NCBI GenBank assembly: GCA_016183535.1
Contig: JACPEK010000004.1
Location: 141,807 to 205,806 of the forward strand
Length of the DNA: 64,000 nt
From: Candidatus Brennerbacteria bacterium
Lineage (GTDB): Bacteria > Patescibacteriota > Minisyncoccia > UBA6257 > GWB1-50-10
Direction of reading: 5' to 3'
A model generated the notes under the pieces. That model saw nothing but the letters and a program-made list of their open reading frames with translations, was not told where the DNA came from and searched no databases. The stretch's first letter is position 1; each line of letters begins with the position of its first letter. The translations under genes were made by a program, and so were the position numbers. Of this stretch, positions 1 through 64,000 are shown in pieces.

Positions 1-1
1 G

Positions 2-364
2 GATGCATTCGCGCGAGAACTTGCGCGCGCGCTCCCCGGCGTGAAAAAAAATACCCCGACGTCCGGCCGGCCGGCCGGCGGACGGGCGCCCCACCTCTTA
101 AATATCGCGTTTCCGCCGGGAGTTTTGTCCGAGGATCTCTTAGTGCTCTTTGACCGCGAAGGGATTGCGGCAAGTCCGGGCGCGGCGTGCCGTGCCCGCG
201 CGCTTGCGCTCTCGCACGTACTCCGCGCGATCGACATCCCGGACGAGCGCATCAAGCGGAGCGTTCGTTTCAGTTTTGGCCGCGGCGTAACGGTTCCTGA
301 TGCGCAACGGGCGGCGCGGATTGTAGCCCGCGCCGCCCGCTCTCTTTTCCGGAAAGCGCGATGA
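2..364 (+). CDS. Cysteine desulfurase (class V aminotransferase, IscS/NifS-like), C-terminal fragment; 5' end lies outside the window
   Basis: Frame is open from the window start. The C-terminal segment ...AASPGAACRARALALSHVLRAIDIPDERIKRSVRFSFGRG... matches the conserved C-terminal pattern of cysteine desulfurases. Confidence 0.55.
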   Translation, partial: DAFARELARALPGVKKNTPTSGRPAGGRAPHLLNIAFPPGVLSEDLLVLFDREGIAASPGAACRARALALSHVLRAIDIPDERIKRSVRFSFGRGVTVPDAQRAARIVARAARSLFRKAR

Positions 365-415
365 TGGTAATATGAAAGAAAAGTCGACCGTAAATCGTAT
401 CAATCCAAAGAGAAT

Positions 416-1192
416 ATGAATGAAAAAGTGAAGAACGCTATGGGGAGTGCAGTGGTGATTGGTGTGCTTGCCGTGTCGTATGCGGCGGTATCGTATGTGC
501 AAACGTATTCGCAGTCCATCGAGCCGTCGTCATTCCGTAGTTTTTCGGTAACGGCGGATGCGAAGGTGGTGGCAGTGCCGGACGTTGCGGCGTTCACCGC
601 GAGCGTGATTACCGAGGGCGGTCTGGATCTCGGCGCGCTTCAGACGATGAATGTGGAGAAAACAAACGCGGTTATCGCCTACGTGAAAGAGCAAGGGGTG
701 GACGAGAAAGACGTAAAGACGGAGGGGTATGCGGTCGAGCCGCGGTACCAGTATTACGGATGCGAGACGGGAGCGTGTCCGCCGCCAAGAATCGTCGGGT
801 ATACCGTACGCCAGACGGTGGCGGTGAAAGCCCGCGATTTCACGAAAGCCGGAACGATTTTGAGCGGGGTGGTGGAAAACGGCGCAAACTCCGTGTCGTC
901 CTTGAATTTCACGATTGACGATCTGACGGAGGTGCAAAACCGCGCGCGCGCGGAGGCGATCGCGAAAGCGAAGGTAAAGGCGAAATTGGTGGCGGCCGCC
1001 GGCGGGTTTGGCGTTGGGCGGCTCCTCTCAATCGAGGAAAACGGATATCCCTCCTATCCCCAGCCCGCGTACGTGATGAGGGAGGCATACGGACGGGGCG
1101 GTGCAAGAGATGACGCGAAGATGGTTTCTTCCATCGAACCGGGATCCGAAGATGTGAGGGTAACGGTTACGTTGCGGTACGAAATCCGGTAA
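416..1192 (+). CDS. SIMPL-domain (DUF541/YggE-like) secreted or membrane-anchored protein
   Basis: 258 aa with an N-terminal hydrophobic segment. The architecture and composition are typical of the 26 kDa periplasmic immunogenic protein family. Confidence 0.55.
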   Translation: MNEKVKNAMGSAVVIGVLAVSYAAVSYVQTYSQSIEPSSFRSFSVTADAKVVAVPDVAAFTASVITEGGLDLGALQTMNVEKTNAVIAYVKEQGVDEKDVKTEGYAVEPRYQYYGCETGACPPPRIVGYTVRQTVAVKARDFTKAGTILSGVVENGANSVSSLNFTIDDLTEVQNRARAEAIAKAKVKAKLVAAAGGFGVGRLLSIEENGYPSYPQPAYVMREAYGRGGARDDAKMVSSIEPGSEDVRVTVTLRYEIR

Positions 1193-1220
1193 TACGTTGC
1201 GGGGCAATTTACGATCGACA

Positions 1221-2456
1221 ATGAAGAGAAGCGTATTCTTACTCATTCTTCTCGCGGGGCTTTTGGGCGGGGTCGCCGGAGGCGCCGCGGCGCCTTCTTT
1301 CGCGTCTGCCGGTTTTTTTGAAGATTTAAAATCGTTCTTTGGAATTTCTGCGCCGGCGAAAGAAGAATTGAAAAATTCCACAGAACCGATGAGTCGGACG
1401 GATCAAAACGTTCCGCTCTACAAACCCGTCATTGATTATGAAGAGGCGGTGGTGAAGGCGGTCGAGTTAGCCTCTCAAAGCGTGGTTTCGATCGTCATAT
1501 CGAAAGACGTGCCGAAGATTGAACAATGTCCGTACGATCCGTTCGGCGGTTTTCCGTTGGAGCTCCGCGATCTTTTGGGCGGCGCGGGCGAATTCACCGC
1601 GCCTTGCGCAAAAGGCACGGAGCGGCGCGAGGTGGGCGGCGGCTCCGGCTTCATTGTTTCCGCGGAAGGTCTTGTGGTGACGAATAAACACGTGGTGGCG
1701 GACGAGAAGGCCGCCTACACGGTTTTCACGAGCGACGGGAAAAAATACGATGCAACGGTGGTGGCGCGCGACCCTCTGCAAGATCTCGCGGTTTTGAAAA
1801 TATCGGGCGATGCATTCATTCCTGCCCGACTCGGCGACTCCGATTCGTTGAAACTCGGGCAGACGGCGATCGCGATCGGTAATTCGCTCGGCGAGTTCCG
1901 GAACACGGTATCGGTGGGGGTAATCTCGGGTCTCGCGCGCACCATCACGGCGGCAGGAGAAGGTGTAACGGGCGTTGAAACGATCCGGGGGGTGATTCAA
2001 ACCGACGCCGCCGTGAACCCCGGGAACTCCGGTGGTCCCCTCTTGAATCTCAAAGGAGAAGTGGTCGCCATTAATGTGGCGATCGCTTCCGGAGCGGAAA
2101 ATATAGGATTCGCGATTCCGGTGAACCGCGCGCGGCGCGCGATCGAATCGGTGAAAAAAACCGGCGCCATCTCTGCGCCCTATCTTGGAGTTCGCTACGA
2201 GATGACGGAGGAGGGCGCCTTGGTGCGCGGCACGAAGGACGGGCCCGGGGTGATTTCTAGTTCGCCTGCCGCGGCCGGAGGTATCCGCGCGGACGATCTC
2301 ATTGTGGCGATGAACGGAGAGAAGTTGGGAGAAGAAAATCCGCTCGGCGGGGTCATTCAGAAATACGGTGTGGGAGACACGGTCACGCTTACGATCAAAA
2401 GAGGGGACGAAACGCTCGCAATTTCCATAACTTTGGGGGAACGCCCGAAGGAATGA
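1221..2456 (+). CDS. htrA: HtrA/DegP-family serine protease with C-terminal PDZ domain
   Basis: Signal peptide present. Trypsin-like catalytic triad residues are seen in TNKHVV, DLAVLK and GNSGGPL. A PDZ-like C-terminus is present. The ATG at 1221 is preferred over the TTG at 1197. Confidence 0.85.
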   Translation: MKRSVFLLILLAGLLGGVAGGAAAPSFASAGFFEDLKSFFGISAPAKEELKNSTEPMSRTDQNVPLYKPVIDYEEAVVKAVELASQSVVSIVISKDVPKIEQCPYDPFGGFPLELRDLLGGAGEFTAPCAKGTERREVGGGSGFIVSAEGLVVTNKHVVADEKAAYTVFTSDGKKYDATVVARDPLQDLAVLKISGDAFIPARLGDSDSLKLGQTAIAIGNSLGEFRNTVSVGVISGLARTITAAGEGVTGVETIRGVIQTDAAVNPGNSGGPLLNLKGEVVAINVAIASGAENIGFAIPVNRARRAIESVKKTGAISAPYLGVRYEMTEEGALVRGTKDGPGVISSSPAAAGGIRADDLIVAMNGEKLGEENPLGGVIQKYGVGDTVTLTIKRGDETLAISITLGERPKE

Positions 2457-2477
2457 TCTGTTTACAAAATGTGCGTA

Positions 2478-2504
2478 TTAGCACCCAAGAGGTGGTATTG
2501 CTAA
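2478..2504. promoter_or_regulatory. Degenerate CIRCE-like inverted repeat (TTAGCACCC-N9-TATTGCTAA) upstream of clpB
   Basis: The left half matches the CIRCE consensus TTAGCACTC at 8 of 9 positions. The arms pair only over TTAGCA/TGCTAA. It lies in the 250-bp AT-rich leader of clpB. Confidence 0.3.
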
Positions 2505-2706
2505 CAGTTTTAAAATGGTGTAGGGTAGGAAAAATCCTAAATCCTAAGCGCTAAATCCTAAATACCGATTTCATCGAGTATCCTCGACACGGTCGGGACA
2601 AATTCCAAATCACAAATCTTAAATCACAAACGTTTGGAATTTAGAATTTGGAGCATTATGGTTTGTTTAGATTTTAGGATTTCAGGTTTAGAGTTTCTAT
2701 AAAAGC

Positions 2707-5406
2707 ATGTCCAACTTCCACCGATTTACCCTCAAAGCCCAGGACGCGCTTCAGGCCGCGCAAGAACTTGTCGCGGAGCTGAATCATGGGGAGCTCAAAG
2801 GCCTCCACCTTCTCTCGGCGCTCCTTGAGGACGAATCCACACTCGTGCGGCCGCTTCTCACGAAGGGTCAGGTGGATCTCCCGCTTCTCGAAGCGGAGCT
2901 CGAACGGGCGCTCGCCTCGCTTCCGAAAATCATCGCCGCGCGCGGCGCGGTGGGCCAGCTTTATCTCTCGACGGAACTCATGCGTATTTTGGATCGCGCG
3001 GCGGAAACGGCGAAGCGCCAAAAAGACGATTTTATTTCATGTGAACACCTCGTGCTCGCACTTCTCGACGTGCCGGGGACTGTTTCCGAACTTTTGACGC
3101 GCACAGGTGCGCGTCGCGAAATTTTATTCCGAACGCTTGCCGAACTGCGAGGTTCTGTGCGCGTGACCGACGAGATGCCGGAATCGAAGTTTCAAGTTTT
3201 GGACAAATATGCGGTGAATCTCACCGACAAAGCGAAGGAGGGAAAGCTTGATCCCGTGATCGGGCGCGAGAACGAACTCGAGCGCGTCATGCAAATTCTG
3301 TCGCGGCGCACGAAGAATAACCCGGTTTTGATTGGCGAGCCGGGCGTGGGGAAAACCGCGATTGTGGAAGGTTTGGCACAGATGATCGTGTCGGGGAACG
3401 TGCCAGAATCGCTTAAAGAGAAGGAAATTGTGATGCTCGATATCGGATCGCTCATCGCCGGCACGAAGTTCCGGGGCGAATTCGAGGATCGCCTCAAAGC
3501 GTTTTTAAAAGAACTCCAGAACGCGCAGGGGCGCATCATTCTCTTCATCGACGAGATTCATATGATCGTGGGGGCGGGCGCCGCGGAGGGCGCGGTGGAC
3601 GCCGCGAATCTTTTGAAACCCGCGCTCGCACGCGGCGAACTTCATGCGATCGGCGCGACGACCTTGAAGGAATACCAAAAGCACATCGAGAAGGACCCCG
3701 CGCTCGAGCGACGGTTCCAGCCGGTGATGGTGGAGGAACCTTCGACTGAAGATTCGATCGCCATTCTGCGGGGTCTCAAGGAGAAATATGAGACGCATCA
3801 CGGACTACGCATCACGGACGACGCCATCGTGGCGGCGGTGGAGCTTTCCGCGCGGTACATCACCGATCGCTTTCTCCCCGACAAAGCGGTGGATCTCGTG
3901 GACGAGGCCGCCGCGGCACGCCGGCTCGAATCTGACAGTGTTCCCTTGGAGCTCGCGAAGGTGCAGAAAGAGCTTACCCGTCGCGAGATCGAGTGGGCGG
4001 CGCTTGAGAAGGAACAACAGAAATCGCCGCGCATGAAAACGCTCGCGCGGGAAATCGCAAAACTCAAAGAGCGACACGAAACGCTCGCTGGCGAATGGCA
4101 CGCGGAGAAGCTTGTGTTCGAAAATCTCCACGCGGCGCGAAAAAAGATAGAGGATTTAAAACGCGAGGCGGAGAAGGCGGAGCGGGACGGCAATCTTGAG
4201 CGGGTGGCGCAGATACGCTACGGCGAGCTTCCGGAGGCGGAGAAACAGTATCGCACGTTTGAGAAACGCTACGACGCGGCCGCGGCCGCACCCATCCGAA
4301 AGGGCGCGCGCGCTTCATCGAAGCATTCGTCGGCCGGTCAGCTCGGCTCGAGGAAAGGGCCGGAACGGCGGTTCATCCGCGAGACAGTGGAGCAGTCGGA
4401 TATCGCCGCGGTCGTCGCGCGCTGGACCGGCATCCCTACCGCGAAAATGCTCGAATCGGAACTCAAAAAACTCTCCCGCATCGAGGAGGTGCTCGCGACG
4501 CGCGTGGTGGGTCAGAATGAGGCGGTCTCGGCCGTGGCCTGCGCTTTGCGGCGCTCGCGCGCAGGCCTCGCCGACGAAGATCGTCCCGCGGGTTCTTTTA
4601 TGTTTCTCGGTCCCACGGGGGTGGGGAAGACCGAACTCGCGCGCACCTTGGCGGAATTCATGTTTAACGACGAAAAAGCCCTGATTCGCATCGATATGTC
4701 GGAATATATGGAGCGGCACGCCATCGCGCGCCTCATCGGGAGCCCGCCGGGCTATGTGGGGCACGAGGAGGGCGGTCAGCTTACCGAACTGGTGCGCCAC
4801 CGCCCCTACTCCTTGATCCTTTTTGACGAGATCGAGAAGGCGCACCCCGAGGTGTTCAACATTCTTCTCCAGATGCTTGACAACGGACGCCTCACGGACG
4901 GCAAGGGGAAGCAGGTGAATTTCAAGAACGCCATCATCATCCTTACCTCGAACGTGGGGAGCGAGTATTTCCGCGAGATGTCGGGAGTCGGATTCACGAC
5001 GGCGAGTGAGGAAGAATTTCACAATAAAGAAGAACAGTTCCGCGACAAGGTCGAAGAAGCGCTGAAGGATACCTTCAAGCCGGAATTTTTGAACCGTTTG
5101 GACGAGGTAATTATTTTCAACGCTCTCACCCCGAAGGATGTGGGACACATCGTTGATATCCAACTTTCGAAACTCGCGACCCGAGTTCAAAAAAAAGGAC
5201 TCGCGCTTGTTGTGCATCCCGAAGTGCGACGTTACCTCGTCGCGCACGGGTTCGATCCCGACTACGGCGCCCGGCCGGTGAAGCGCCTCATCGAAAAAAC
5301 AATCGTGGACGCGCTTGCCGACAGCGTGGTGAAGGGCGTCGTGAGTCATGGTCACACCGTTATCGTTTCGCTTACCAAGTCGAACCGCGTGGCGATCAGC
5401 GCTTAG
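2707..5406 (+). CDS. clpB: ATP-dependent chaperone ClpB (two AAA+ modules, middle coiled-coil domain)
   Basis: 899 aa with a Clp N-domain. Two Walker A motifs are present ([15 protein letters not shown] and [15 protein letters not shown]). A long coiled-coil M-domain lies between the NBDs. The sensor-2 region reads [10 protein letters not shown]. Confidence 0.95.
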
Positions 5407-6097
5407 CGCCGCCGCCGTCGCGCTCTTTGTTTACTGGCGCGGCGCACGCGGTTTCGGCGCGGTTTCTTTTCTCGCGCTCGTTTTACTCCTCTACGCGCTC
5501 GCTTCGAGGTTTTCCGAATGGCGGGGGGTGCGGTATTCTTTTCTCGCGCTCGCGGTAATGGCGGCGGCGTTTTTTGCGCCCGCGGTGGCGGGAGGTACGG
5601 ACGTTTCAGTTTTATTTTCCGGAGCGGCGCGCGCATTCGCGGCGGGCGCGCTCGCTCTGCTTCTTTTCGTTTCCGCCGCGCCGCGCGGCGATCACCGCCG
5701 CATCGCGCGCCGTATCTTCGGCACGGCATTGCCTTTTTTTTCTTCTCTCGCGTTCTTTTTAAATCCCGGATTTCTTTCTTTCACCGGCTTCGTGGCGGCG
5801 CTCGCGCTCCTTGTGCGTGACGAGGCGCGGGAGTGGGAAACGCTCCGCGTGGGATCGGGGAAGCTCGTGAGTGCGGCGGTGGGGCTTGTCGGGGCCGAGG
5901 TCGCCGCCTTTGCGGCTCTTCTCCCTTTAGGACCAACGCGCGCCGCCGTTTTCGTGGCGCTTGTATTTCTCATGGTTCGCGAAGGCGTGGGGGCGGCATA
6001 TCGGGGATGGCTCCGACCCGCGCTGGCGTTTCAGGGGATTGCGGCGTTTTTTGCGTTTTCCGTACTTATTTTCTCTTCGGTTTCATGGACACCATAG
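5348..6097 (+). CDS. Hypothetical Ala-rich polytopic membrane protein (start uncertain; it overlaps the clpB 3' end as drawn)
   Basis: It is the only long ORF in the 5.4-6.1 kb gap and contains several hydrophobic helices. The high-GC context makes a spurious ORF possible. Confidence 0.3.
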   Translation: MVTPLSFRLPSRTAWRSALSAAAVALFVYWRGARGFGAVSFLALVLLLYALASRFSEWRGVRYSFLALAVMAAAFFAPAVAGGTDVSVLFSGAARAFAAGALALLLFVSAAPRGDHRRIARRIFGTALPFFSSLAFFLNPGFLSFTGFVAALALLVRDEAREWETLRVGSGKLVSAAVGLVGAEVAAFAALLPLGPTRAAVFVALVFLMVREGVGAAYRGWLRPALAFQGIAAFFAFSVLIFSSVSWTP

Positions 6098-6347
6098 GTT
6101 TGCCACGTCGTTCCGTAACTCTTGATCGGTGGATATCGTTGTAGCTAGTGAGCGTCGAAAAACTTGAGTTTTTCAAACGCGTTGTGTATTTTGAAAGCAG
6201 TCCGGCGTTGAGCCGGGTACCGGCGGGAACGCCGGGGGAGTAGTCCGAAACTTTCAGTGTGAGGCTGGAAGTCGCGGAATTACGGAAAGAGCCGCCGCCC
6301 GCGATCGTTCGTGTGAGCGCAAGGGGTCGCCGCGGCGCGTCCGCTTC

Positions 6348-6417
6348 GAAAAAGAGCGGAACGCTTTTTCTTCGTATTCCACGCAACCTCGCACCGAAAG
6401 GCGAGGATTTTTATTTC
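6348..6417 (+). terminator. Two consecutive hairpins, the second followed by a T-run, in the long leader/gap ahead of the surface-protein gene
   Basis: Hairpin 1 is gaaaaagagcg-gaa-cgctttttc at 6348-6370. Hairpin 2 is cctcgc-accgaaag-gcgagg followed by atttttatttc at 6387-6417. Confidence 0.35.
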
Positions 6418-6554
6418 ATTACTTACCCTTTTCCCGTTCTTCGTGCCGCCGATCCTCACTTAGGTTGGTCACACGTCGAACAGGGCGGGAGAAGCATCCA
6501 GAATATCGCAAAGGTCGAATCACAGCACATTAGTTTGGTCGATTAATTAACTCA

Positions 6555-9500
6555 ATGAGTAAATCATTCAAAAAAATCGCGTCCATAGGGCTCTCCGTCT
6601 CAACGGCGGTGTACCTCTTTGGCGCCACGGCGATTCCGGCGGGCGCACAGTCCACCGCGGATCTCCAGGCCCAAATTGCGGCCCTCTTGGCGCAGATCAA
6701 CGCATTGCAAGCCCAACTCGCGGCGCAGACCGGCACTCCGGCGGCTCCGTCTTCGTACAGCTTCACCCGCTCCCTCACGGTGGGTTCGGTTGGCGATGAC
6801 GTGAAGGCGCTCCAGCAATGGCTGAACGCGAATGGGTACAAAGTTTCGGCGAGCGGCGCCGGTAGCCCCGGCAGCGAGACGCGGACCTTCGGTCCTGCGA
6901 CCCGCGCGGCCCTCGCCAAATACCAGGCGGCGGTGGGAATCTCCCCCGCGGCAGGGTATTTCGGTCCGGTCACGCGCGCGAAGCTCGCTTCGGCGGGCGG
7001 CACGCCTGTGACGCCGGGCACGACCCCTCCGGTCACGACGGTTCCCGCGGGTACTGACCTCGTGGTGTCCTTGGCGTCCGACACGCCCGCTTCGCGGACG
7101 ATCGGCTCCGGCACCGCGTTCAACCCTGCGGCGAAGTTTGCGTTGACCGCGGGTGCGAAAGCGGTGAAGATCACCGGCATCACAGTCGCGAAGAGCGGCT
7201 TCGTGGCAAACACGAACCTGAACGGCGTCGACATCGTCGACTCGAAGGGCGTGCGCCACGGCAACGTGGTGACCGGCGTGAACGCCGACAACACCGTCTT
7301 GATCACCATGACGACCGACCCCATCACCGTGGCGGCGGGTTCCACCGAGTACATTACGATTCGGTACAACCTCCTCTCGGGGAACTACACGGGGACGGTT
7401 TCTTTCGGTATCAACGCGGTTTCGGCGATCACCGCCGACACCTCGGCGATCTCGGGAGCGTTTCCGCTCTCGGGCGCCACGATGAACATCGTGAACGGCG
7501 GCTCGTCCTTGGCCTCAACGACCTTGGACGTGCTCACCTCCACGGGTTCGTCTTCCTTGAACGTAGATCCGAACAGCTTGCAGGAGATCACACGCTTCCG
7601 CATCCAGGAAACCTCCTCGAATGAGGGCGCGTACCTCCACTCGCTCTCGCTCTACAACTACGGGAACGCGGGCGACAAGGATTACAAGGACGTCACGCTC
7701 GAAGCCCAGGACGGCACGGTCCTCGCGACCGCCCAGCCCTCGGGCCAGTACGTGAAGTTCGCGCTCGCGACCCCCTACTTCATCGACAAAGGCCTCACGA
7801 AGGACTTTACAGTGAAGGCGAAGCTCGTCGACGGCACGACGAAGACGATCCAGCTCGTGGTTTACAACAACTACGACATCGATCTCCGCGGCGCGGCGAC
7901 CTCGGTCTCGGTCATTCCGGGCGCGGGCACGAACGACACTTCGTTCCCGATCGGTAACGGCTTCAACATCCAGACGATCGGCTCGGGCTCGATCACGCTC
8001 ACGCGTGCATCGGATTCCCCGTCGTCCGCGGTAACGCCGGGCGCGACGAGCATCGTGCTCGCGAAGTTCAACGCGAAGCCGACCGGCGAGGACTACGAGC
8101 TCCGGCAGGTCAGCTTCTACGTGGCCACCTCCTCGTCAGGCATCGACCTCACCGGCACGATCTTCGTGAAGGTGAATGGTGCGACGGTCTACAGCGTGGC
8201 GGCCTCGGACAGCTCAAACACGACGGCCTCGACCGTTACCCTCACGTCGTACCCCACGCTCACGCGCGGGACGAACAACGTGATCACGGTGGAAGGTTCC
8301 GTGAACTCGACCGCGACCACGGCCTCGAACTACACCGTTACGAACTTCGACCTCATCCAGGCGAAGCGTTTGGTGACGAACGATCTCGTGGATCCGGGCG
8401 TGGGGACCGTGAACGGTCTCCAGATTGCAGTGAACGCCGCGGTGCTCACCGTCACGACGCTCTCGACGCCGACCGCAAACTCGGTCGTCGCGGGAGTGGT
8501 TGGCTATGAGTACGCGACGATCCAGCTTTCGGCCGGATCGGGCGGCGAGGATGTGAAGGTGACGAAGATTGTGGTAACGCACGCGGGCGGCACCGCAGGC
8601 GAGGTGGGGAACCTCCTCCTCTACAAGGGCTCCGACGCGTCGCCACTCTCGACGACGGCCTCGACGGCGACGAACGCCGCGACCGTAACCTTCAATCTCT
8701 CGGATGCGCTCGTCGTAACGCGCGCGACACCGGTTACGCTCCACCTCAAGGCGGACGCGCTCTCCGGCACGGGTGCGCACACCTTCTCGGTCGCCTCATC
8801 TACCTCGGCGGTAACGGCGACGGGCTTGAACACCGGCAACACCTTGACGAACGGATCTGACATCACGTTCGCGGGCGTCGGCCAGGCGCAGACGCACGTG
8901 GCGGCGGGCACGCTCACGTTGTCCTTGGTTTCCGGCTCGGGCGCTTCGCCCTCGGCGGACCAGGTGATCACGGCGGGCACCTCGAACGCGGTGGTGTTTG
9001 CCTTCAAACTCACCTCGCAGTACGAGGCGCAGAAGATCACGAGCTTGAAGCTCACGGCGACAAGCTCGGGCTCGACCGGCATCGCGACCTCGACCCTGCA
9101 GAACGTCCGCCTCTATGAGGGGACGTCCGGCACGGCGATCTATCCGACGACGGCGTGGGCCTGCGTGGCCGCGGGTTGTACCGCGACGTGGGGCGGCTCG
9201 GGCGTCGACAACATCTTCTCGCAGGCGGTGCCGACGACCGGCATGACAGTCTACGCGAAGGCGGACGTCGCCGCGGGCGGCACGTCGGACCTCGGCAACA
9301 GCTACAAGTTCCTCATCGCGTCTTCGACAGGCGACGTCGCGGTGAAGGGCGTGTCGTCCGGCTCGACCTCGGGTACCCGCACGGGGACCCCGACGGCGTC
9401 CGGCTTCAGCTTTGTGGTGCCGCAGAACGTAACGATTACCGCGGTGGATCCCACGACCGCAACGGATCGCGGGACGAGCTCGGGCATCAACGTGGCGGTC

Positions 9501-9974
9501 TTCAAGGTGACGAACAACGGCACGGCGCCGATCCTCCTCTCGACCTCGACCTTGAGCTTCACGAATGGCGGCTCTGCCACCACGACGACAGCTTTCAAGA
9601 TCTACGCGTCGGCGGTGGGCGGCGGCTCGGCTGACACCTCCGGATGGAACAGCGGCAACGGGTATCTCTCGAGGGCGGGCGACACAGGCGCTTCCTCCAC
9701 GATCTCGTTTGCCACCACGACCATCACGGCGGCGGAGCAGAAGATCGACGGCGGTTCATGGCGGTACCTGACGATCAAGACCACGGCGGCATCGGCGAAC
9801 AACAACACGTACCAGTTCTCCGTGTCGGCATTGGGCAACATCTTGTTCAATGCGGCCGAGTCCGATCTCGGGTTCTCCGGGAACCCCTCGTCCGATTCCG
9901 ATCTCTCCGACACGAGCCTCGGTCTCTACGCGGACGGTTTGCCGTCACTGGCGACCATCACCGCGAAGAACTAG
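6555..9974 (+). CDS. Large secreted cell-surface protein with coiled coil, PG_binding_1-like peptidoglycan-binding domain and a >800-aa Ser/Thr/Ala/Gly-rich beta-rich region (S-layer/adhesin-like)
   Basis: Signal peptide present. Heptad-like segment LQAQIAALLAQINALQAQLAAQ. A peptidoglycan-binding motif reads VGDDVKALQQWLNANGY...FGPATRAALAKYQAAVGI. The rest is a long low-complexity T/S/A/G-rich stretch. Confidence 0.8.
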   Translation: MSKSFKKIASIGLSVSTAVYLFGATAIPAGAQSTADLQAQIAALLAQINALQAQLAAQTGTPAAPSSYSFTRSLTVGSVGDDVKALQQWLNANGYKVSASGAGSPGSETRTFGPATRAALAKYQAAVGISPAAGYFGPVTRAKLASAGGTPVTPGTTPPVTTVPAGTDLVVSLASDTPASRTIGSGTAFNPAAKFALTAGAKAVKITGITVAKSGFVANTNLNGVDIVDSKGVRHGNVVTGVNADNTVLITMTTDPITVAAGSTEYITIRYNLLSGNYTGTVSFGINAVSAITADTSAISGAFPLSGATMNIVNGGSSLASTTLDVLTSTGSSSLNVDPNSLQEITRFRIQETSSNEGAYLHSLSLYNYGNAGDKDYKDVTLEAQDGTVLATAQPSGQYVKFALATPYFIDKGLTKDFTVKAKLVDGTTKTIQLVVYNNYDIDLRGAATSVSVIPGAGTNDTSFPIGNGFNIQTIGSGSITLTRASDSPSSAVTPGATSIVLAKFNAKPTGEDYELRQVSFYVATSSSGIDLTGTIFVKVNGATVYSVAASDSSNTTASTVTLTSYPTLTRGTNNVITVEGSVNSTATTASNYTVTNFDLIQAKRLVTNDLVDPGVGTVNGLQIAVNAAVLTVTTLSTPTANSVVAGVVGYEYATIQLSAGSGGEDVKVTKIVVTHAGGTAGEVGNLLLYKGSDASPLSTTASTATNAATVTFNLSDALVVTRATPVTLHLKADALSGTGAHTFSVASSTSAVTATGLNTGNTLTNGSDITFAGVGQAQTHVAAGTLTLSLVSGSGASPSADQVITAGTSNAVVFAFKLTSQYEAQKITSLKLTATSSGSTGIATSTLQNVRLYEGTSGTAIYPTTAWACVAAGCTATWGGSGVDNIFSQAVPTTGMTVYAKADVAAGGTSDLGNSYKFLIASSTGDVAVKGVSSGSTSGTRTGTPTASGFSFVVPQNVTITAVDPTTATDRGTSSGINVAVFKVTNNGTAPILLSTSTLSFTNGGSATTTTAFKIYASAVGGGSADTSGWNSGNGYLSRAGDTGASSTISFATTTITAAEQKIDGGSWRYLTIKTTAASANNNTYQFSVSALGNILFNAAESDLGFSGNPSSDSDLSDTSLGLYADGLPSLATITAKN

Positions 9975-10097
9975 CTCGTTTCCGTAACTGGTTTCCCGAT
10001 AGCGCAAATCGGACAACCAAAATCCCCGGCTTCGGCCGGGGTTTTGGTTCGCGGATTTATGCAGATAACCGCGGATAGATATTGATGCCGTGGTACA

Positions 10098-11588
10098 ATG
10101 ATTCCAATGCCACTCCCATTCAAAGTTTCCAAATCCTTCCTGATTATCGCGGTGTTCTTCATCGCGATCGTCACCCCCTCCACGCTCTTCCCCTTCATCG
10201 TGGGGAAATACGTATGGTTTCGTGCGGCGGTGGATGTGGCGCTCCTCGTGTTCGCGCTTGGCTTTTTGTTTCATCCGCATCAATCGGCGGTCATCAGCAT
10301 TCATCAGCGGCTCGTCTCTCTCTATAAAAATCCGCTTGTGATCGCGGTATCAGCTTTCGTTGTGATATTTCTCCTCGCGGGATTTTTCGGTGTGGATCCC
10401 GCGATGTCTTTCTGGTCCAACTTCGAGCGGGGTGAGGGAGGAATACAAATCCTCCACCTCTATGTATTTTTTATGCTCCTCGCGGTGCTGTTCCGAGAGG
10501 AACATGATTGGCAAAAACTTTTTGCGTGCTCACTCGTGGCAGGGCTTTTTATGACGTTCTACGGGCTCGGCGCGGGACTCCGCTACACGGATGCCGAGCT
10601 TGCCACGCGCCACCTTCCCCAGGGCGGCGTCGAGGAGACCTTCACGGGGAAGGGCGGGCCGTGGTACCAGACTTTCAAGAGCTATATCGGCCCCTCTTTC
10701 AAAAGCGACGGATATCGCTTCCAAGGATCCATCGGGAATGCCGCCTACGTCGCCGCCTACGCTATTTTTATGCTCTTCTACGCGGCCTACCTCCTTGCGA
10801 CGAAATACCGCGCGCGGCTCCACTCGTTCGGGGCATTCGTGCTTTTCTTTCTTCTTGCGGTCTTCCTCGCGGTTTTCTGGTTCGCCGCGACTCGCGGCGC
10901 CTTCCTTGGTCTCGTGGGGGCCGTGCTTGCCTTCCTCGGATACTTCATCTACGCCCATAAAAAGTGGCGCCGATGGCTCCTCGCAGGCAGCGCCGTAGTA
11001 GTGATTATGGTCGGGCTTCTCGTGAGTTTTAAAGATGCTCCTTTTGTGAAAGCGATACCCGGCTCGCGTATTTTCGATCTCTCGTTCACCGCGGAGACGT
11101 TTCAGCACCGCACCATCATGTGGGGCATCGCGCTCGAGGGGTGGAAGGAGCGCCCGCTCCTCGGGTGGGGTCCGGAGAACTATATCCAGGTGTTCGACCG
11201 GCGTTTCGATCCCGCCTACTTTGAGCCGACGAAGGGGTTTGGGGCGTGGTTTGACCGGGCACACAGCATCTACTTCGACTATCTCGTGGAAACCGGCGCG
11301 CTCGGCATTGTAAGTTTCCTCGCGATATTCGTAGTGCTCTACCGCTATCTTTTCCGTTCTCTGAAGCGGGAGAACGGAGATGCGCCAACGCAGGAGGGTC
11401 ATCGTGGGAAGGAAACGCCCCCCGCCTTTCGGGCGCTTCCCTCGGCGCTCGCGTTTGCGCTCCCGGTTGCCTACCTCATCCAGGGCATCGTGCTTTTCGA
11501 CGTGCTCCCCATCTACGTGAACGTGTTTCTTTTCCTCGCGTTCATGGTGTATCGGATGGTCGAACGGCCCCTCGCGCCAAAGGCATAG
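10098..11588 (+). CDS. Wzy_C-family polytopic membrane protein (O-antigen ligase WaaL / O-oligosaccharyltransferase PglL / WsaB-like)
   Basis: 496 aa with about 10-12 TM helices. A large loop carries RTIMWGIALEGWKERPLLGWGPENY. A Wzy_C-like motif reads AHSIYFDYLVETGALG. Confidence 0.7.
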   Translation: MIPMPLPFKVSKSFLIIAVFFIAIVTPSTLFPFIVGKYVWFRAAVDVALLVFALGFLFHPHQSAVISIHQRLVSLYKNPLVIAVSAFVVIFLLAGFFGVDPAMSFWSNFERGEGGIQILHLYVFFMLLAVLFREEHDWQKLFACSLVAGLFMTFYGLGAGLRYTDAELATRHLPQGGVEETFTGKGGPWYQTFKSYIGPSFKSDGYRFQGSIGNAAYVAAYAIFMLFYAAYLLATKYRARLHSFGAFVLFFLLAVFLAVFWFAATRGAFLGLVGAVLAFLGYFIYAHKKWRRWLLAGSAVVVIMVGLLVSFKDAPFVKAIPGSRIFDLSFTAETFQHRTIMWGIALEGWKERPLLGWGPENYIQVFDRRFDPAYFEPTKGFGAWFDRAHSIYFDYLVETGALGIVSFLAIFVVLYRYLFRSLKRENGDAPTQEGHRGKETPPAFRALPSALAFALPVAYLIQGIVLFDVLPIYVNVFLFLAFMVYRMVERPLAPKA

Positions 11589-11660
11589 ATCCTAAACACT
11601 AAATCCTAAATAAACTTTAAATTTGACATTTCTTCCCTTGATTAGAAATTTCCACCCCCC

Positions 11661-12230
11661 ATGTCAAAAGCGGTTATAAAAAATTCGGCAATGGTCACGT
11701 TTGTGATACTCGCCGCGCTCGCGCTCATTTTCGGCGCGTATCTGCCGTTTATAAAAGCGCGGGGTTATATCACTTCCATCAACACGCTTGCCTCGGTGAA
11801 TTCGCTTGAATCGTTCTACGCGCATTTCGATCGCCTCCTCCTTCACCCGTCTCCCGTCGGCCAGGAAGAGGCGGTAAAGTACCTCGGGAGCGACATTGCA
11901 AATTTTATCTCCGCGGAGGACCAGCCGGAGCCGGTCGCCCGCGCGATTGTCGCGTATCTCGAGCCGTACCTTTTCCGTAATAACGTGCGTCATCTTCTTA
12001 TGGGTGGCCAGTTCTATGAGACATTATGGAGACGCTTTGGCCAGCAGGAAGCGGACTTGAGAAGCGCCGAAGCATATTACCTCGCCGCGCGCGCGATTGG
12101 GCCCAAGCTCCCACCCGTGCTCTATTCGCTCTACGATCTCTACGGAACGTCGGAACAGCTCGAGAAACGCGCCGAGGTGCGCGACGCGATCATCCGCCTT
12201 TGGCCGGAGGAAGTAAATCGCCTTGAATAG
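11661..12230 (+). CDS. Hypothetical N-terminally membrane-anchored protein
   Basis: 189 aa with a single N-terminal TM helix. No recognisable motifs. Confidence 0.45.
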   Translation: MSKAVIKNSAMVTFVILAALALIFGAYLPFIKARGYITSINTLASVNSLESFYAHFDRLLLHPSPVGQEEAVKYLGSDIANFISAEDQPEPVARAIVAYLEPYLFRNNVRHLLMGGQFYETLWRRFGQQEADLRSAEAYYLAARAIGPKLPPVLYSLYDLYGTSEQLEKRAEVRDAIIRLWPEEVNRLE

Positions 12231-12247
12231 CGTTCTAAGGAATTTTT

Positions 12248-13303
12248 ATGAAGATACTTTTTCTAACCACAGACTTGAAAAATTTCGGAGGAATTCAGCA
12301 GTACAATCGGCAGTTACTGCGGGTACTATCTGAGCAAAACGAAAATGTATTCGTGCTTGAACGGAAAAGCGGTTTTTGGGGCAAGATGAAATTTACTGTG
12401 GGTGTCTTTTTTTATGCATGGCGGGATCGACCGGATGTTATTTTTTGCGGACACATAAATTTTTCTCCGCTCGCGTTGGTTTTATTCAAGCTTAAGAATC
12501 AGAGGTTTGTGGTATTTGTTCATGGAGTGGACGCGTGGGATATTCACGGCACATGGCGGCGCGTTGCGCTGGAGAAGGCAGAAAAGGTGGTAACGGTTTC
12601 CTGGTATACCGCGGAGAAAGTTATCCATCAACTGCCGGGCGTAAAAGAACGTTTTTTTATAATTCCCAATAGTGTCGACGGCAAAAAATTTTTTATAAAG
12701 GAGAAACCTCGTTACCTATTTGAAAGGCACGGTATATCGGATACAAAAATTATCCTTACCGTTTCCCGTCTTTCGAAAGTAGAAGCCGGTTTTAAGGGGT
12801 ACGATAGGGTTATCGAATCGTTACCCCGGATTTCGGCGGCTGTACCTAACGTGAAGTATGTATTGGTCGGCGGAGGAGACGATATGCCGCGAATTCGGGA
12901 ATTGGTGAAAAATTTGAAACTAGAAACACAAGTAATTCTCGCAGGCAAAGTGGGGGGAGAGGAACTCATTGATTATTACAATCTCGCGGATGTATTTGTC
13001 ATGCCGTCCAAGTGCGAAGGATTCGGCATTGTTTTCCTGGAAGCGCTCGCGTGCGGGCTCCCGGTTATTGCGGGGAATCGCGATGCTTCTCCTGAAACGC
13101 TTTTGCAGGGGAAGCTCGGCTTTTTGGTGGATCCGGATAATAAGGAAGAAATTGCGGATGCGGTAGTCGGCGTTCTTAATAAAAAATCCTCCTCCCGCTT
13201 ATTAGATCGAGAACATTTGCGGTGGGAAACATTGAAGCATTATGGGCGGGAAAAATTTGATGAAAGGGTGAAATTATTTCTTCATGAAAATCTTCGAAAA
13301 TAA
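12248..13303 (+). CDS. Glycosyltransferase family 4 (GT-B, retaining)
   Basis: C-terminal EX7E-type region reads PSKCEGFGIVFLEALACGLPVIAG. Confidence 0.85.
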   Translation: MKILFLTTDLKNFGGIQQYNRQLLRVLSEQNENVFVLERKSGFWGKMKFTVGVFFYAWRDRPDVIFCGHINFSPLALVLFKLKNQRFVVFVHGVDAWDIHGTWRRVALEKAEKVVTVSWYTAEKVIHQLPGVKERFFIIPNSVDGKKFFIKEKPRYLFERHGISDTKIILTVSRLSKVEAGFKGYDRVIESLPRISAAVPNVKYVLVGGGDDMPRIRELVKNLKLETQVILAGKVGGEELIDYYNLADVFVMPSKCEGFGIVFLEALACGLPVIAGNRDASPETLLQGKLGFLVDPDNKEEIADAVVGVLNKKSSSRLLDREHLRWETLKHYGREKFDERVKLFLHENLRK

Positions 13304-14159
13304 AATTTCCAAGGCGGCCATAACACAGGAGGAAAATTACCGCTGGTGGAATGACAATCCCATGCGATACGATTGGGGAGAGAGAATACCCTTTCCCGAG
13401 TTTAGTAGGGAATTTTTCAACGAGATTGATAGGCGCTTCTTCCTGAATTCAAAAGAATACCTCCCGTGGAAGGCGATTCCCTTCGATCGGCTCATTGATT
13501 TCGCGGCGTTGAAGGATAAGGAGGTATTAGAGATTGGTGTCGGCAATGGAAGCCATGCGCAACTGTTGGCGGCGCACGCCAAGTCTTTCACTGGCATCGA
13601 CCTCACCGAGTATGCGGTCAAAAGTACCGCGGAGAGGTTCAAGGTTTTTGGTTTGCCCGGAATAATCATCCGTATGGACGCGGAGCGCCTGTCGTTCCCG
13701 GATAATAGCTTTGATCTGGTATGGTCGTGGGGCGTGATCCATCACTCCTCCGACACAAAGAAGATCCTGAAAGAAATCAGGCGCGTGTTGAAGCCGGGCG
13801 GAACCGCGTCCATTATGGTCTACCATCGCGGTTGGTGGAATTATTACGTGATGGGGTTCCTTCGCGCGCTTATATTCGGGGATCTGGTGAAGGGCAGATC
13901 GCTCTTTGAAAGTATTCAACGGTTCACTGACGGCGCCATTGCGAGATATTACCGCCGTTCGGACTGGAAGGAATTGAACGAGCCGATGTTCAGCGTGCGC
14001 GACATCTTTATTCTCGGACCGAAAAGTGATTTTATACCTTTGTCCGCGGGAGCGTTGAAAGATATCATTACAAAATACATTCCGAACTCGCTCGCTCGGT
14101 TGCTCACCGAGAAGTTTAAAATGGGCGTTTTTCTCTACTCGACCCTTCAGAAACCATGA
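13284..14159 (+). CDS. Class I SAM-dependent methyltransferase
   Basis: Motif I reads VLEIGVGNGSHAQLL. The post-I acidic residue is in GIDLTE. Motif III reads VLKPGGTASIMV. Confidence 0.8.
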   Translation: MKIFENKISKAAITQEENYRWWNDNPMRYDWGERIPFPEFSREFFNEIDRRFFLNSKEYLPWKAIPFDRLIDFAALKDKEVLEIGVGNGSHAQLLAAHAKSFTGIDLTEYAVKSTAERFKVFGLPGIIIRMDAERLSFPDNSFDLVWSWGVIHHSSDTKKILKEIRRVLKPGGTASIMVYHRGWWNYYVMGFLRALIFGDLVKGRSLFESIQRFTDGAIARYYRRSDWKELNEPMFSVRDIFILGPKSDFIPLSAGALKDIITKYIPNSLARLLTEKFKMGVFLYSTLQKP

Positions 14160-14878
14160 ATTATCAGGATAAATTTTATGCACAATACGTTTCTACGCAC
14201 ACCCTCTCCCTTTATGGCGCGGAGTCTTTGGAAAGCATCAGAGAGAGGTTCTTTGCTTGGAAGAAGTATTTCGGAGAATTCTTACCGAAGGATAGTAATG
14301 CTCGGATTCTCGATCTTGGTTGCGGGAGCGGAAGTTTGGTGTACTGGCTCCACGAGATGGGATTTAGAAATGCTGAAGGAATCGACGTGAGCGGCGAGCA
14401 GGTGGCGCAAGCGTCCACATTAGGAATCAAGCACATCCGACGTGGGAACGTGTCCGAATTTTTGAAGGCGAACGTGGGCATCTATGACGCGATTTTCGCG
14501 CAGGATCTCATGGAACATCTTACCAAGCCAGAGATTTTGGATATCGCTGAAAGCGTTCATAAGTCGTTGAAAGAGAACGGAGTTTTTATCATTCAAACCC
14601 TCAATGCAGAGAATCTCCTTTGGGGAAGATTGCGATGGGGGGATTTCACACACGAGACGGCCTTTACGAAAAGCGGCATCGGTCAGGTACTGAGGGTTTC
14701 TGGTTTCCGCGCAATTGAGGTGCATCCACAGAGACCTGTGGTGCATGGGCTGAAATCCCTCGCGCGTTATGTGGTGTGGAGAGTTTTTGAGCTCATCATG
14801 CACGCGTATTTGATCGTCGAGACGGGTTCTTCGCATGGGATATTCACGCAAAACCTCATCGTAGCCGCTCACAAGTGA
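14156..14878 (+). CDS. Class I SAM-dependent methyltransferase
   Basis: Motif I reads ILDLGCGSGSLVYWL. The start overlaps the upstream stop (ATGA). Confidence 0.8.
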   Translation: MNYQDKFYAQYVSTHTLSLYGAESLESIRERFFAWKKYFGEFLPKDSNARILDLGCGSGSLVYWLHEMGFRNAEGIDVSGEQVAQASTLGIKHIRRGNVSEFLKANVGIYDAIFAQDLMEHLTKPEILDIAESVHKSLKENGVFIIQTLNAENLLWGRLRWGDFTHETAFTKSGIGQVLRVSGFRAIEVHPQRPVVHGLKSLARYVVWRVFELIMHAYLIVETGSSHGIFTQNLIVAAHK

Positions 14879-16029
14879 AACAATACAAGCTTGCCATACT
14901 CGCATCGCACCCAATCCAATATCAGGCTCCGTTATTCAAAGCGATCACGGAGAGCGGCGAGTTCGATCTTATGGTGTATTTTGCGGGGAAGGGAAACGCG
15001 GCGGCCAAGGCCTACGATTCCGAGTTCGGAAGAGATATCAAATGGGATATCCCTCTCCTCGAGGGGTATCGACACGAGTTCCTCGATTCCAAGTTTGAAT
15101 TACCCCGGCGTCTTCTTTTAGGAAAAGTGCCAATCAATGCCGTCCTGATTCTCGGGTGGAACCTCCTAGAGTTCATCCTCGTGTTCCTTGCGGCGATCGT
15201 TTCCCGAACGCCGATCTTTTTACGCGCCGAAAACCCACTAAAGCAAGAGCTGTTGAAAAAGGGATTCGCCCAGCCGATAAAGCGGTCTGTTCTACGTGTT
15301 CTTTTTCATTTTGTTTCGGCGTTCTTGTACATAGGGAAGGAGAATAAGGAATTTTATGAGCATCTTGGCGCTCCGCCCCGGAAACTGTTCTTTGTTCCCT
15401 ACGCGGTGGACAATGAAAGATTTTTGGATGACCGGAAACGTTTTTCCCCACGGAGAAGCGAGCTACGGAAGGAGCTCGACATTTCAAAGAACGCCTCGGT
15501 GACCCTTTTTGTTGGCAAGTTTATACCAAAAAAGCGTCCCATAGATCTTCTCCGGGCGTACGCCGCCCTCACGGTTGATAACAAGGCGCTCGTGTTTGTG
15601 GGCGAGGGGGAGTTGCTTGGAGCCATGAAAGATTTTGTAAAGGAAAATAAATTGAGCGATGTCCATTTCGTCGGATTCAAGAATCAGACAGAAGTAGGAA
15701 AATACTACGCGATAGCCGACGTTTTTGTTCTGCCATCCGGCATCGGCGAAACGTGGGGGCTCGTGGTAAACGAAGCGATGTGTTTTGGGCTTCCTATTGT
15801 AACTTCCGATATGGTGGGGTGTGTTCCCGATCTCATCATCCCCGGTGCTACCGGCTATACATTTCCACTAGGGGACGTTCCTAATTTAGGAAAGATTCTT
15901 GGTGATTTGCTAAACAACAAAGAAATGAGGAAGAAATTAGGTGAGAGATCCGTTCGACACATCTTCTCTTACAGCTTTAAAGAGGACATCAAAGGGATAA
16001 AAAGCGCATTATTGAGAACAGCACCATGA
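14875..16029 (+). CDS. Glycosyltransferase family 4
   Basis: Contains PSGIGETWGLVVNEAMCFGLPIVTSD. GTG start overlapping the upstream stop. Confidence 0.85.
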   Translation: MKQYKLAILASHPIQYQAPLFKAITESGEFDLMVYFAGKGNAAAKAYDSEFGRDIKWDIPLLEGYRHEFLDSKFELPRRLLLGKVPINAVLILGWNLLEFILVFLAAIVSRTPIFLRAENPLKQELLKKGFAQPIKRSVLRVLFHFVSAFLYIGKENKEFYEHLGAPPRKLFFVPYAVDNERFLDDRKRFSPRRSELRKELDISKNASVTLFVGKFIPKKRPIDLLRAYAALTVDNKALVFVGEGELLGAMKDFVKENKLSDVHFVGFKNQTEVGKYYAIADVFVLPSGIGETWGLVVNEAMCFGLPIVTSDMVGCVPDLIIPGATGYTFPLGDVPNLGKILGDLLNNKEMRKKLGERSVRHIFSYSFKEDIKGIKSALLRTAP

Positions 16030-17054
16030 AAGTACTGCTGGGAGGATTTCCGGGGAGCGGGACATCGGAACACTTCGCCCGTAGAGCGTTCGAAAACTTG
16101 GGGGTAGAATTGGAATTCTTCGATTTTTCCTCCTACCACACCTCCCCTTTTAATAAGGCGGTGAACAGATTTCGGGAGGTCCCTCTTTATTTCGGAACGC
16201 AGAAATTGAACGCTGAATTAATTGAAGCCGCTCGAAAATTTAAACCTGACTTCATCCTTCTTTTTAAGCCTATTCTTATTAATCCAAGGGTCGTTCTCGC
16301 CCTAAAGGAGACGCCATGCAAGGTATTTTCGTGGTATCCCGATTATGTCTCGTTTCCCAAAACCGCGAGTGTTCTTTTCTACGCTTCTATCTCGGCCTAT
16401 GATTGCCATTTTTCTTTTAATTACGCGAACGCAGAAGAATTAAAAAATATGGGTGCCGTGCGCTCACTTTTTATTCCGTGCGGAGCGGATTCCGAGTGTC
16501 ATAAGCCGACCCTCGTTCCCGAAAAAGAAAGGACACAATGGGCCGCTGATATTGCGTTTGTAGGCACCTACGCACCAGAGAAACGCGTGGAGTTTCTTGA
16601 GAAACTATGCGGTGAAGGATACCACATAAAGATTTGGGGAAATGCATGGGAGGGGCTCCCCAAAGATTCATGCCTCGCCAAGAGGGGGTGTGTGCAATAT
16701 CGTGCCGTGAATTGCGAAGAAATGGGGAAGGTCGTCGCGGCATCCAAGATCATCCTTGCCTTTGTGCGTGGTCACAACAAAGAGACGCTCGCCTGCCGTA
16801 CGTTCGAAATCCCCGCCTATGGAGGTTTTATGTTGCATGAGCGTACCGCGAAGACGGGGGAGTTTTTGAAAGAGGGAGAAGAGGCGGAGTTTTTCGCCGA
16901 CTACCACGAGCTTAAGAGAAAGATAGATTTTTATCTCTCGCATGGAGAAGCAAGGAAAATAATTGCGGAGCGGGGACGGCGGCGCGTGGTAGAAGGAGGA
17001 AATTTAATGGTGGACCGGGTTCGTGCCATCATTGAAGTTTTTAAGACTCTCTAA
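16026..17054 (+). CDS. Glycosyltransferase-like protein (CgeB / Glyco_trans_1_2-like)
   Basis: C-terminal half reads FVGTYAPEKRVEFL...KIWGNAWEG...RTFEIPAYGGFMLHE, resembling the CgeB-type GT-B C-domain. Confidence 0.55.
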   Translation: MKVLLGGFPGSGTSEHFARRAFENLGVELEFFDFSSYHTSPFNKAVNRFREVPLYFGTQKLNAELIEAARKFKPDFILLFKPILINPRVVLALKETPCKVFSWYPDYVSFPKTASVLFYASISAYDCHFSFNYANAEELKNMGAVRSLFIPCGADSECHKPTLVPEKERTQWAADIAFVGTYAPEKRVEFLEKLCGEGYHIKIWGNAWEGLPKDSCLAKRGCVQYRAVNCEEMGKVVAASKIILAFVRGHNKETLACRTFEIPAYGGFMLHERTAKTGEFLKEGEEAEFFADYHELKRKIDFYLSHGEARKIIAERGRRRVVEGGNLMVDRVRAIIEVFKTL

Positions 17055-17060
17055 TATAAT

Positions 17061-18128
17061 TTGAACGCTATGAAGAAAAAAAAGACCATTCTTATCACCG
17101 GGGCTGCTGGCTTCATCGGGAGCAATGCCCTTGATTATCTTTTTGGGAAGTACCCCCACTATCGGTTCATCGTGCTTGATGCGCTCACCTATTCCGCAGA
17201 CGTAAAAAATATTCCCGACTACATAAAACAGAGCAATCGATTCGTCTTTTGGTATGGCGACGTGAAGAATGCGAAGATTGTGGACCATCTTGTCAGCCAA
17301 GTGGATGTGGTAGTGCACTTCGCCGCCGAGACCCACGTGACCCGCTCCATTTTTGACGATTCCGCCTTTTTTGAAACCGACGTAATCGGCACGCAACGGG
17401 TTGCGAACGCGGTCTTGAAGCATCGTGCGCGCGTGAAGCGTTTTATACATATTTCCACGAGTGAGGTGTATGGCACGGCCGAGACGCGAAAAATGAGCGA
17501 AACGCACCCACTGAATCCCCAGAGTCCTTATGCGGCCGCAAAAACAGGCGCCGATCGTCTCGTGTATTCCTACCTTATGACGTATAAGATTCCCGCGACT
17601 ATCATCCGCCCCTTCAATATGTATGGACCACGTCAGCACCTTGAAAAACTCATTCCGCGCTTCATCACGAGTTTTATTTTGAATGAGCCTCTCACTATTC
17701 ACGGCACAGGGGACAGCAGCCGCGATTTTACCTACGTGGATGACCTGGTTCGCGCGATTGATCTCGTAATTCATGCTCCAGGAAAAAAGGTAGAGGGAGA
17801 GGTGTTTAATGTGGGTTCGGAGAAAAGCTATTCCGTAAATGCGATTGCAAAGCTTATTACCCGCATGATGGACCACCAAACAGAGAAAAAGACGAAGCAT
17901 ACGACCTATGCGTTGAATGTGGGAGATCGGCCGGGACAGGTATTTAGGCATACTGCGGACACATCAAAAATACGGCGGGTGCTCGGCTGGAAACCGCTTA
18001 TCTCATTCGAAGAGGGGCTCGAGCGTACCGTTGAGTGGTACGTAAAAAATGGAGAGTGGTGGCGCGATAAGGTTTGGATGCGGCACGTTCCGATAGAAAC
18101 GGAGGGGGGCAAAAGAGAGCTTCACTAA
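17061..18128 (+). CDS. NDP-hexose 4,6-dehydratase (RfbB-like extended SDR)
   Basis: Contains ILITGAAGFIGSN...LDALTYSADVKNI and a YAAAKTGAD catalytic Tyr-x3-Lys motif. This matches the dTDP-glucose 4,6-dehydratase pattern (GxxGxxG, LTYAGN-like, YxxxK). Confidence 0.8.
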   Translation: MNAMKKKKTILITGAAGFIGSNALDYLFGKYPHYRFIVLDALTYSADVKNIPDYIKQSNRFVFWYGDVKNAKIVDHLVSQVDVVVHFAAETHVTRSIFDDSAFFETDVIGTQRVANAVLKHRARVKRFIHISTSEVYGTAETRKMSETHPLNPQSPYAAAKTGADRLVYSYLMTYKIPATIIRPFNMYGPRQHLEKLIPRFITSFILNEPLTIHGTGDSSRDFTYVDDLVRAIDLVIHAPGKKVEGEVFNVGSEKSYSVNAIAKLITRMMDHQTEKKTKHTTYALNVGDRPGQVFRHTADTSKIRRVLGWKPLISFEEGLERTVEWYVKNGEWWRDKVWMRHVPIETEGGKRELH

Positions 18129-18140
18129 AAATCTGCGAGG

Positions 18141-19397
18141 ATGAGGAAAAAACAGTTTCGAGCTGGCAAAGATTGGATATGGTACGCGCCGAATACTACC
18201 GATGTGTTCGGAGAGAAAGAAATACGCGCGGTAGAGAAAACGCTTCGTGCGGGGTGGCTTACGACTGGGAAAGTGACCGCCGAATTCGAACGAAAGATCG
18301 CGAAACTGTTCGGCAAGAAATACGGGCTTTTTGTGAACTCCGGTTCTTCTGCGAACCTTCTCGCGTTCGCGGCAAGTAAATTTTCGAAAGGGAGCGAAGT
18401 CATCACGCCCGCCTGCACGTTCAACACCACCATTGCGCCCATCGTCCAAATGGGTCTAGTGCCGGTACTGGTGGATGTGGTGGCGGGAAAGTACACCCTT
18501 AACACGCGCGAACTTGAAAAGGCCCGCTCACGGAAAACCGTTGCGGTCATGGTACCCCACCTTATCGGAAACTTTGTGGATATGGTCGCCGTTCGTGCAT
18601 TCTGTAGAAAACATGAATTGGTTTTCATTGAGGATAGTTGTGATACGATCGGGGGTCTTTATCACGGGAAGCCGTCTGGAATGTGGAGTGATATTGTGAC
18701 TACCAGCTTCTATGCGTCCCATTTGGTGACTGCGGGAGGAGCCGGCGGCATGCTTATGACGAACGACAAGAAACTTCGTGAGCGGGCGAGAGTGATACGC
18801 GACTGGGGGAGAGGTATTTCGCGGCACGACGAAAAGATACGTTCCCGCCTTGCGACATTCCGTATTGACGGGAAACCCTACGACAGCGCATTCGTGTTCG
18901 TGGAGCGCGGATACAACTTCCGGCCGACCGAGATGCAGGCAGCATTCGCGCTGGAACAACTAAAACGTCTTTCTGGTTTTGCCGCGGCACGAAGGAGAAA
19001 CTTCAAAGTACTCCATTCGTTCTTCCGTCGTTACGAAGAGTTCTTCATTCTTCCCGAAGAACTTCCGAAAACGCGTACGAATTGGCTCGCATTTCCACTC
19101 ACCTTAAGAGAAGGAGCGCCGTTCAAGCGAAACGACCTCGTGCGCTATCTTGAGGACCACAAGATCCAGACGCGGCCGCTTTTTTCCGGCAATGTACTGA
19201 AGCAACCGGCGTATCGCGGTGTTTCTCATCGCGTGATAGGAAAGCTTCCGCATTCGAACCTCATTCTCCGGAACTCGTTCCTCATCGGTGTTCACCACGG
19301 TATTACTCAAGAGATGCTCGACTATCTTTTCCGGGCGTTTGAAGCGTTTGTTGTAAAATACGACACCATATTAAGAGGCGCGAAGCTTGCTCCTTAG
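18141..19397 (+). CDS. DegT/DnrJ/EryC1-fold sugar 3-dehydratase-like enzyme (ColD / E1(DdhC)-like; His replaces the PLP lysine; no Fe-S cysteine motif)
   Basis: Contains WYAPNTTDVFGEKEIRAV...VNSGSSANLLAF...SFYASHLVTAGGAGG (His where aminotransferases have Lys). The region after RDWGR lacks the CxC...C cluster of E1. The C-terminus reads IQTRPLFSGN. Confidence 0.75.
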   Translation: MRKKQFRAGKDWIWYAPNTTDVFGEKEIRAVEKTLRAGWLTTGKVTAEFERKIAKLFGKKYGLFVNSGSSANLLAFAASKFSKGSEVITPACTFNTTIAPIVQMGLVPVLVDVVAGKYTLNTRELEKARSRKTVAVMVPHLIGNFVDMVAVRAFCRKHELVFIEDSCDTIGGLYHGKPSGMWSDIVTTSFYASHLVTAGGAGGMLMTNDKKLRERARVIRDWGRGISRHDEKIRSRLATFRIDGKPYDSAFVFVERGYNFRPTEMQAAFALEQLKRLSGFAAARRRNFKVLHSFFRRYEEFFILPEELPKTRTNWLAFPLTLREGAPFKRNDLVRYLEDHKIQTRPLFSGNVLKQPAYRGVSHRVIGKLPHSNLILRNSFLIGVHHGITQEMLDYLFRAFEAFVVKYDTILRGAKLAP

Positions 19398-19922
19398 CGT
19401 TTTGAGTAGTGTCTTGTGTTCTTCAATTACATCTTTTGGTAACTCAGTAAGAAGGAAAAACACTCCGGTTTTGGAATCTTTAATTCCCCTCTTTTTCCGG
19501 CTCAAAAAAATAAGAGAGACTTCCTGTCCTCGCGGCGTTTCTTTTTCTTCAAGCGCGAAGAATCGAGGTTTTGTGAGTGAAAATTTCACCTCTTGCTTCT
19601 GAATTCTTAGAAGTGCGTCTCTAATCTTTTCGCCGGGGCGAAGCACGCTCCCCGGAATATGCCATCCCTTCCAGTATCTGTCGTTTCGATAAGTGAGAAG
19701 CGCCTCCATTTTTTTTCCTGAACCTTTTGTTACAACGAGTTCTATGGGGTTCACGGTGAATGTTTTGCACCACGCGTCAAAAAGAGCAGGCGAAACAGGG
19801 AAACGAACTTTTCGGAGCAAGCCTATCAATACGCGTTCTTCGCGGAAACTTAACAATGAGTTTTGTTTGTGGTTTTGCATTTTGGGAAATTGTAACACGG
19901 ATTCCTCTTTCCGGCGTGCCAT
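19371..19922 (-). CDS. Hypothetical basic protein (183 aa) encoded antisense to the operon, in an AT-richer gap
   Basis: It fills the 567-bp gap between two + strand genes. It is the only minus-strand ORF in 30 kb. No recognisable motif. Confidence 0.35.
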   Translation of the reverse strand: MARRKEESVLQFPKMQNHKQNSLLSFREERVLIGLLRKVRFPVSPALFDAWCKTFTVNPIELVVTKGSGKKMEALLTYRNDRYWKGWHIPGSVLRPGEKIRDALLRIQKQEVKFSLTKPRFFALEEKETPRGQEVSLIFLSRKKRGIKDSKTGVFFLLTELPKDVIEEHKTLLKTLRSKLRAS

Positions 19923-19963
19923 ATTTGTTGTACGGTTATATGGTAATTGTGTTCCCGCATATC

Positions 19964-20911
19964 ATGAATAAAGTAAAATATTTGATCACGGGAGGAACGG
20001 GTTTTGTGGGAGCGAATTTCATTCGAACGTTCGTTGCGCGCGGGGATGAGGTGTATGTCACGGTACGGTCCCACTCAAACCCATGGCGCCTTTCCGATAT
20101 CAAAGATCGTGTTCATTTCTGTGAGGTAAATCTTGAAGAAGAGGCGGAAGTGGCCCGCGTAGTAAGGTTGGTCGCTCCCGAGGTTATCCTCCATTTTGCA
20201 ACGTACGGAGGATCCCAAGGGCGCGAGCAGGATGTTCGAACGACCATAGCGATGAATGTGCTCGGCACCATTAACCTTATGCGCGCTTCGGTGGAAACGG
20301 GGTTCTCGTGTTTCATAAACACCGGCACCTCCTCCGAATATGGCGAGAAGGACCATCCTATGTGTGAGAACGAGCTTCCCGAACCTAATAACCTCTACGG
20401 CGTCACGAAAGCCGCCGCAACCATGTTCGGGCGTTTTTTAGGTAGGAAGCACAACCTTTCTCTCGTTACCATGCGTCTCTTCTCGGTGTATGGATACTAC
20501 GAAGATCCTAGACGGTTGGTGCCGGTGGTGATAAAGGCGTGTTTGAAGAACGGCGAGCTCGCTCTTGCGTCCTCCTCTTTCGTGCGCGATTTTGTCTTTA
20601 TCGAAGACGTGATCGGAGCATATGATGCCGCGATAGCCCACCGTGAAGATATCAAGGGCGAGGTGTTCAACGTGGGTACCGGAATGCAGCGCACACTTGG
20701 CGATGTGGTGACGATCGTGAAACGCGTCACTGGTGCGACTATCGAGCCGTCGTACGGAGCCGCTACGCCCGTTCAGCACGAACCCGCGATGTGGACCGCA
20801 AACGTCTCGAAGATCAAGCGGATGCTCGGCTGGGAACCGGAATATTCGTTGGAGGATGGGATAGCGAAGAATGTGGAATGGTTCAAACAGAATCCTTCGC
20901 TGTATCAATGA
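19964..20911 (+). CDS. NAD-dependent epimerase/dehydratase (extended SDR)
   Basis: Contains YLITGGTGFVGANFI and YGVTKAAATMF (YxxxK). The ATG at 19964 is preferred, since the upstream extension overlaps the antisense ORF. Confidence 0.85.
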   Translation: MNKVKYLITGGTGFVGANFIRTFVARGDEVYVTVRSHSNPWRLSDIKDRVHFCEVNLEEEAEVARVVRLVAPEVILHFATYGGSQGREQDVRTTIAMNVLGTINLMRASVETGFSCFINTGTSSEYGEKDHPMCENELPEPNNLYGVTKAAATMFGRFLGRKHNLSLVTMRLFSVYGYYEDPRRLVPVVIKACLKNGELALASSSFVRDFVFIEDVIGAYDAAIAHREDIKGEVFNVGTGMQRTLGDVVTIVKRVTGATIEPSYGAATPVQHEPAMWTANVSKIKRMLGWEPEYSLEDGIAKNVEWFKQNPSLYQ

Positions 20912-21738
20912 AAGTTTCGCACTCTCCAACTACCCACCAACTGCAAAGTGTCGCGCGTACCGTGCGGCAGTTGGTTTTGGATATGGTGACGCAGAGCAAA
21001 AGCGCTCACCTCGGGAGCAGTTTCTCTGTAGTGGATATCCTCGTCGCACTCTATTTCAATGCGATGAGGGTCTTCCTGAAAAATCCGAAGCATCCAAATC
21101 GGGATCGTCTTCTTTTGAGTAAGGGCCATGCGGGTGCCGCTCTCTATGCTGTGCTGGGTGTGCGAGAGTTTTTCAATGTGAAACTGCTCAAAAAATATCT
21201 TCGGAACGGAACCGCACTTGCGGGACACGCGAGTCAAGCCGCGGTTCCCGGCGTTGAACTTTTTACCGGCTCATTGGGTCATGGTCTTCCGATTGGGACG
21301 GGGATGGCGTTCGCGGGGAAACTCGATAAGAAATCATACCGGGTGTTCGTGGTGATGAGTGACGGAGAATGTGACGAAGGGTCCAACTGGGAAGCCATCC
21401 TTTTCGCGGGGCACCATCAACTGGATAATCTTGTGGCGGTGGTGGATTACAACAAGTGGCAGTCGTTCGGGCGGACTAAGGACATTCTGGACCTCGAACC
21501 GTTCGCGAAGAAATGGAGGGATTTCGGTTGGAATGTAAAAGAGTGCAATGGGCACGATTTTAAGGCGCTCACGAAGGCATTCGCCAAAATCCCGTTCGCA
21601 AAAGGAAAGCCAAGCGTGCTCATCGCCCATACCGTGAAAGGGAGGGGACTTCCCTACGAAAACGAGCTTCGCTCGCACTATAATTCTCCCACCGAGGAAG
21701 AATATCGGTTGGCGAAAGAGCGCATCAAGCATCTATGA
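20908..21738 (+). CDS. Transketolase, N-terminal (ThDP pyrophosphate-binding) subunit, pair 1
   Basis: Contains SKGHAGAALYAV and GSLGHGLPIGTGMA, plus the ThDP/Mg motif VMSDGECDEGSNWEA. The start overlaps the upstream stop (ATGA). Confidence 0.9.
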   Translation: MKVSHSPTTHQLQSVARTVRQLVLDMVTQSKSAHLGSSFSVVDILVALYFNAMRVFLKNPKHPNRDRLLLSKGHAGAALYAVLGVREFFNVKLLKKYLRNGTALAGHASQAAVPGVELFTGSLGHGLPIGTGMAFAGKLDKKSYRVFVVMSDGECDEGSNWEAILFAGHHQLDNLVAVVDYNKWQSFGRTKDILDLEPFAKKWRDFGWNVKECNGHDFKALTKAFAKIPFAKGKPSVLIAHTVKGRGLPYENELRSHYNSPTEEEYRLAKERIKHL

Positions 21739-22664
21739 GAATAGCCTTTATGAAGGCGCTCACGCGTCTTGTAAAAAAAGACAAGCGGGTAATGCTTCTC
21801 ACCGGAGACCTTGGATTCTCGGTCTTTGAGGACTTTGCGCGTCAGTTCCCAAAACAATACCTCAACTGTGGGCTCGCCGAGCAGAATATGGTGGGCATGG
21901 CGGCGGGGCTCGCGTTGAGCGGCAAAAAAGTGTTTGCGTACTCCATCGTCCCCTTTGCAACAATGCGACCATTCGAGCAGGTTCGTGACGATGTGTGTCT
22001 CCACAATCTGGACGTAAAAATAGTGGGAGTAGGCGGTGGGTATAGCTATAGTCAGCTCGGCGCGACGCACCACTCCATCGAAGACATCGCCATCATGAAG
22101 GTGCTGCCGAACATGAAAGTGTTGGTTCCTGCCGACCCCATAGAAACGGAGTTGGCGGTGAAAGCGATGGCGCGCGACCGCGGTCCGGCGTATCTTCGTT
22201 TGGGTAAGAGCAAGGAAGAAAATTTGCACCGCAGAACCTTTCCGTTCGCGATCGGACGATCCAATGTTCTGCGGAAAGGAAGCTCTGTGACCGTCATAGG
22301 ATGCGGTCCGATCCTCAAAAATGTGCTGCGGGCGGCGGAGATCCTGGCGAGGAAGAACATATTCTGCAAGGTCATTTCCATGCCGACCGTGAAACCATTG
22401 GACGAACGCGTGGTCATGAGCGCGACGAAGACCGGACTTGTTATCACTGTGGAGGAGCACAGCGTGATTGGCGGACTGGGGGATTCAGTGGCATCTGTGC
22501 TAGCCCAAGCGGCTCTTCCTAAGAAATGTCGACTCAAAAAAATCGGTGTCGAGGACCGGTTTATGAAGATCGTGGGTGACCAGGAATATTTAAGGTCACA
22601 AAATGGCCTTTCTCCGGAACAGATCGCGAGGTCAATAACTTCACTGATTAAAAAAAGAAGTTAG
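21735..22664 (+). CDS. Transketolase, C-terminal (pyrimidine-binding + C-terminal domain) subunit, pair 1
   Basis: Contains LTGDLGFSVF...GLAEQNMVGMAAGLA and EEHSVIGGLGDSV. Confidence 0.9.
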   Translation: MRIAFMKALTRLVKKDKRVMLLTGDLGFSVFEDFARQFPKQYLNCGLAEQNMVGMAAGLALSGKKVFAYSIVPFATMRPFEQVRDDVCLHNLDVKIVGVGGGYSYSQLGATHHSIEDIAIMKVLPNMKVLVPADPIETELAVKAMARDRGPAYLRLGKSKEENLHRRTFPFAIGRSNVLRKGSSVTVIGCGPILKNVLRAAEILARKNIFCKVISMPTVKPLDERVVMSATKTGLVITVEEHSVIGGLGDSVASVLAQAALPKKCRLKKIGVEDRFMKIVGDQEYLRSQNGLSPEQIARSITSLIKKRS

Positions 22665-22670
22665 TCGCGC

Positions 22671-23819
22671 ATGAGCAAGAATAATGGTCCACTGGTAAGC
22701 ATCTGCGTGACTTTTTCGAGCGCAGAAGAATTCATTCATAGGGTTTTTGACAGTTGCCTCAACCAAACCTACCGGAACATCGAAGTGGTGGTGGTTGATA
22801 ATGCGAGCACCGATGGAAGCGAAAGAGTGGTGAGGAAATACGCGGCACAAGACCCGCGTATAAAATATTTCAGGCGCGCACAGATGGCGGGTCTCTCATC
22901 GCGCTTATTGGAGATGTTTCAACAAGCAGGCGGAGAATTTGTGATGATGATAGGGGCAGACGACTGGCTCGCGCGCGATTACATTAAAAACGGCGTACAG
23001 AGCTTCCTCGACCATCCTGGAGTAGCGGGCATCGTACCGCGGCTGATAAATCTTTCAGAGATTGGCGGGAATCAGTTCAAATTTCTCAGCGAGACCTTCG
23101 GTGATTTTTCCCCTCCCCGCGCATACTCTGCAAAATGGTTTGTAAAGCGCATGTACCGATCGGAGCACCTCTACATAAGCGCACTCGCGCTTATGCGAAA
23201 AGAAGATGCGGTGAAAGCGATGGATTATTTTGTGGGGCATTATTGCAATAAACCGCTCGTGGGTGTTCCGTCCGAGCTCAAAGGTTTTTGGGAGAACGGA
23301 TTTGGTGTTGACGCAATACTATTTTTGGAGGTTTTGACGAGGTACCACAATTTCGTTTTTGACAGTTCACTACGCTATTTAAAAGTGGCGCACGGCAAAA
23401 ATCTTCGTTTTGATCTCGGTAGCGATTCTCTGGCGGAGATATTCAAGAACGCCTACTATTACCTTCTCACGTTTAAAGGGATGTACGCGCCGTTGTGGAA
23501 TGATTTTTATCGCGAGATGAAGATATTTTGGGGTGCCGAAACGATCGTGTCAGCCGGTATCTATCTTTTCAGGTTTGGTATGCGTTCACGGGACGTGGGG
23601 GGCTATAGAACCACAACGTTCCGACGCGCATTTTTCGGAGAACTGTCACTTTTTGAAACGGTAGCGGCGGGCGGAAGGGCGATGATAAGGCTGTCCCCGC
23701 GAGGCACCCGTTTCATAATACGGAAGCTTTTGGGAACGCGGGGACAGAAAAATACAGAGCGCATAGCGTTCAAACCGGAGAATTTTTTGGACCAAGAGGG
23801 GCGTTTTAAGGTGAGTTGA
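22671..23819 (+). CDS. Glycosyltransferase family 2
   Basis: N-terminus reads VSICVTFSSAEE...EVVVVDNASTDGS (GT-A, DxD region). Confidence 0.75.
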   Translation: MSKNNGPLVSICVTFSSAEEFIHRVFDSCLNQTYRNIEVVVVDNASTDGSERVVRKYAAQDPRIKYFRRAQMAGLSSRLLEMFQQAGGEFVMMIGADDWLARDYIKNGVQSFLDHPGVAGIVPRLINLSEIGGNQFKFLSETFGDFSPPRAYSAKWFVKRMYRSEHLYISALALMRKEDAVKAMDYFVGHYCNKPLVGVPSELKGFWENGFGVDAILFLEVLTRYHNFVFDSSLRYLKVAHGKNLRFDLGSDSLAEIFKNAYYYLLTFKGMYAPLWNDFYREMKIFWGAETIVSAGIYLFRFGMRSRDVGGYRTTTFRRAFFGELSLFETVAAGGRAMIRLSPRGTRFIIRKLLGTRGQKNTERIAFKPENFLDQEGRFKVS

Positions 23820-23825
23820 TTACTT

Positions 23826-24764
23826 ATGAAAGAACACCATATTTTCAGTCCTGATGATTTTTCCTCGGCCATAGGTGAGCCCTTAAGCGAGCGGGTGAAG
23901 AGTAAGATAGAGGAGTTGAATATCGAGTATGCACGGATGACACCGCAGGAGAGGGATGAATGCATTAAAACCAGCGTGAAGATACTACTGGACCCGGAAT
24001 TCGACGCGTCCGGAGCGCACCGGTTGGGCAAGTGGGAAAAGGGATGGTCAGAAAACCTGCAGGCATTCCGAGAGAGGGGGAAGGGGGGCCTTGTGCCGGG
24101 CTACTTTTCTGCCACCCGCGATTTGGTCAAGTGGGGAAAGTGGAAGCAAGAGTATATCCGCCCCCTTCAGGGAAACCTCGACTATAAGTTTCTCTCCATA
24201 ATTTTGGAGTGGCTTTTTGAGAAATATATTCCTGCCGCGAGCTCCGTGTACGAGTTTGGGTGCGGCACGGGCCACCACCTTCTGAAGGTGCGGGAATTCA
24301 ACCCGGAAGCAAAGATCTACGGCTTGGATTGGGCCGAAGCGTCCCAGGAGATTATCAAAGAAATGGTTGCAAAAGATGTAGCCAAGAATACCTACGGAAA
24401 GAAATTTGATTTTTTTAATCCCGACGAATCGTTCGCGCTCGACGCCAACAGTGTGGTGTATACCGTAGGCGCTTTAGAGCAGGTTGGAGAAAAACATGAG
24501 AAGTTCATCGCGTATTTGCTCAAGAACAGGCCTAAAATATGTTTCCATGTGGAGCCGATTGGGGAACTGTTGGACGATTCAAATCGCACGGATTTTCTTA
24601 CCCAATCGTACTACCGGAAGAGAAACTATCTCTCGAATTTTGTGAACCACCTCAAGGCGCTGGAGAAAGAGGGGAAAATAAAGATTGAAAAAGCACAAAG
24701 GACCTATTTGGGAGGGAGCTTGCTCACGGAGTATGCGGTGGTCATGTGGAGTCCGGTGGCATAG
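23826..24764 (+). CDS. Class I SAM-dependent methyltransferase
   Basis: Motif I reads VYEFGCGTGHHLL, followed by GLDWAE. Confidence 0.7.
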   Translation: MKEHHIFSPDDFSSAIGEPLSERVKSKIEELNIEYARMTPQERDECIKTSVKILLDPEFDASGAHRLGKWEKGWSENLQAFRERGKGGLVPGYFSATRDLVKWGKWKQEYIRPLQGNLDYKFLSIILEWLFEKYIPAASSVYEFGCGTGHHLLKVREFNPEAKIYGLDWAEASQEIIKEMVAKDVAKNTYGKKFDFFNPDESFALDANSVVYTVGALEQVGEKHEKFIAYLLKNRPKICFHVEPIGELLDDSNRTDFLTQSYYRKRNYLSNFVNHLKALEKEGKIKIEKAQRTYLGGSLLTEYAVVMWSPVA

Positions 24765-24766
24765 CT

Positions 24767-25735
24767 ATGAATTACCGGACATTAGGCGCTACTGGCATTT
24801 CGGTTTCCGAGATAGGTTTTGGCACGTGGGGAATCGGCGGGCTCACCGAGGGCGCCACCTCGTACGGCGAGACCGACGACGCGGTGTCGCTTCGCGCGCT
24901 CGCGCGGGCCCTCGAACTCGGCATGAATTTTTACGACACCTCGAACATCTACGGCCACGAGGGGCACGCGGAGGCACTTCTTGGGGAGGCATTTGGTAAC
25001 CAACGCGAAAGAGTTGTGCTTGCGACAAAAGTCGGATGTGTAAAGCACGGAGGGCCATACGACGTGTCACCGTCCTATATCCGTAGCTGCCTCGAAGCAA
25101 GCCTGCGCCGCCTCAAAACTGACTACGTCGACGTGTACCAACTTCATAGCGTGCCGCTTGAACTTGTGCGGGAGACCCCCGAATGTTTTGCAACATTGAG
25201 AGAGCTAAAGAAGGAAGGAAAGATCCGCGCGATCGGATATTCGGTGAAAAACCCCTCCGATGCCAAGACGGCGATAGAAGAATTCGGCGTGGATGTAGTG
25301 CAACTAAACTTCAACATGATGGACCAGCGCGCGCTTACCGAAGGAATCTTTGATGTGGCCCGTGTGCGCGGCGTTGGCATCATCGTACGGACACCCTTCG
25401 CCTTCGGATTCCTTACCGGAAAAGTCACCGACACTCAGTTCGATTCTCGGGACCATCGTTCCGTGTGGTCGCCGGCACAACTCGCGCGATGGAGGGAGTC
25501 CCCGAACGTTTTTTCCCCGGTGAACGATAAGGGCATCTATACTCCCGCGCAGTTCGCGCTGAAGTTCTGCGTCGCGTTTCCGGAGGTGTCCACGGTGGTC
25601 GCGGGCATGCTCACGGAAACCCAGGCGGAGGAGAACGCGACGGCGAGCGATCTCCCTCCGCTCACCGCCGCACAGCTCGCGGCGATCCGAAAGATCAGAG
25701 AGGTGAACACGTTTTTCGTAAGCGAAAAGAAATAA
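24767..25735 (+). CDS. Aldo/keto reductase family oxidoreductase
   Basis: Contains YRTLGATGISVSEIGFGTW, NFYDTSNIYG and IRAIGYS (AKR catalytic tetrad context). Confidence 0.85.
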   Translation: MNYRTLGATGISVSEIGFGTWGIGGLTEGATSYGETDDAVSLRALARALELGMNFYDTSNIYGHEGHAEALLGEAFGNQRERVVLATKVGCVKHGGPYDVSPSYIRSCLEASLRRLKTDYVDVYQLHSVPLELVRETPECFATLRELKKEGKIRAIGYSVKNPSDAKTAIEEFGVDVVQLNFNMMDQRALTEGIFDVARVRGVGIIVRTPFAFGFLTGKVTDTQFDSRDHRSVWSPAQLARWRESPNVFSPVNDKGIYTPAQFALKFCVAFPEVSTVVAGMLTETQAEENATASDLPPLTAAQLAAIRKIREVNTFFVSEKK

Positions 25736-25825
25736 CCCGCGTAGCCGTCAGTGATTGTCAAGGCAAGAATATTGGTATATAACCAAGGCAAAAGACATTA
25801 CACAATCATAAAGAGACCTCATTCT

Positions 25826-26347
25826 ATGGAAGCACATAAAACGACACTGGACGGCGTATTGCTCATACGGCCCGACTCTCCCATCCACGAGGATTTTCGA
25901 GGCAGGTACGTGACCGCGTACCGCAAAGCCGAGTTCGAAAAGATGGGCATTAACGTGGAGTTTGTGAACGAAAGCTACTCCACCTCTTCAAAGGGGGTGC
26001 TTCGCGGCATCCATGCAGAGACGGATAATTGGAAGCTCATCTCCTGCAGGCGCGGGTGCTTCTACTTGGTGGTGGTCGTGTGCGACGAGCAGTCGAAAGA
26101 TTTCGGAAAATGGGAGTCATTCACGCTCACCGAGCATAATGCGCTCCAAGTGCTCATACCTCCGGGATTCGGGAACGCCCATCTCGCCTTGAGCGACGAC
26201 ATTATGTTTCACTACTTGCAATCCAACTATTTCGATCCCGCCCGTCAGACCACGTACCGCTACGATGACCCGAGGTTCGCCATCTGGTGGCCGATAAAAA
26301 ATCCACTTCTTTCTCCGCGCGATGAAGCGGGGAAGTATGTGGAATGA
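25826..26347 (+). CDS. NDP-4-keto-6-deoxy-sugar 3,5-epimerase (RfbC-like cupin)
   Basis: Contains DFRGRY, SKGVLRGIHAE, LISCRRGCFYLVVV and IPPGFGNAHLALSDD, matching the RfbC signature pattern. Confidence 0.85.
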   Translation: MEAHKTTLDGVLLIRPDSPIHEDFRGRYVTAYRKAEFEKMGINVEFVNESYSTSSKGVLRGIHAETDNWKLISCRRGCFYLVVVVCDEQSKDFGKWESFTLTEHNALQVLIPPGFGNAHLALSDDIMFHYLQSNYFDPARQTTYRYDDPRFAIWWPIKNPLLSPRDEAGKYVE

Positions 26348-26466
26348 TCGACCTCATAGCTCTCGCGCCCCGCATATCAATGCGGGGCGTTTTTTATGCT
26401 CTTGCCAAAATCCCATCGGTGGTATATAACCAAGTCAGAAAACTTTTATAACCAAAGGAGACATTA

Positions 26467-27261
26467 ATGGAGAACTTAGCGGCAATAGCGAAGCAGTGCC
26501 GGCAGAAGGTTCTGGAAATGGCATATGCCGCGAAGGATTCGCACATCGGATGTGCGCTATCTTCCGTGGACGTGTTGGTCCTGCTTTTCTTTCGTGTGAT
26601 GAACGTAAATCCCGAAGACCCGCGTTTTTCCGAAAGGGATCGGTTCATTTTGAGCAAGGGGCACGCGGCAGCGGCACTCTATGCGGTCATGTCCGCGCGC
26701 GGATTTTTCCCCCGGGAAGCGCTCGCAACCTTCGCACAGAACGGAAGTGAACTCGCGAGCCATGTGGAACGGAAGCTTCCTGGCGTGGAGACCAATGGCG
26801 GCTCCGGCGGGCACGGACTTTCGATTGGTGCCGGTATGGCGCTTGCCGCACAGGCGGACGGCGCGAACTATCGCATCTTCATTCTCATGGGAGACGGGGA
26901 ATTGCAGGAAGGGTCTGTGTGGGAAGCGGCAATGTTCGCCTCATCGCGCAACCTTAGCAACCTCACCCTTATCGTGGACCGGAACGGGTTCCAAACGTGG
27001 AACAAGGTGGACGATATCGTCGCCGTAGAATCCCTTGTGGAGAAATTCAGGGCGTTCGGGTGGGATGCGGACGAGGTTAACGGTCACGATTTCGAACGGC
27101 TCGGCAGCGTCATCGAACGAACGGGCGACCGTCCACATGCCATCATTGCACGCACCGTGAAAGGGAAAGGTGTTTCTTTCATGGAAGGTGATGGCGTCTG
27201 GCACTCCAAATCGATGTCGGACGAACACTATCATCGTGCTATGAAGGAGGTGCAATCATGA
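26467..27261 (+). CDS. Transketolase, N-terminal subunit, pair 2 (paralog of 20908-21738)
   Basis: Contains SKGHAAAALYAV, GSGGHGLSIGAGMA and ILMGDGELQEGSVWEA. Confidence 0.9.
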   Translation: MENLAAIAKQCRQKVLEMAYAAKDSHIGCALSSVDVLVLLFFRVMNVNPEDPRFSERDRFILSKGHAAAALYAVMSARGFFPREALATFAQNGSELASHVERKLPGVETNGGSGGHGLSIGAGMALAAQADGANYRIFILMGDGELQEGSVWEAAMFASSRNLSNLTLIVDRNGFQTWNKVDDIVAVESLVEKFRAFGWDADEVNGHDFERLGSVIERTGDRPHAIIARTVKGKGVSFMEGDGVWHSKSMSDEHYHRAMKEVQS

Positions 27262-28166
27262 GAACCGCTTTCGTGGAAACACTCTATGAAGAGGCTCTTC
27301 GTGACCCACGTATCTTCTTCATCACCAGCGATTTTTGGCATGTGAAGGAGGAGGAATTCCGGGCTCTCGGAGCGCGATACCAGAATGGCGGCATGGCCGA
27401 ACAAAACATTATCAGCCTTGCAGTTGGCGCCGCACTCTCAGGGAAGAAGGTTTTTGTGTATTCCATCGTTCCTTTCATCACGCTCCGTTGCATCGAGCAG
27501 GTAAAAGTGGACGTGTGTTCACACGAAGCCGATGTCACCATCGTTGGTGGCGGAGCCGGTTTCACGTACGGAACATGCGGCATAACCCACCTTGCGATCG
27601 AGGACATTGCAATGATGCGCTCACTTCCCCACATGAGAATAATCTCACCTTCAGGATCGGCGGAAGCAAGCGCCCTCTTACGAGAGACCATTCGACTTGG
27701 GGGGCCGACTTACTTTCGCCTCAATATGAGGGAAGATGGTGATCTCACGAGCATGAAGCCCGAAGTAGGAAAGGGAATGATTGTTCGGGAAGGCGTGGAC
27801 GTATGCATCATCGCTACTGGGACCATTCTCGCGGAAGCATTCGGCGTTGCGGACATGCTCGCGGAGAAGGGGATTTCCGTTGAAGTGGTCAACATGCACA
27901 CGATCAAACCTCTCGATGAGGGCCTTGTTCGGGAGCGTGTGCGGTCCCGTCGCGCTGTTTGTACTCTTGAAGAGCACAGCATCATCGGAGGACTTGGTGG
28001 TGCGGTAGCGGAGGTGTTCGCGGAGTCCGGCGGTACGGCCCGATTCAGGCGTTTCGGCATCAAGGATGCATGGCCGACCGTAGTGGGGAGCCAGAAATAT
28101 CTGCGCACCGTGACCGGTATTTCCCAGGAATACCTTGCGGTCGCGATAGAGAAGCTCCTTCAGTAG
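27258..28166 (+). CDS. Transketolase, C-terminal subunit, pair 2
   Basis: Contains GGMAEQNIISLAVGAA and EEHSIIGGLGGAV. Confidence 0.9.
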   Translation: MRTAFVETLYEEALRDPRIFFITSDFWHVKEEEFRALGARYQNGGMAEQNIISLAVGAALSGKKVFVYSIVPFITLRCIEQVKVDVCSHEADVTIVGGGAGFTYGTCGITHLAIEDIAMMRSLPHMRIISPSGSAEASALLRETIRLGGPTYFRLNMREDGDLTSMKPEVGKGMIVREGVDVCIIATGTILAEAFGVADMLAEKGISVEVVNMHTIKPLDEGLVRERVRSRRAVCTLEEHSIIGGLGGAVAEVFAESGGTARFRRFGIKDAWPTVVGSQKYLRTVTGISQEYLAVAIEKLLQ

Positions 28167-28183
28167 TAATATTCATTCGTTCA

Positions 28184-28220
28184 AAAACCTCGGTGTTTCA
28201 CACCCGAGGTTTTTTATTTT
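28184..28220 (+). terminator. Rho-independent terminator after transketolase pair 2
   Basis: Hairpin acctcggtg-tttca-cacccgaggt followed by tttttatttt. Confidence 0.6.
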
Positions 28221-28241
28221 TCACGTCCGCATGCGAGACCA

Positions 28242-28270
28242 TTGACTAAAGCTCGATTTGAGGATATTCT
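28242..28270 (+). promoter_or_regulatory. Sigma70-like promoter TTGACT-17-TATTCT for the SDR gene
   Basis: -35 at 28242-28247. 17-bp spacer. -10 at 28265-28270. RBS aaggaa lies ahead of the ATG at 28300. Confidence 0.4.
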
Positions 28271-28299
28271 ATTCCAAATAAAACTAACAACCTAAAGGA

Positions 28300-29124
28300 A
28301 TGACCATGAAAAACGCAGCGGAAAAGGACCTCGCCGGTCGCGTCGCGCTCATCACGGGAGGCAGTAAGGGCATTGGGAAGACGATAGCCCTGACCCTCGC
28401 GCGGCGAGGCGCCGACATCGTTATCTGCGGCCGAGGCGCATCTGCTCTGGAAACGGCGGCGGAAGAGATACGCGCGTGCGGTTCGACCGTGCATGCCCAC
28501 CCACTTGACGCTACAAAGCTCGAGGGAGTGCGGGATTTTTTTCGCAAGGTTATCGAACCCATTGGACGCCTTGATATTCTCGTGAACAATATCGGGGGAG
28601 TGCGAGAAGTCGCGAAATTTCCCGATCTCACCGATGATGACTGGTACGGAATCTTCGATACCAATCTCATGACCATGGTGCGTGTCACGCGGGAAGCGCT
28701 CAGTTACCTCACAAAATCTCCGTATGCCCGCATCATCAACATTGCGAGCGTGGCAGGGAAACAGCCCGGCGACTGGAACCCTCACTACGGCGCGGTAAAA
28801 GCGGCGATGATCCACCTCTCTAAATCGCTTTCGCGCACCTTGGGACCGGAACACGTGCGGGTAAACGCGATTTGCTCCAGCACCATTAAGGGCGAAGGCG
28901 CGTGGAAGCGGGACGTTGAGAGTAGGATGCGGAGTGGGAACGTCTCGTTTGAGGAAGCGGAGCGCGTACTGGAAGCGGAAGTAAGAGCAAAAGCGCCGCT
29001 CGGAGAGATAGGTACTCCTGCGGATGTCGCGGAACTCGTTGCATTTCTTGCATCGAATCAAGCTTGCTTCATCACCGGCACCTGCATCGAGGTTGATGGT
29101 GGGACGGTTCGATCCATCTTTTAG
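28300..29124 (+). CDS. Short-chain dehydrogenase/reductase (classical SDR, 3-oxoacyl-ACP reductase-like)
   Basis: Contains ALITGGSKGIGK (TGxxxGxG), NNIG and YGAVKAA (YxxxK). Confidence 0.85.
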   Translation: MTMKNAAEKDLAGRVALITGGSKGIGKTIALTLARRGADIVICGRGASALETAAEEIRACGSTVHAHPLDATKLEGVRDFFRKVIEPIGRLDILVNNIGGVREVAKFPDLTDDDWYGIFDTNLMTMVRVTREALSYLTKSPYARIINIASVAGKQPGDWNPHYGAVKAAMIHLSKSLSRTLGPEHVRVNAICSSTIKGEGAWKRDVESRMRSGNVSFEEAERVLEAEVRAKAPLGEIGTPADVAELVAFLASNQACFITGTCIEVDGGTVRSIF

Positions 29125-29139
29125 TATTTTCAATTCGGG

Positions 29140-29176
29140 AAACGCCTCTGTAAAAATCCAGAGGCGTTTTATTTTA
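29140..29176 (+). terminator. Rho-independent terminator after the SDR gene
   Basis: aaacgcctctg-taaaaatc-cagaggcgttt followed by tatttt. Confidence 0.6.
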
Positions 29177-29189
29177 CATTTTGTCTCAA

Positions 29190-29218
29190 TTGACAAAGAG
29201 ACAAAAATTGACATAATC
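29190..29218 (+). promoter_or_regulatory. Sigma70-like promoter TTGACA-17-ATAATC for radical SAM gene 1
   Basis: -35 at 29190-29195 and -10 at 29213-29218. Strong RBS gaaggagg at 29254-29261. ATG at 29268. Confidence 0.45.
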
Positions 29219-29267
29219 ACGCTAGATAATTTAAACAATCACTATAGATCACAGAAGGAGGAACAGG

Positions 29268-31259
29268 ATGAGAACCACAGAGCTTGTGGTAGGGCTGGTG
29301 CAGATCAACAACGGCTACACCGGCCAGTATTATCTCCCGTACTCGGTGGCGATGCTCGAAGCATATGCGAGGAAGAATCTTTCCCGACCGGATCGGTATC
29401 GTTTTCTCGTCCCTATTTATCGCAGGGAGCCGGTCGCGGATGCGGTGGCGAAGTTGCTCGGTGCGGATATCGTAGGGTTCAGCATCTATGTGTGGAACGA
29501 GCAGCTAAGCCTTGCGATCGCGCGAGAACTGAAAAGGCAAAAGCCCGAAGTGCTCGTGGTGTTCGGAGGTCCCCAGGTTCCGGATAACCCGGAGCGTTTC
29601 ATGGAAGAGAACCCCTTCATTGATATCGCGTGTCATGGCGAAGGCGAGAGGGTATTTTGCGCTCTTCTTGAACGATGGGAAGATAAAGAACATATCCCCG
29701 CCATCAGTTATCGGTACAACGGACAGCTCGTGCGGAACCCGCGTTTACCGCGCGTGGAGAACCTAAACGAATTTCCATCCCCATATTTGGACGGGGTTCT
29801 TGATCCTCTCATGCGCGAGAATCCCAACGGGAAATGGAACGCCATTTGGGAAACAAACCGTGGATGCCCCTTCAGTTGCACGTTTTGCGACTGGGGTTCC
29901 GCGGTCAATGCCACGAAGGTGAGGAAATGGGAAGAGGAACGGCTTTTCCGCGAGATAGATTGGTTCGCGGAGCATAAGGTCGATTTCATCTTCGGCGCCG
30001 ATGCCAATTTCGGCATCTTCGAACGTGATATTGGTATCGCAGAGCGTCTTGCGGATTCAAGGCGAAGAACCGGTTTTCCCCGTGCATTCAGCGTTTCAAG
30101 CACCAAGAATGCCACGGAAAGGTCCTTTGCGGCACAGAAAATACTTTCTGACGCCGGATTGAATACTGGTGTAACCGTTTCCATGCAATCCATGGACGTG
30201 GGAACGCTCGTGGCGATCAAGCGGGACAACATTCAGTTGGAGGGCCCAAAGGGTTTCAAGGAACTTCAGCGGAAATTCACGCTTGCAGGAATCCAAACCT
30301 CAACTGATCTCGTCCTGGGATTGCCGGGAGAGACGTACGAATCGTTCGTGCGCGGCGTGAGCGATCTTATCGCGAACGGCCAGCATAATCGCATTCTATT
30401 CTTCAACCTGACCGTCCTTCCGAACGCCGAAATGGGCGATCCGGAATACCAGAAGAAGTACGGGATGGAAACGGTGGAAACGCGCATCATCACGATCCAT
30501 GGCAATCTTCACGATAAGGAAGACGAGGTCGCGGAGTTACAACAGCTGGTGGTCGCGACGAGTACGATGCCGCGAGAGGATTGGGTGCGAGTACGTGCAC
30601 TTTCCTGGATGACTGCGTTTCTGCACTTCGACAAGGTGCTCCAGATTCCGCTTGTGGTCATACATGAGATGACCGGCATTGATTACCGGACGCTCATCGA
30701 GCTATTCTCGGAAGGCTGTTTTGGAAGCGAAGAAGAATTTCCAACCCTTTCCAAGATTCGGAAATTCTTCATTAAGAAGGCCGAGGAGATCCAGGGTGGA
30801 GCGGAGGAGTTCTGTCGTGCGCCCCAGTGGCTTGATCTGTGGTGGCCGACCGATGAGTATATGCTCATCGAACTGGCGACCAGCGGCAATCGCCTCGCGT
30901 TCTATGAGGAAGCCGAACGGGCACTCTCAGTATTTTTGATGGAGAGAGGGATGGGAAGCTGTTGCGGGGTATTGCGCGAAGCGGTCTATCTGAACGAAAG
31001 GATGTTCAAGATGCCGTTTCAGAACGAAAATCGTCGCGTGGAGCTCTCCCATAATCTATGGGAATTCTATTACACTGCGATCTGTGGCAAGCCCATTCCA
31101 TTGGAAGAGAGGGAAACGGTCGTTACCGTTGACTGCACCACCGAACGGTGGGATTCATGGGATGGCTGGTGCCGGTTCGCGGTGTGGTATGCGAGCCATC
31201 CCGGCGCATTCTTCTTTGGTATTACCCCCGACAAGAAGCAGATTGCGGGGCATTGGTAG
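29268..31259 (+). CDS. Cobalamin (B12)-binding-domain radical SAM enzyme (class B rSAM), 663 aa
   Basis: N-terminal B12-binding-like domain with VVFGGPQV. Radical SAM cluster motif CPFSCTFCDW (CxxxCxxC). Long C-terminal extension. Confidence 0.85.
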   Translation: MRTTELVVGLVQINNGYTGQYYLPYSVAMLEAYARKNLSRPDRYRFLVPIYRREPVADAVAKLLGADIVGFSIYVWNEQLSLAIARELKRQKPEVLVVFGGPQVPDNPERFMEENPFIDIACHGEGERVFCALLERWEDKEHIPAISYRYNGQLVRNPRLPRVENLNEFPSPYLDGVLDPLMRENPNGKWNAIWETNRGCPFSCTFCDWGSAVNATKVRKWEEERLFREIDWFAEHKVDFIFGADANFGIFERDIGIAERLADSRRRTGFPRAFSVSSTKNATERSFAAQKILSDAGLNTGVTVSMQSMDVGTLVAIKRDNIQLEGPKGFKELQRKFTLAGIQTSTDLVLGLPGETYESFVRGVSDLIANGQHNRILFFNLTVLPNAEMGDPEYQKKYGMETVETRIITIHGNLHDKEDEVAELQQLVVATSTMPREDWVRVRALSWMTAFLHFDKVLQIPLVVIHEMTGIDYRTLIELFSEGCFGSEEEFPTLSKIRKFFIKKAEEIQGGAEEFCRAPQWLDLWWPTDEYMLIELATSGNRLAFYEEAERALSVFLMERGMGSCCGVLREAVYLNERMFKMPFQNENRRVELSHNLWEFYYTAICGKPIPLEERETVVTVDCTTERWDSWDGWCRFAVWYASHPGAFFFGITPDKKQIAGHW

Positions 31260-31266
31260 AGTTATT

Positions 31267-31304
31267 GATCGACCGGCGCTTGTTGCACCGGTCGATTTTA
31301 TTTT
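31267..31304 (+). terminator. Rho-independent terminator after radical SAM gene 1
   Basis: gatcgaccggcg-cttgttg-caccggtcgat followed by tttatttta. Confidence 0.55.
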
Positions 31305-31314
31305 ATAGGTAATA

Positions 31315-31343
31315 TTGCCAAAATTTGACATATGTGTTATGGT
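31315..31343 (+). promoter_or_regulatory. Sigma70-like promoter TTGCCA-17-TATGGT for radical SAM gene 2
   Basis: -35 at 31315-31320 and -10 at 31338-31343. RBS gagagg. ATG at 31394. Confidence 0.4.
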
Positions 31344-31393
31344 TGCGACAGTTAATTTCAATAACCAAATAATAACCAAAACGAGAGGCAGGA

Positions 31394-33382
31394 ATGGAAA
31401 AGGAGAAGATAGTCATCGGGCTGGTGCAGGTGAACAGCGGATTCTCCGGCCAGCATTACTTCCCGTATTCCGTGGGAGTGCTCCAAGCGTATGCGAAGGA
31501 GCATCTCCCCGGAGTGGAACGTATCGATTTTTTGCTCCCCGTCTACCGCCGCATTCGTGTGGCGGAAGCGGCGGAACAGCTGGAAGGTGCGGACATCGTG
31601 GCATTCAGCACGTATGTCTGGAACATCCGTTTATCACTGGCCATAGCCGCAGAGCTGAAACGGCGCAGACCGAAAACGCTCATCGTGTTCGGTGGGCCGC
31701 AAGTACCGCGTCATGATCGCCCATGGGAAGTCAAAGCGTTCCTCACGAAGAACCCCCAGATTGATGTCGCGATCCATGGCGCAGGCGAAGAGCCGTTCTT
31801 GGGAATTCTCACGCACGGACTCGGGGGAAATTGGGAGCGCATCCCTTCCGCAAGTTTTTTACGTGACACCATGCTTCAACAGAACGCTCCCGCGACCTCG
31901 CTTTCTGATCTTTCCAAAGTCCCTTCCCCATATCTGAGAGGCGTTTTTGATCCGCTCATCGCGGCGAACCCTTCGGAGCGATGGATCGTGCTTTGGGAGA
32001 CCGATCGTAATTGCCCGTTCAGCTGCACGTTTTGTGGCTGGGGACTGCTTGAAAATAAACCCACCGTGTGGCCGATGGACCGTGTCATGAAAGAGGTCGA
32101 CTGGTTCGCGGAACATGAGATTAATTTTGTGTTCTGCGCCAATGCAAACTTTTTTCTGACAAAGCGTGATTTGGAAATTGCGCGCTATGTGGCCGAGACG
32201 AAACTGAAGAGAGGTTTCCCGAGGTTTCTTTCGGTGCAGGACGCAAAGAACTCCGTGGAGCGCGTGTTTGAGGGCAGGATGGTGATGGAGAAAGCGGGAT
32301 TGAACACCGGAGTGGTTATTTCGCTCCAGGCGGTAGATCCTGAAACGCTTCGCATTATTCGACGTAATAACATCAAACTCGACGCGTATCAGGAAGTTCA
32401 ACGGAAGTTCCGCGCGAACGGCATCGAGACCATGACCGACCTCATTCTTCCTTTGGCGGGACAAACGTACCCGAGCTTTGCGAACGGAGTTTCCGAGGTC
32501 ATCGACCACGGCCAGCACAACAGGATTCAGTTCAATTTGTGTTGTTCGGTTCCTGATGCCGAGATGTCCCACCGTGATTATATGGCGCAATACGGTCTTG
32601 AAACGGTAACGACGAAGATGGTCAACATCCATGGCAAGGTCGAAAATGAAGAGGTTCCCGAAACCCAGGACCTCATTATTGCGACTGCGGCCATGCCGAG
32701 AGAGGATTGGGTGCGTGCACGCGCGTTCAGTTGGATGGTGGGACTTCTGCATTTCGACAAACTCCTGCAGATTCCTATTGTGCTCATCCGAAAGCTCGCG
32801 AACGCGAGCTACCGGGAGATCGTAGAATTTTTCTCCGAAGGCCAATTTGGTTCTCGGGAAGCATTTCCCAGCCTGACCAGGATCCGCGAGTTTTTCCTCG
32901 AGAAAGCTCGTGATATCCAGAACGGCGGGACCGAGTACGTTCATTCGAAGGAATGGCTCGACATCTACTGGCCTGCTGACGAGTTCATCTTTATTGAGCT
33001 CGCCATCAAAGGAAAACTCGAGGAGTTCTATGTTGAAGCGGAACTGGCGTTGAAGCGTTTTCTGGAACAGCGGGAAGTTTCCATCCAGGGGAAATTGCTT
33101 CGCGACGCATTTCGTCTCAACCAGAGCTTGCTGAAGCAACCATTCCAAACGCGGGATGTGACCGTGGATCTCACCTACAATGTGTGGGAATTCTACCGTG
33201 GTGTGATGGATGGGAGGGAGGTTCCAATCGAGGAAGGGAAATTCCAGTATCACATTGATCGCACTAGCGTTCGATGGGAGACATGGGAGACCTGGTGCCG
33301 CGAGGTGGTGTGGTTCGGTAACAAGCGCGGCGCATATCTCTACGGGAACATTCCTGTCGAGCAGATCGCCGGACACTACTAA
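31394..33382 (+). CDS. Cobalamin (B12)-binding-domain radical SAM enzyme, paralog of 29268-31259 (662 aa)
   Basis: Contains IVFGGPQV and CPFSCTFCGW (CxxxCxxC). Colinear with gene 1 at roughly 50% identity by eye. Confidence 0.85.
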   Translation: MEKEKIVIGLVQVNSGFSGQHYFPYSVGVLQAYAKEHLPGVERIDFLLPVYRRIRVAEAAEQLEGADIVAFSTYVWNIRLSLAIAAELKRRRPKTLIVFGGPQVPRHDRPWEVKAFLTKNPQIDVAIHGAGEEPFLGILTHGLGGNWERIPSASFLRDTMLQQNAPATSLSDLSKVPSPYLRGVFDPLIAANPSERWIVLWETDRNCPFSCTFCGWGLLENKPTVWPMDRVMKEVDWFAEHEINFVFCANANFFLTKRDLEIARYVAETKLKRGFPRFLSVQDAKNSVERVFEGRMVMEKAGLNTGVVISLQAVDPETLRIIRRNNIKLDAYQEVQRKFRANGIETMTDLILPLAGQTYPSFANGVSEVIDHGQHNRIQFNLCCSVPDAEMSHRDYMAQYGLETVTTKMVNIHGKVENEEVPETQDLIIATAAMPREDWVRARAFSWMVGLLHFDKLLQIPIVLIRKLANASYREIVEFFSEGQFGSREAFPSLTRIREFFLEKARDIQNGGTEYVHSKEWLDIYWPADEFIFIELAIKGKLEEFYVEAELALKRFLEQREVSIQGKLLRDAFRLNQSLLKQPFQTRDVTVDLTYNVWEFYRGVMDGREVPIEEGKFQYHIDRTSVRWETWETWCREVVWFGNKRGAYLYGNIPVEQIAGHY

Positions 33383-33386
33383 CGTG

Positions 33387-33418
33387 AAAAGAGGCGTTGT
33401 AAAACGCCTCTTTTTTAT
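33387..33418 (+). terminator. Rho-independent terminator after radical SAM gene 2
   Basis: aagaggcgtt-gtaa-aacgcctctt followed by ttttttatt. Confidence 0.6.
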
Positions 33419-33458
33419 TGCAAATTTCGACTCAATCATTTACGATACCAAAGCATTT

Positions 33459-34451
33459 ATGATCCTTACACGAACGCCCTACCGCATCTCGTTCTTCGGC
33501 GGTGGGACCGACTATCCGGCGTGGTTCGAAAACTTCGGCACCGGCGCCGTACTTTCCACCACTATCGACAAATATTGCTATCTGGCATGCCGTTTTTTGC
33601 CGCCTTTCTTCGAGCACAAGAGCAGGATCGTGTGGTCGAAGATAGAAGTGGTGAATCACCACGACGATATCGAACATCCGACCGCGCGCGAAGCGCTCAA
33701 GCTTCTCGACGTTAAAGACGGCGTGGAGATACACCACTATGGCGACTTGCCCGCGCGGAGCGGCATGGGATCCAGCTCGGCCTTTGCGGTGGGACTACTC
33801 CACGCCTTAAATGTGCTCCACGGACGTCCCGTCACTAAAAAGCAGCTCGCGATGGATTCGATCCATATCGAGCAGGAACGGCTGGGACATAGCGTGGGGT
33901 GCCAGGACCAGACTGCGGCGGCGTACGGAGGGTTCAATCGCATAACCTTCGGAGGATCCGAGAAGATCAACGTCCGTCCCGTCACCGCCTCTCCGGAAAC
34001 CAAAGAGGTGCTTCAAGAGCGGCTCCTCATGTTCTTCACGGGTCTCTCACGGGACGCGTTCGAGGTAGCGGAGCAACAAGTTCGCGTGACCGGTCAAAAA
34101 AAAGAAGAACTCACAAAAATGCTCTCTTTGGTGGACCAAGCGGAAAAAATTCTACAGGAAACCCCGCACCACATTGATGAATTCGGCAGACTTCTTCATG
34201 AAACCTGGACGCTCAAAAGGAGTTTGACAGATGTGATCTCCAATTCTCGGATTGATGACATCTATGAGCGTGCTCGCGCGGCGGGTGCGCTCGGCGGTAA
34301 GTTGTTGGGAGCGGGAGGTGGAGGATTTTTATTGTTGTATGTGAAGCCGGAGGAACAAGAAACCGTGAAGAGCGCACTCAAAGATCTTTTACATGTGCCG
34401 TTTTCATTCGAGAATGAGGGTACTAAACTTATATATCAAGACGGTTCGTAG
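33459..34451 (+). CDS. GHMP-family sugar kinase (D-glycero-D-manno-heptose 7-phosphate kinase HddA-like)
   Basis: N-terminus reads MILTRTPYRISFFGGGTDYP. GHMP ATP motif reads PARSGMGSSSAFAVG. ATG at 33459, since the longer ORF overlaps the upstream gene and terminator. Confidence 0.8.
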   Translation: MILTRTPYRISFFGGGTDYPAWFENFGTGAVLSTTIDKYCYLACRFLPPFFEHKSRIVWSKIEVVNHHDDIEHPTAREALKLLDVKDGVEIHHYGDLPARSGMGSSSAFAVGLLHALNVLHGRPVTKKQLAMDSIHIEQERLGHSVGCQDQTAAAYGGFNRITFGGSEKINVRPVTASPETKEVLQERLLMFFTGLSRDAFEVAEQQVRVTGQKKEELTKMLSLVDQAEKILQETPHHIDEFGRLLHETWTLKRSLTDVISNSRIDDIYERARAAGALGGKLLGAGGGGFLLLYVKPEEQETVKSALKDLLHVPFSFENEGTKLIYQDGS

Positions 34452-34453
34452 CA

Positions 34454-35506
34454 ATGAGTAACGTCGTACGCATTATGACCATCCTTATTACTGGAAATCG
34501 TGGGTATATCGGACCTATTCTCGTCGAAATGCTCTTAGCGAAAGGGTATGAGGTGGTAGGTTATGATGCCGGCTATTACGCTGGCAATGAGCTCTACACA
34601 ACCAAGAACGAAATAAAACAAATCACAAAAGACGTAAGAGAAATCAAGGAAGAAGATCTGAACGGCGTTGATGTGGTCATACATCTGGCGGGGCTTAGCA
34701 CCGATCCGCTGGGGGAATTAGACGAACGCCTCACCGAGGAGATTAATTTTAGAGCGACTATCAAACTTGCAAGACTTGCAAGAAGCGCGGGAGTTAAGCG
34801 TTTTGTGTATGCTTCTTCCCAGAGCATGTACGGAGTGGCGGACACCGATTACGAGTTGGATGAAGATGCGCCAAAAAATCCCGTTACGGCCTATGCCCGC
34901 ACCAAATGGGAGGCGGAGCAAGAATTGGGAAAGCTCGATAGTGATGATTTTACAGTGACGTCGTTCAGGCCTTCAACGGTGTTCGGTCCGAGCCCAAACT
35001 TGAGGTGTGATATTGTATTTAATAGTCTTGTGGCGTCGGCGTATACCACCGGCAACATTGAGATCAAAAGTGACGGCACTCCGTGGAGGCCCGTGGTTCA
35101 CATCAAGGACGTTTCAAGGGCTTTTATCGCGGGCATAGAAGCTCCGCGGGAGTTGGTGGGAGGCCAATCCTTCAACGTCGGCATTCCGAACGGGAATTAT
35201 ACCGTGAGGGAACTTGCGGAGGCCGCACAGCGCGCGGTTCCCGGGAGCAAGTTGAAATTCACAGGCGAACACGGCCCCGACTCGAGGACGTACCGAGTCT
35301 CATTCAAAAAGATACTCTCGGTTCTTAAAGATTATTACAAGCCGGAGTGGGATTTAGATAAAGGAGGGGAGGAGCTTATAGCTTTCTTCAAGCGAGTGAA
35401 TTTCACTGAGGCGCAATTTCGAGGAAGACCGGCGATACGCCTTGAGCAGATCAAATATCTTTTGCGTGGAAAGAAATTAGACGAGAATTTGTTATGGCGC
35501 ACGTAA
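34454..35506 (+). CDS. NAD-dependent epimerase/dehydratase family protein (extended SDR)
   Basis: Contains ILITGNRGYIGP and YARTKWEAE (YxxxK). Confidence 0.8.
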   Translation: MSNVVRIMTILITGNRGYIGPILVEMLLAKGYEVVGYDAGYYAGNELYTTKNEIKQITKDVREIKEEDLNGVDVVIHLAGLSTDPLGELDERLTEEINFRATIKLARLARSAGVKRFVYASSQSMYGVADTDYELDEDAPKNPVTAYARTKWEAEQELGKLDSDDFTVTSFRPSTVFGPSPNLRCDIVFNSLVASAYTTGNIEIKSDGTPWRPVVHIKDVSRAFIAGIEAPRELVGGQSFNVGIPNGNYTVRELAEAAQRAVPGSKLKFTGEHGPDSRTYRVSFKKILSVLKDYYKPEWDLDKGGEELIAFFKRVNFTEAQFRGRPAIRLEQIKYLLRGKKLDENLLWRT

Positions 35507-36240
35507 CTCGTATTACTCAAGCGGTTATACTTGCGGGAGGCGCAGGAACCCGTCTCAAACCCCTCACCGATCACACGCCAAAGCCGATGATACTCATGAA
35601 CGGCAAGCCCTTTCTTGAGTATTTAATTAAACAATTAAAGGAAAACGGTATTGAAGAAGTTCTCCTCCTTCTCGGCTACTTACCGGAGAAAACCATTGCT
35701 CATTTTGGAGATGGAGCGAAGTTTGGTGTGAGAATAAAATATTCCGTCACCCCCGTGGAAGACAGCATTGGCACGCGTATCCGAAAGGCGGCTGATCTTA
35801 TGGAGGACTATTTTATCCTCTTGAACTGTGACAACTTCTGGCCTCTTCGCATCGAGGAATTGGTGAAGTTTCACAATAAAATGAATTCTCTCATAACTAC
35901 GGTCGTATATACCAACAAGAATGGCATCACAAAGAACAATGTATTGGTGGATGACGAAGGATATATTGTGCGGTTTGATCCGTCCCGTACCGATCCGGAT
36001 TTGAACGGAGTGAATCTTGTATACGCCATTACCAGTAAGGAAGTGATTGGTCTTATGCCGACAGGAGATTTTGACTATGAGAAGGTAATGTTTCCCATGC
36101 TCATTGCCCAACGCAAACTCGCGGGATATCGGAGCGATGAGCGACATCATAGTATTGGAAGCTTGGAACGTCTCCCCGGGACCGAACAGTTTTTGAAAAC
36201 GCTCGATGAAAAAAATAAAAACGAAAGCAATCTTTCTTGA
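35494..36240 (+). CDS. Sugar-1-phosphate nucleotidyltransferase (HddC / mannose-1-P guanylyltransferase-like)
   Basis: Contains AVILAGGAGTRLKPLTDHTPKPM (the G-x-G-T-R-L motif of NTP-transferases). About 248 aa. Confidence 0.8.
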   Translation: MAHVTRITQAVILAGGAGTRLKPLTDHTPKPMILMNGKPFLEYLIKQLKENGIEEVLLLLGYLPEKTIAHFGDGAKFGVRIKYSVTPVEDSIGTRIRKAADLMEDYFILLNCDNFWPLRIEELVKFHNKMNSLITTVVYTNKNGITKNNVLVDDEGYIVRFDPSRTDPDLNGVNLVYAITSKEVIGLMPTGDFDYEKVMFPMLIAQRKLAGYRSDERHHSIGSLERLPGTEQFLKTLDEKNKNESNLS

Positions 36241-36784
36241 TAGGGACGGTACAATCGTTCGTCACACGAAAAAATTTATTGTTCGCGCTTCCCAACTACG
36301 TCTTCTCGCGGGCGTTCCGGAGGCACTCCGGGCGTTCAATGAAATGGGTTTCTTAGCCGTCCTTATTACGAATCAACCGGTTATCTCTCGCGGTCTTATA
36401 ACGCCGCGCGGCATGGAGAAACTCCACGCTTCTCTTTTTGAGAGACTTAAACGTCGTGGTGCGCGTATTGATGCCGCATACGTATGTCCCCACCATCCCG
36501 ACGGGAAAATTCCTCCTTACGGCAGAAAATGTCGTTGCAGAAAACCGGAGCCCGGGATGATTTTACAGGCGATAAAAGATATGAATATAGATCCAAGAAA
36601 AAGCTTTATGATAGGCGACGCGTTGATAGATATAGTGACAGGAAAGAAGGCGCACACGCGCACTATTTTGGTAAAAACCGGACCGGGCCATTCACGCTTA
36701 GATAAATTTTACCAACGCACCAAGCCGAATTTTGTCGCAAAAAACCTCCTTGTCGCCGCAAGGATAGTTAAAAAAGTGAAATAA
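36206..36784 (+). CDS. gmhB: D,D-heptose 1,7-bisphosphate phosphatase (HAD-IIIA, GmhB-like)
   Basis: Contains AIFLDRDGTIV (the DxDGT motif). The Zn-binding insert reads CPHHPDGKIPPYGRKCRCRKP. Also contains MIGDALIDI. Confidence 0.85.
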   Translation: MKKIKTKAIFLDRDGTIVRHTKKFIVRASQLRLLAGVPEALRAFNEMGFLAVLITNQPVISRGLITPRGMEKLHASLFERLKRRGARIDAAYVCPHHPDGKIPPYGRKCRCRKPEPGMILQAIKDMNIDPRKSFMIGDALIDIVTGKKAHTRTILVKTGPGHSRLDKFYQRTKPNFVAKNLLVAARIVKKVK

Positions 36785-36831
36785 GGTTTCGTTTTGTTGA
36801 CGGACGCCCTCGTGCATAATAGATTTAAGCA

Positions 36832-37518
36832 ATGAAGATCGCAGATCATAACTCGCTAATGAGCGAACTCGATTCGTGGGTTCGCGAGATGGGGAACGGC
36901 GAATATATTCCACAAGAAGATTCCCGCGCCGCTACGAATTCCGGCCTTTTGCCAGATTACGGTATTCAGCAGGTTCGTGAGGAAATTTCCGAGTTCTCAA
37001 AGTTTCTCATCAATCGTGGTAAAAATGGGAGCATTTTAGAAATAGGGTTAGGATACTTCGGGAGCACCCACTTTCTATGGAGATTACTATTCGATCGAGT
37101 GGCCACGGTGGAGAGCAACCATAGCCGCTTCCTTACATTCGGGAAAAATACTCGCGAGTATTATAAAAAATGGATTTTGGACGACGGAAAAAGTTCCTTC
37201 TTTGGGGGATTTTCGAGCGAGCCTTCCATCATCGAGCGGGTATACAAATCCTTCAAAGAGGGGATCGACGTGCTCTTCATAGATGCCGACCATAGTTATG
37301 GTGGTATTCTCTCGGATTGGTTGATATATGCTCCGCTTGTGAAATCCGGCGGCATCGTTGCTTTTCACGATCTTGAATTGGATTACGATCATGATAGGGG
37401 ACCGAAAGGATTTTTTGAGGATTTGGAGAGCGGGAACGTCGTCCCAGGAAAGCAGTTCAAACTTGAGAGGATCCTTCATTCGAAATACCACGGTATCGGA
37501 TTTTATGTGAAGGAATGA
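36832..37518 (+). CDS. Class I SAM-dependent methyltransferase (Methyltransf_24 / cephalosporin-hydroxylase-like O-MT fold)
   Basis: Contains ILEIGLGYFGST and DVLFIDADHSYGGILSDWLIYAPLVKSGGIVAFHD. Confidence 0.65.
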   Translation: MKIADHNSLMSELDSWVREMGNGEYIPQEDSRAATNSGLLPDYGIQQVREEISEFSKFLINRGKNGSILEIGLGYFGSTHFLWRLLFDRVATVESNHSRFLTFGKNTREYYKKWILDDGKSSFFGGFSSEPSIIERVYKSFKEGIDVLFIDADHSYGGILSDWLIYAPLVKSGGIVAFHDLELDYDHDRGPKGFFEDLESGNVVPGKQFKLERILHSKYHGIGFYVKE

Positions 37519-37586
37519 ACATTCGAGAGCGCTGGCATAGGAAGGGGTTCAACTGCAAATAGCGCTTGGAAGGCGCTATTAGCGTT

Positions 37587-38351
37587 ATGGAAAATCTTCT
37601 TGTAAAAATATTCGGTCATATCGGTACCGTTTTACACGGGGACGCGGCTGTTTTTGATCGGTGGCGGTGGCTAAGAAAAAACCTCCGTCACGGACAGCTA
37701 CATACCCTGGACGCGGGTTGTGGTTCTGGCGCATTCGCGCTCTATGCGGCGAAGATCGGGAATGAGGTGGTCGGCATCTCTTTTGATGAGAGGAACAACG
37801 GAGTGGCGCAAGCCCGAGCGGGTATCCTAGGGTTTACCGACGCGCGATTCGTCACGGGAGATTTAAGGAGACTCGACGAGTTTGCCTCGTCGCTCGGAGA
37901 ATTCGACCAGATCATCTGTTTTGAAACCATTGAGCATATCCTCGGGGACAGAAAGCTCATTAAAGACCTCTCCGATCTCTTGAGGCCGGGCGGCCGTCTC
38001 CTGCTCACCACGCCTTATAAACACTATTCAAAACGGTTACTGGGCGACGATAAGGTTCCGCTCTCAACCCATGAAGATGGGGGACACGTGAGGTGGGGAT
38101 ATACCCACGAAGAGTTGGAGCGAATATTTAACGGAGCCGGTCTTTCTGTTGTGAGAAAAGATTACGTTTCCGGCATTATCTCCCAACTCAACATCGTTCT
38201 CTACCGGATCCTGCAGTCGAAAATAAATTACAAGATTGCCTGGGGTCTTTCTTTCCCCTTTAGAATATTGGTAGTGTTCGATTCGCTCGTCACGGAGCTC
38301 ATAGGGTTTCCGCATCTGTCGGTCGCGGTGGTGGGGGAGAAAAAAACATGA
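37587..38351 (+). CDS. Class I SAM-dependent methyltransferase
   Basis: Contains TLDAGCGSGAFALYAA and LRPGGRLLLTTP. The ATG at 37587 is preferred over the TTG at 37566. Confidence 0.75.
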   Translation: MENLLVKIFGHIGTVLHGDAAVFDRWRWLRKNLRHGQLHTLDAGCGSGAFALYAAKIGNEVVGISFDERNNGVAQARAGILGFTDARFVTGDLRRLDEFASSLGEFDQIICFETIEHILGDRKLIKDLSDLLRPGGRLLLTTPYKHYSKRLLGDDKVPLSTHEDGGHVRWGYTHEELERIFNGAGLSVVRKDYVSGIISQLNIVLYRILQSKINYKIAWGLSFPFRILVVFDSLVTELIGFPHLSVAVVGEKKT

Positions 38352-39502
38352 AGGTCGCTATATCGGTGGGGGGGAGATTCCACCTTTTCAATCTTGCTCA
38401 GCAGTTGTTGAAACGCGGATTGCTATCGCAACTCATAACTTCCTACCCAAAATTCGAAGTGATGAAATATGAGATTCCCCGCGAGAAAATCGACTCCGTG
38501 ATCGTCAAAGAAATTTTTGAGCGCGGATGGAAAAAACTCCCATCATTTCTACAGAATCTATACAATCCGCAATTTTGCATTCATGAGGTGTTTGATAAAA
38601 TAGCGTTCCGCCACCTTGTTCGCGCCGACATCGTAGTCGGAGGCTCCTCAATGTTTCTCCATACACTACAAAAAGCAAAGAACGCGGGTTCGGTAGCGAT
38701 TGTGGAACATGGTAGTTCGCATATTGTTTTCCAAAACAACATCCTAGAAGAGGAATATAGGCGGTTTAACGTGAAAATACGGCCATTCTATCTGCCTCAC
38801 CCAAAAATAATTGAGAAAGAATTGAAAGAATATGAAGAGGCTGATTACATCTCGATTCCCTCGCAATTTGTGAAGCGTACGTTTTTGGAAAAGGGAATTC
38901 CGGAATCAAAACTCATCCAAGTTCCCTACGGCGTGGACCTCTCGCAGTTCCGGCAGGTTCCAAAAACCGATAAAGTGTTTCGCGTTGTTTTCGCCGGCGG
39001 CATCAGTTTGAGGAAAGGAGTTCCCTATCTTCTCCATGCGTTTGAGGAGCTGAATCTTCCAAATTCAGAACTGCTTCTCGTGGGCGGTATCAACGATGAA
39101 ATGGCACCATTTTTAAAAAAACACGAAGGGAAATTCAAATGGGTGGGGCGGGTACCACAGGCAAATCTTTATAAGTACTACTCACAAAGTTCGGTGTTTG
39201 TGCTCCCGTCCATCGAAGAAGGTCTCGCCATGGTACAACTTCAGGCAATGGCATGCGGGCTCCCCGTCATCGCGACCACGAATACCGGCGCGGAGGACGT
39301 TGTGCGCGATGAGAAAGACGGATTCATTATTCCTATACGTAACGTGGAGGTGTTGAAATCGAAGATCCTTTACTTATATGAACATCCGGAGGAACGGGAA
39401 CTGATGGGGCGTTTTGCGAAAGAACATGTCGCTTCAGGGTTCACATGGAGTGACTATGGAGAAAAGATGATAAATGAATATGGAAAGGTGTTGAAGGAGT
39501 AA
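38348..39502 (+). CDS. Glycosyltransferase family 4
   Basis: Contains PSIEEGLAMVQLQAMACGLPVIATTN. Confidence 0.85.
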   Translation: MKVAISVGGRFHLFNLAQQLLKRGLLSQLITSYPKFEVMKYEIPREKIDSVIVKEIFERGWKKLPSFLQNLYNPQFCIHEVFDKIAFRHLVRADIVVGGSSMFLHTLQKAKNAGSVAIVEHGSSHIVFQNNILEEEYRRFNVKIRPFYLPHPKIIEKELKEYEEADYISIPSQFVKRTFLEKGIPESKLIQVPYGVDLSQFRQVPKTDKVFRVVFAGGISLRKGVPYLLHAFEELNLPNSELLLVGGINDEMAPFLKKHEGKFKWVGRVPQANLYKYYSQSSVFVLPSIEEGLAMVQLQAMACGLPVIATTNTGAEDVVRDEKDGFIIPIRNVEVLKSKILYLYEHPEERELMGRFAKEHVASGFTWSDYGEKMINEYGKVLKE

Positions 39503-39504
39503 AC

Positions 39505-40725
39505 ATGAAGATTCTTCACGTCGCGCCTTCTTATTTTCCCGCTCACCGGCACGGGGGACCCATTGCAAGCGTACATGCGATGAATAAGGCGCTGGTAGCG
39601 GCCGGTGTGGACGTGACGGTCTACACCACGAACATCGACGGGCGCGGCGCGCTGGACGTTCCCCTCGAGAAGGAAACCATCCTTGACGGCGTAAAGATAA
39701 TTTATTTTCCGCTCACGTGGCGCGCATGGGAATATTCGCGGAGCCTACACCGCGCGCTCGAGAAAAATATAGAGAACTTCGATCTGGTGCATCTCACCTC
39801 GGTGTTCCTTTCGGCGTCTACGCTCGGCGCGTACTACGCGAAGAAGTTCGGAGTGCCGTACCTTATCTCGCCCCGCGGGAGCTTGATGAAAGAACCGCTC
39901 GCGATGAAAAGCGCGCTTTTGAAGCGTATCTATCTTGCGTTTATCGAGCGGAGAAACCTTGCCCACGCCGCCGCCATTCATTTCACCGTGAAGGGGGAAG
40001 AGGAAGAATATATTGCGGCGGAACTCCCGCTTCGCAGGTCGTTTGTTATACCAAACAGTTTTGAATTGCCGGAGGAAACGAAAGACGCGGACGGCGAGGC
40101 ATTTCGGAAAAAGCTTGAAGTTTCCTCCGGCGTAAAGATGGTGCTGGCGCTCGGCCGTATCAACTGGAAAAAGGGTTTCGACACGCTGATTCCCGCGTTT
40201 GCGGAAGTGGTGTGTGAGATTCCCCGTGCCGTATTGGTGATCGCGGGGAGTGATGAGGAAGGATACCAAAAGAATGTTCAATTATCAATTATCAATTATC
40301 AATTACCCAACAAGGTTATTTTTACCGGAATGCTCACCGGAGCGGAAAAATGGAGCGCGTTTGCGGGAAGCGACGTATTTGCGCTCCCGTCCTATTCGGA
40401 GAATTTTGGCATGGCGGTGGTAGAGGCGATGGCGATGGGCATTCCGGTCGTAGTGAGTGATAAGGTCGGGATCGCTCCCGAGATTGCGGCCGCGGACGCC
40501 GGCAAAGTGACCGAGAAAGAGCCGCAAACGTTTGCGCGCGCCGTCTTGGAACTTCTCCGAGACGATAAAAAAAGTCGCGCGATGGGCGAACGCGGGCGCG
40601 CGCTCGTTAGAAAACGGTTCGCGCCGGAGAAAGTGGCGCAGGTCTTTATGTCTGCCTATAATGAGCTTGTTCAATCATGGCCTCAAAAATCGACACCGTC
40701 ATCCTTACGAAGGACGAGGAGGTGA
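39505..40725 (+). CDS. Glycosyltransferase family 4
   Basis: Contains PSYSENFGMAVVEAMAMGIPVVVSD. It has an internal heptanucleotide repeat. Confidence 0.85.
   Translation: MKILHVAPSYFPAHRHGGPIASVHAMNKALVAAGVDVTVYTTNIDGRGALDVPLEKETILDGVKIIYFPLTWRAWEYSRSLHRALEKNIENFDLVHLTSVFLSASTLGAYYAKKFGVPYLISPRGSLMKEPLAMKSALLKRIYLAFIERRNLAHAAAIHFTVKGEEEEYIAAELPLRRSFVIPNSFELPEETKDADGEAFRKKLEVSSGVKMVLALGRINWKKGFDTLIPAFAEVVCEIPRAVLVIAGSDEEGYQKNVQLSIINYQLPNKVIFTGMLTGAEKWSAFAGSDVFALPSYSENFGMAVVEAMAMGIPVVVSDKVGIAPEIAAADAGKVTEKEPQTFARAVLELLRDDKKSRAMGERGRALVRKRFAPEKVAQVFMSAYNELVQSWPQKSTPSSLRRTRR
40279..40306 (+). repeat. Tandem heptanucleotide repeat (CAATTAT)x3 plus CAATTAC inside the GT4 coding sequence
   Basis: Read directly: caattatcaattatcaattatcaattac. 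It encodes QLSIINYQL in the inter-domain linker. Confidence 0.85.
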
Positions 40726-41468
40726 ACCTCCCCCACGCGCTCGAGAGCGTAAAGCCGCTCGACGCGAAGGTATGGGTGGTGGATTCTGGCTCAACAGATA
40801 ACACGGAAAAAATAACGAGATTACACGGAGCCGAATTCGTTTCCCACACCGATTATCAAAACCAGGCCCAGCAGTTCAACTGGGCGTTGGATCACCTTCC
40901 CCTCAAAGGGGAGTGGGTCTTGCGGTTGGATGCGGACGAATGGCTCACACCGGAACTCGCGAAGGAAATAATGCAGAAAATCACCTCAATTCAAAGCGGG
41001 GTGAATGGATTCTATATGAAACGCCGCATGTATTTTATGGGACGGTGGATATGTCATGGGGGATATTATCCGACATGGATACTGCGTCTCTTTCGCCGCG
41101 GGAAGGGACGTTCAGAGGAAAGGGAAATGGACGAACATGTCGTACTTTCGGAAGGGTGTGCAGAGCGTTTGAAAAACGATTTCGCGGACGAGAACAGGAA
41201 ATCGCTTCCCGAGTGGCTTGCGAAACATCGGGATTACGCGGTACGGGAAGCACGGGCCGCGCTCCGCGGGCACATTTCGGATACGCGGAAGCTCAAGAAA
41301 TCTTTCTACTATTTCCTGCCGCCCTTTGTCCGTCCTGTTCTTTTTTTCATCTATCGCTATTTCTTCCGTCTCGGTTTTTTGGACGGCATCGCGGGCCTCA
41401 AGTTCCATTTTCTCCAGGGGCTGTGGTACCGTTGGCTTGTCGATAGGGAGATCGTGAAGCGGCGATAA
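40677..41468 (+). CDS. Glycosyltransferase family 2
   Basis: Contains IDTVILTKDEEVNLPHALESV...VWVVDSGSTDNT and RLDADE (DxD). Confidence 0.8.
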   Translation: MASKIDTVILTKDEEVNLPHALESVKPLDAKVWVVDSGSTDNTEKITRLHGAEFVSHTDYQNQAQQFNWALDHLPLKGEWVLRLDADEWLTPELAKEIMQKITSIQSGVNGFYMKRRMYFMGRWICHGGYYPTWILRLFRRGKGRSEEREMDEHVVLSEGCAERLKNDFADENRKSLPEWLAKHRDYAVREARAALRGHISDTRKLKKSFYYFLPPFVRPVLFFIYRYFFRLGFLDGIAGLKFHFLQGLWYRWLVDREIVKRR

Positions 41469-41470
41469 GT

Positions 41471-42442
41471 ATGAACAACTCTATTAGTGCCGTTGTTACG
41501 GTTTATAACAAACAGGAGACCATTGCTAAAACATTGGAATCTTTGTTATCCCAACCCGCGGAGCTCAAGGAAGTAATTGTCATAGATGATGGAAGTACCG
41601 ATAGTTCGGCTGAGATAGTAAAGAAATTCGCGGAGAGGTATAACAATATAAAATATATTTTCCAAAACAATCAGGGGGTGGCTCGATCGTTGAACGCGGG
41701 GTTAAGAATAGTCAACACTGATTTTGTCGCCGTGCTCGATGGAGATGTCACGCTGAGCGAAGATTGGTTCCCCGCATTAATGTCGTATTTTGGAAACCAA
41801 GAGATCGCGGCGGTTTCCGGTTTGACAAAGACAATGAACCCAAAAAATCTTTGGGCCGCATTAGCCGGTTATAACGTGGAATATCGGCAATCAAGAATAA
41901 AGGGCGAGTTCGTTGATCACCTGAGCACCACCAACGTTATCTATAGAAAATCCGTTTTGGATACCGTCGGCTTGTTTGATCCAGAGTTCAGGTATGGCCA
42001 GGATAACGAAGTGAGTTACGGGATCTTAGCGGCCGGTTACAAATTAATTCTTTCCAAGAAAGCTTTCTGCCTCCATTTTTGGCCGGAAAGCTTTATGGGC
42101 TTTATGAAACAACGGTCTCATGGCGCGTGGGCCAGAGCCATGTTGATCAAGAAATATCCGAAGCGATTGAGCGGAGATAAGATTTCCAGCCTGCGTTATT
42201 TTTTGGAATTACCACTAGGACTGGCCCTCCTCTTATCTTTGATCGCCATTTTGTTTTATCCGTATTTTTCGATTGTGGCGGGACTCGTTGCTATCTTAAT
42301 TTACATTTTTCAATGGAGCGAAATCCTTTTTTTCATTAAAAACAAAAAAACGCTCATTGGGATTTTCGCGCCTGTTTTCATCGCGCTAAAAGCCATGGCG
42401 TGGCAGAGCGGAATTATTAAATTTTACTTGGAGGGGCTATGA
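41471..42442 (+). CDS. Glycosyltransferase family 2 with C-terminal TM helices
   Basis: Contains ISAVVTVYNKQETI...VIVIDDGSTDSS and VLDGDV. Confidence 0.8.
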   Translation: MNNSISAVVTVYNKQETIAKTLESLLSQPAELKEVIVIDDGSTDSSAEIVKKFAERYNNIKYIFQNNQGVARSLNAGLRIVNTDFVAVLDGDVTLSEDWFPALMSYFGNQEIAAVSGLTKTMNPKNLWAALAGYNVEYRQSRIKGEFVDHLSTTNVIYRKSVLDTVGLFDPEFRYGQDNEVSYGILAAGYKLILSKKAFCLHFWPESFMGFMKQRSHGAWARAMLIKKYPKRLSGDKISSLRYFLELPLGLALLLSLIAILFYPYFSIVAGLVAILIYIFQWSEILFFIKNKKTLIGIFAPVFIALKAMAWQSGIIKFYLEGL

Positions 42443-44083
42443 ATAATTCTCCCCTTCGAAGTACTTCGAGAATTCTTTTTTAGCTCTGGCATACCTATCG
42501 CCCCAGCCCTTTGCGCGTTGCAGCTTTTCTTCCAGGTCAAGCATGATTTTTGTGGATGTAATAACGGAATCGATCGAGTCGCCCGGTTCGTTATTTGCGA
42601 TTTTCCGCGCGATAGTTTTGTACATATCCTTGTAGCTTGTGGGCTTTAGCACCTTTTCTTTTCTTATAATTCGCTTGGTGTCTTCGGAGGTATAGTGAGT
42701 AGCATCCAAAATTCTCACGATCTTCCCTGTTACTTTTAATTCAACGACATCTTTGGGGCCGATGCGCGGGCTGCCCTTTTCGCTGAAAGTGGAAGTTAAG
42801 GTGGCGCCGTTTTCCAATTCTATCCATGTCACGATGGTATTATCGCTGAGAAGCTTGAGGTCAAAATCCTTCGGTTTACTGAAGTTATTGAGATACAAGA
42901 AGTGATCGATCTGATGGCAGGCGTTCGCGTAAAAAGTGCTACGGGAAACCGGCCAGTTGTACCAGAAAAATTCCGGCTGCTTTAATTCGTAGACAATAGA
43001 GTTGTAGAAGATCGGTTCCCCATGCCGCACCCCCAGGTCTTTCAGGGCCCACTTGTTGAAGGGGCCATAACGTTTTTGAAAGCCGATAAAGAGACGCGGA
43101 CCCGATTTCTTGAGCGCTGCTTCCAACTCATCCAATTCCTCGTAATCGTTCACTGCCGGCTTCTCCACCAGGGCGTACGCGCCTTGATTCAAGGCGTGAA
43201 TGGCCAAAAGCGCGTGAAAATGATTGTAGGTTGCTATGAAATACGCGTCTGCTTTTTCCCCCTTTCGCGGGATAGGAGAAGAATCCCACTTTTGAATTCT
43301 TTGCTCCAAAAATATTTCAGTAGGGTCAATCTCGTGGACCGTTTGTATATCCACGAAGGGGCGAGTGTAGGGAATGATATTGATCTTGGCGTAGTTGCCG
43401 TAGCCGAACAAAATTCCGGTTTTTTTGCCACCTTCTGCCTTAGGAAGAGAACCTTTTGTTTCCGAGATGGGCTTGGGGTCCAAGGCATCAATCGCTTCTG
43501 CCCCAGCCCAGTGAGCGTTTTTAAGTTCTTTGACTAGGCAGTCTGATATTTTTTTCTGGATTTCGGGAGAAACAGCCACGCCGGAATAAACGCTCCAAGC
43601 GAGAAGGTCTTTCCACCAACCACCCTCCGTTTTTTGGCCGGAGACCGGCAAATGGAGGATTTTATTGGCGTGGGGTTGAGGCAGATCGGAACGATCAATT
43701 TTTAAAATGAGATTCTCAGGCAAAACAATTCTTTCCGCAAGAGCCGGATGCCAAGGCGCCAAAAAGCCGACCAAGTCCCCCACAGAAAAACTGCCATCCT
43801 GGGCGGTTTCAATGATCTCTCCAAAACCGCAAGAAATATATTTTTCATTCCGATAATCCTCGCGGAGCCGCGACCAGGTCTTGTAAAACGTCCCCTCAAG
43901 CCCCATTACGGGAAAGTAGTTCAAGAGCAGGCGCAAACTCTTCGGCCGTATATGGTATACGTTTTCCAGCTTTTCTAAGTTTTTGAAACCCAAAACTTTT
44001 ACCCGATATTCCTTTCGGTTTTTGGGATAATCCACAAAACCATCCCGCCATTTTTTATTGGCTAAAATTCTCATATTCACCAA
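42437..44083 (-). CDS. Bi-domain oxidoreductase: Gfo/Idh/MocA-type NAD(P)-binding Rossmann domain plus extra domain
   Basis: The central region reads GILFGYGNYAKINIIP...FIATYNHFHALLAIHALNQGAYALVEKP (GFO_IDH_MocA pattern). AT-richer sequence. Confidence 0.65.
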   Translation of the reverse strand: MVNMRILANKKWRDGFVDYPKNRKEYRVKVLGFKNLEKLENVYHIRPKSLRLLLNYFPVMGLEGTFYKTWSRLREDYRNEKYISCGFGEIIETAQDGSFSVGDLVGFLAPWHPALAERIVLPENLILKIDRSDLPQPHANKILHLPVSGQKTEGGWWKDLLAWSVYSGVAVSPEIQKKISDCLVKELKNAHWAGAEAIDALDPKPISETKGSLPKAEGGKKTGILFGYGNYAKINIIPYTRPFVDIQTVHEIDPTEIFLEQRIQKWDSSPIPRKGEKADAYFIATYNHFHALLAIHALNQGAYALVEKPAVNDYEELDELEAALKKSGPRLFIGFQKRYGPFNKWALKDLGVRHGEPIFYNSIVYELKQPEFFWYNWPVSRSTFYANACHQIDHFLYLNNFSKPKDFDLKLLSDNTIVTWIELENGATLTSTFSEKGSPRIGPKDVVELKVTGKIVRILDATHYTSEDTKRIIRKEKVLKPTSYKDMYKTIARKIANNEPGDSIDSVITSTKIMLDLEEKLQRAKGWGDRYARAKKEFSKYFEGENYS

Positions 44084-44148
44084 CGAGGTTCGGTTATTTG
44101 GTAATTTTGTTTCAATATATCAAACCCGTCAATATTTAGCAAAACCGA

Positions 44149-46008
44149 TCATCCGAACCAGCGGTCGTACCACAAAGAAAGCGTGATGAGGTTCCACAGT
44201 TTGAAACTTTGGTCCGGTTTTCCACTGCGGTGTATGCGGAACAAGTTACGCGCCTGTTCATAATCCAGCAGGCCCGTATTCTTAAGCTTCGATGCCATCA
44301 CCATATTCTCCATCTGTTTCGAGAGAGGAGATTCAGTCCGGAGCCACTCGGAAATCGGCGTGCCGAAACCCCGCTTCTTCCGCGCGATTGTCTCGCGGGG
44401 GATAATGCCCTCCACCGCCTTTTTGAGGACGTATTTAGTCGTTCCACCTTTCAGTTTGATATCTTGGGGCGTATTGAATGCGAGCTCCACGAGGCGCGTA
44501 TCAAGGAACGGGACGCGTCCTTCTACGGAATGTGCCATGGTCATCCGCTCCGCGCGTGCGAGAAGAAATTCCGGCAGGCGATGCTTCAGCTCTACATAGG
44601 TCATTTGCTTCAAGAGGTCCGCGCGTGCATCCCTATTTTCTAATTCGCGGTACCAACTCTCCACGATATCGGAGCTTTTTCCGCGGTCTCCAAATGCGGT
44701 CGCGAGCCCCCAAAACGGCCTCCCGCCTGCGATCATACGTCGCGCAAACTCCTTTCGGGGGCCTTCAGCAAGGAATGCGAGACCGAGGTTTGCTATGCCG
44801 CGTACGTGCTTTAGCCAGCCCCACCGCTCCTGTGCGCGGAGCGCCCTGAGGTAGACTTCATATCCCGCAAAGAGTTCATCGGAGCCCTCGCCGATCTGTA
44901 CCACGGTGACGCCCGAGTCGCGCGTGAATTTCGAGAGCCAGAATATGGGGAACGAGGCGGGGTCGCCGTTCGGATCGTCAAAATGATGCGCGTAACGCTC
45001 CAGGAAATCGGCAAAGTGCGATTCACCGAGAAGAAGTTCGTGCGGTACTATACCGAGCGATTTGGCGGTCTCACGCGAATGTGCAAACTCGTTCATTGTG
45101 GGGAAATCCCGGTATCCCACGGAGAACGTTTCCACAGGGTGGCCGAGTGCTTCACTCATCAACTTTGCGTTCGTGGACGAATCAATGCCGCCGGAGAGGA
45201 AGCAACCGAAGGGAACGTCGGAGACCATCTGGCGGCGGATGGAGTCGCGGAGAAAGAAGCGGACTTCTTCGATGTATTCTGCTTCTGTCGAAGGCCCGCC
45301 CGCATCCCTACGCGAAGCGTTGCGGGCGGGATTCCAATACTCAATTTCGTTCACGGCGCCGTCTTTTGTGATCGTGAGCGAATGTCCCGCGGTGAGTTTT
45401 CGGATGCCGCGGAAAAGCGTGCGCGGAGCGGGAGTCGAGGAAAAGGTAAGATAGTGGGAAAGCGTTTCTTCGTCGAGCTCGCGCGGTACGTCGGGGTGGG
45501 CGAGAATTGCTTTGATTTCGGAGCCGAAATAGAAACTGCCGTTCTGGAGCGCGTAGTAAAACGGCTTGATGCCCATGTGATCGCGCACGGCGAATAGCAG
45601 TTCCCTTTTTTTATCCCAAATTACGAACGCAAACATGCCATTCAGGCGTTTTACGAAATCGGGACCCCAGGCGAGATAGGCGTTCAAGATCACTTCAGTA
45701 TCGCCTTTCGATTTGAACGAGTAACCAAGCGTCTTGAGCTCTTCCCGCAAGTCTTGGAAGTTGTAAATCTCGCCGTTGTAGGTGATCCACGCGCGCCCCG
45801 AGGCGTCCGTCATCGGCATGTGGCCGGCGGGCGAAAGGTCGATGATCTTCAAGCGGCGCGTGCCGAGTCCCACCTTGCGATCGGGAGAGAGATAAATCCC
45901 CGCGTCGTCGGGGCCGCGATGGACGAGCGTGTCGCGCATCGCGACGAGCGTCCGCTCGTCGGCAGTCTTGGAATTTTTATAGTGATAGACGCCGGCGATG
46001 CCGCACAT
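44149..46008 (-). CDS. Asparagine synthase (glutamine-hydrolysing) family amidotransferase (AsnB/WbpS-like)
   Basis: MCGIAG provides the N-terminal nucleophile Cys2. The PP-loop reads FLSGGIDSS. 619 aa. Confidence 0.9.
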   Translation of the reverse strand: MCGIAGVYHYKNSKTADERTLVAMRDTLVHRGPDDAGIYLSPDRKVGLGTRRLKIIDLSPAGHMPMTDASGRAWITYNGEIYNFQDLREELKTLGYSFKSKGDTEVILNAYLAWGPDFVKRLNGMFAFVIWDKKRELLFAVRDHMGIKPFYYALQNGSFYFGSEIKAILAHPDVPRELDEETLSHYLTFSSTPAPRTLFRGIRKLTAGHSLTITKDGAVNEIEYWNPARNASRRDAGGPSTEAEYIEEVRFFLRDSIRRQMVSDVPFGCFLSGGIDSSTNAKLMSEALGHPVETFSVGYRDFPTMNEFAHSRETAKSLGIVPHELLLGESHFADFLERYAHHFDDPNGDPASFPIFWLSKFTRDSGVTVVQIGEGSDELFAGYEVYLRALRAQERWGWLKHVRGIANLGLAFLAEGPRKEFARRMIAGGRPFWGLATAFGDRGKSSDIVESWYRELENRDARADLLKQMTYVELKHRLPEFLLARAERMTMAHSVEGRVPFLDTRLVELAFNTPQDIKLKGGTTKYVLKKAVEGIIPRETIARKKRGFGTPISEWLRTESPLSKQMENMVMASKLKNTGLLDYEQARNLFRIHRSGKPDQSFKLWNLITLSLWYDRWFG

Positions 46009-46012
46009 GGAT

Positions 46013-47488
46013 TTATATCGCTGACGCTTCGCGCTTTCTCACAATGGACAAAAGTTCCTCGAGGAGCGTTTCTTGAAACAGGTGGAGTGCGATGAAGTAG
46101 ATGAGTGCGCCGGCGGCGATCGTGAAAAGTACGGGGATCCCCAGAAGGTTAAGCCCGAACGTTGCGACGCCCATCATGAGCGCGGCCATCGTGATTCGTG
46201 AGAGGTGCGCTATTACCTTAAACTCAAGGATGCGGCGGGAACGCCACCACATGAATGTGTTGTAGGAAAATTGTGTAACGATGGTTGCCACCGCGGCTCC
46301 CACGATGCCGTAGAGGGGGATAAGGAGCGTGTTCAGCGCGACGTTTATTAAGGACACGCCGAGTACCGCGGGGGCGAGTTTCTTATGCTCATTGTGCGCG
46401 AACACTAAATTTCCGAAGAATGTTCCGGGAAATATGAAGAGTGTGGTGACGAGGAGCGCTTGAAAGACAATCGTGGAAGGCGTGTAGCCGTCTCCGTAGA
46501 GGAGCGCGATGATGGGAGACGCGAGCACCACCCCTCCCACCACAATCGGCATTGCGAGGAGAAAGAGGATGCCGAGCGAGCGTTCGACGAGGATTTTTTC
46601 CTTCTCTTCCTCGCGTTGTCCGATGAGCCGCGAGAGCGCGGGGAAAATACTCGAGGCGATGATGGCCGGAACGGTATAGAGCACCTGAACGATTTTTTGC
46701 GCGGCGGAATAGAACCCCACCTCCGAAGCGGTGCGCCACCACCCCAGCATAATAAGGTCGACGTTCAAGGAAAGCGCGCCGAAGAGCGCGATGAGGGCAA
46801 TAGGAACGGCGGCGCGTAGCACGGGTCGTACGAGTTCGGGGGAGAAAGAACGAACTATTGAGGCAAACTCACGCCGCAGGATGAACATTCCCGCGAGCGC
46901 GCCTACGGCGGCGCTCACCACGTAAGAAGCGGTGAGCGCGCCGGCGGTCGTGTAATACGAAAGGATGACGAATCCCGCCGCGGTGATTGCAACATTAGTG
47001 ACGGCGGTCACGAGCGCCTCGAGCTCCATTTTTTCTTTGGCGCGGAAAAACGCGTTTGAGAATTCGCGGAGCCCGTCGGCGATCGCAAGGATGGCGACGA
47101 AGGGGATCAGCGGCACCGCGGCGTCTATTTTTGAGAAGTGCGGGGCGAGAAAAATGACGGCGAGCGCGGTCAAGATCAGCAACACTATTTTCATCCAGAA
47201 GATAGTGGCGAAGTAGCGGGTTCCCTCTTCGGGTCTCTTCGCGATTTCTCTCGTAAGAATAGAAGTGATTCCCACGTCGGCGAAGATGGTGAAGAATCCG
47301 GCGAGTCCCAGGACGTAGGAAAAAACGCCGTACTCGGACGCGCCGAGCACGCGCGCGGCGTAGATAATGATGGAAGCGCGAATAAGCCGTCCGCCCATCT
47401 GGCTCACCGAGAGCCATATCGTGTTTTTCACGACTGTCTGACGCACGCTCCGATTTTGGAAAAGCAACTCTCTCAATTTCTGCACCAT
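46013..47488 (-). CDS. Polysaccharide flippase (Wzx, MOP superfamily)
   Basis: 491 aa, about 12-14 TM helices. Typical Wzx N-terminus reads VKNTIWLSVSQMGGRLIRASIIIYAAR. Confidence 0.8.
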   Translation of the reverse strand: MVQKLRELLFQNRSVRQTVVKNTIWLSVSQMGGRLIRASIIIYAARVLGASEYGVFSYVLGLAGFFTIFADVGITSILTREIAKRPEEGTRYFATIFWMKIVLLILTALAVIFLAPHFSKIDAAVPLIPFVAILAIADGLREFSNAFFRAKEKMELEALVTAVTNVAITAAGFVILSYYTTAGALTASYVVSAAVGALAGMFILRREFASIVRSFSPELVRPVLRAAVPIALIALFGALSLNVDLIMLGWWRTASEVGFYSAAQKIVQVLYTVPAIIASSIFPALSRLIGQREEEKEKILVERSLGILFLLAMPIVVGGVVLASPIIALLYGDGYTPSTIVFQALLVTTLFIFPGTFFGNLVFAHNEHKKLAPAVLGVSLINVALNTLLIPLYGIVGAAVATIVTQFSYNTFMWWRSRRILEFKVIAHLSRITMAALMMGVATFGLNLLGIPVLFTIAAGALIYFIALHLFQETLLEELLSIVRKREASAI

Positions 47489-47491
47489 GCG

Positions 47492-48805
47492 TTATGAATG
47501 ATTCATGAAAAAATATCGGATCGTTTTGAGGATAATGAGGAGGTCGAGAAAGAGCGAGCGGTTCTTCACGTAGTAGAGGTCGTACTTCAGTTTCTCGTAC
47601 GCCTCCTCGAGCGACGCGGACGGCTGGTAGTTGATCTGCGCCCAGCCGGTCAAGCCCGGTTTCACCACGTGGCGCATTTCGTAGTGAGAAAACCTCTCGT
47701 ATTCCCGCGTGAGCCCCACGTTCTCGGGGCGGGGGCCGGTGAATGAAATGTCGCCGCGGATGATGTTCCAAAGCTGGGGAAATTCGTCCAGATGGGTTGC
47801 GCGGAGGAACGTACCAATCGGCGTGATGCGGGCGTCGTTCTTTTCCGTCCAGAGCGGGCCGCCATTCCCGTTCCTCATCGTGCGGAACTTGTTCAATATG
47901 AACGAGCGGCCGCCTTTCCCCGTGCGTTCCGCACGATAGAGTGCCCCGCCGCGGGAAGTGGCGACAATGAAGATTCCGATGAGGAAGGAAAGCGGGAGCG
48001 TGACCGCAAAAAGTATGGTAGCGAGTGTCACGTCAATGACGCGCTTCACGCGGTCGTACACTGGCCGGCGCGCCGTGATGTTCTCTATAAACCATTCCTC
48101 CGAAAGGTCTTCGAGCGGCACTTTTTCGAACACGGCCTCATAGAATGCGGCGAAGGGAATAACGTTCACTTCGTGCGGGATGATGCGGTAGATTTGGCGC
48201 GCCGCGCGAGCGTCGTGCGCGAGCGCGGGATCAATGACGAGAAGCGCCACGTTCCCGGCGTTTGCGAGCGACTCGAGCATGCTTCCGTTCGCGCCCTTGA
48301 GCGTCTCGTAGTGTTGCGCAACGCGGTACCCAAGGTGGGGTGTGCGGCGCACTTCCTCGATGAGCTCGGTGATGCGCGGGGAAGTTCCCACAAACACGAC
48401 CGGGATCGCGCTTGCTTTGAAACGGACACGAAGGAGCGTTCTCCATGCATAGGAGAGAACGACGGTGAATCCCACGAACATCGCGAGGTTCGTTTTTGGT
48501 GTGAGTTCAAAATAGTCCGGAAAAAGATAGAAAGCGCCCATAGAGACGATGCCGGCGGTGATGGCCGCGACCGCGACCGCGCGGAAGAGTATGAGGGAGG
48601 AGAGGAACGTCCGAAGGTGGTAAAGATCGAAGAGATAGAAAACAAGGAGAAAGACGGTGAATATAAGTAAGAACGGCCCTTTGTGGCCGGCGAATGCGAA
48701 AGAGAACCCGCTTGTTCCATAACGGACGAGAAGCGCTCCCGCGAGCGCCGCATAGAGAATTACGATGTCTCCCGCGAAGAGAAGCCCCTTTTTCCAGCCG
48801 GACAT
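47492..48805 (-). CDS. Initiating polyprenyl-phosphate hexose-1-phosphate transferase (WbaP/CpsE/WsaP-like bacterial sugar transferase)
   Basis: N-terminal TM helices. The C-terminal catalytic domain reads KRVIDVTLA...RGGALYRAERTGKGGRSFILNKFRTM...DEFPQLWNIIRGDISFTGPRP. Confidence 0.85.
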   Translation of the reverse strand: MSGWKKGLLFAGDIVILYAALAGALLVRYGTSGFSFAFAGHKGPFLLIFTVFLLVFYLFDLYHLRTFLSSLILFRAVAVAAITAGIVSMGAFYLFPDYFELTPKTNLAMFVGFTVVLSYAWRTLLRVRFKASAIPVVFVGTSPRITELIEEVRRTPHLGYRVAQHYETLKGANGSMLESLANAGNVALLVIDPALAHDARAARQIYRIIPHEVNVIPFAAFYEAVFEKVPLEDLSEEWFIENITARRPVYDRVKRVIDVTLATILFAVTLPLSFLIGIFIVATSRGGALYRAERTGKGGRSFILNKFRTMRNGNGGPLWTEKNDARITPIGTFLRATHLDEFPQLWNIIRGDISFTGPRPENVGLTREYERFSHYEMRHVVKPGLTGWAQINYQPSASLEEAYEKLKYDLYYVKNRSLFLDLLIILKTIRYFFMNHS

Positions 48806-48900
48806 AATTAATAGGGTATAGGGTTTAGAGGCTAGGGTCTAGACCGGAAAGTATAAACAGTGGGGTTGACTTTCATGCGTCGGAATCTACGATAGTTCGT

Positions 48901-49725
48901 ATGGATAACGAAACAAATAGCGTTGGTCAGAAGAAGCGCGACGTGCTCCTGCCCGCCTCCATCATCATTGCGGGAGTTCTCGTCGCGGGGTCCGTGATTT
49001 GGAGCGTGGGTAAGCGCGCGGAGACTGTGCCGGCGGATTCGGCGAATGCGGGCGCTCTCGAAGGTCCCGCCATCGCCGCCATGCGCGCGGTGAACGAGAA
49101 TGATCAGGTGCGGGGAAGCCGCGACGCGAAGGTGGTGATCGTCGAGTATTCGGATTTCGAGTGTCCGTTTTGCAAGCGGTTTCACGACACCATGAAAGCG
49201 ACACTCGAGGCGTACGGGGATAAGGTGGCGTGGGTCTACCGCCACTATCCTATCGCAACGCTCCATACGAAGGCGGCGAAGGAATCGGAAGCATCGGTGT
49301 GCGTCGCCGAGCTTGGCGGCAACGATGCGTTTTGGAAATTCGCGGACCGCATTTTCGAACTCACGCCGTCGAATAACGGGCTCGATCCGGCACAGCTTCC
49401 CGTGATCGCGGAGTATGCGGGTGTCGCGCGGGATGCGTTCGAATCGTGTCTCGCGAGCGGGCGGCACGCGGGCGTGATTGCCGCTTCGGTCGCGGAAGCG
49501 GAATCAATCGGCGTGAGCGGAACGCCGTACGCGGTGTTCATCGCAAACGACGACCTCGATAAAGCGGATTTTGGTTTTCTCGCCGAGGTGAACCGGCAGT
49601 TCGAGCTCCAGTATCCGGGTCAACCCGGGCCTTTCACGATAGACGACGCAAGCGATCGGATCGGCATGAGTGGGGCTTTCCCCTTTGAAACGGTCCGGCA
49701 GATCATGGAGGTTTTGATCCGATGA
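48901..49725 (+). CDS. Membrane-anchored DsbA-like thiol:disulfide oxidoreductase (thioredoxin fold)
   Basis: N-terminal TM anchor. CPFC active site reads EYSDFECPFCKRFH. Confidence 0.75.
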   Translation: MDNETNSVGQKKRDVLLPASIIIAGVLVAGSVIWSVGKRAETVPADSANAGALEGPAIAAMRAVNENDQVRGSRDAKVVIVEYSDFECPFCKRFHDTMKATLEAYGDKVAWVYRHYPIATLHTKAAKESEASVCVAELGGNDAFWKFADRIFELTPSNNGLDPAQLPVIAEYAGVARDAFESCLASGRHAGVIAASVAEAESIGVSGTPYAVFIANDDLDKADFGFLAEVNRQFELQYPGQPGPFTIDDASDRIGMSGAFPFETVRQIMEVLIR

Positions 49726-49766
49726 CTGAGGGTGGACGCTCGGAGGATTTTTGAAATTTCCGGTCC

Positions 49767-49943
49767 ATGAAAGAGAAAAAATTTTTGCGGTGGGTGTTCC
49801 TTGCGGGGGGGCTATGGATCGCCGCCTCTCCGTGGATTCTCGGTTTTGCGTCGGCGAATCTCGGCAGATGGTCAAATGTGATGGTCGGCGGGTTGGTGGC
49901 GCTCGCCGCGCTCTATCTTTCAGCATCCGAAAAGGAAAGTTAG
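49767..49943 (+). CDS. Small (58 aa) two-helix membrane protein with SPW motif (SPW-repeat-like); not in the supplied ORF track
   Basis: Translation is MKEKKFLRWVFLAGGLWIAASPWILGFASANLGRWSNVMVGGLVALAALYLSASEKES. This frame is chosen over the 49751-49966 frame because of its coherent TM character. Confidence 0.4.
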   Translation: MKEKKFLRWVFLAGGLWIAASPWILGFASANLGRWSNVMVGGLVALAALYLSASEKES

Positions 49944-49970
49944 GAAAGGTCGCGAATCCCTTTTAAAACC

Positions 49971-50099
49971 ATGTACACATGTCCGGAATGCGGCTATGCC
50001 GCGGAAGAAAACGGAAAATGTCCCGCGTGCGACGTCACGATGGTGCGGAGCGATGAGGGGGAGGCAGAGAAGCAAAACGGGGAAGAGGAAAATCTCTGA
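49971..50099 (+). CDS. Small (42 aa) zinc-ribbon protein; not in the supplied ORF track
   Basis: Translation is MYTCPECGYAAEENGKCPACDVTMVRSDEGEAEKQNGEEENL. It has two CxxC pairs and an acidic tail. It lies immediately upstream of trxB. Confidence 0.35.
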   Translation: MYTCPECGYAAEENGKCPACDVTMVRSDEGEAEKQNGEEENL

Positions 50100-50105
50100 T
50101 CGCCG

Positions 50106-51062
50106 ATGCGTTACGATTTGGTAATTATCGGAGGCGGCCCCGCCGGCGTAGCTGGTGCGGTCTACGCCGCGCGGAAGAAGCTCAAAACGAGAATCATCGC
50201 CGAAGCGTTTGGCGGACAGTCGCTCGTGTCCGCGTCGGTCGAGAACTGGATTGGCACGCCGAAAGCGTCGGGATTTGATCTGGGGGAGATGTTCAAGGCC
50301 CATCTCAAGGCGCAGGAAGGTCTCGAGATCGGAGAGGGAGAACATGTTGAGCGCATCGAGCCGATAGCGGAGGGATTTCGCGTTCTCACGGAACGCGGCG
50401 ACTCCTATGAGACAAACGGGGTGCTCCTCGCGACGGGGAGCGTGCGGCGCAAACTCGGCGTTCCCGGCGAGCGGGAACTCGAAGGGAGAGGGGTGGCCTA
50501 CTGCTCGATCTGTGACGCGCCGCTCTTTGGAGGGAAGGATGTCGCGGTTGTGGGGGGCGGGAATTCCGGCCTTGAAGCGGTGGGGGATCTCTTGCCGTAT
50601 GCGAAACATGTGTTTTTGTTCCACCACGCGGCGGCGCTCGCGGGGGATCCCGCCACGCGCGATCGGGTGCTTGCCGACAAAGAAAAAGTTACGGTGATCC
50701 TGAACGCCGAGACGACGATGGTCGCGGGAGATGCGTGGGTGACGGGTATACGGTACCGTCTTCCTGCCGCGCCGTCCGCGGCCGGCGCGGACGAAACGAG
50801 AGAACTCTCCGTTGAGGGAGTGTTTGTCGAAGTGGGACTTGACCCCGCGAGCGCGCTTGTGAAGGATCTCGTGGCGCTGAACGATCGGGGGGAAGTTATT
50901 ACGGATCCGCACACGCAGGCAACTTCGCGCCCGGGCATTTGGGCGGCGGGGGATGTGACGGACGGGCGCTACCGTCAGAATAATATCTCGGCGGGCGACG
51001 CGGTGAAGGCGGTGCTCCACATCTACGAAACATTCACAAAGGCGGCGGGTGTGCTACAATGA
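50106..51062 (+). CDS. trxB: Thioredoxin-disulfide reductase
   Basis: Contains IIGGGPAGVAGAVYAA (FAD), redox-active CSICDAPLF and VVGGGNSGLEA (NADPH). Confidence 0.9.
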   Translation: MRYDLVIIGGGPAGVAGAVYAARKKLKTRIIAEAFGGQSLVSASVENWIGTPKASGFDLGEMFKAHLKAQEGLEIGEGEHVERIEPIAEGFRVLTERGDSYETNGVLLATGSVRRKLGVPGERELEGRGVAYCSICDAPLFGGKDVAVVGGGNSGLEAVGDLLPYAKHVFLFHHAAALAGDPATRDRVLADKEKVTVILNAETTMVAGDAWVTGIRYRLPAAPSAAGADETRELSVEGVFVEVGLDPASALVKDLVALNDRGEVITDPHTQATSRPGIWAAGDVTDGRYRQNNISAGDAVKAVLHIYETFTKAAGVLQ

Positions 51063-51069
51063 AAAGACT

Positions 51070-51480
51070 ATGAAGAACAATAAAGTGCTGGCGTGGCTTG
51101 TGGCGGTACTCGCGGTGGCGCTCGTGGCTGTCCTGGTGTGGCAATTTACGGGAAGCGGTTCGTCATATTATGCGGTGAGTCTCAAAACGGGCGAGCTGTA
51201 TTTCGGGAAGATTACGCGCGTGCCTTCGTTCGGATTGAAGCGGGTGTATTTTCTCCAGAAAACCGCGGACGCAGAAAACCCCTTGAGCGTTCAAAAATTC
51301 TCGAACGCGTTTTGGGGGCCGGAAGATTTTCTTAAAATCAATCGTGATGAAGTAGTGTGGATCGCGCGCCTTCGCGTGGACGGATCGCTTGCGGGCGTGT
51401 TTCGCGACAATCCCGATCTCCTTTCGGCGCCCTCATCCGTTCCTTCGGCGCAGAATCCCTCGGTGCGCGCGGAGGAGTAA
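51070..51480 (+). CDS. Hypothetical N-terminally anchored or secreted protein
   Basis: Single N-terminal TM or signal segment VLAWLVAVLAVALVAVLVWQF. No motifs recognised. Confidence 0.4.
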   Translation: MKNNKVLAWLVAVLAVALVAVLVWQFTGSGSSYYAVSLKTGELYFGKITRVPSFGLKRVYFLQKTADAENPLSVQKFSNAFWGPEDFLKINRDEVVWIARLRVDGSLAGVFRDNPDLLSAPSSVPSAQNPSVRAEE

Positions 51481-51549
51481 ATAAAAATCCTGCGCATCGC
51501 TCCGTCGCGCCATGGCGCGGCGGGTTTTTTGCTATCATAAGAGAGCGAT

Positions 51550-51990
51550 ATGCGCGAACACGCTCTTCGACAACGTTCGGGGCAGGCGACCCTTTCTTTC
51601 ATCCTTCTCGTGTCGGGGGTCATCTTGGAGGTTGCCATCGCCGGCTCGTTCGTCGCATATTTCTTCAGTGCGTCGGGGTACGGGGAGCGGGTTTCTTCGC
51701 GCGCGCTCGCGGCGGCCCGCGCGGGCTTCGCCGATGCGGAGATCCAGATCGGGCGGAACAAGGAATACGGCGGCGGCGTGACCACGCGGTACACTTTCGC
51801 GGTGGGAAGCGATACGGTCGAGGTAACGGTGTCGCGGATGACGGACGCGGGCGCGAACGCCTATGTATTCACGGTGAGCGCCGTCGGCACCTCTTTCACC
51901 CGGACGCGGGAGCTTACCGCGGCCATCGTGGTTGACCGCACGACCGGTGTGGCGCGCGTCCAGAGTCTTCGGGAAAAGAGCGTTGACTGA
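51550..51990 (+). CDS. Hypothetical protein with pilin/TadE-like N-terminal hydrophobic segment (possible minor pilin/pseudopilin)
   Basis: Contains RSGQATLSFILLVSGVILEVAIAGSF, resembling prepilin-type leader plus hydrophobic helix. The canonical G-F-T-L-I-E is not present. Confidence 0.3.
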   Translation: MREHALRQRSGQATLSFILLVSGVILEVAIAGSFVAYFFSASGYGERVSSRALAAARAGFADAEIQIGRNKEYGGGVTTRYTFAVGSDTVEVTVSRMTDAGANAYVFTVSAVGTSFTRTRELTAAIVVDRTTGVARVQSLREKSVD

Positions 51991-51997
51991 CGGTAGT

Positions 51998-53497
51998 ATG
52001 CAAAAAAATTTTTTTCGCGTTTTTCACAGGTTTCTTGAACGTCTCTCATCCGCGCCTAAGGTGGGCGCCCTCCACCTGCAAAGCGGGGCGTTTTCCTACC
52101 TTCGTTTGGACGGCGCGACCGAAGCGTTTTCCGTAAAGGTGGAACCCGGGGCGCTCCGAGAGGGCAGGATCGCGGATCGCGGCAGGGTGCTCGCCGCGCT
52201 CGTGGAACTCCGCGCGCAGATCGGGGGGGGCGCGAAGAAGGGCGAAGAGGCGAAAATAGTCGCCATCATTCCTTCGGACCCCATCTATACCCAAAGCGTC
52301 AACATTCCAAACGTCGGGAAAGAACGTCTTGCGGAATCGGCGTCTTTGAATCTCCAGATGATTTCACCGATGGGCCGCGACGATGCCTATATGCGCTACG
52401 AACTTCTTGGGGAGGTTGACGATCATTACGAGCTCCTCGCCGCGTTTGCGGAGAAGCGCATCATTGATGAATTTCAAAGCGTGTTCAGGGAGGCGGGATT
52501 TACCCCCGTCATCTTCGAATTTTCGAGCCTTTCCCTTGCGAGGCTCATCGCGCGTGTGCGGGGTCTTCAAGACGACATCACGCTCGGGTGTTATGTTTCG
52601 TCGGACGGACTCGAGTTTTTCATTGTGAAACACGGGAAGCTCCACTTCAGCTATTTCCATTCGTGGGCATCGCTCCAAGGGGAGGCACGCGAGATTTCGC
52701 GCGAACTTTTCGAGGAGGTGGTAACCCGCGAGGTGCAGAAGGTGGTGAATTTCTCGCTTGGCAAATTCAAAGAGCGCCCTCGCGAGATGGTACTTGTCAC
52801 GCAGGGTCTCGAAGCGGAGATTAAGGCGCTCATCGCAAACCGATTCGGATTTTCCGCCACCACCCTTGAAACGGGGGGAGGGTTTACCCCGCCATGGTAT
52901 GTGGCGCTTGGCGCCGCGCTTCGCGCGAAAGAGGGTCTCGAGGGGGATGAGGGTATCAACCTTGCGCCGCTGTCATCACGCGACCGAATGTTCCAGGAAC
53001 AGACGATCGGTTTCGTGAGGCTCTGGAGGAACGTGATCGTGGGCGCGCTCGCGCTCTTTGTGGTGTTTTTTTCTGGCGCGGCGTATTCCCTGAATCGGAT
53101 GGACCGCTCAACCGAGGCGCGTCTTGTCGAATTCACCGCCCACTTCAACGCCGGCGAGCTTACGACACTTGCCGCGCGCGCGGACGAATTCAATACGCTC
53201 GTCCGATCCGTGGCCAGTGCCGCGGGCGACCGCGCGCCGTGGGATCGCCTGTTGCGGACGCTCGAGCGCACCATGAAAGAACACAGCGTAACACTTGACC
53301 GCATCGAGATAGCGGGGAGGGGGAGTGGCGCGACGCTTGCCGCGCGCGCGCCGTCGAATGAGCGTCTCCTCTCGTTTAAGAACGCACTCGCGTCCGCCGA
53401 GGGATTTGCGGCCGTGAATCTGTCGGTGGCGCGGATCGCGACTTTGGAGGATGGTTCGGTTGGATTCGCGCTCACCTTCACCCCGACCGTTCCGTGA
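51998..53497 (+). CDS. PilM-like actin-fold pilus assembly protein fused to a TM + periplasmic (PilN-like) C-terminal region
   Basis: A PilM-like pattern runs through ...AEKRIIDEFQSVFREAGFTPVIFEFSSLSLARL. A TM helix at about residue 350 reads VIVGALALFVVFF, followed by about 140 aa. Confidence 0.5.
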   Translation: MQKNFFRVFHRFLERLSSAPKVGALHLQSGAFSYLRLDGATEAFSVKVEPGALREGRIADRGRVLAALVELRAQIGGGAKKGEEAKIVAIIPSDPIYTQSVNIPNVGKERLAESASLNLQMISPMGRDDAYMRYELLGEVDDHYELLAAFAEKRIIDEFQSVFREAGFTPVIFEFSSLSLARLIARVRGLQDDITLGCYVSSDGLEFFIVKHGKLHFSYFHSWASLQGEAREISRELFEEVVTREVQKVVNFSLGKFKERPREMVLVTQGLEAEIKALIANRFGFSATTLETGGGFTPPWYVALGAALRAKEGLEGDEGINLAPLSSRDRMFQEQTIGFVRLWRNVIVGALALFVVFFSGAAYSLNRMDRSTEARLVEFTAHFNAGELTTLAARADEFNTLVRSVASAAGDRAPWDRLLRTLERTMKEHSVTLDRIEIAGRGSGATLAARAPSNERLLSFKNALASAEGFAAVNLSVARIATLEDGSVGFALTFTPTVP

Positions 53498-53501
53498 CGC
53501 G

Positions 53502-54116
53502 TTAATTTTTTGAGGTATTGAGGTAACGTTGTTGGAACTCTTCTGCGGCCGAGCGTATTGCCGTTTCGGCGGCGCGCGTCATCGGACGGAGCACAAACCT
53601 TCCTGCCGGAAGGCAAGGCGCGTCTACCTTTTCTCTTTCCATTTGCGGGGGTCGGATGCCGATGCGGAGACGCCAGAATTCTTTGGTCCCGAAGGCGCGA
53701 ATCACCGACTCCACGCCATGGTGGCCCGCGCTCCCGCGTCCGTATTGAAGACGAAACGCGCCGAGGGGAAGATCCGCATCGTCGTGGATGACGAGGCACG
53801 CTTGCGGTTTTGCGCGGAAGGCGCGCCGCGCCGCCGCCGCGCCCCTCCCCGATTCGTTCATGAACGTTTGAGGGATCACAAATGTCCGCGCGGGGGTGCG
53901 ATGGGAGAGAAAATTTTCGCGCGCGTGGAATTTGGATTCCGGTATCCCCGCGAACGCGCGCGCGACGAGGCGCCCCGCGTTGTGGTAGGTGCGGGCATAG
54001 GCGGCACCCGGGTTGCCGAGCCCGATCACGAGTTTTATCGTTTCCGCCCTAAACTCACGTGGCGAGTCGGCCGAACCGCCTGCGGTTTTAAGCTTGAATT
54101 CCGCTCCCATGATCAT
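53502..54116 (-). CDS. pth: Peptidyl-tRNA hydrolase
   Basis: Contains LVIGLGNPGAAYARTYHNAGRLV and the canonical H-N-A-G. Confidence 0.85.
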   Translation of the reverse strand: MIMGAEFKLKTAGGSADSPREFRAETIKLVIGLGNPGAAYARTYHNAGRLVARAFAGIPESKFHARENFLSHRTPARTFVIPQTFMNESGRGAAAARRAFRAKPQACLVIHDDADLPLGAFRLQYGRGSAGHHGVESVIRAFGTKEFWRLRIGIRPPQMEREKVDAPCLPAGRFVLRPMTRAAETAIRSAAEEFQQRYLNTSKN

Positions 54117-54140
54117 TAGAATTATCGCATATTTCTTTTC

Positions 54141-54680
54141 ATGAAAAAGGTTTTACACGCTCTTCTCGAAGTGTTTCAGACGGTGGTGCTTGCGGTAGTG
54201 GCGGTGCTTTTCGTCCGGGCGTTCGTCGCCCAGCCGTTTCTCGTCTACGGTGCCTCCATGGAGCCGACGTTCTCGGACGGGGATTACCTTCTCGTGGACG
54301 AACTCACGCCCCGTTTTCGGGAGCTCGCGCGCGGCGAGGTGGTGGTATTCCGTTATCCCGGCGACGAGCGTTCGTTCTATATCAAGCGGGTGATCGGGTT
54401 GCCCGGAGAACATATCACGATTGAGAACGACCTGGTGACGGTGACGAAGGGTGGAATTTCCACCGTGCTTGCGGAGCCTTATGTGGCGCGGAACCTCGCG
54501 ATGGGGAACGTTGACGTCGCGCTCCGCGACGGAGAGTACTATGTGCTCGGGGACAATCGCGGTTTCAGCTTCGACTCGCGGAGCTGGGGGCCGCTCGCGG
54601 ACGATCACGTGGTCGGACTCGTGCGGATGCGTCTGTGGCCATTCTCTTCGGCGCTCGCGTTTTCGGCGCCAACCTATTAA
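54141..54680 (+). CDS. lepB: Signal peptidase I
   Basis: Box B reads GASMEPTF (Ser nucleophile). Box D reads YIKRVIGLPGE (Lys). Box E reads VLGDNRGFSFDSRSWG. Confidence 0.85.
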   Translation: MKKVLHALLEVFQTVVLAVVAVLFVRAFVAQPFLVYGASMEPTFSDGDYLLVDELTPRFRELARGEVVVFRYPGDERSFYIKRVIGLPGEHITIENDLVTVTKGGISTVLAEPYVARNLAMGNVDVALRDGEYYVLGDNRGFSFDSRSWGPLADDHVVGLVRMRLWPFSSALAFSAPTY

Positions 54681-54685
54681 TTAAT

Positions 54686-56011
54686 ATGTCGACCACAAAG
54701 AAAACGGATCCTAAGAAACAAGAGAAAAAAGCGGAGGGCTCGCAGGCGCTTCAGGCGGTAAAAGGCATGCCGGATATCCTCCCCAAGGAAGAGGGTTGGT
54801 GGAAATCCTTTCGCGCCGCCGGCGCCACCGTTGCCGAACTTCATGATTTTCATCGCATCGAGACGCCGATTCTCGAGCCGGCGGAACTTTTTGAGCGGGG
54901 AGTGGGCGCCGCGACCGACATCGTGGAGAAACAGATGTACGCTTTCCGCACCAAGGGCGGCGAGCGGGTGGCGCTCCGTCCAGAGGGAACCGCCGCGGTG
55001 ATGCGGGCGTATTTTGAACACCACCTCGGGTACTTCGCCTCCCCCCTCAAGGCGTTTTACGAGGGACCGATGTTTCGCTACGAGCGACCGCAAGCCGGTC
55101 GCGACCGCCAGTTTCATCAATGGGGATTTGAAATCGTGGGAGATGGCGATTCCGTGTACGACGTCGAAGTGATGCTCGCCACCCTCGCAATATTCCGCGA
55201 GCTTAAATTCCCCGCCTTCACGGTAAAGATCAATTCCATGGGATGTAAGGTGTGTCGCGCGTCCTACCGCGAGAAACTCAAAAATTATTACCGCGCCCGC
55301 GAAAAGAAACTCTGTAAAGATTGCGCGCGGCGCCTCGATAAGAATCCATTCCGACTTCTCGATTGCGAGGAAGAGGATTGCAAAGCGCTTCGTGGCGAGG
55401 CGCCCATCATCCTCGATTATCTCTGCCAGACTTGCAACGCGCACTTCAAATCAGTGCTCGAGCTCGTGGAAGAGAACGGCATTCCCTACGAGCCTGATCC
55501 GTTCCTCGTGCGTGGTCTGGATTACTACAATCGCACTGTTTTTGAAGTGTGGGGGGTCGGCGCGCCGCACGCGCTCGCGGGCGGCGGCCGCTACGATTAC
55601 CTGGGCGAGCTCATCGCCGGTCGGGCGGTACCCGCGGTGGGCGCCGCGATCGGTATGGAACGTTCCATCGCGTTTCTGAAGTCCGCTACGCCGCCCGTGG
55701 CGCTCTCGAAAGAGCGCCCCCGCGTATTTTTCACCGCGGTAGGCGATCAGGCGAAACGGGCGAGCCTGAAGCGTATGGAAGAGTTGCGCCGCGCCGGCGT
55801 GCCGGTGGTGGAAGCTTTGGGGAAGCGATCATTAAAAGGTCAGCTCAAAGTGGCAGGGAAGCTCAAAGTTCCGCTCGCTTTGATCTTCGGACAGAAAGAG
55901 ATGTTTGAGGGTTCGATCATTATGCGCGACATGGTAACCGGCGCCCAAGAAACGGTGCTTCTTGATCGCTTGGTGGAGGCGGTGAAGCAGGATCTGAAGA
56001 AAAAATCATAA
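54686..56011 (+). CDS. hisS: Histidyl-tRNA synthetase (class II)
   Basis: Contains GMPDILP, FRYERPQAGRDRQFHQWG (motif 2) and GGGRYD (motif 3). Confidence 0.9.
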   Translation: MSTTKKTDPKKQEKKAEGSQALQAVKGMPDILPKEEGWWKSFRAAGATVAELHDFHRIETPILEPAELFERGVGAATDIVEKQMYAFRTKGGERVALRPEGTAAVMRAYFEHHLGYFASPLKAFYEGPMFRYERPQAGRDRQFHQWGFEIVGDGDSVYDVEVMLATLAIFRELKFPAFTVKINSMGCKVCRASYREKLKNYYRAREKKLCKDCARRLDKNPFRLLDCEEEDCKALRGEAPIILDYLCQTCNAHFKSVLELVEENGIPYEPDPFLVRGLDYYNRTVFEVWGVGAPHALAGGGRYDYLGELIAGRAVPAVGAAIGMERSIAFLKSATPPVALSKERPRVFFTAVGDQAKRASLKRMEELRRAGVPVVEALGKRSLKGQLKVAGKLKVPLALIFGQKEMFEGSIIMRDMVTGAQETVLLDRLVEAVKQDLKKKS

Positions 56012-56015
56012 TATT

Positions 56016-56396
56016 ATGGAAAACCCGCAAGAGAATTGCGTATTCTGCCGGATTCTAAAAAAAGAAATTTCCGCGGATTTTGCGTATGAAGACGACGCGG
56101 TGGCGGTGTTCGCCGATATCAAGCCGTCCGCGCCGGTGCACTATCTCGTCGTGCCGAAGCGGCACGTGGATTCGGTAATGGCACTTGATGATACTGACGG
56201 CGTGCTCGCGGGCGCGCTTATCCTCGCCGCGAAGAAAGTGGCCGCCGCGAAAGGACTCAAAGGATACCGGCTTGTATTCAACGTTGGCCGCGAGGGTGGT
56301 CAGGTGGTGGATCACCTCCATCTCCACCTCATTGGAGGATGGACGAAGCCGGAGGAAGGCACGGTGTTTGAAGCGGAGATCCTTCGCGCGCCGTGA
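56016..56396 (+). CDS. HIT-family (histidine triad) nucleotide hydrolase
   Basis: Contains HLHLHLIGG (the HxHxHxx motif). Confidence 0.85.
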   Translation: MENPQENCVFCRILKKEISADFAYEDDAVAVFADIKPSAPVHYLVVPKRHVDSVMALDDTDGVLAGALILAAKKVAAAKGLKGYRLVFNVGREGGQVVDHLHLHLIGGWTKPEEGTVFEAEILRAP

Positions 56397-56448
56397 GTCG
56401 AAAAAGATTGACTAATTGTTGACTACCCGTTACTAATTATTACTACCC

Positions 56449-56676
56449 ATGCCAATAAAAGTAAAAAAGCGTGAAGGTGAGAGCGTGAACACGCTCCTCT
56501 ATCGCTTCAATAAGCGGGTTCAGCAGAGCGGTCTCGTGCGCGAGGTGCGCAAGCGCCAGTTTCGGAAGCGGGTCGAGAACCGGCGGAAGCGTAAAGACGC
56601 CGCCCTCTACCGGAAGAACAAGCAGGAAGCCACGGCGCGCGACCGAAAGTTGGGGCTTGTGTCCCGCGAGCGATAA
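56449..56676 (+). CDS. rpsU: 30S ribosomal protein S21
   Basis: Translation begins MPIKVKKREGESVNTLLYRFNKRVQQSGLVREVRKRQF..., colinear with the bacterial S21 pattern MPxIxVREnE...ALRRFKR...G...E.RRR. Confidence 0.75.
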   Translation: MPIKVKKREGESVNTLLYRFNKRVQQSGLVREVRKRQFRKRVENRRKRKDAALYRKNKQEATARDRKLGLVSRER

Positions 56677-56678
56677 CC

Positions 56679-57158
56679 ATGGCGAACCTTCACGAACGGA
56701 TCGCCGCTGACGCCGCCTCCGCCGCGAAAGCGGGCGATGATGTGCGACGCGACGCGCTTCGTTTCCTTCTCGCCTCGCTCCACAATCGTAAAATAGAGAA
56801 AAAAGGAAAAGGAGACGCCGCCGCGCTTACCGATGACGATGTACGTGCGGTAATCGAGCGCGAGGCGAAAAAACGAAAAGAAGCGATCGAGTTTTTTGAA
56901 AAAGGAGGTCGTCCCGCGCAGGCGGTGAAGGAGCGCGCCGAGCTCGGAGTGCTTGAGGAATATCTTCCCGCCGCGCTTCCCGATGCGGAAATTGCGCGTT
57001 TGATAGAAGAGGCGATCCGCGTGTCGGGCGCCTCGGACGTGAAAGAGATGGGTAAGGCGATGGCCGCGTTCCGCGAGCTTTTAGGAAAAACAGCGCCGGG
57101 ATTCCGCGCAGATGCGGGCGCGGTAAGCGCGAAGATTAAAGTTCGCCTGTCCGCGTAG
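56679..57158 (+). CDS. GatB/YqeY-domain protein
   Basis: YqeY-like layout: N-terminal helix bundle, LTDDDVRAVIEREAKKRKEAIEFFEKGGR, LEEYLP. Confidence 0.8.
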   Translation: MANLHERIAADAASAAKAGDDVRRDALRFLLASLHNRKIEKKGKGDAAALTDDDVRAVIEREAKKRKEAIEFFEKGGRPAQAVKERAELGVLEEYLPAALPDAEIARLIEEAIRVSGASDVKEMGKAMAAFRELLGKTAPGFRADAGAVSAKIKVRLSA

Positions 57159-57178
57159 GCACGTCCATTATTGGAGCG

Positions 57179-57631
57179 ATGGTAAAACCTCCCCGCGCGT
57201 CCATTGTTTTCCATGCGTCGGAACCTCGTTTCGCTTGCTTCGCGGCTTCGGTGCGCCGTGTATTGCGCACTTCGCTTTTACGCCTCTCAAAACACCCCGC
57301 CGCCCTCGGCGTTTTTTTGGTTTCCGACGCCGAGATGAGACGCATTAACCGCCGCGCGAAGGGGAAAGATCGCCCGACGAACGTCTTGTCTTTTGTGGAG
57401 CCGCCGCAGATGCCCCACCCGGAACTCCCGCGCGCGGTGCGCGCGCGGGGGGAAATATTTCTCGCGCCAGATTTCATCGCGCGCCGTAACGAGGACATTA
57501 AACTGCTCGCGGTGCACGGACTTCTCCACCTTTTCGGGTATACGCACGGAAGCGCGCGTGATAGGATGAGGATGGAACGCAAGGAACGTCAACTTCTCAT
57601 CCCTCATGTCGTACGTGGTAACCGGTATTGA
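57179..57631 (+). CDS. ybeY: rRNA maturation endoribonuclease YbeY
   Basis: Zn-binding motif reads HGLLHLFGYTH (HxxxHxxxxxH). Confidence 0.85.
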   Translation: MVKPPRASIVFHASEPRFACFAASVRRVLRTSLLRLSKHPAALGVFLVSDAEMRRINRRAKGKDRPTNVLSFVEPPQMPHPELPRAVRARGEIFLAPDFIARRNEDIKLLAVHGLLHLFGYTHGSARDRMRMERKERQLLIPHVVRGNRY

Positions 57632-58823
57632 TATTGGTTCGAGCGCGGTGCGCGGCGCGGTCGCGGAGATCGGACAGGACGGAAAACTGGCCGTGCGGCA
57701 CACGTTCGCGCGCCCTTCGGCGGGATTCCGCCGCGGCGTGCTTGTGGACGCGGAGGAAGCGACACACGTGCTTCGCGACGCCGCGCTCATTTTGAAAAAC
57801 ATTTCGCGGCGCGCCATGCAGAACGTATTTGTGAACGTCGCGAGTGAACACGTCCGCGCCCGTCCCTCGCGGGGTATTGTGGCGGTCGCGCGCGCGGATC
57901 AGGAGATTCAAGAGGAAGACATCGGGCGTGTTATCGAGGCGTCCCGCGCGGTGAAACTTCCGCCGAATGCGACGGTGCTTCATCACATCGTACGCGAATA
58001 TTTTGTGGACGATGTGGGTGATATCGCGAATCCTCTCGGTATGAACGGGAGCCGTCTTGAGGTGTCCGCGTTGGTGGTGGAGGCGTTTGGGCCTCACGTG
58101 AACGTGCTCGTGAAGGCGCTCGAGCGGGTAGGACTCAAAGTGGGCGGCCTTATCGTGAATCCTCTTGCGGCGGCGCAGAGCACGCTCTCGAAACGCCAGA
58201 AGGAACTCGGGTGTTTGCTCGTTGATTTCGGTTTCGGCACGACCTCGCTTGTGATGTATGAAGAGGGCAAGGTGGCGCACGTAAAGGTTATTCCCGTGGG
58301 AGCGGGCCACGTGACGAACGATATCGCGGTAGGCCTCCGAACGTCGGTGGACGTCGCGGAGCGCCTCAAACTTGAGTTCGGCGCCGCGTCGGCGCGCGAT
58401 GTGAATCGGAAGGAAACGGTGCCCCTCAAAGAATTCGATCCTTCGGCGGATGCCGAAGTAACGCGGAGATTTCTCGCGGAAATCATCGAGGTACGGATCG
58501 AGGAGATTGTGGGGCTCATTAAAGCCGAGATAAAGGCGGTAGGGCGCGATCTTGAATTTCCCGGCGGCGCGGTGCTTGTGGGCGGCGGCGCGCGCCTCGC
58601 GGGTCTCCCCGCGCTCGTGAAGGAAGAGCTCAAAATTCCCGTCCAAGTCGGGGTCCCGTATCTCAACGAGTTTTCAATAGAGCGGACGGAGCATCGCGAT
58701 CTCCTTGAAGACCCGCGCGCGGCGACTCTCACGGGCCTCATGCTCTGGGGCGCGACCGAACAGCCCACCTCCCCGCTTTCGGGAAATCCAGTGAAGAAGT
58801 TGCTTAAGTACTTCATTCCATAG
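57606..58823 (+). CDS. ftsA: Cell division protein FtsA (actin fold)
   Basis: Contains VTGIDIGSSAVRGAV (phosphate 1), LVDFGFGTTSL and VLVGGGARLAGL. Confidence 0.85.
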   Translation: MSYVVTGIDIGSSAVRGAVAEIGQDGKLAVRHTFARPSAGFRRGVLVDAEEATHVLRDAALILKNISRRAMQNVFVNVASEHVRARPSRGIVAVARADQEIQEEDIGRVIEASRAVKLPPNATVLHHIVREYFVDDVGDIANPLGMNGSRLEVSALVVEAFGPHVNVLVKALERVGLKVGGLIVNPLAAAQSTLSKRQKELGCLLVDFGFGTTSLVMYEEGKVAHVKVIPVGAGHVTNDIAVGLRTSVDVAERLKLEFGAASARDVNRKETVPLKEFDPSADAEVTRRFLAEIIEVRIEEIVGLIKAEIKAVGRDLEFPGGAVLVGGGARLAGLPALVKEELKIPVQVGVPYLNEFSIERTEHRDLLEDPRAATLTGLMLWGATEQPTSPLSGNPVKKLLKYFIP

Positions 58824-58864
58824 TAGGCTGAACTGGATATTAGATAACGATTTCTCTCGTCGTC

Positions 58865-60103
58865 ATGAAAAAAAGAAGCGTGAAAAAGCGAGAACCAAAA
58901 AGAAAAAAAACGCTTGCGTCTCGCGTGAAACAGGGGAAGGGAACCTTCACGCGCATCAAAGTGGTGGGCGTGGGGGGCGGCGGTGGGAACGCGGTGAGCC
59001 GCATGATGGCGGAGAGCGACCGCATTCGTGGTGTGGAATTTATCGCCGTGAATACCGACGCGCAGGATTTGGACCACGCGAACGCGCATAAAAAAATTTA
59101 TATCGGCCGCGCGCTCACCCACGGTTTGGGCGCCGGCATGAACCCGGAGATCGGAAAGCAGGCGGCGGAGGAAAACCGTTCGGAGATCGGCGAGGCGTTG
59201 GACGCGGCGGACGTGGTATTCCTCACGGCAGGCTTCGGAGGCGGCACGGGCACCGGCGCTCTGCCGGTGATTGCCGAGGTCGCGCGTGAGAAGGGGATTC
59301 TCACGCTTGCGGTCGTTACGCGCCCCTTCTCCTTCGAGGGGAGTCAGCGAATGACGATTGCGCAGGAGGGGCTCGTGCGGCTCAAAGACAAGGTGGACGC
59401 GCTGGTGGTCATTCCGAACGACCGCATTTTCAGCATCATCGACAAGGACACGTCGGTCACACGGGCGTTCACCCACATTGACGATGTGTTAAAGAGCGCC
59501 GTGAAGGCCATCGCGGACCTCGTGAACGTGCCCGGTATCATCAATATTGATTTTGCGGACATTAAGACGACTTTGAAAGACGCTGGCACAACCCTCATCG
59601 GTATTGGCGTGGCGTCGGGTCCCGAGCGGGGTGTGAAGGCGGTGGAAGCCGCGGCAAATTCCCCGCTCCTCGAGACGGCGATGGAGGGAGCGAAAGGACT
59701 TCTCTTTAGTATCGCCGGCGGGCGAGATCTCAAAATGGCGGAGGTGTACGACATTGCAAAGGCGATCGCGGGAACCCTCGACGCCGGCGCGCGGGTCATC
59801 TTCGGTGCCTATTACGACCGCGGTCTCTCGGAGAAGAGTATTAAAGTGACGGTGATCGCGACGGGCTTCAACGGCGGCTGGTCGGAAGGAAACCGTCTCC
59901 CGCTCCATTCGCTCTTCGCGAAAGACGCGGGAGGTTCGCCGGGTTCCATGAAAGTGAAGAAGGAAATCCTCGTTCCGGCACAGAACAAAAAAGAAGAGGA
60001 ACTAAGAGAAGAGGAAGGAGACGCGATTTCTTCGGCGAAGCCGCTTTCGAAGGAAGAAGCGTGGGAAATCCCGGCGTTTCTCCGGAAAAAGAAACGAAGA
60101 TAA
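58865..60103 (+). CDS. ftsZ: Cell division GTPase FtsZ
   Basis: Contains VVGVGGGGGNAV and the tubulin signature GGGTGTGALPV. T7 loop region reads NVPGIINIDFADI. Confidence 0.95.
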   Translation: MKKRSVKKREPKRKKTLASRVKQGKGTFTRIKVVGVGGGGGNAVSRMMAESDRIRGVEFIAVNTDAQDLDHANAHKKIYIGRALTHGLGAGMNPEIGKQAAEENRSEIGEALDAADVVFLTAGFGGGTGTGALPVIAEVAREKGILTLAVVTRPFSFEGSQRMTIAQEGLVRLKDKVDALVVIPNDRIFSIIDKDTSVTRAFTHIDDVLKSAVKAIADLVNVPGIINIDFADIKTTLKDAGTTLIGIGVASGPERGVKAVEAAANSPLLETAMEGAKGLLFSIAGGRDLKMAEVYDIAKAIAGTLDAGARVIFGAYYDRGLSEKSIKVTVIATGFNGGWSEGNRLPLHSLFAKDAGGSPGSMKVKKEILVPAQNKKEEELREEEGDAISSAKPLSKEEAWEIPAFLRKKKRR

Positions 60104-60106
60104 TAA

Positions 60107-60133
60107 AAACCGCCCGAGGGCGGTTTTTCTTTT
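60107..60133 (+). terminator. Rho-independent terminator after ftsZ (abuts the 3' end of the convergent tRNA-Lys)
   Basis: aaaccgccc-gag-ggcggttt followed by ttcttttac. Confidence 0.5.
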
Positions 60134-60142
60134 ACTGTCATC

Positions 60143-60218
60143 TGGTGCCTCCTGCAGGGATCGAACCTGCGACCGTCTCCTTAAAAGGGAGCTGCTCTAC
60201 CAACTGAGCTAAGGAGGC
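60143..60218 (-). tRNA. tRNA-Lys (anticodon UUU), CCA encoded
   Basis: Reverse complement is GCCTCCTTAGCTCAGTTGGTAGAGCAGCTCCCTTTTAAGGAGACGGTCGCAGGTTCGATCCCTGCAGGAGGCACCA. Fully paired 7-bp acceptor stem. D-loop AGTTGGTA. Anticodon loop CTTTTAA. T-loop TTCGATC. Confidence 0.85.
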
Positions 60219-60283
60219 AAAACGTTTTTTGTATAGTACCCCGTGATTTCGATTTCGGCAACGATTCGGGTAGGATAGAGCGA

Positions 60284-60672
60284 ATGCCGCTTTCGAACCC
60301 GTTCACGCGCGAAGAGGAAGTCGTTCATACGTTCACATTCTCGGCCGTATCGTTCCGCGACGTGAAGGCGATCTATATTATATGACCGCCGCGGTCGCGG
60401 CCGTGGTGTGCCAAACACTGGAGAGCGGCAAAGCTTTCATGAACGCCTCATCAACCGCCATCGTCCGGCCATGGCTCCAGGATTTCGATATTGGCGCGAC
60501 GTATGATGTGCCGATGGTACGTGCGGAAATCCAGGCGGTGAAAGATGTGGGAGCGGAGGACACGTGGATGATCTGGAACCCCGCGAACGTGTACGAGTGG
60601 AACGAATTCCTCCCGGCGATCAAACGTGCTAGGGTGGGGTGCCGACGCCGCGCTTCACCGCGCTTATGGTGA
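60284..60672 (+). pseudogene. Possible frameshifted or truncated gene remnant (two adjacent short ORFs, 60284-60385 and 60382-60672; the latter resembles the C-terminus of a putative glycoside-hydrolase-like family)
   Basis: The 35-aa ORF MPLSNPFTREEEVVHTFTFSAVSFRDVKAIYII overlaps the next ORF by ATGA in a different frame. That next ORF ends in ...VRPWLQDFDIGATYDVPMVRAEIQ...WMIWNPANVYEWNEF. No N-terminal catalytic part is present. Confidence 0.25.
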
Positions 60673-60904
60673 CGCTCGTGACGTCGATGAGACGCCCAAT
60701 CTTCTGGTAGCTCATGCCGCGTTCGAGGAGCACGGTGATCGCGAGGCGTTTTTCAAGCGCGATGATCTCGGCGGGGGTTAAGACCCTGCGGAGCGCAGTG
60801 AGAAGCGCGTCCTCCGAGTGCGCGTTTCCTACAAGGTGGGAGAAGCGTTTCCATGCTTCTTTCTTTAGGTCTCCTTTGATGCGGTTTTTATTCACGCGGA
60901 CCAT
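60629..60904 (-). CDS. TrpR-related YerC/YecD-family DNA-binding protein
   Basis: Contains LLTALRRVLTPAEIIALEKRLAITVLLERGMSYQKIGRLIDVTSVTISAVKRG, matching the Trp-repressor-like HTH pattern. Confidence 0.7.
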   Translation of the reverse strand: MVRVNKNRIKGDLKKEAWKRFSHLVGNAHSEDALLTALRRVLTPAEIIALEKRLAITVLLERGMSYQKIGRLIDVTSVTISAVKRGVGTPP

Positions 60905-60954
60905 ATCGTTGCTCTAGTATATCATATTATAGTAGGCAGAGGATGAAGGGCGGG

Positions 60955-60974
60955 CCTGCCTGCCGGCAGGCAGG
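60955..60974. promoter_or_regulatory. Perfect 20-bp GC-rich palindrome CCTGCCTGCCGGCAGGCAGG between divergent yerC-like and HNH genes (operator candidate)
   Basis: Read directly. The reverse complement of the first half equals the second half. It is flanked by TATAAT-like boxes for both divergent genes. Confidence 0.4.
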
Positions 60975-61018
60975 TTGAAAAGGGGAGATACCTTAACACA
61001 TTGTGCTATAATGATTGT

Positions 61019-61381
61019 ATGCTGAAGCATTGCAGGCGGCATGGCGATGTAAACCACTTCAAGCGGCTTGACGGGTCCCTTCGCTGTGGAAAATGTGCTT
61101 CAGAATGGGTTGTAGCGAGCAGGATTCGAAAGAAAGAACGGTTAGTAAAGCAGTGCGGCGGTAAATGTAGAATCTGCGGATATGGAAAATATGTAGGCGC
61201 ACTCGATTTTCATCATAAAGATCCCTCGAAGAAGTCTTTTGCGTTAAGTGTTCGTGGCCTCTGCTACTCCTGGGATGCCATCGAGCGAGAGGCAAAGAAA
61301 TGCGTACTTCTTTGCAAGAATTGCCATGCAGAGGTTGAAAACGGTATAACGGTGTTGCACAATAAGCGCATTCCCCGGTAG
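61019..61381 (+). CDS. HNH endonuclease-family protein with Cys-rich zinc-binding motifs
   Basis: Contains CGKCASEW, CGGKCRICGY, DFHHKDP and LLCKNCHAEVENG (HNH: H-H...N...CxxCH). An extended -10 TGCTATAAT at 61004-61012 lies directly upstream. The 3' end overlaps the start of tRNA-Asn. Confidence 0.6.
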   Translation: MLKHCRRHGDVNHFKRLDGSLRCGKCASEWVVASRIRKKERLVKQCGGKCRICGYGKYVGALDFHHKDPSKKSFALSVRGLCYSWDAIEREAKKCVLLCKNCHAEVENGITVLHNKRIPR

Positions 61382-61446
61382 CACAGTGGTAGTGCAACTC
61401 CCTGTTAAGGAGTGGGTCGTAGGTTCGAATCCTACCCGGGGAGCCA
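61372..61446 (+). tRNA. tRNA-Asn (anticodon GUU), CCA encoded
   Basis: Sequence is TCCCCGGTAGCACAGTGGTAGTGCAACTCCCTGTTAAGGAGTGGGTCGTAGGTTCGAATCCTACCCGGGGAGCCA. Paired 7-bp acceptor stem. Anticodon loop CTGTTAA. T-loop TTCGAAT. Confidence 0.85.
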
Positions 61447-63060
61447 AGATGTACTTTTTACTAAATTTTCCCCAATAACCCCTGGGGCTATTGGGTTTTC
61501 GGAGGTTCGAGCAGAAACAGTTACAGCTCCAACTTTAGAAGTATTCCCAAAGAGAGTTTGGAACACGGGACGCAGTTGTATCTTCAATTTTCCGCCTTCA
61601 ACGAGGAGGTTCGAGCCGAGGCAAGCAAGAATGGCTCGTTTTACATCCAGGTCTCCCTTCTCAAACCAGGCACGCGCGTATCGCGCAAAATTGAATGTGC
61701 GTTCGCTTAGTTCAACCCACTGCTCTAATTCACTGCCCTGGCTCCGAAGAGCGCTCTCAAGCGATTCTTTGCGCTTTAGGAGGGTACTCTTAAGGGAGTC
61801 GTATTCGGCATCGGAAATGAGTTTCCCGTCTTTGTTTTGGACTGAAGTGTACTTGAGTAGCAACGAGCCAAGTTGTTCCGATACTTCTTCTAAATCTTTC
61901 TGCTTATTCTGGAAAGCAATGTGCTGGGTGGTAGCTTCATTCGTTCTAATTTCGTGGAGATACTTTATAGCCCAATTCTTGAACTCCTCCGAAACCGTAA
62001 TACCCTCCAACGCCCCATCTATTTGGCGGTGTAATTCCTTTACCTCAACGGATTTTTCAAGACAGTTTGGGTTCTTTTTCTTCGTGCAGTGATAGTAGAT
62101 ATAGTGGTGCACATTCCCATTTTTCTGATGTTTGAACTTTTCTTCTGCTGTAACAGCAGACCCGCAAACAGCGCACCTCATCAAGCCAGTGAAGGCGAAT
62201 AGGTGGGATTTTGGGGCTGGCTTTCCTTTCCTTCCTAAAATCACTTGCACCCGTTGATATTCTTCTTCGGTAATCATAGGTTTATGTCCTCCCTTAATCC
62301 AGTTACCACTACCTACGGGGAACTCAAAATAGCCATAATAAAATGGACTGGTAAAGAGTTTATAAATTGCACTGCGAGACATAGGTTTTCCACCCTCGTT
62401 TCTTCTTTGAACGGTTCGATAGCCCCACTCTGTATTTGCTATTTTCCAAATGCGGGGAGCAGTGTAGTTTCCAGTTAACATCAAGTCCCACATCCTACGC
62501 ACTAAAGGAAAGCGCTCTGGGTCTTCCACAATTGTTTTATAACCCTTGTTTCTATCTGGCGTGTTTAAGTACCCAGCTGGCGCAACGCTTGGTAGCCACC
62601 CTGCTTTAGCTTTATTTCTCAAACCACGCTTAACATTTGTAGAAAGGTCTCGAACAAATTGATTTGCCATTCCAAATTCAACACTCATCATCAAAACATT
62701 GTCTGTCGGATAATAACTTCGCTCAAAGGTTTGAATGTGCTGTATCACGCCTTGTTGGAGCATCCAGTTAATAGTTCCGCCATCTACAGGATTACGAGCA
62801 AGTCGGTCTAATTTCCAACAGATAATTCCCTGCGCTTCACCTTTGTATATGCGCTGAATCATATCGTTGAAAATAGGTCTCCCAGGAGCTTTTGCGGATT
62901 GTGCTTCAGAGAGAATATCCAACACTTCCAAGTTTGCACCCCGCGCGAGTTTAGTTAATTCTTCAATTTGTGCCTCAATAGAAGCAACCTGTCTATCCTC
63001 CGCCTCACTGGATTTACGAGGATAGACGAAATATTTAATTTTTTGTTGTGCGTTTTTCAC
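61432..63060 (-). CDS. Large serine recombinase (resolvase/invertase N-domain + recombinase domain + zinc ribbon)
   Basis: N-terminus reads YFVYPRKSSEAEDRQVASIEAQ (catalytic Ser context Y-x-R-x-S-S), followed by ICWKLDRLARN. C-terminal Zn ribbon reads CAVCGSAVTAEEKFKH...YYHC. The 3' end overlaps tRNA-Asn by about 15 nt. Confidence 0.85.
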   Translation of the reverse strand: MKNAQQKIKYFVYPRKSSEAEDRQVASIEAQIEELTKLARGANLEVLDILSEAQSAKAPGRPIFNDMIQRIYKGEAQGIICWKLDRLARNPVDGGTINWMLQQGVIQHIQTFERSYYPTDNVLMMSVEFGMANQFVRDLSTNVKRGLRNKAKAGWLPSVAPAGYLNTPDRNKGYKTIVEDPERFPLVRRMWDLMLTGNYTAPRIWKIANTEWGYRTVQRRNEGGKPMSRSAIYKLFTSPFYYGYFEFPVGSGNWIKGGHKPMITEEEYQRVQVILGRKGKPAPKSHLFAFTGLMRCAVCGSAVTAEEKFKHQKNGNVHHYIYYHCTKKKNPNCLEKSVEVKELHRQIDGALEGITVSEEFKNWAIKYLHEIRTNEATTQHIAFQNKQKDLEEVSEQLGSLLLKYTSVQNKDGKLISDAEYDSLKSTLLKRKESLESALRSQGSELEQWVELSERTFNFARYARAWFEKGDLDVKRAILACLGSNLLVEGGKLKIQLRPVFQTLFGNTSKVGAVTVSARTSENPIAPGVIGENLVKSTSWLPG

Positions 63061-63396
63061 TTATTTCTTGTGCTCAACGGTAGAGCCGTACTTTTTGGCT
63101 AATTCCTCTTTTGCTTGTTCCAGAAGTAGTAATTTTTCATTTGCGTATGAGCGAGCCTCCTCCTTTTCTTCCATTGAACCATAAGCGAGATTGTGCATCT
63201 CGTAACGCAACAAAGTTATTTCCTCCTCCTTTTCTTCTATAGAGTTAAACATTAATGCTAGTCCGAGAAGTATAAAGAAAGCTGTCCATCCGAAGTTTTC
63301 TCCGACCAACACAGTATCCACTCTCAAAAACCATATAAGCGCCAACACCGCTATGGCTATAAATACCTTCTTAATTGTTTTTGGCTTGTAATTCAT
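63061..63396 (-). CDS. Hypothetical small membrane protein (2 TM helices + charged coiled-coil tail) within the putative element
   Basis: Translation is MNYKPKTIKKVFIAIAVLALIWFL...WTAFFILLGLALMF followed by an EEKEEE-rich tail. Start chosen at internal Met (63396). The ORF could extend to 63444. Confidence 0.4.
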   Translation of the reverse strand: MNYKPKTIKKVFIAIAVLALIWFLRVDTVLVGENFGWTAFFILLGLALMFNSIEEKEEEITLLRYEMHNLAYGSMEEKEEARSYANEKLLLLEQAKEELAKKYGSTVEHKK

Positions 63397-63433
63397 AAGT
63401 GCTTGGAAAATCAAAAAGGGACTACCCGCCGAC

Positions 63434-63548
63434 TTGCGTCCCACATTTCAGAACACCGTGAGGTGTCCTTAGTGGAAGTCGGGAGTAGCCCCTTCCTGCC
63501 CGCTAAGGACACAAAAACCTCACGAATATACTGAAATATGGGACGCAA
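63434..63548. repeat. Long imperfect inverted repeat (about 40-bp arms, about 30-bp spacer) between two minus-strand genes
   Basis: Arm 1 is ttgcgtcccacatttcagaacaccgtgaggtgtccttag. The reverse complement of arm 2 is ttgcgtcccatatttcagtatattcgtgaggtttttgtgtccttag. About 32 positions pair, arranged in blocks. Confidence 0.6.
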
Positions 63549-63561
63549 ATTAATAATAGCA

Positions 63562-63936
63562 CTATTCTGGTTGATTTTGAAGTAAGATTTTTTTGATAAT
63601 TCCATACAAATAAGCTGGCGGATTATCTATTCTTTTCCCGCCTTGTCTGTCCTCGCGGTATCTGCCCCAAGCGTTATCTATGATTCGTATTCCGTGCTTT
63701 CGTAGTACATTAAGAAGTGGGTTTATGTATTCTTCCCCGACTTCCGTTGCTATTTCTTTGCAACGCGACTCTTCCGTTGATTGAGGCTCAAAATCTGCTA
63801 CGAGCGTTCTCTTAAAAGTTTTTTTACTTAGCGTAAATTCAATATCTTTGTAAGTGTTCGTGTCGTTATAGAGACCTCTGGGTTGGTCTTTTGCTGAATC
63901 AGGGGAAAAGCGTTTTATTAATTCGCTTTTTGCCAC
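63562..63936 (-). CDS. Hypothetical protein (may extend beyond the listed start toward the window end)
   Basis: 124-aa ORF in the AT-rich element region. No motif recognised. Confidence 0.3.
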   Translation of the reverse strand: MAKSELIKRFSPDSAKDQPRGLYNDTNTYKDIEFTLSKKTFKRTLVADFEPQSTEESRCKEIATEVGEEYINPLLNVLRKHGIRIIDNAWGRYREDRQGGKRIDNPPAYLYGIIKKILLQNQPE

Positions 63937-64000
63937 TTCAAATCTCTGATTCGCAACACCAAAGGTCTGTGGAACTTCTGACTCGGTTTCTACCTCACCT

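Follow-up and report, generated by a model that had tools for sequence, protein, structure and literature searches.

A putative 7.1-kb mobile island at a tRNA-Asn gene of Candidatus Brennerbacteria, with an attachment site predicted inside its serine recombinase gene

The tRNA-Asn locus and its genes

Near the right end of the window, which is the whole 64,000-nt stretch of DNA analysed here, a tRNA-Asn gene is met on the opposite strand by a gene for a large serine recombinase (LSR), and DNA of low GC content follows. The features of this region are listed below, where composite coordinates refer to the window plus its extension from Logan contig L001.

61001-61381: HNH endonuclease ORF, GC 0.47-0.49, outside the island
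61372-61446, + strand: tRNA-Asn(GTT), intact, CCA encoded
61422-61429, + strand: B-arm T-loop motif GGTTCGAA, 10 nt before the core
61432-63060, - strand: LSR in its integrated (truncated) form, 542 aa, GTG start, with Pfam, PHROG and PDB matches
61440-61447: common core GGAGCCAA, left copy, tRNA positions 70-76 plus 1
61448-61575, - strand: P' arm of attP and coding region of the LSR C-terminal tail (about residues 496-538)
61448-64000: visible part of the island, low GC; the remainder lies at composite 64001-68532
61471-61499, + strand: hairpin followed by T-run CCAATAACCCCTGGGGCTATTGGGTTTTC, just past the tRNA 3' end, antisense within the LSR tail
61501-61512, + strand: T-loop-like motif GGAGGTTCGAGC, copy 1, in the LSR tail coding region, read SARTS
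61605-61616, + strand: T-loop-like motif GGAGGTTCGAGC, copy 2, in the LSR coding region, read LGSNL
63061-63444, - strand: 127-aa protein; judged from its sequence, the N-terminal half is hydrophobic and the C-terminal half charged and helical-looking
63562-64000, - strand: C-terminal portion of a conserved island protein of 266 aa, whose gene runs on to composite 64362
composite 64001-68532: genes for proteins of 55, 61, 699 and 322 aa
composite 68503-68524: P arm, followed by the right core copy at 68525-68532

The tRNA gene has been found by both ARAGORN and Rfam (72 bits). All pairs of its acceptor and T stems are intact, and its 3' part, comprising the B arm of attB and the core, forms the attachment site's left half.

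Judged by its domains, the protein reading towards this tRNA is a large serine recombinase with a resolvase catalytic domain, a Recombinase domain and a four-Cys zinc ribbon. The initial annotation had described a 542-aa serine recombinase of this kind, and Pfam matches to all three domains have been obtained (Resolvase, 8.7e-18; Recombinase, 6e-07; Zn_ribbon_recom, 2.7e-08). The protein also matches PHROG 95 integrase (1.4e-64) and PDB chains of A118 integrase, with whose C-terminal domain it aligns, of SPbeta YokA (annotated as a resolvase homologue/site-specific recombinase) and of TP901-1 integrase. The catalytic-domain residues Y13, R15, S17, D85, R86 and R89 are all present, and the zinc-ribbon residues C296, C299, C325 and C333 are found in this protein and in 67 of 67 homologues. 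When conserved residues were defined as positions kept in at least 95% of the 67 LSR homologues, the window LSR had every one of them, active-site and zinc-ribbon positions included. The recognised domains are intact to about residue 540, and residues about 345-460 look helical and charged by eye.

The TAG stop of the LSR, read from the complement of 61432-61434, falls within the tRNA, 13-15 nt from its 3' end, in agreement with the earlier placement of the stop within the last 15 nt or so of the tRNA. Together with the stop, the last four codons (W L P G *) cover the tRNA's final 15 nt. The initial view that the integrase abuts the tRNA is right in that the two genes overlap, and falls short in that a truncated ORF runs into the host tRNA, which is not mere abutment.

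Host GC is 0.51-0.64 across 52000-60800 (about 0.60), and island GC is 0.39-0.44 at 61800-64000 (about 0.42), with values of 0.33-0.50 through the 4.5 kb past the window (Logan extension, read to composite 68554). A foreign origin of the island is supported by this composition, 0.33-0.50 against about 0.60 in the host. The sharp drop in GC reported initially, from about 0.60 to about 0.42, is thus real in size, but its onset lies ~450 nt ahead of the tRNA, at the HNH endonuclease ORF. Since homologues of this HNH protein sit within group I introns of tRNA-Asn in other hosts, it is a separate selfish gene and no part of the island. The hairpin and T-run just past the tRNA could at most be a weak candidate for a replacement terminator of the tRNA, because its fold energy is no better than that of shuffles (z = 0.22) and is not distinctive; comparable hairpins with T-runs were seen by eye in many relatives.

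The small downstream proteins noticed before, namely the 127-aa protein and part of the 266-aa protein, gave no significant match in Pfam, PHROG, NCBIfam or PADLOC, and no meaningful match was found in the same databases for any of the six island genes other than the LSR. Relatives carry a gene of 118-127 aa in the position of the 127-aa gene. In the AF2 model of the 266-aa protein (mean pLDDT 75), the N-terminal domain may be winged-helix-like; its best Foldseek matches are PadR/MarR/BlaI-type regulators at E 2e-3 or worse. The conserved 55-aa gene, which at least 45 loci have upstream of their LSR, is a candidate for an excision factor (recombination directionality factor), and the 699-aa and 322-aa cargo genes are probably defence-related. 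No virion structural or packaging gene was found in the whole 7.1-kb element, in which only the integrase matches PHROGs, and no relaxase or type IV secretion gene was detected with Pfam or NCBIfam, searches that a distant relaxase could escape.

Extent of the island and its attachment site

Over 2,583 nt Logan contig L001 has the same sequence as the window, and it extends the island 4.5 kb further, which places the far end where the initial annotation had expected it: beyond the window, in an element integrated at tRNA-Asn with its integrase on the tRNA-proximal side. The contig spans 61418-68554, from 22 nt before the left core copy to 22 nt after the right copy, and the far end of the island is formed by the P-arm signature GGTTCTAA-N15-GGAGCCAA. 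The direct repeat is only the 8-nt core, at 61440-61447 and composite 68525-68532, and in the 7.1 kb that follow the left copy the sole other + strand copy stands directly after the P-arm signature. A repeat of 15-40 nt of the tRNA 3' end had been predicted; no repeat of the tRNA or its flank of at least 11 nt is present across the window and the L001 extension. The 8-nt repeat was recognised only once the P-arm signature had been learned from relatives. Taken together, the repeat, the signature and the contig ends make the case for the boundary, the repeat alone being weak, and they point to a 7,085-bp integrative island in the Candidatus Brennerbacteria chromosome. Since the repeat has only 8 nt, at most the last 7 nt of the tRNA could be derived from the element, and the reconstitution of the tRNA 3' end that had been presumed is hence minimal, holding for these nucleotides at most and not for the rest.

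Logan contigs presumably come from a k=31 assembly graph, and both ends of L001 lie k-1 from the 8-nt core copies. Because the contig ends exactly where such a graph would branch, we infer that an empty-site allele (tRNA, core and B') coexists in sample SRR12113420, solely from these contig ends. An occupied/empty polymorphism within one sample would in turn indicate recent movement in at least one direction. The 22 nt past the right core copy look like the P' arms found in related islands, so that an older element, rather than the native tRNA flank, may lie next door. No exact match to a 40-mer from the far end of L001 was found in JGI metagenomes, and a search for terminal overlap gave 0 circular contigs among those examined.

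From the alignments, the crossover dinucleotide must presumably lie inside the GGAGCCAA core. When the window attL was aligned with eight P arms, the counterpart motif GGTTCTAA was found 15 nt from the core; the motif GGTTC(T/G)AA is 15 nt from the core in the aligned P arms and 10 nt from it in the tRNA. Large serine integrases have an attP half-site about 5 bp longer than the attB half-site and a 2-bp crossover, and the outward shift of the motif by 5 nt would fit this difference. The motif GGAGGTTCGAGC has just two matches in the 64-kb window. The pattern GTTCTAA-N14-16-GGAGCC was present in 8 of 169 fetched loci, and among the matches inspected are the window island's own distal end, the outer limit of the L167/L168/L169 island, junctions that follow the LSR gene immediately (L119, L168) and, at L150, stacked upstream sites of P-arm type.

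A crossover in the T loop (position 57/58), to which the 5' edge of the repeats in L002, L072 and L107 pointed, was also considered. It has been dropped for the clade of the window because element identity ends at tRNA positions 68/69 to 71/72, both in near-identical elements found in different contexts (L167/L168; L109, L115, L117, L119) and in the more distant pairs L035/L038 and L051/L061. Since L002, L072 and L107 have direct repeats of 19-21 nt that start in the T loop, core length or even crossover position may differ between subclades. Dyad symmetry in the reconstructed attP of these three relatives was not convincing by eye. A mismatch test revealed no sign of hybrid tRNAs: of 50 LSR-adjacent tRNAs, 49 had intact stems, and controls gave the same picture.

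In the mechanism that we propose, LSR dimers would bind attP and attB, the latter made up of the T-arm and the 3' acceptor strand of the tRNA, the core and some 20 nt past it. Strand exchange would take place at a 2-bp stagger within the core, near A72-G73 as the GTTCG...CGAAC symmetry around the core suggests, and integration would leave the tRNA intact. The attL and attR junctions of the integrated form lie within 61418-61478 and composite 68495-68554. The predicted empty site has tRNA-Asn followed directly by AGAAGACAATACGAAC, with the junction ...TCCTACCCGGGGAGCCAAAGAAGACAATACGAAC, and the predicted attP junction of the excised form is ...GGTTCTAATGTCAGCTACAATGTGGAGCCAAGATGTACTTTTT.

The C-terminal tail of the recombinase and competing readings

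Within the LSR ORF, some 30 codons before the true end of the gene, lies the attachment site. The integrated form has 542 aa and ends in WLPG*, its Pro-Gly-stop coming from the antisense strand of the host tRNA, and the excised (circular) form is predicted to have 570 aa, with the C-terminal peptide ...VADIRTY...EHFFIPRLS.... Integration would accordingly detach a conserved tail of 28-30 residues from the LSR. In the related pair L167 and L168, the element is 99.98% identical over 11.17 kb and diverges inside the LSR ORF, the two LSRs being 535 and 563 aa long; the tails predicted for the excised forms of the window element and L167 are homologous. The tail peptide is conserved in six elements with synonymous codon differences, and its regular expression matched 13 times on the LSR strand and never on the opposite one. 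In 80 of 82 non-redundant loci, the LSR frame has no stop in the equivalent tail stretch upstream of the core; the other two frames are free of stops there in 11 and 5 of the 82.

The LSR clade is mostly from Patescibacteria, and its members are almost always convergent to a tRNA gene and read into it. Among 160 related loci, this arrangement is present in at least 94 of the 137 that are informative, counted as those in which the LSR ORF overlaps or abuts a tRNA called by ARAGORN, and about 17 more loci have a T-arm or an intron-bearing tRNA-Asn at that place. The targets cover 13 amino-acid specificities, and the target tRNA follows the LSR phylogeny. LSRs that are 91-94% identical are found at different tRNAs (Asn and Gln, Arg and Val), and tandem stacks of islands at the same tRNA and orphan P arms occur at L020, L150 and L168. 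A description of this clade was not found in literature searches on tRNA-targeting serine integrases or patescibacterial islands.

Since the attachment site is placed inside the integrase gene, the C-terminus of the LSR would depend on whether the element is free or integrated. We suggest, as a tentative proposal rather on the unlikely side, that the tail across attP is a built-in state switch, with the full-length 570-aa integrase made only from the free circular island, and that the clade recognises generic features of the tRNA T-arm and 3' end. Under such a switch, the integrated, tail-less enzyme would differ in activity, stability or directionality, and generic recognition, if true, would explain enzymes of 91-94% identity at different tRNAs; tRNA-Gln(TTG), for one, has GGTTCGAA...GAGCCA in common with tRNA-Asn. 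Serine integrases are widely used as genome-engineering tools, and the tail, if it controls activity, would be a new way of setting their directionality.

The same loss of the conserved 28-30-aa peptide can be read in another way, in which integration has removed a part of the integrase that is needed and the window copy is unable to excise alone. The tandem stacks and orphan P arms suggest such a build-up without excision, but the intact recognised domains and the polymorphism inferred in one sample speak against it, and we regard an immobilised island as possible yet doubtful. This reading is compatible with an island integrated by its own LSR and bears on excision alone.

That the junction is an assembly chimera, in which a high-GC host and a low-GC segment of different organisms have been joined through a shared tRNA-Asn 3' sequence, is very improbable. 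The independent k=31 assembly breaks inside the tRNA-Asn, and also inside the neighbouring tRNA-Lys, and GC jumps by 18 points, as a chimera might give; however, the architecture recurs in more than 100 independent assemblies, the distal gene of the island is on the same 210,920-nt NCBI contig, which carries locus tags HYU81_02450 and HYU81_02465, and breaks exactly k-1 from both core copies are expected of an insertion polymorphism and not of a random repeat.

There is very little chance that a larger element brought its own tRNA-Asn, with a left boundary near 60.9 kb and the HNH gene included. GC is already 0.47-0.49 at 60.8-61.4 kb, and the HNH ORF matches phage HNH families, but the island contig starts inside the tRNA and not upstream of it, junction comparisons in relatives put the boundary within the tRNA's final 8-20 nt, the intron-borne homologues mark the HNH ORF as a separate selfish gene, and a repeat of the tRNA or its flank elsewhere was not found.

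A temperate phage or ICE is hardly credible, since the LSR does match phage integrase families but the whole element has just 7.1 kb, its other six genes lack meaningful matches, bounded relatives of 6.8-8.5 kb carry oxidoreductases or a NACHT protein with no phage or conjugation genes found in them, and no relative of the LSR was found in IMG/VR; of the prophage, ICE or island offered initially, the small cargo island is what stands, no phage or conjugation genes having been found for the other two.

The locus is thus very probably a 7,085-bp mobile island that was integrated at the extreme 3' end of tRNA-Asn by its own LSR, whose ORF spans the attachment site. The cargo of the relatives appears defence-like. 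Such islands appear to be compact carriers of defence-type genes that stack at tRNA genes, and would thereby let genes flow into the very small patescibacterial genomes.

Comparison with known systems

The window LSR is distantly similar to CcrA, CcrB and CcrC of SCCmec (NCBIfam, far below cut-offs). SCCmec-type cassettes, which the CcrAB/CcrC large serine recombinases move, are small cargo islands at the 3' end of a conserved gene, with short direct repeats and a tendency to tandem stacking. They differ in that the target is rlmH and not a tRNA gene, the ccr genes are not known to span the att site, and the hosts are Staphylococcus.

The phage integrases A118, SPbeta SprA and TP901-1 share the domain architecture and a detectable but low similarity (E about 1e-8) with the window LSR, and an attP arm exceeding the attB arm in length may be a further common feature. 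They are known from protein-coding or intergenic sites, and their genes are not known to span attP. In the integration-dependent immunity of mycobacteriophages such as BPs, attP lies in an ORF and integration into a tRNA gene changes the C-terminus of a phage protein; there the repressor gene is affected, and a tyrosine recombinase acts as integrase.

[quoted passage not shown] Foreign composition and a preserved function of the target gene have been described for them (PMC4383910; PMC7192596). They differ in enzyme family, and their displaced tRNA fragment has tens of nt, compared with 8 nt here. The 2020 survey stated that no serine integrase had been reported to use a t(m)RNA gene, and it found just 14 of 297 computational cases (PMC7192596). 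Serine integrases were treated in that survey as not known at tRNA genes, and the present clade uses them as a rule, across 13 specificities. Its near-identical enzymes at different tRNAs are natural material for studying change of target specificity.

We know of an att site within the integrase gene only from archaeal tyrosine integrases. The SSV-type ("suicidal") tyrosine integrases of archaea have their recombination site inside the integrase ORF, as is the case here, and integration breaks the enzyme's own gene (PMC7253208). The archaeal tyrosine recombinase gene is split into two inactive parts, whereas in the window element, with its bacterial large serine recombinase, only the last 28-30 residues would be detached. 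SSV1-type integrases also target tRNA genes. The label "suicidal" therefore denotes a functional resemblance only, the window LSR being outside the SSV-type tyrosine recombinase family. If the state switch is true, this LSR would be the bacterial serine-recombinase counterpart of the archaeal "suicidal" integrases.

The tRNA-Asn end of the island

Features around the tRNA-Asn gene (window coordinates)
60382-60672, + strand: 96-aa ORF matching only the last 68 of 313 positions of the DUF4015 glycosyl-hydrolase profile
60945-60980: GC-rich inverted repeat (gggcctgcctgccggcaggcaggt) in the spacer between a TrpR-like gene and the HNH ORF
61001-61381, + strand: HNH endonuclease ORF (PHROG HNH families, up to 1.8e-21; GC 0.47-0.49)
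61372-61446, + strand: tRNA-Asn(GTT), ARAGORN and Rfam in agreement
63060 to 61432, - strand: large serine recombinase (LSR) ORF of 542 aa (Pfam Resolvase, Recombinase, Zn_ribbon_recom)
61501-61512 and 61605-61616, + strand: two copies of the T-loop-like motif GGAGGTTCGAGC inside the LSR 3' coding region

The initial annotation proposed an element integrated at tRNA-Asn, and this holds with corrections concerning the kind of element, the length of the direct repeat and the nature of the integrase-tRNA overlap. The LSR has the three domains first assigned to it (resolvase N-domain, recombinase domain and Zn ribbon), matches a PHROG integrase family at 1.4e-64 and shows detectable similarity to three solved enzymes, those of A118, SPbeta and TP901-1. 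Read from the sequence, its final codons TGG CTC CCC GGG TAG are complementary to 61446-61432. This puts the stop codon 13-15 nt into the tRNA; the initial annotation likewise had it within about the last 15 nt of the gene. The sharp fall in GC reported downstream is also found (0.51-0.64 upstream, 0.39-0.44 in the part of the window beyond 61.8 kb), with the nuance that GC is reduced already across the HNH ORF on the opposite side of the tRNA.

An exact look-up of the LSR protein retrieved a Logan contig (L001, sample SRR12113420) that is identical to window 61418-64000 and carries the locus 4,554 nt past the window end; composite coordinates, i.e., the window plus this extension, end at 68554. 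GC remains low throughout the extension, in which a 266-aa ORF, with its C-terminus inside the window, is followed by ORFs of 55, 61, 699 and 322 aa. For these proteins no meaningful match was obtained in Pfam, PHROG, NCBIfam or PADLOC. A far-end signature search of the composite gave a single match, GGTTCTAATGTCAGCTACAATGTGGAGCCAA at 68503-68532, and the other end is therefore outside the window, as had been predicted. GGAGCCAA has one further same-strand copy at 61440-61447, covering tRNA positions 70-76 and the next base. The island between the two copies is therefore 7,085 bp long and bounded by an 8-nt direct repeat, the core. The initial annotation had proposed looking downstream for a repeat of the last 15-40 nt of the tRNA; the repeat present is only 8 nt long.

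The limits of L001, exactly 61418 and 68554, lie 22 nt before the left core copy and 22 nt after the right one. Logan contigs are built from a k=31 de Bruijn graph, and an empty allele (tRNA, core and downstream flank) in the sample would make such a graph branch precisely at these two points; the contig limits are thus indirect evidence of insertion polymorphism in SRR12113420. The same contig limits speak against a chimeric join and against an island boundary upstream of the tRNA. The last 22 nt look like P' arms (attP halves) of related islands, and on this likeness an older element may follow the window island beyond composite 68554.

On the other side, the last 10 nt of the HNH ORF overlap the 5' end of tRNA-Asn, which has no intron here. 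In five other loci, homologues (44-47% identity) adjoin the tRNA beside the LSR; in the locus checked, L135, the homologous ORF is within a group I intron at tRNA-Asn position 35/36, and L108, L134 and L136 have the same layout. In the window the ORF stands alone next to a target gene without an interruption, an arrangement that may stem from a homing-endonuclease relationship. The 96-aa ORF, which starts just past tRNA-Lys (60143-60218), looks like a gene remnant and suggests that this tRNA was the site of an older rearrangement.

Integrase gene and attachment site

When the island ends were joined in silico, attP was formed and the LSR ORF became 570 aa long, with the C-terminus ...STSWL-HIVADIRTYWQSGGEHFFIPRLSEQTALTS; the integrated window LSR ends ...STSWL-PG; the joined ends of L167, a related locus, gave a 563-aa LSR ending ...TWL-RVVDEVRTYYQNNPEYFFIPRLSVDVAVIN. 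At least six diverged elements have a recognisable form of this C-terminal extension, the tail, with the pattern WL.(I/V)VD(D/N)VRT...E(Y/H)(I/F)(Y/F)IP(D/R)L. Many codon differences among them are synonymous, a stop follows within a few codons after the peptide, and a regular expression for the peptide had 13 distinct matches, all of them on the LSR strand, against none on the other. On this evidence the tail is a translated and selected peptide, which integration would detach and leave 7 kb from the enzyme. From LSR residue 495 to the tRNA, a stretch of approximately 126 nt is stop-free in the LSR frame in 80/82 non-redundant loci, in contrast to 11/82 and 5/82 in the other two frames, and the ORF thus truly extends to the tRNA. 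The LSR-tRNA overlap varies across the family, from 10 nt up to read-through, which would be simply explained by the truncated ORF running on to a chance stop.

L168 and L167, the latter a 601-kb NCBI contig, have 11.17 kb in common (99.98% identity). Their divergence starts within the LSR ORF (72.5% identical to the window LSR; 535 aa in L167 and 563 aa in L168), directly after antisense ...TTGGCTCCG, between tRNA positions 69 and 68. The same break point was found in six elements at 89-94% identity, with differing tRNA-Asn variants beyond it and, in L119, non-tRNA sequence. Non-tRNA flanks have a common signature on the tRNA-sense strand: GTTCTAA, 15 nt, GGAGCC. In the tRNA, the motif GGTTCGAA is 10 nt from the core, and in aligned P arms GGTTCTAA is 15 nt from it; this outward shift of 5 bp would agree with the difference between attB and attP half-sites that is expected from structural studies of serine integrases. 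At a single site, GTTCG (-17) and CGAAC (+20) are placed symmetrically about the core, which hints at a crossover dinucleotide at A72-G73.

Exact 19-21-nt repeats bounding islands of 6.8-8.0 kb (locus coordinates)
L002, 4357-4375 and 11616-11634: begins in the T loop (position 56/57)
L072, 4656-4674 and 11491-11509: begins in the T loop (position 56/57)
L107, 24-44 and 7997-8017: begins in the T loop (position 56/57)

These repeats cover tRNA positions 56/57 to 75/76, whereas the window's clade has the 8-nt core only, and they do not fit an 8-nt core model; the alternatives are a P arm that is a perfect mimic of the tRNA in these elements or a crossover elsewhere. The two GGAGGTTCGAGC motifs of the window LSR belong to a wider class. 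Of 77 related LSR tails, about 62 carry such motifs at equivalent positions, and the family consensus is GGYTCGAACC, which is nearly palindromic and similar to the tRNA T-arm. The 7-mer density is 6.3 per kb in LSR tails and 0.4 per kb in LSR bodies, a 16-fold enrichment. One copy encodes a conserved LGSNL with invariant TCG-AAC codons; the reading frame of the other differs between clades, which points to a DNA-level role.

The LSR family at tRNA genes

LSR relatives, mostly from Patescibacteria, were fetched from GTDB genomes (80) and JGI metagenomes (80), and 137 loci with enough downstream sequence were used for counting tRNA association. The LSR ORF abuts, enters or reads through an opposite-strand ARAGORN tRNA in 94 of the 137, and approximately 17 additional loci have in the same place a T-arm or an intron-bearing tRNA-Asn, which ARAGORN misses. 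The intron of these genes is the group I intron that PMC13011429 describes at position 35/36; Rfam confirmed it in L135. The target tRNAs span thirteen amino-acid specificities, and in a neighbour-joining tree their identity tracks LSR clades with occasional switches. According to a 2020 survey (PMC7192596), serine integrases were not known to target tRNA genes, with only 14/297 computational cases, and literature searches aimed at tRNA-targeting serine integrases and patescibacterial islands found no description of this LSR clade.

LSR genes with 91-94% DNA identity were found at different tRNAs: Asn and Gln(TTG) in L035 and L038, Arg(TCG) and Val(TAC) in L051 and L061. L035 and L038 have an identical P arm, and both their tRNAs have GGTTCGAATCC...GAGCCA; these pairs suggest recognition of generic tRNA 3' features. 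In L079 (4290-4360), a 50-nt piece of a different tRNA-Val(TAC), from anticodon arm to CCA, adjoins the LSR. The complete tRNA-Val of the host lies about 110 nt upstream of this piece, which may be a captured or relic junction.

Stacked islands at one tRNA-Asn (locus coordinates)
L020, 11600-17400: two islands, each with its own LSR
L168, 11612-13653: second island between the first island and the tRNA
L150, 2477-4906: three P-arm-plus-core sites upstream of one LSR

The GTTCTAA-15 nt-GGAGCC signature in L020 and L168 belongs to the second island, which in both loci lies between the first island and the tRNA; in L020 the LSR of this second island ends in an intron-bearing tRNA-Asn. Both arrangements are tandem stacks. 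The inter-island junctions are hybrid, the P arm of one island being joined to the P' arm of the next.

Gene content and comparison with known systems

Genes for proteins of 55, 266 and about 120 aa recur together with the LSR as a module, and the cargo beside it varies. The 266-aa protein is modelled, with moderate confidence and weak fold matches, as a winged-helix DNA binder with a helical domain, and the product of the 55-aa gene, present in at least 45 loci, is a candidate directionality (excision) factor. The cargo includes a 1,548-aa NACHT protein in L167, oxidoreductases with DUF3800 in L072 and, in the second island of L020, a 538-aa protein with reverse-transcriptase and serine-protease motifs read by eye. 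From the relatives' cargo and the recurrent module, we regard these as small cargo islands, probably defence islands; of the initial alternatives (prophage, ICE or integrative island), only the last is retained.

The closest homologue of the 322-aa cargo protein outside the window's own genome (81% identity) is in L085/L086 (3099-10969), where it is immediately preceded by a type I restriction-modification operon, a 149-aa gene and a Schlafen/AlbA_2 gene; judged from this gene order, the setting of this uncharacterised family is a defence-island context.

In general kind the window element is a known one, an integrative island; its mechanism is a variant in which, as read from sequence, a serine integrase targets a tRNA and integration splits the integrase gene. 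No description of this variant was found in the searches. The nearest citable precedent is the archaeal SSV-type 'suicidal' tyrosine integrases (PMC7253208), whose gene is likewise split by integration.
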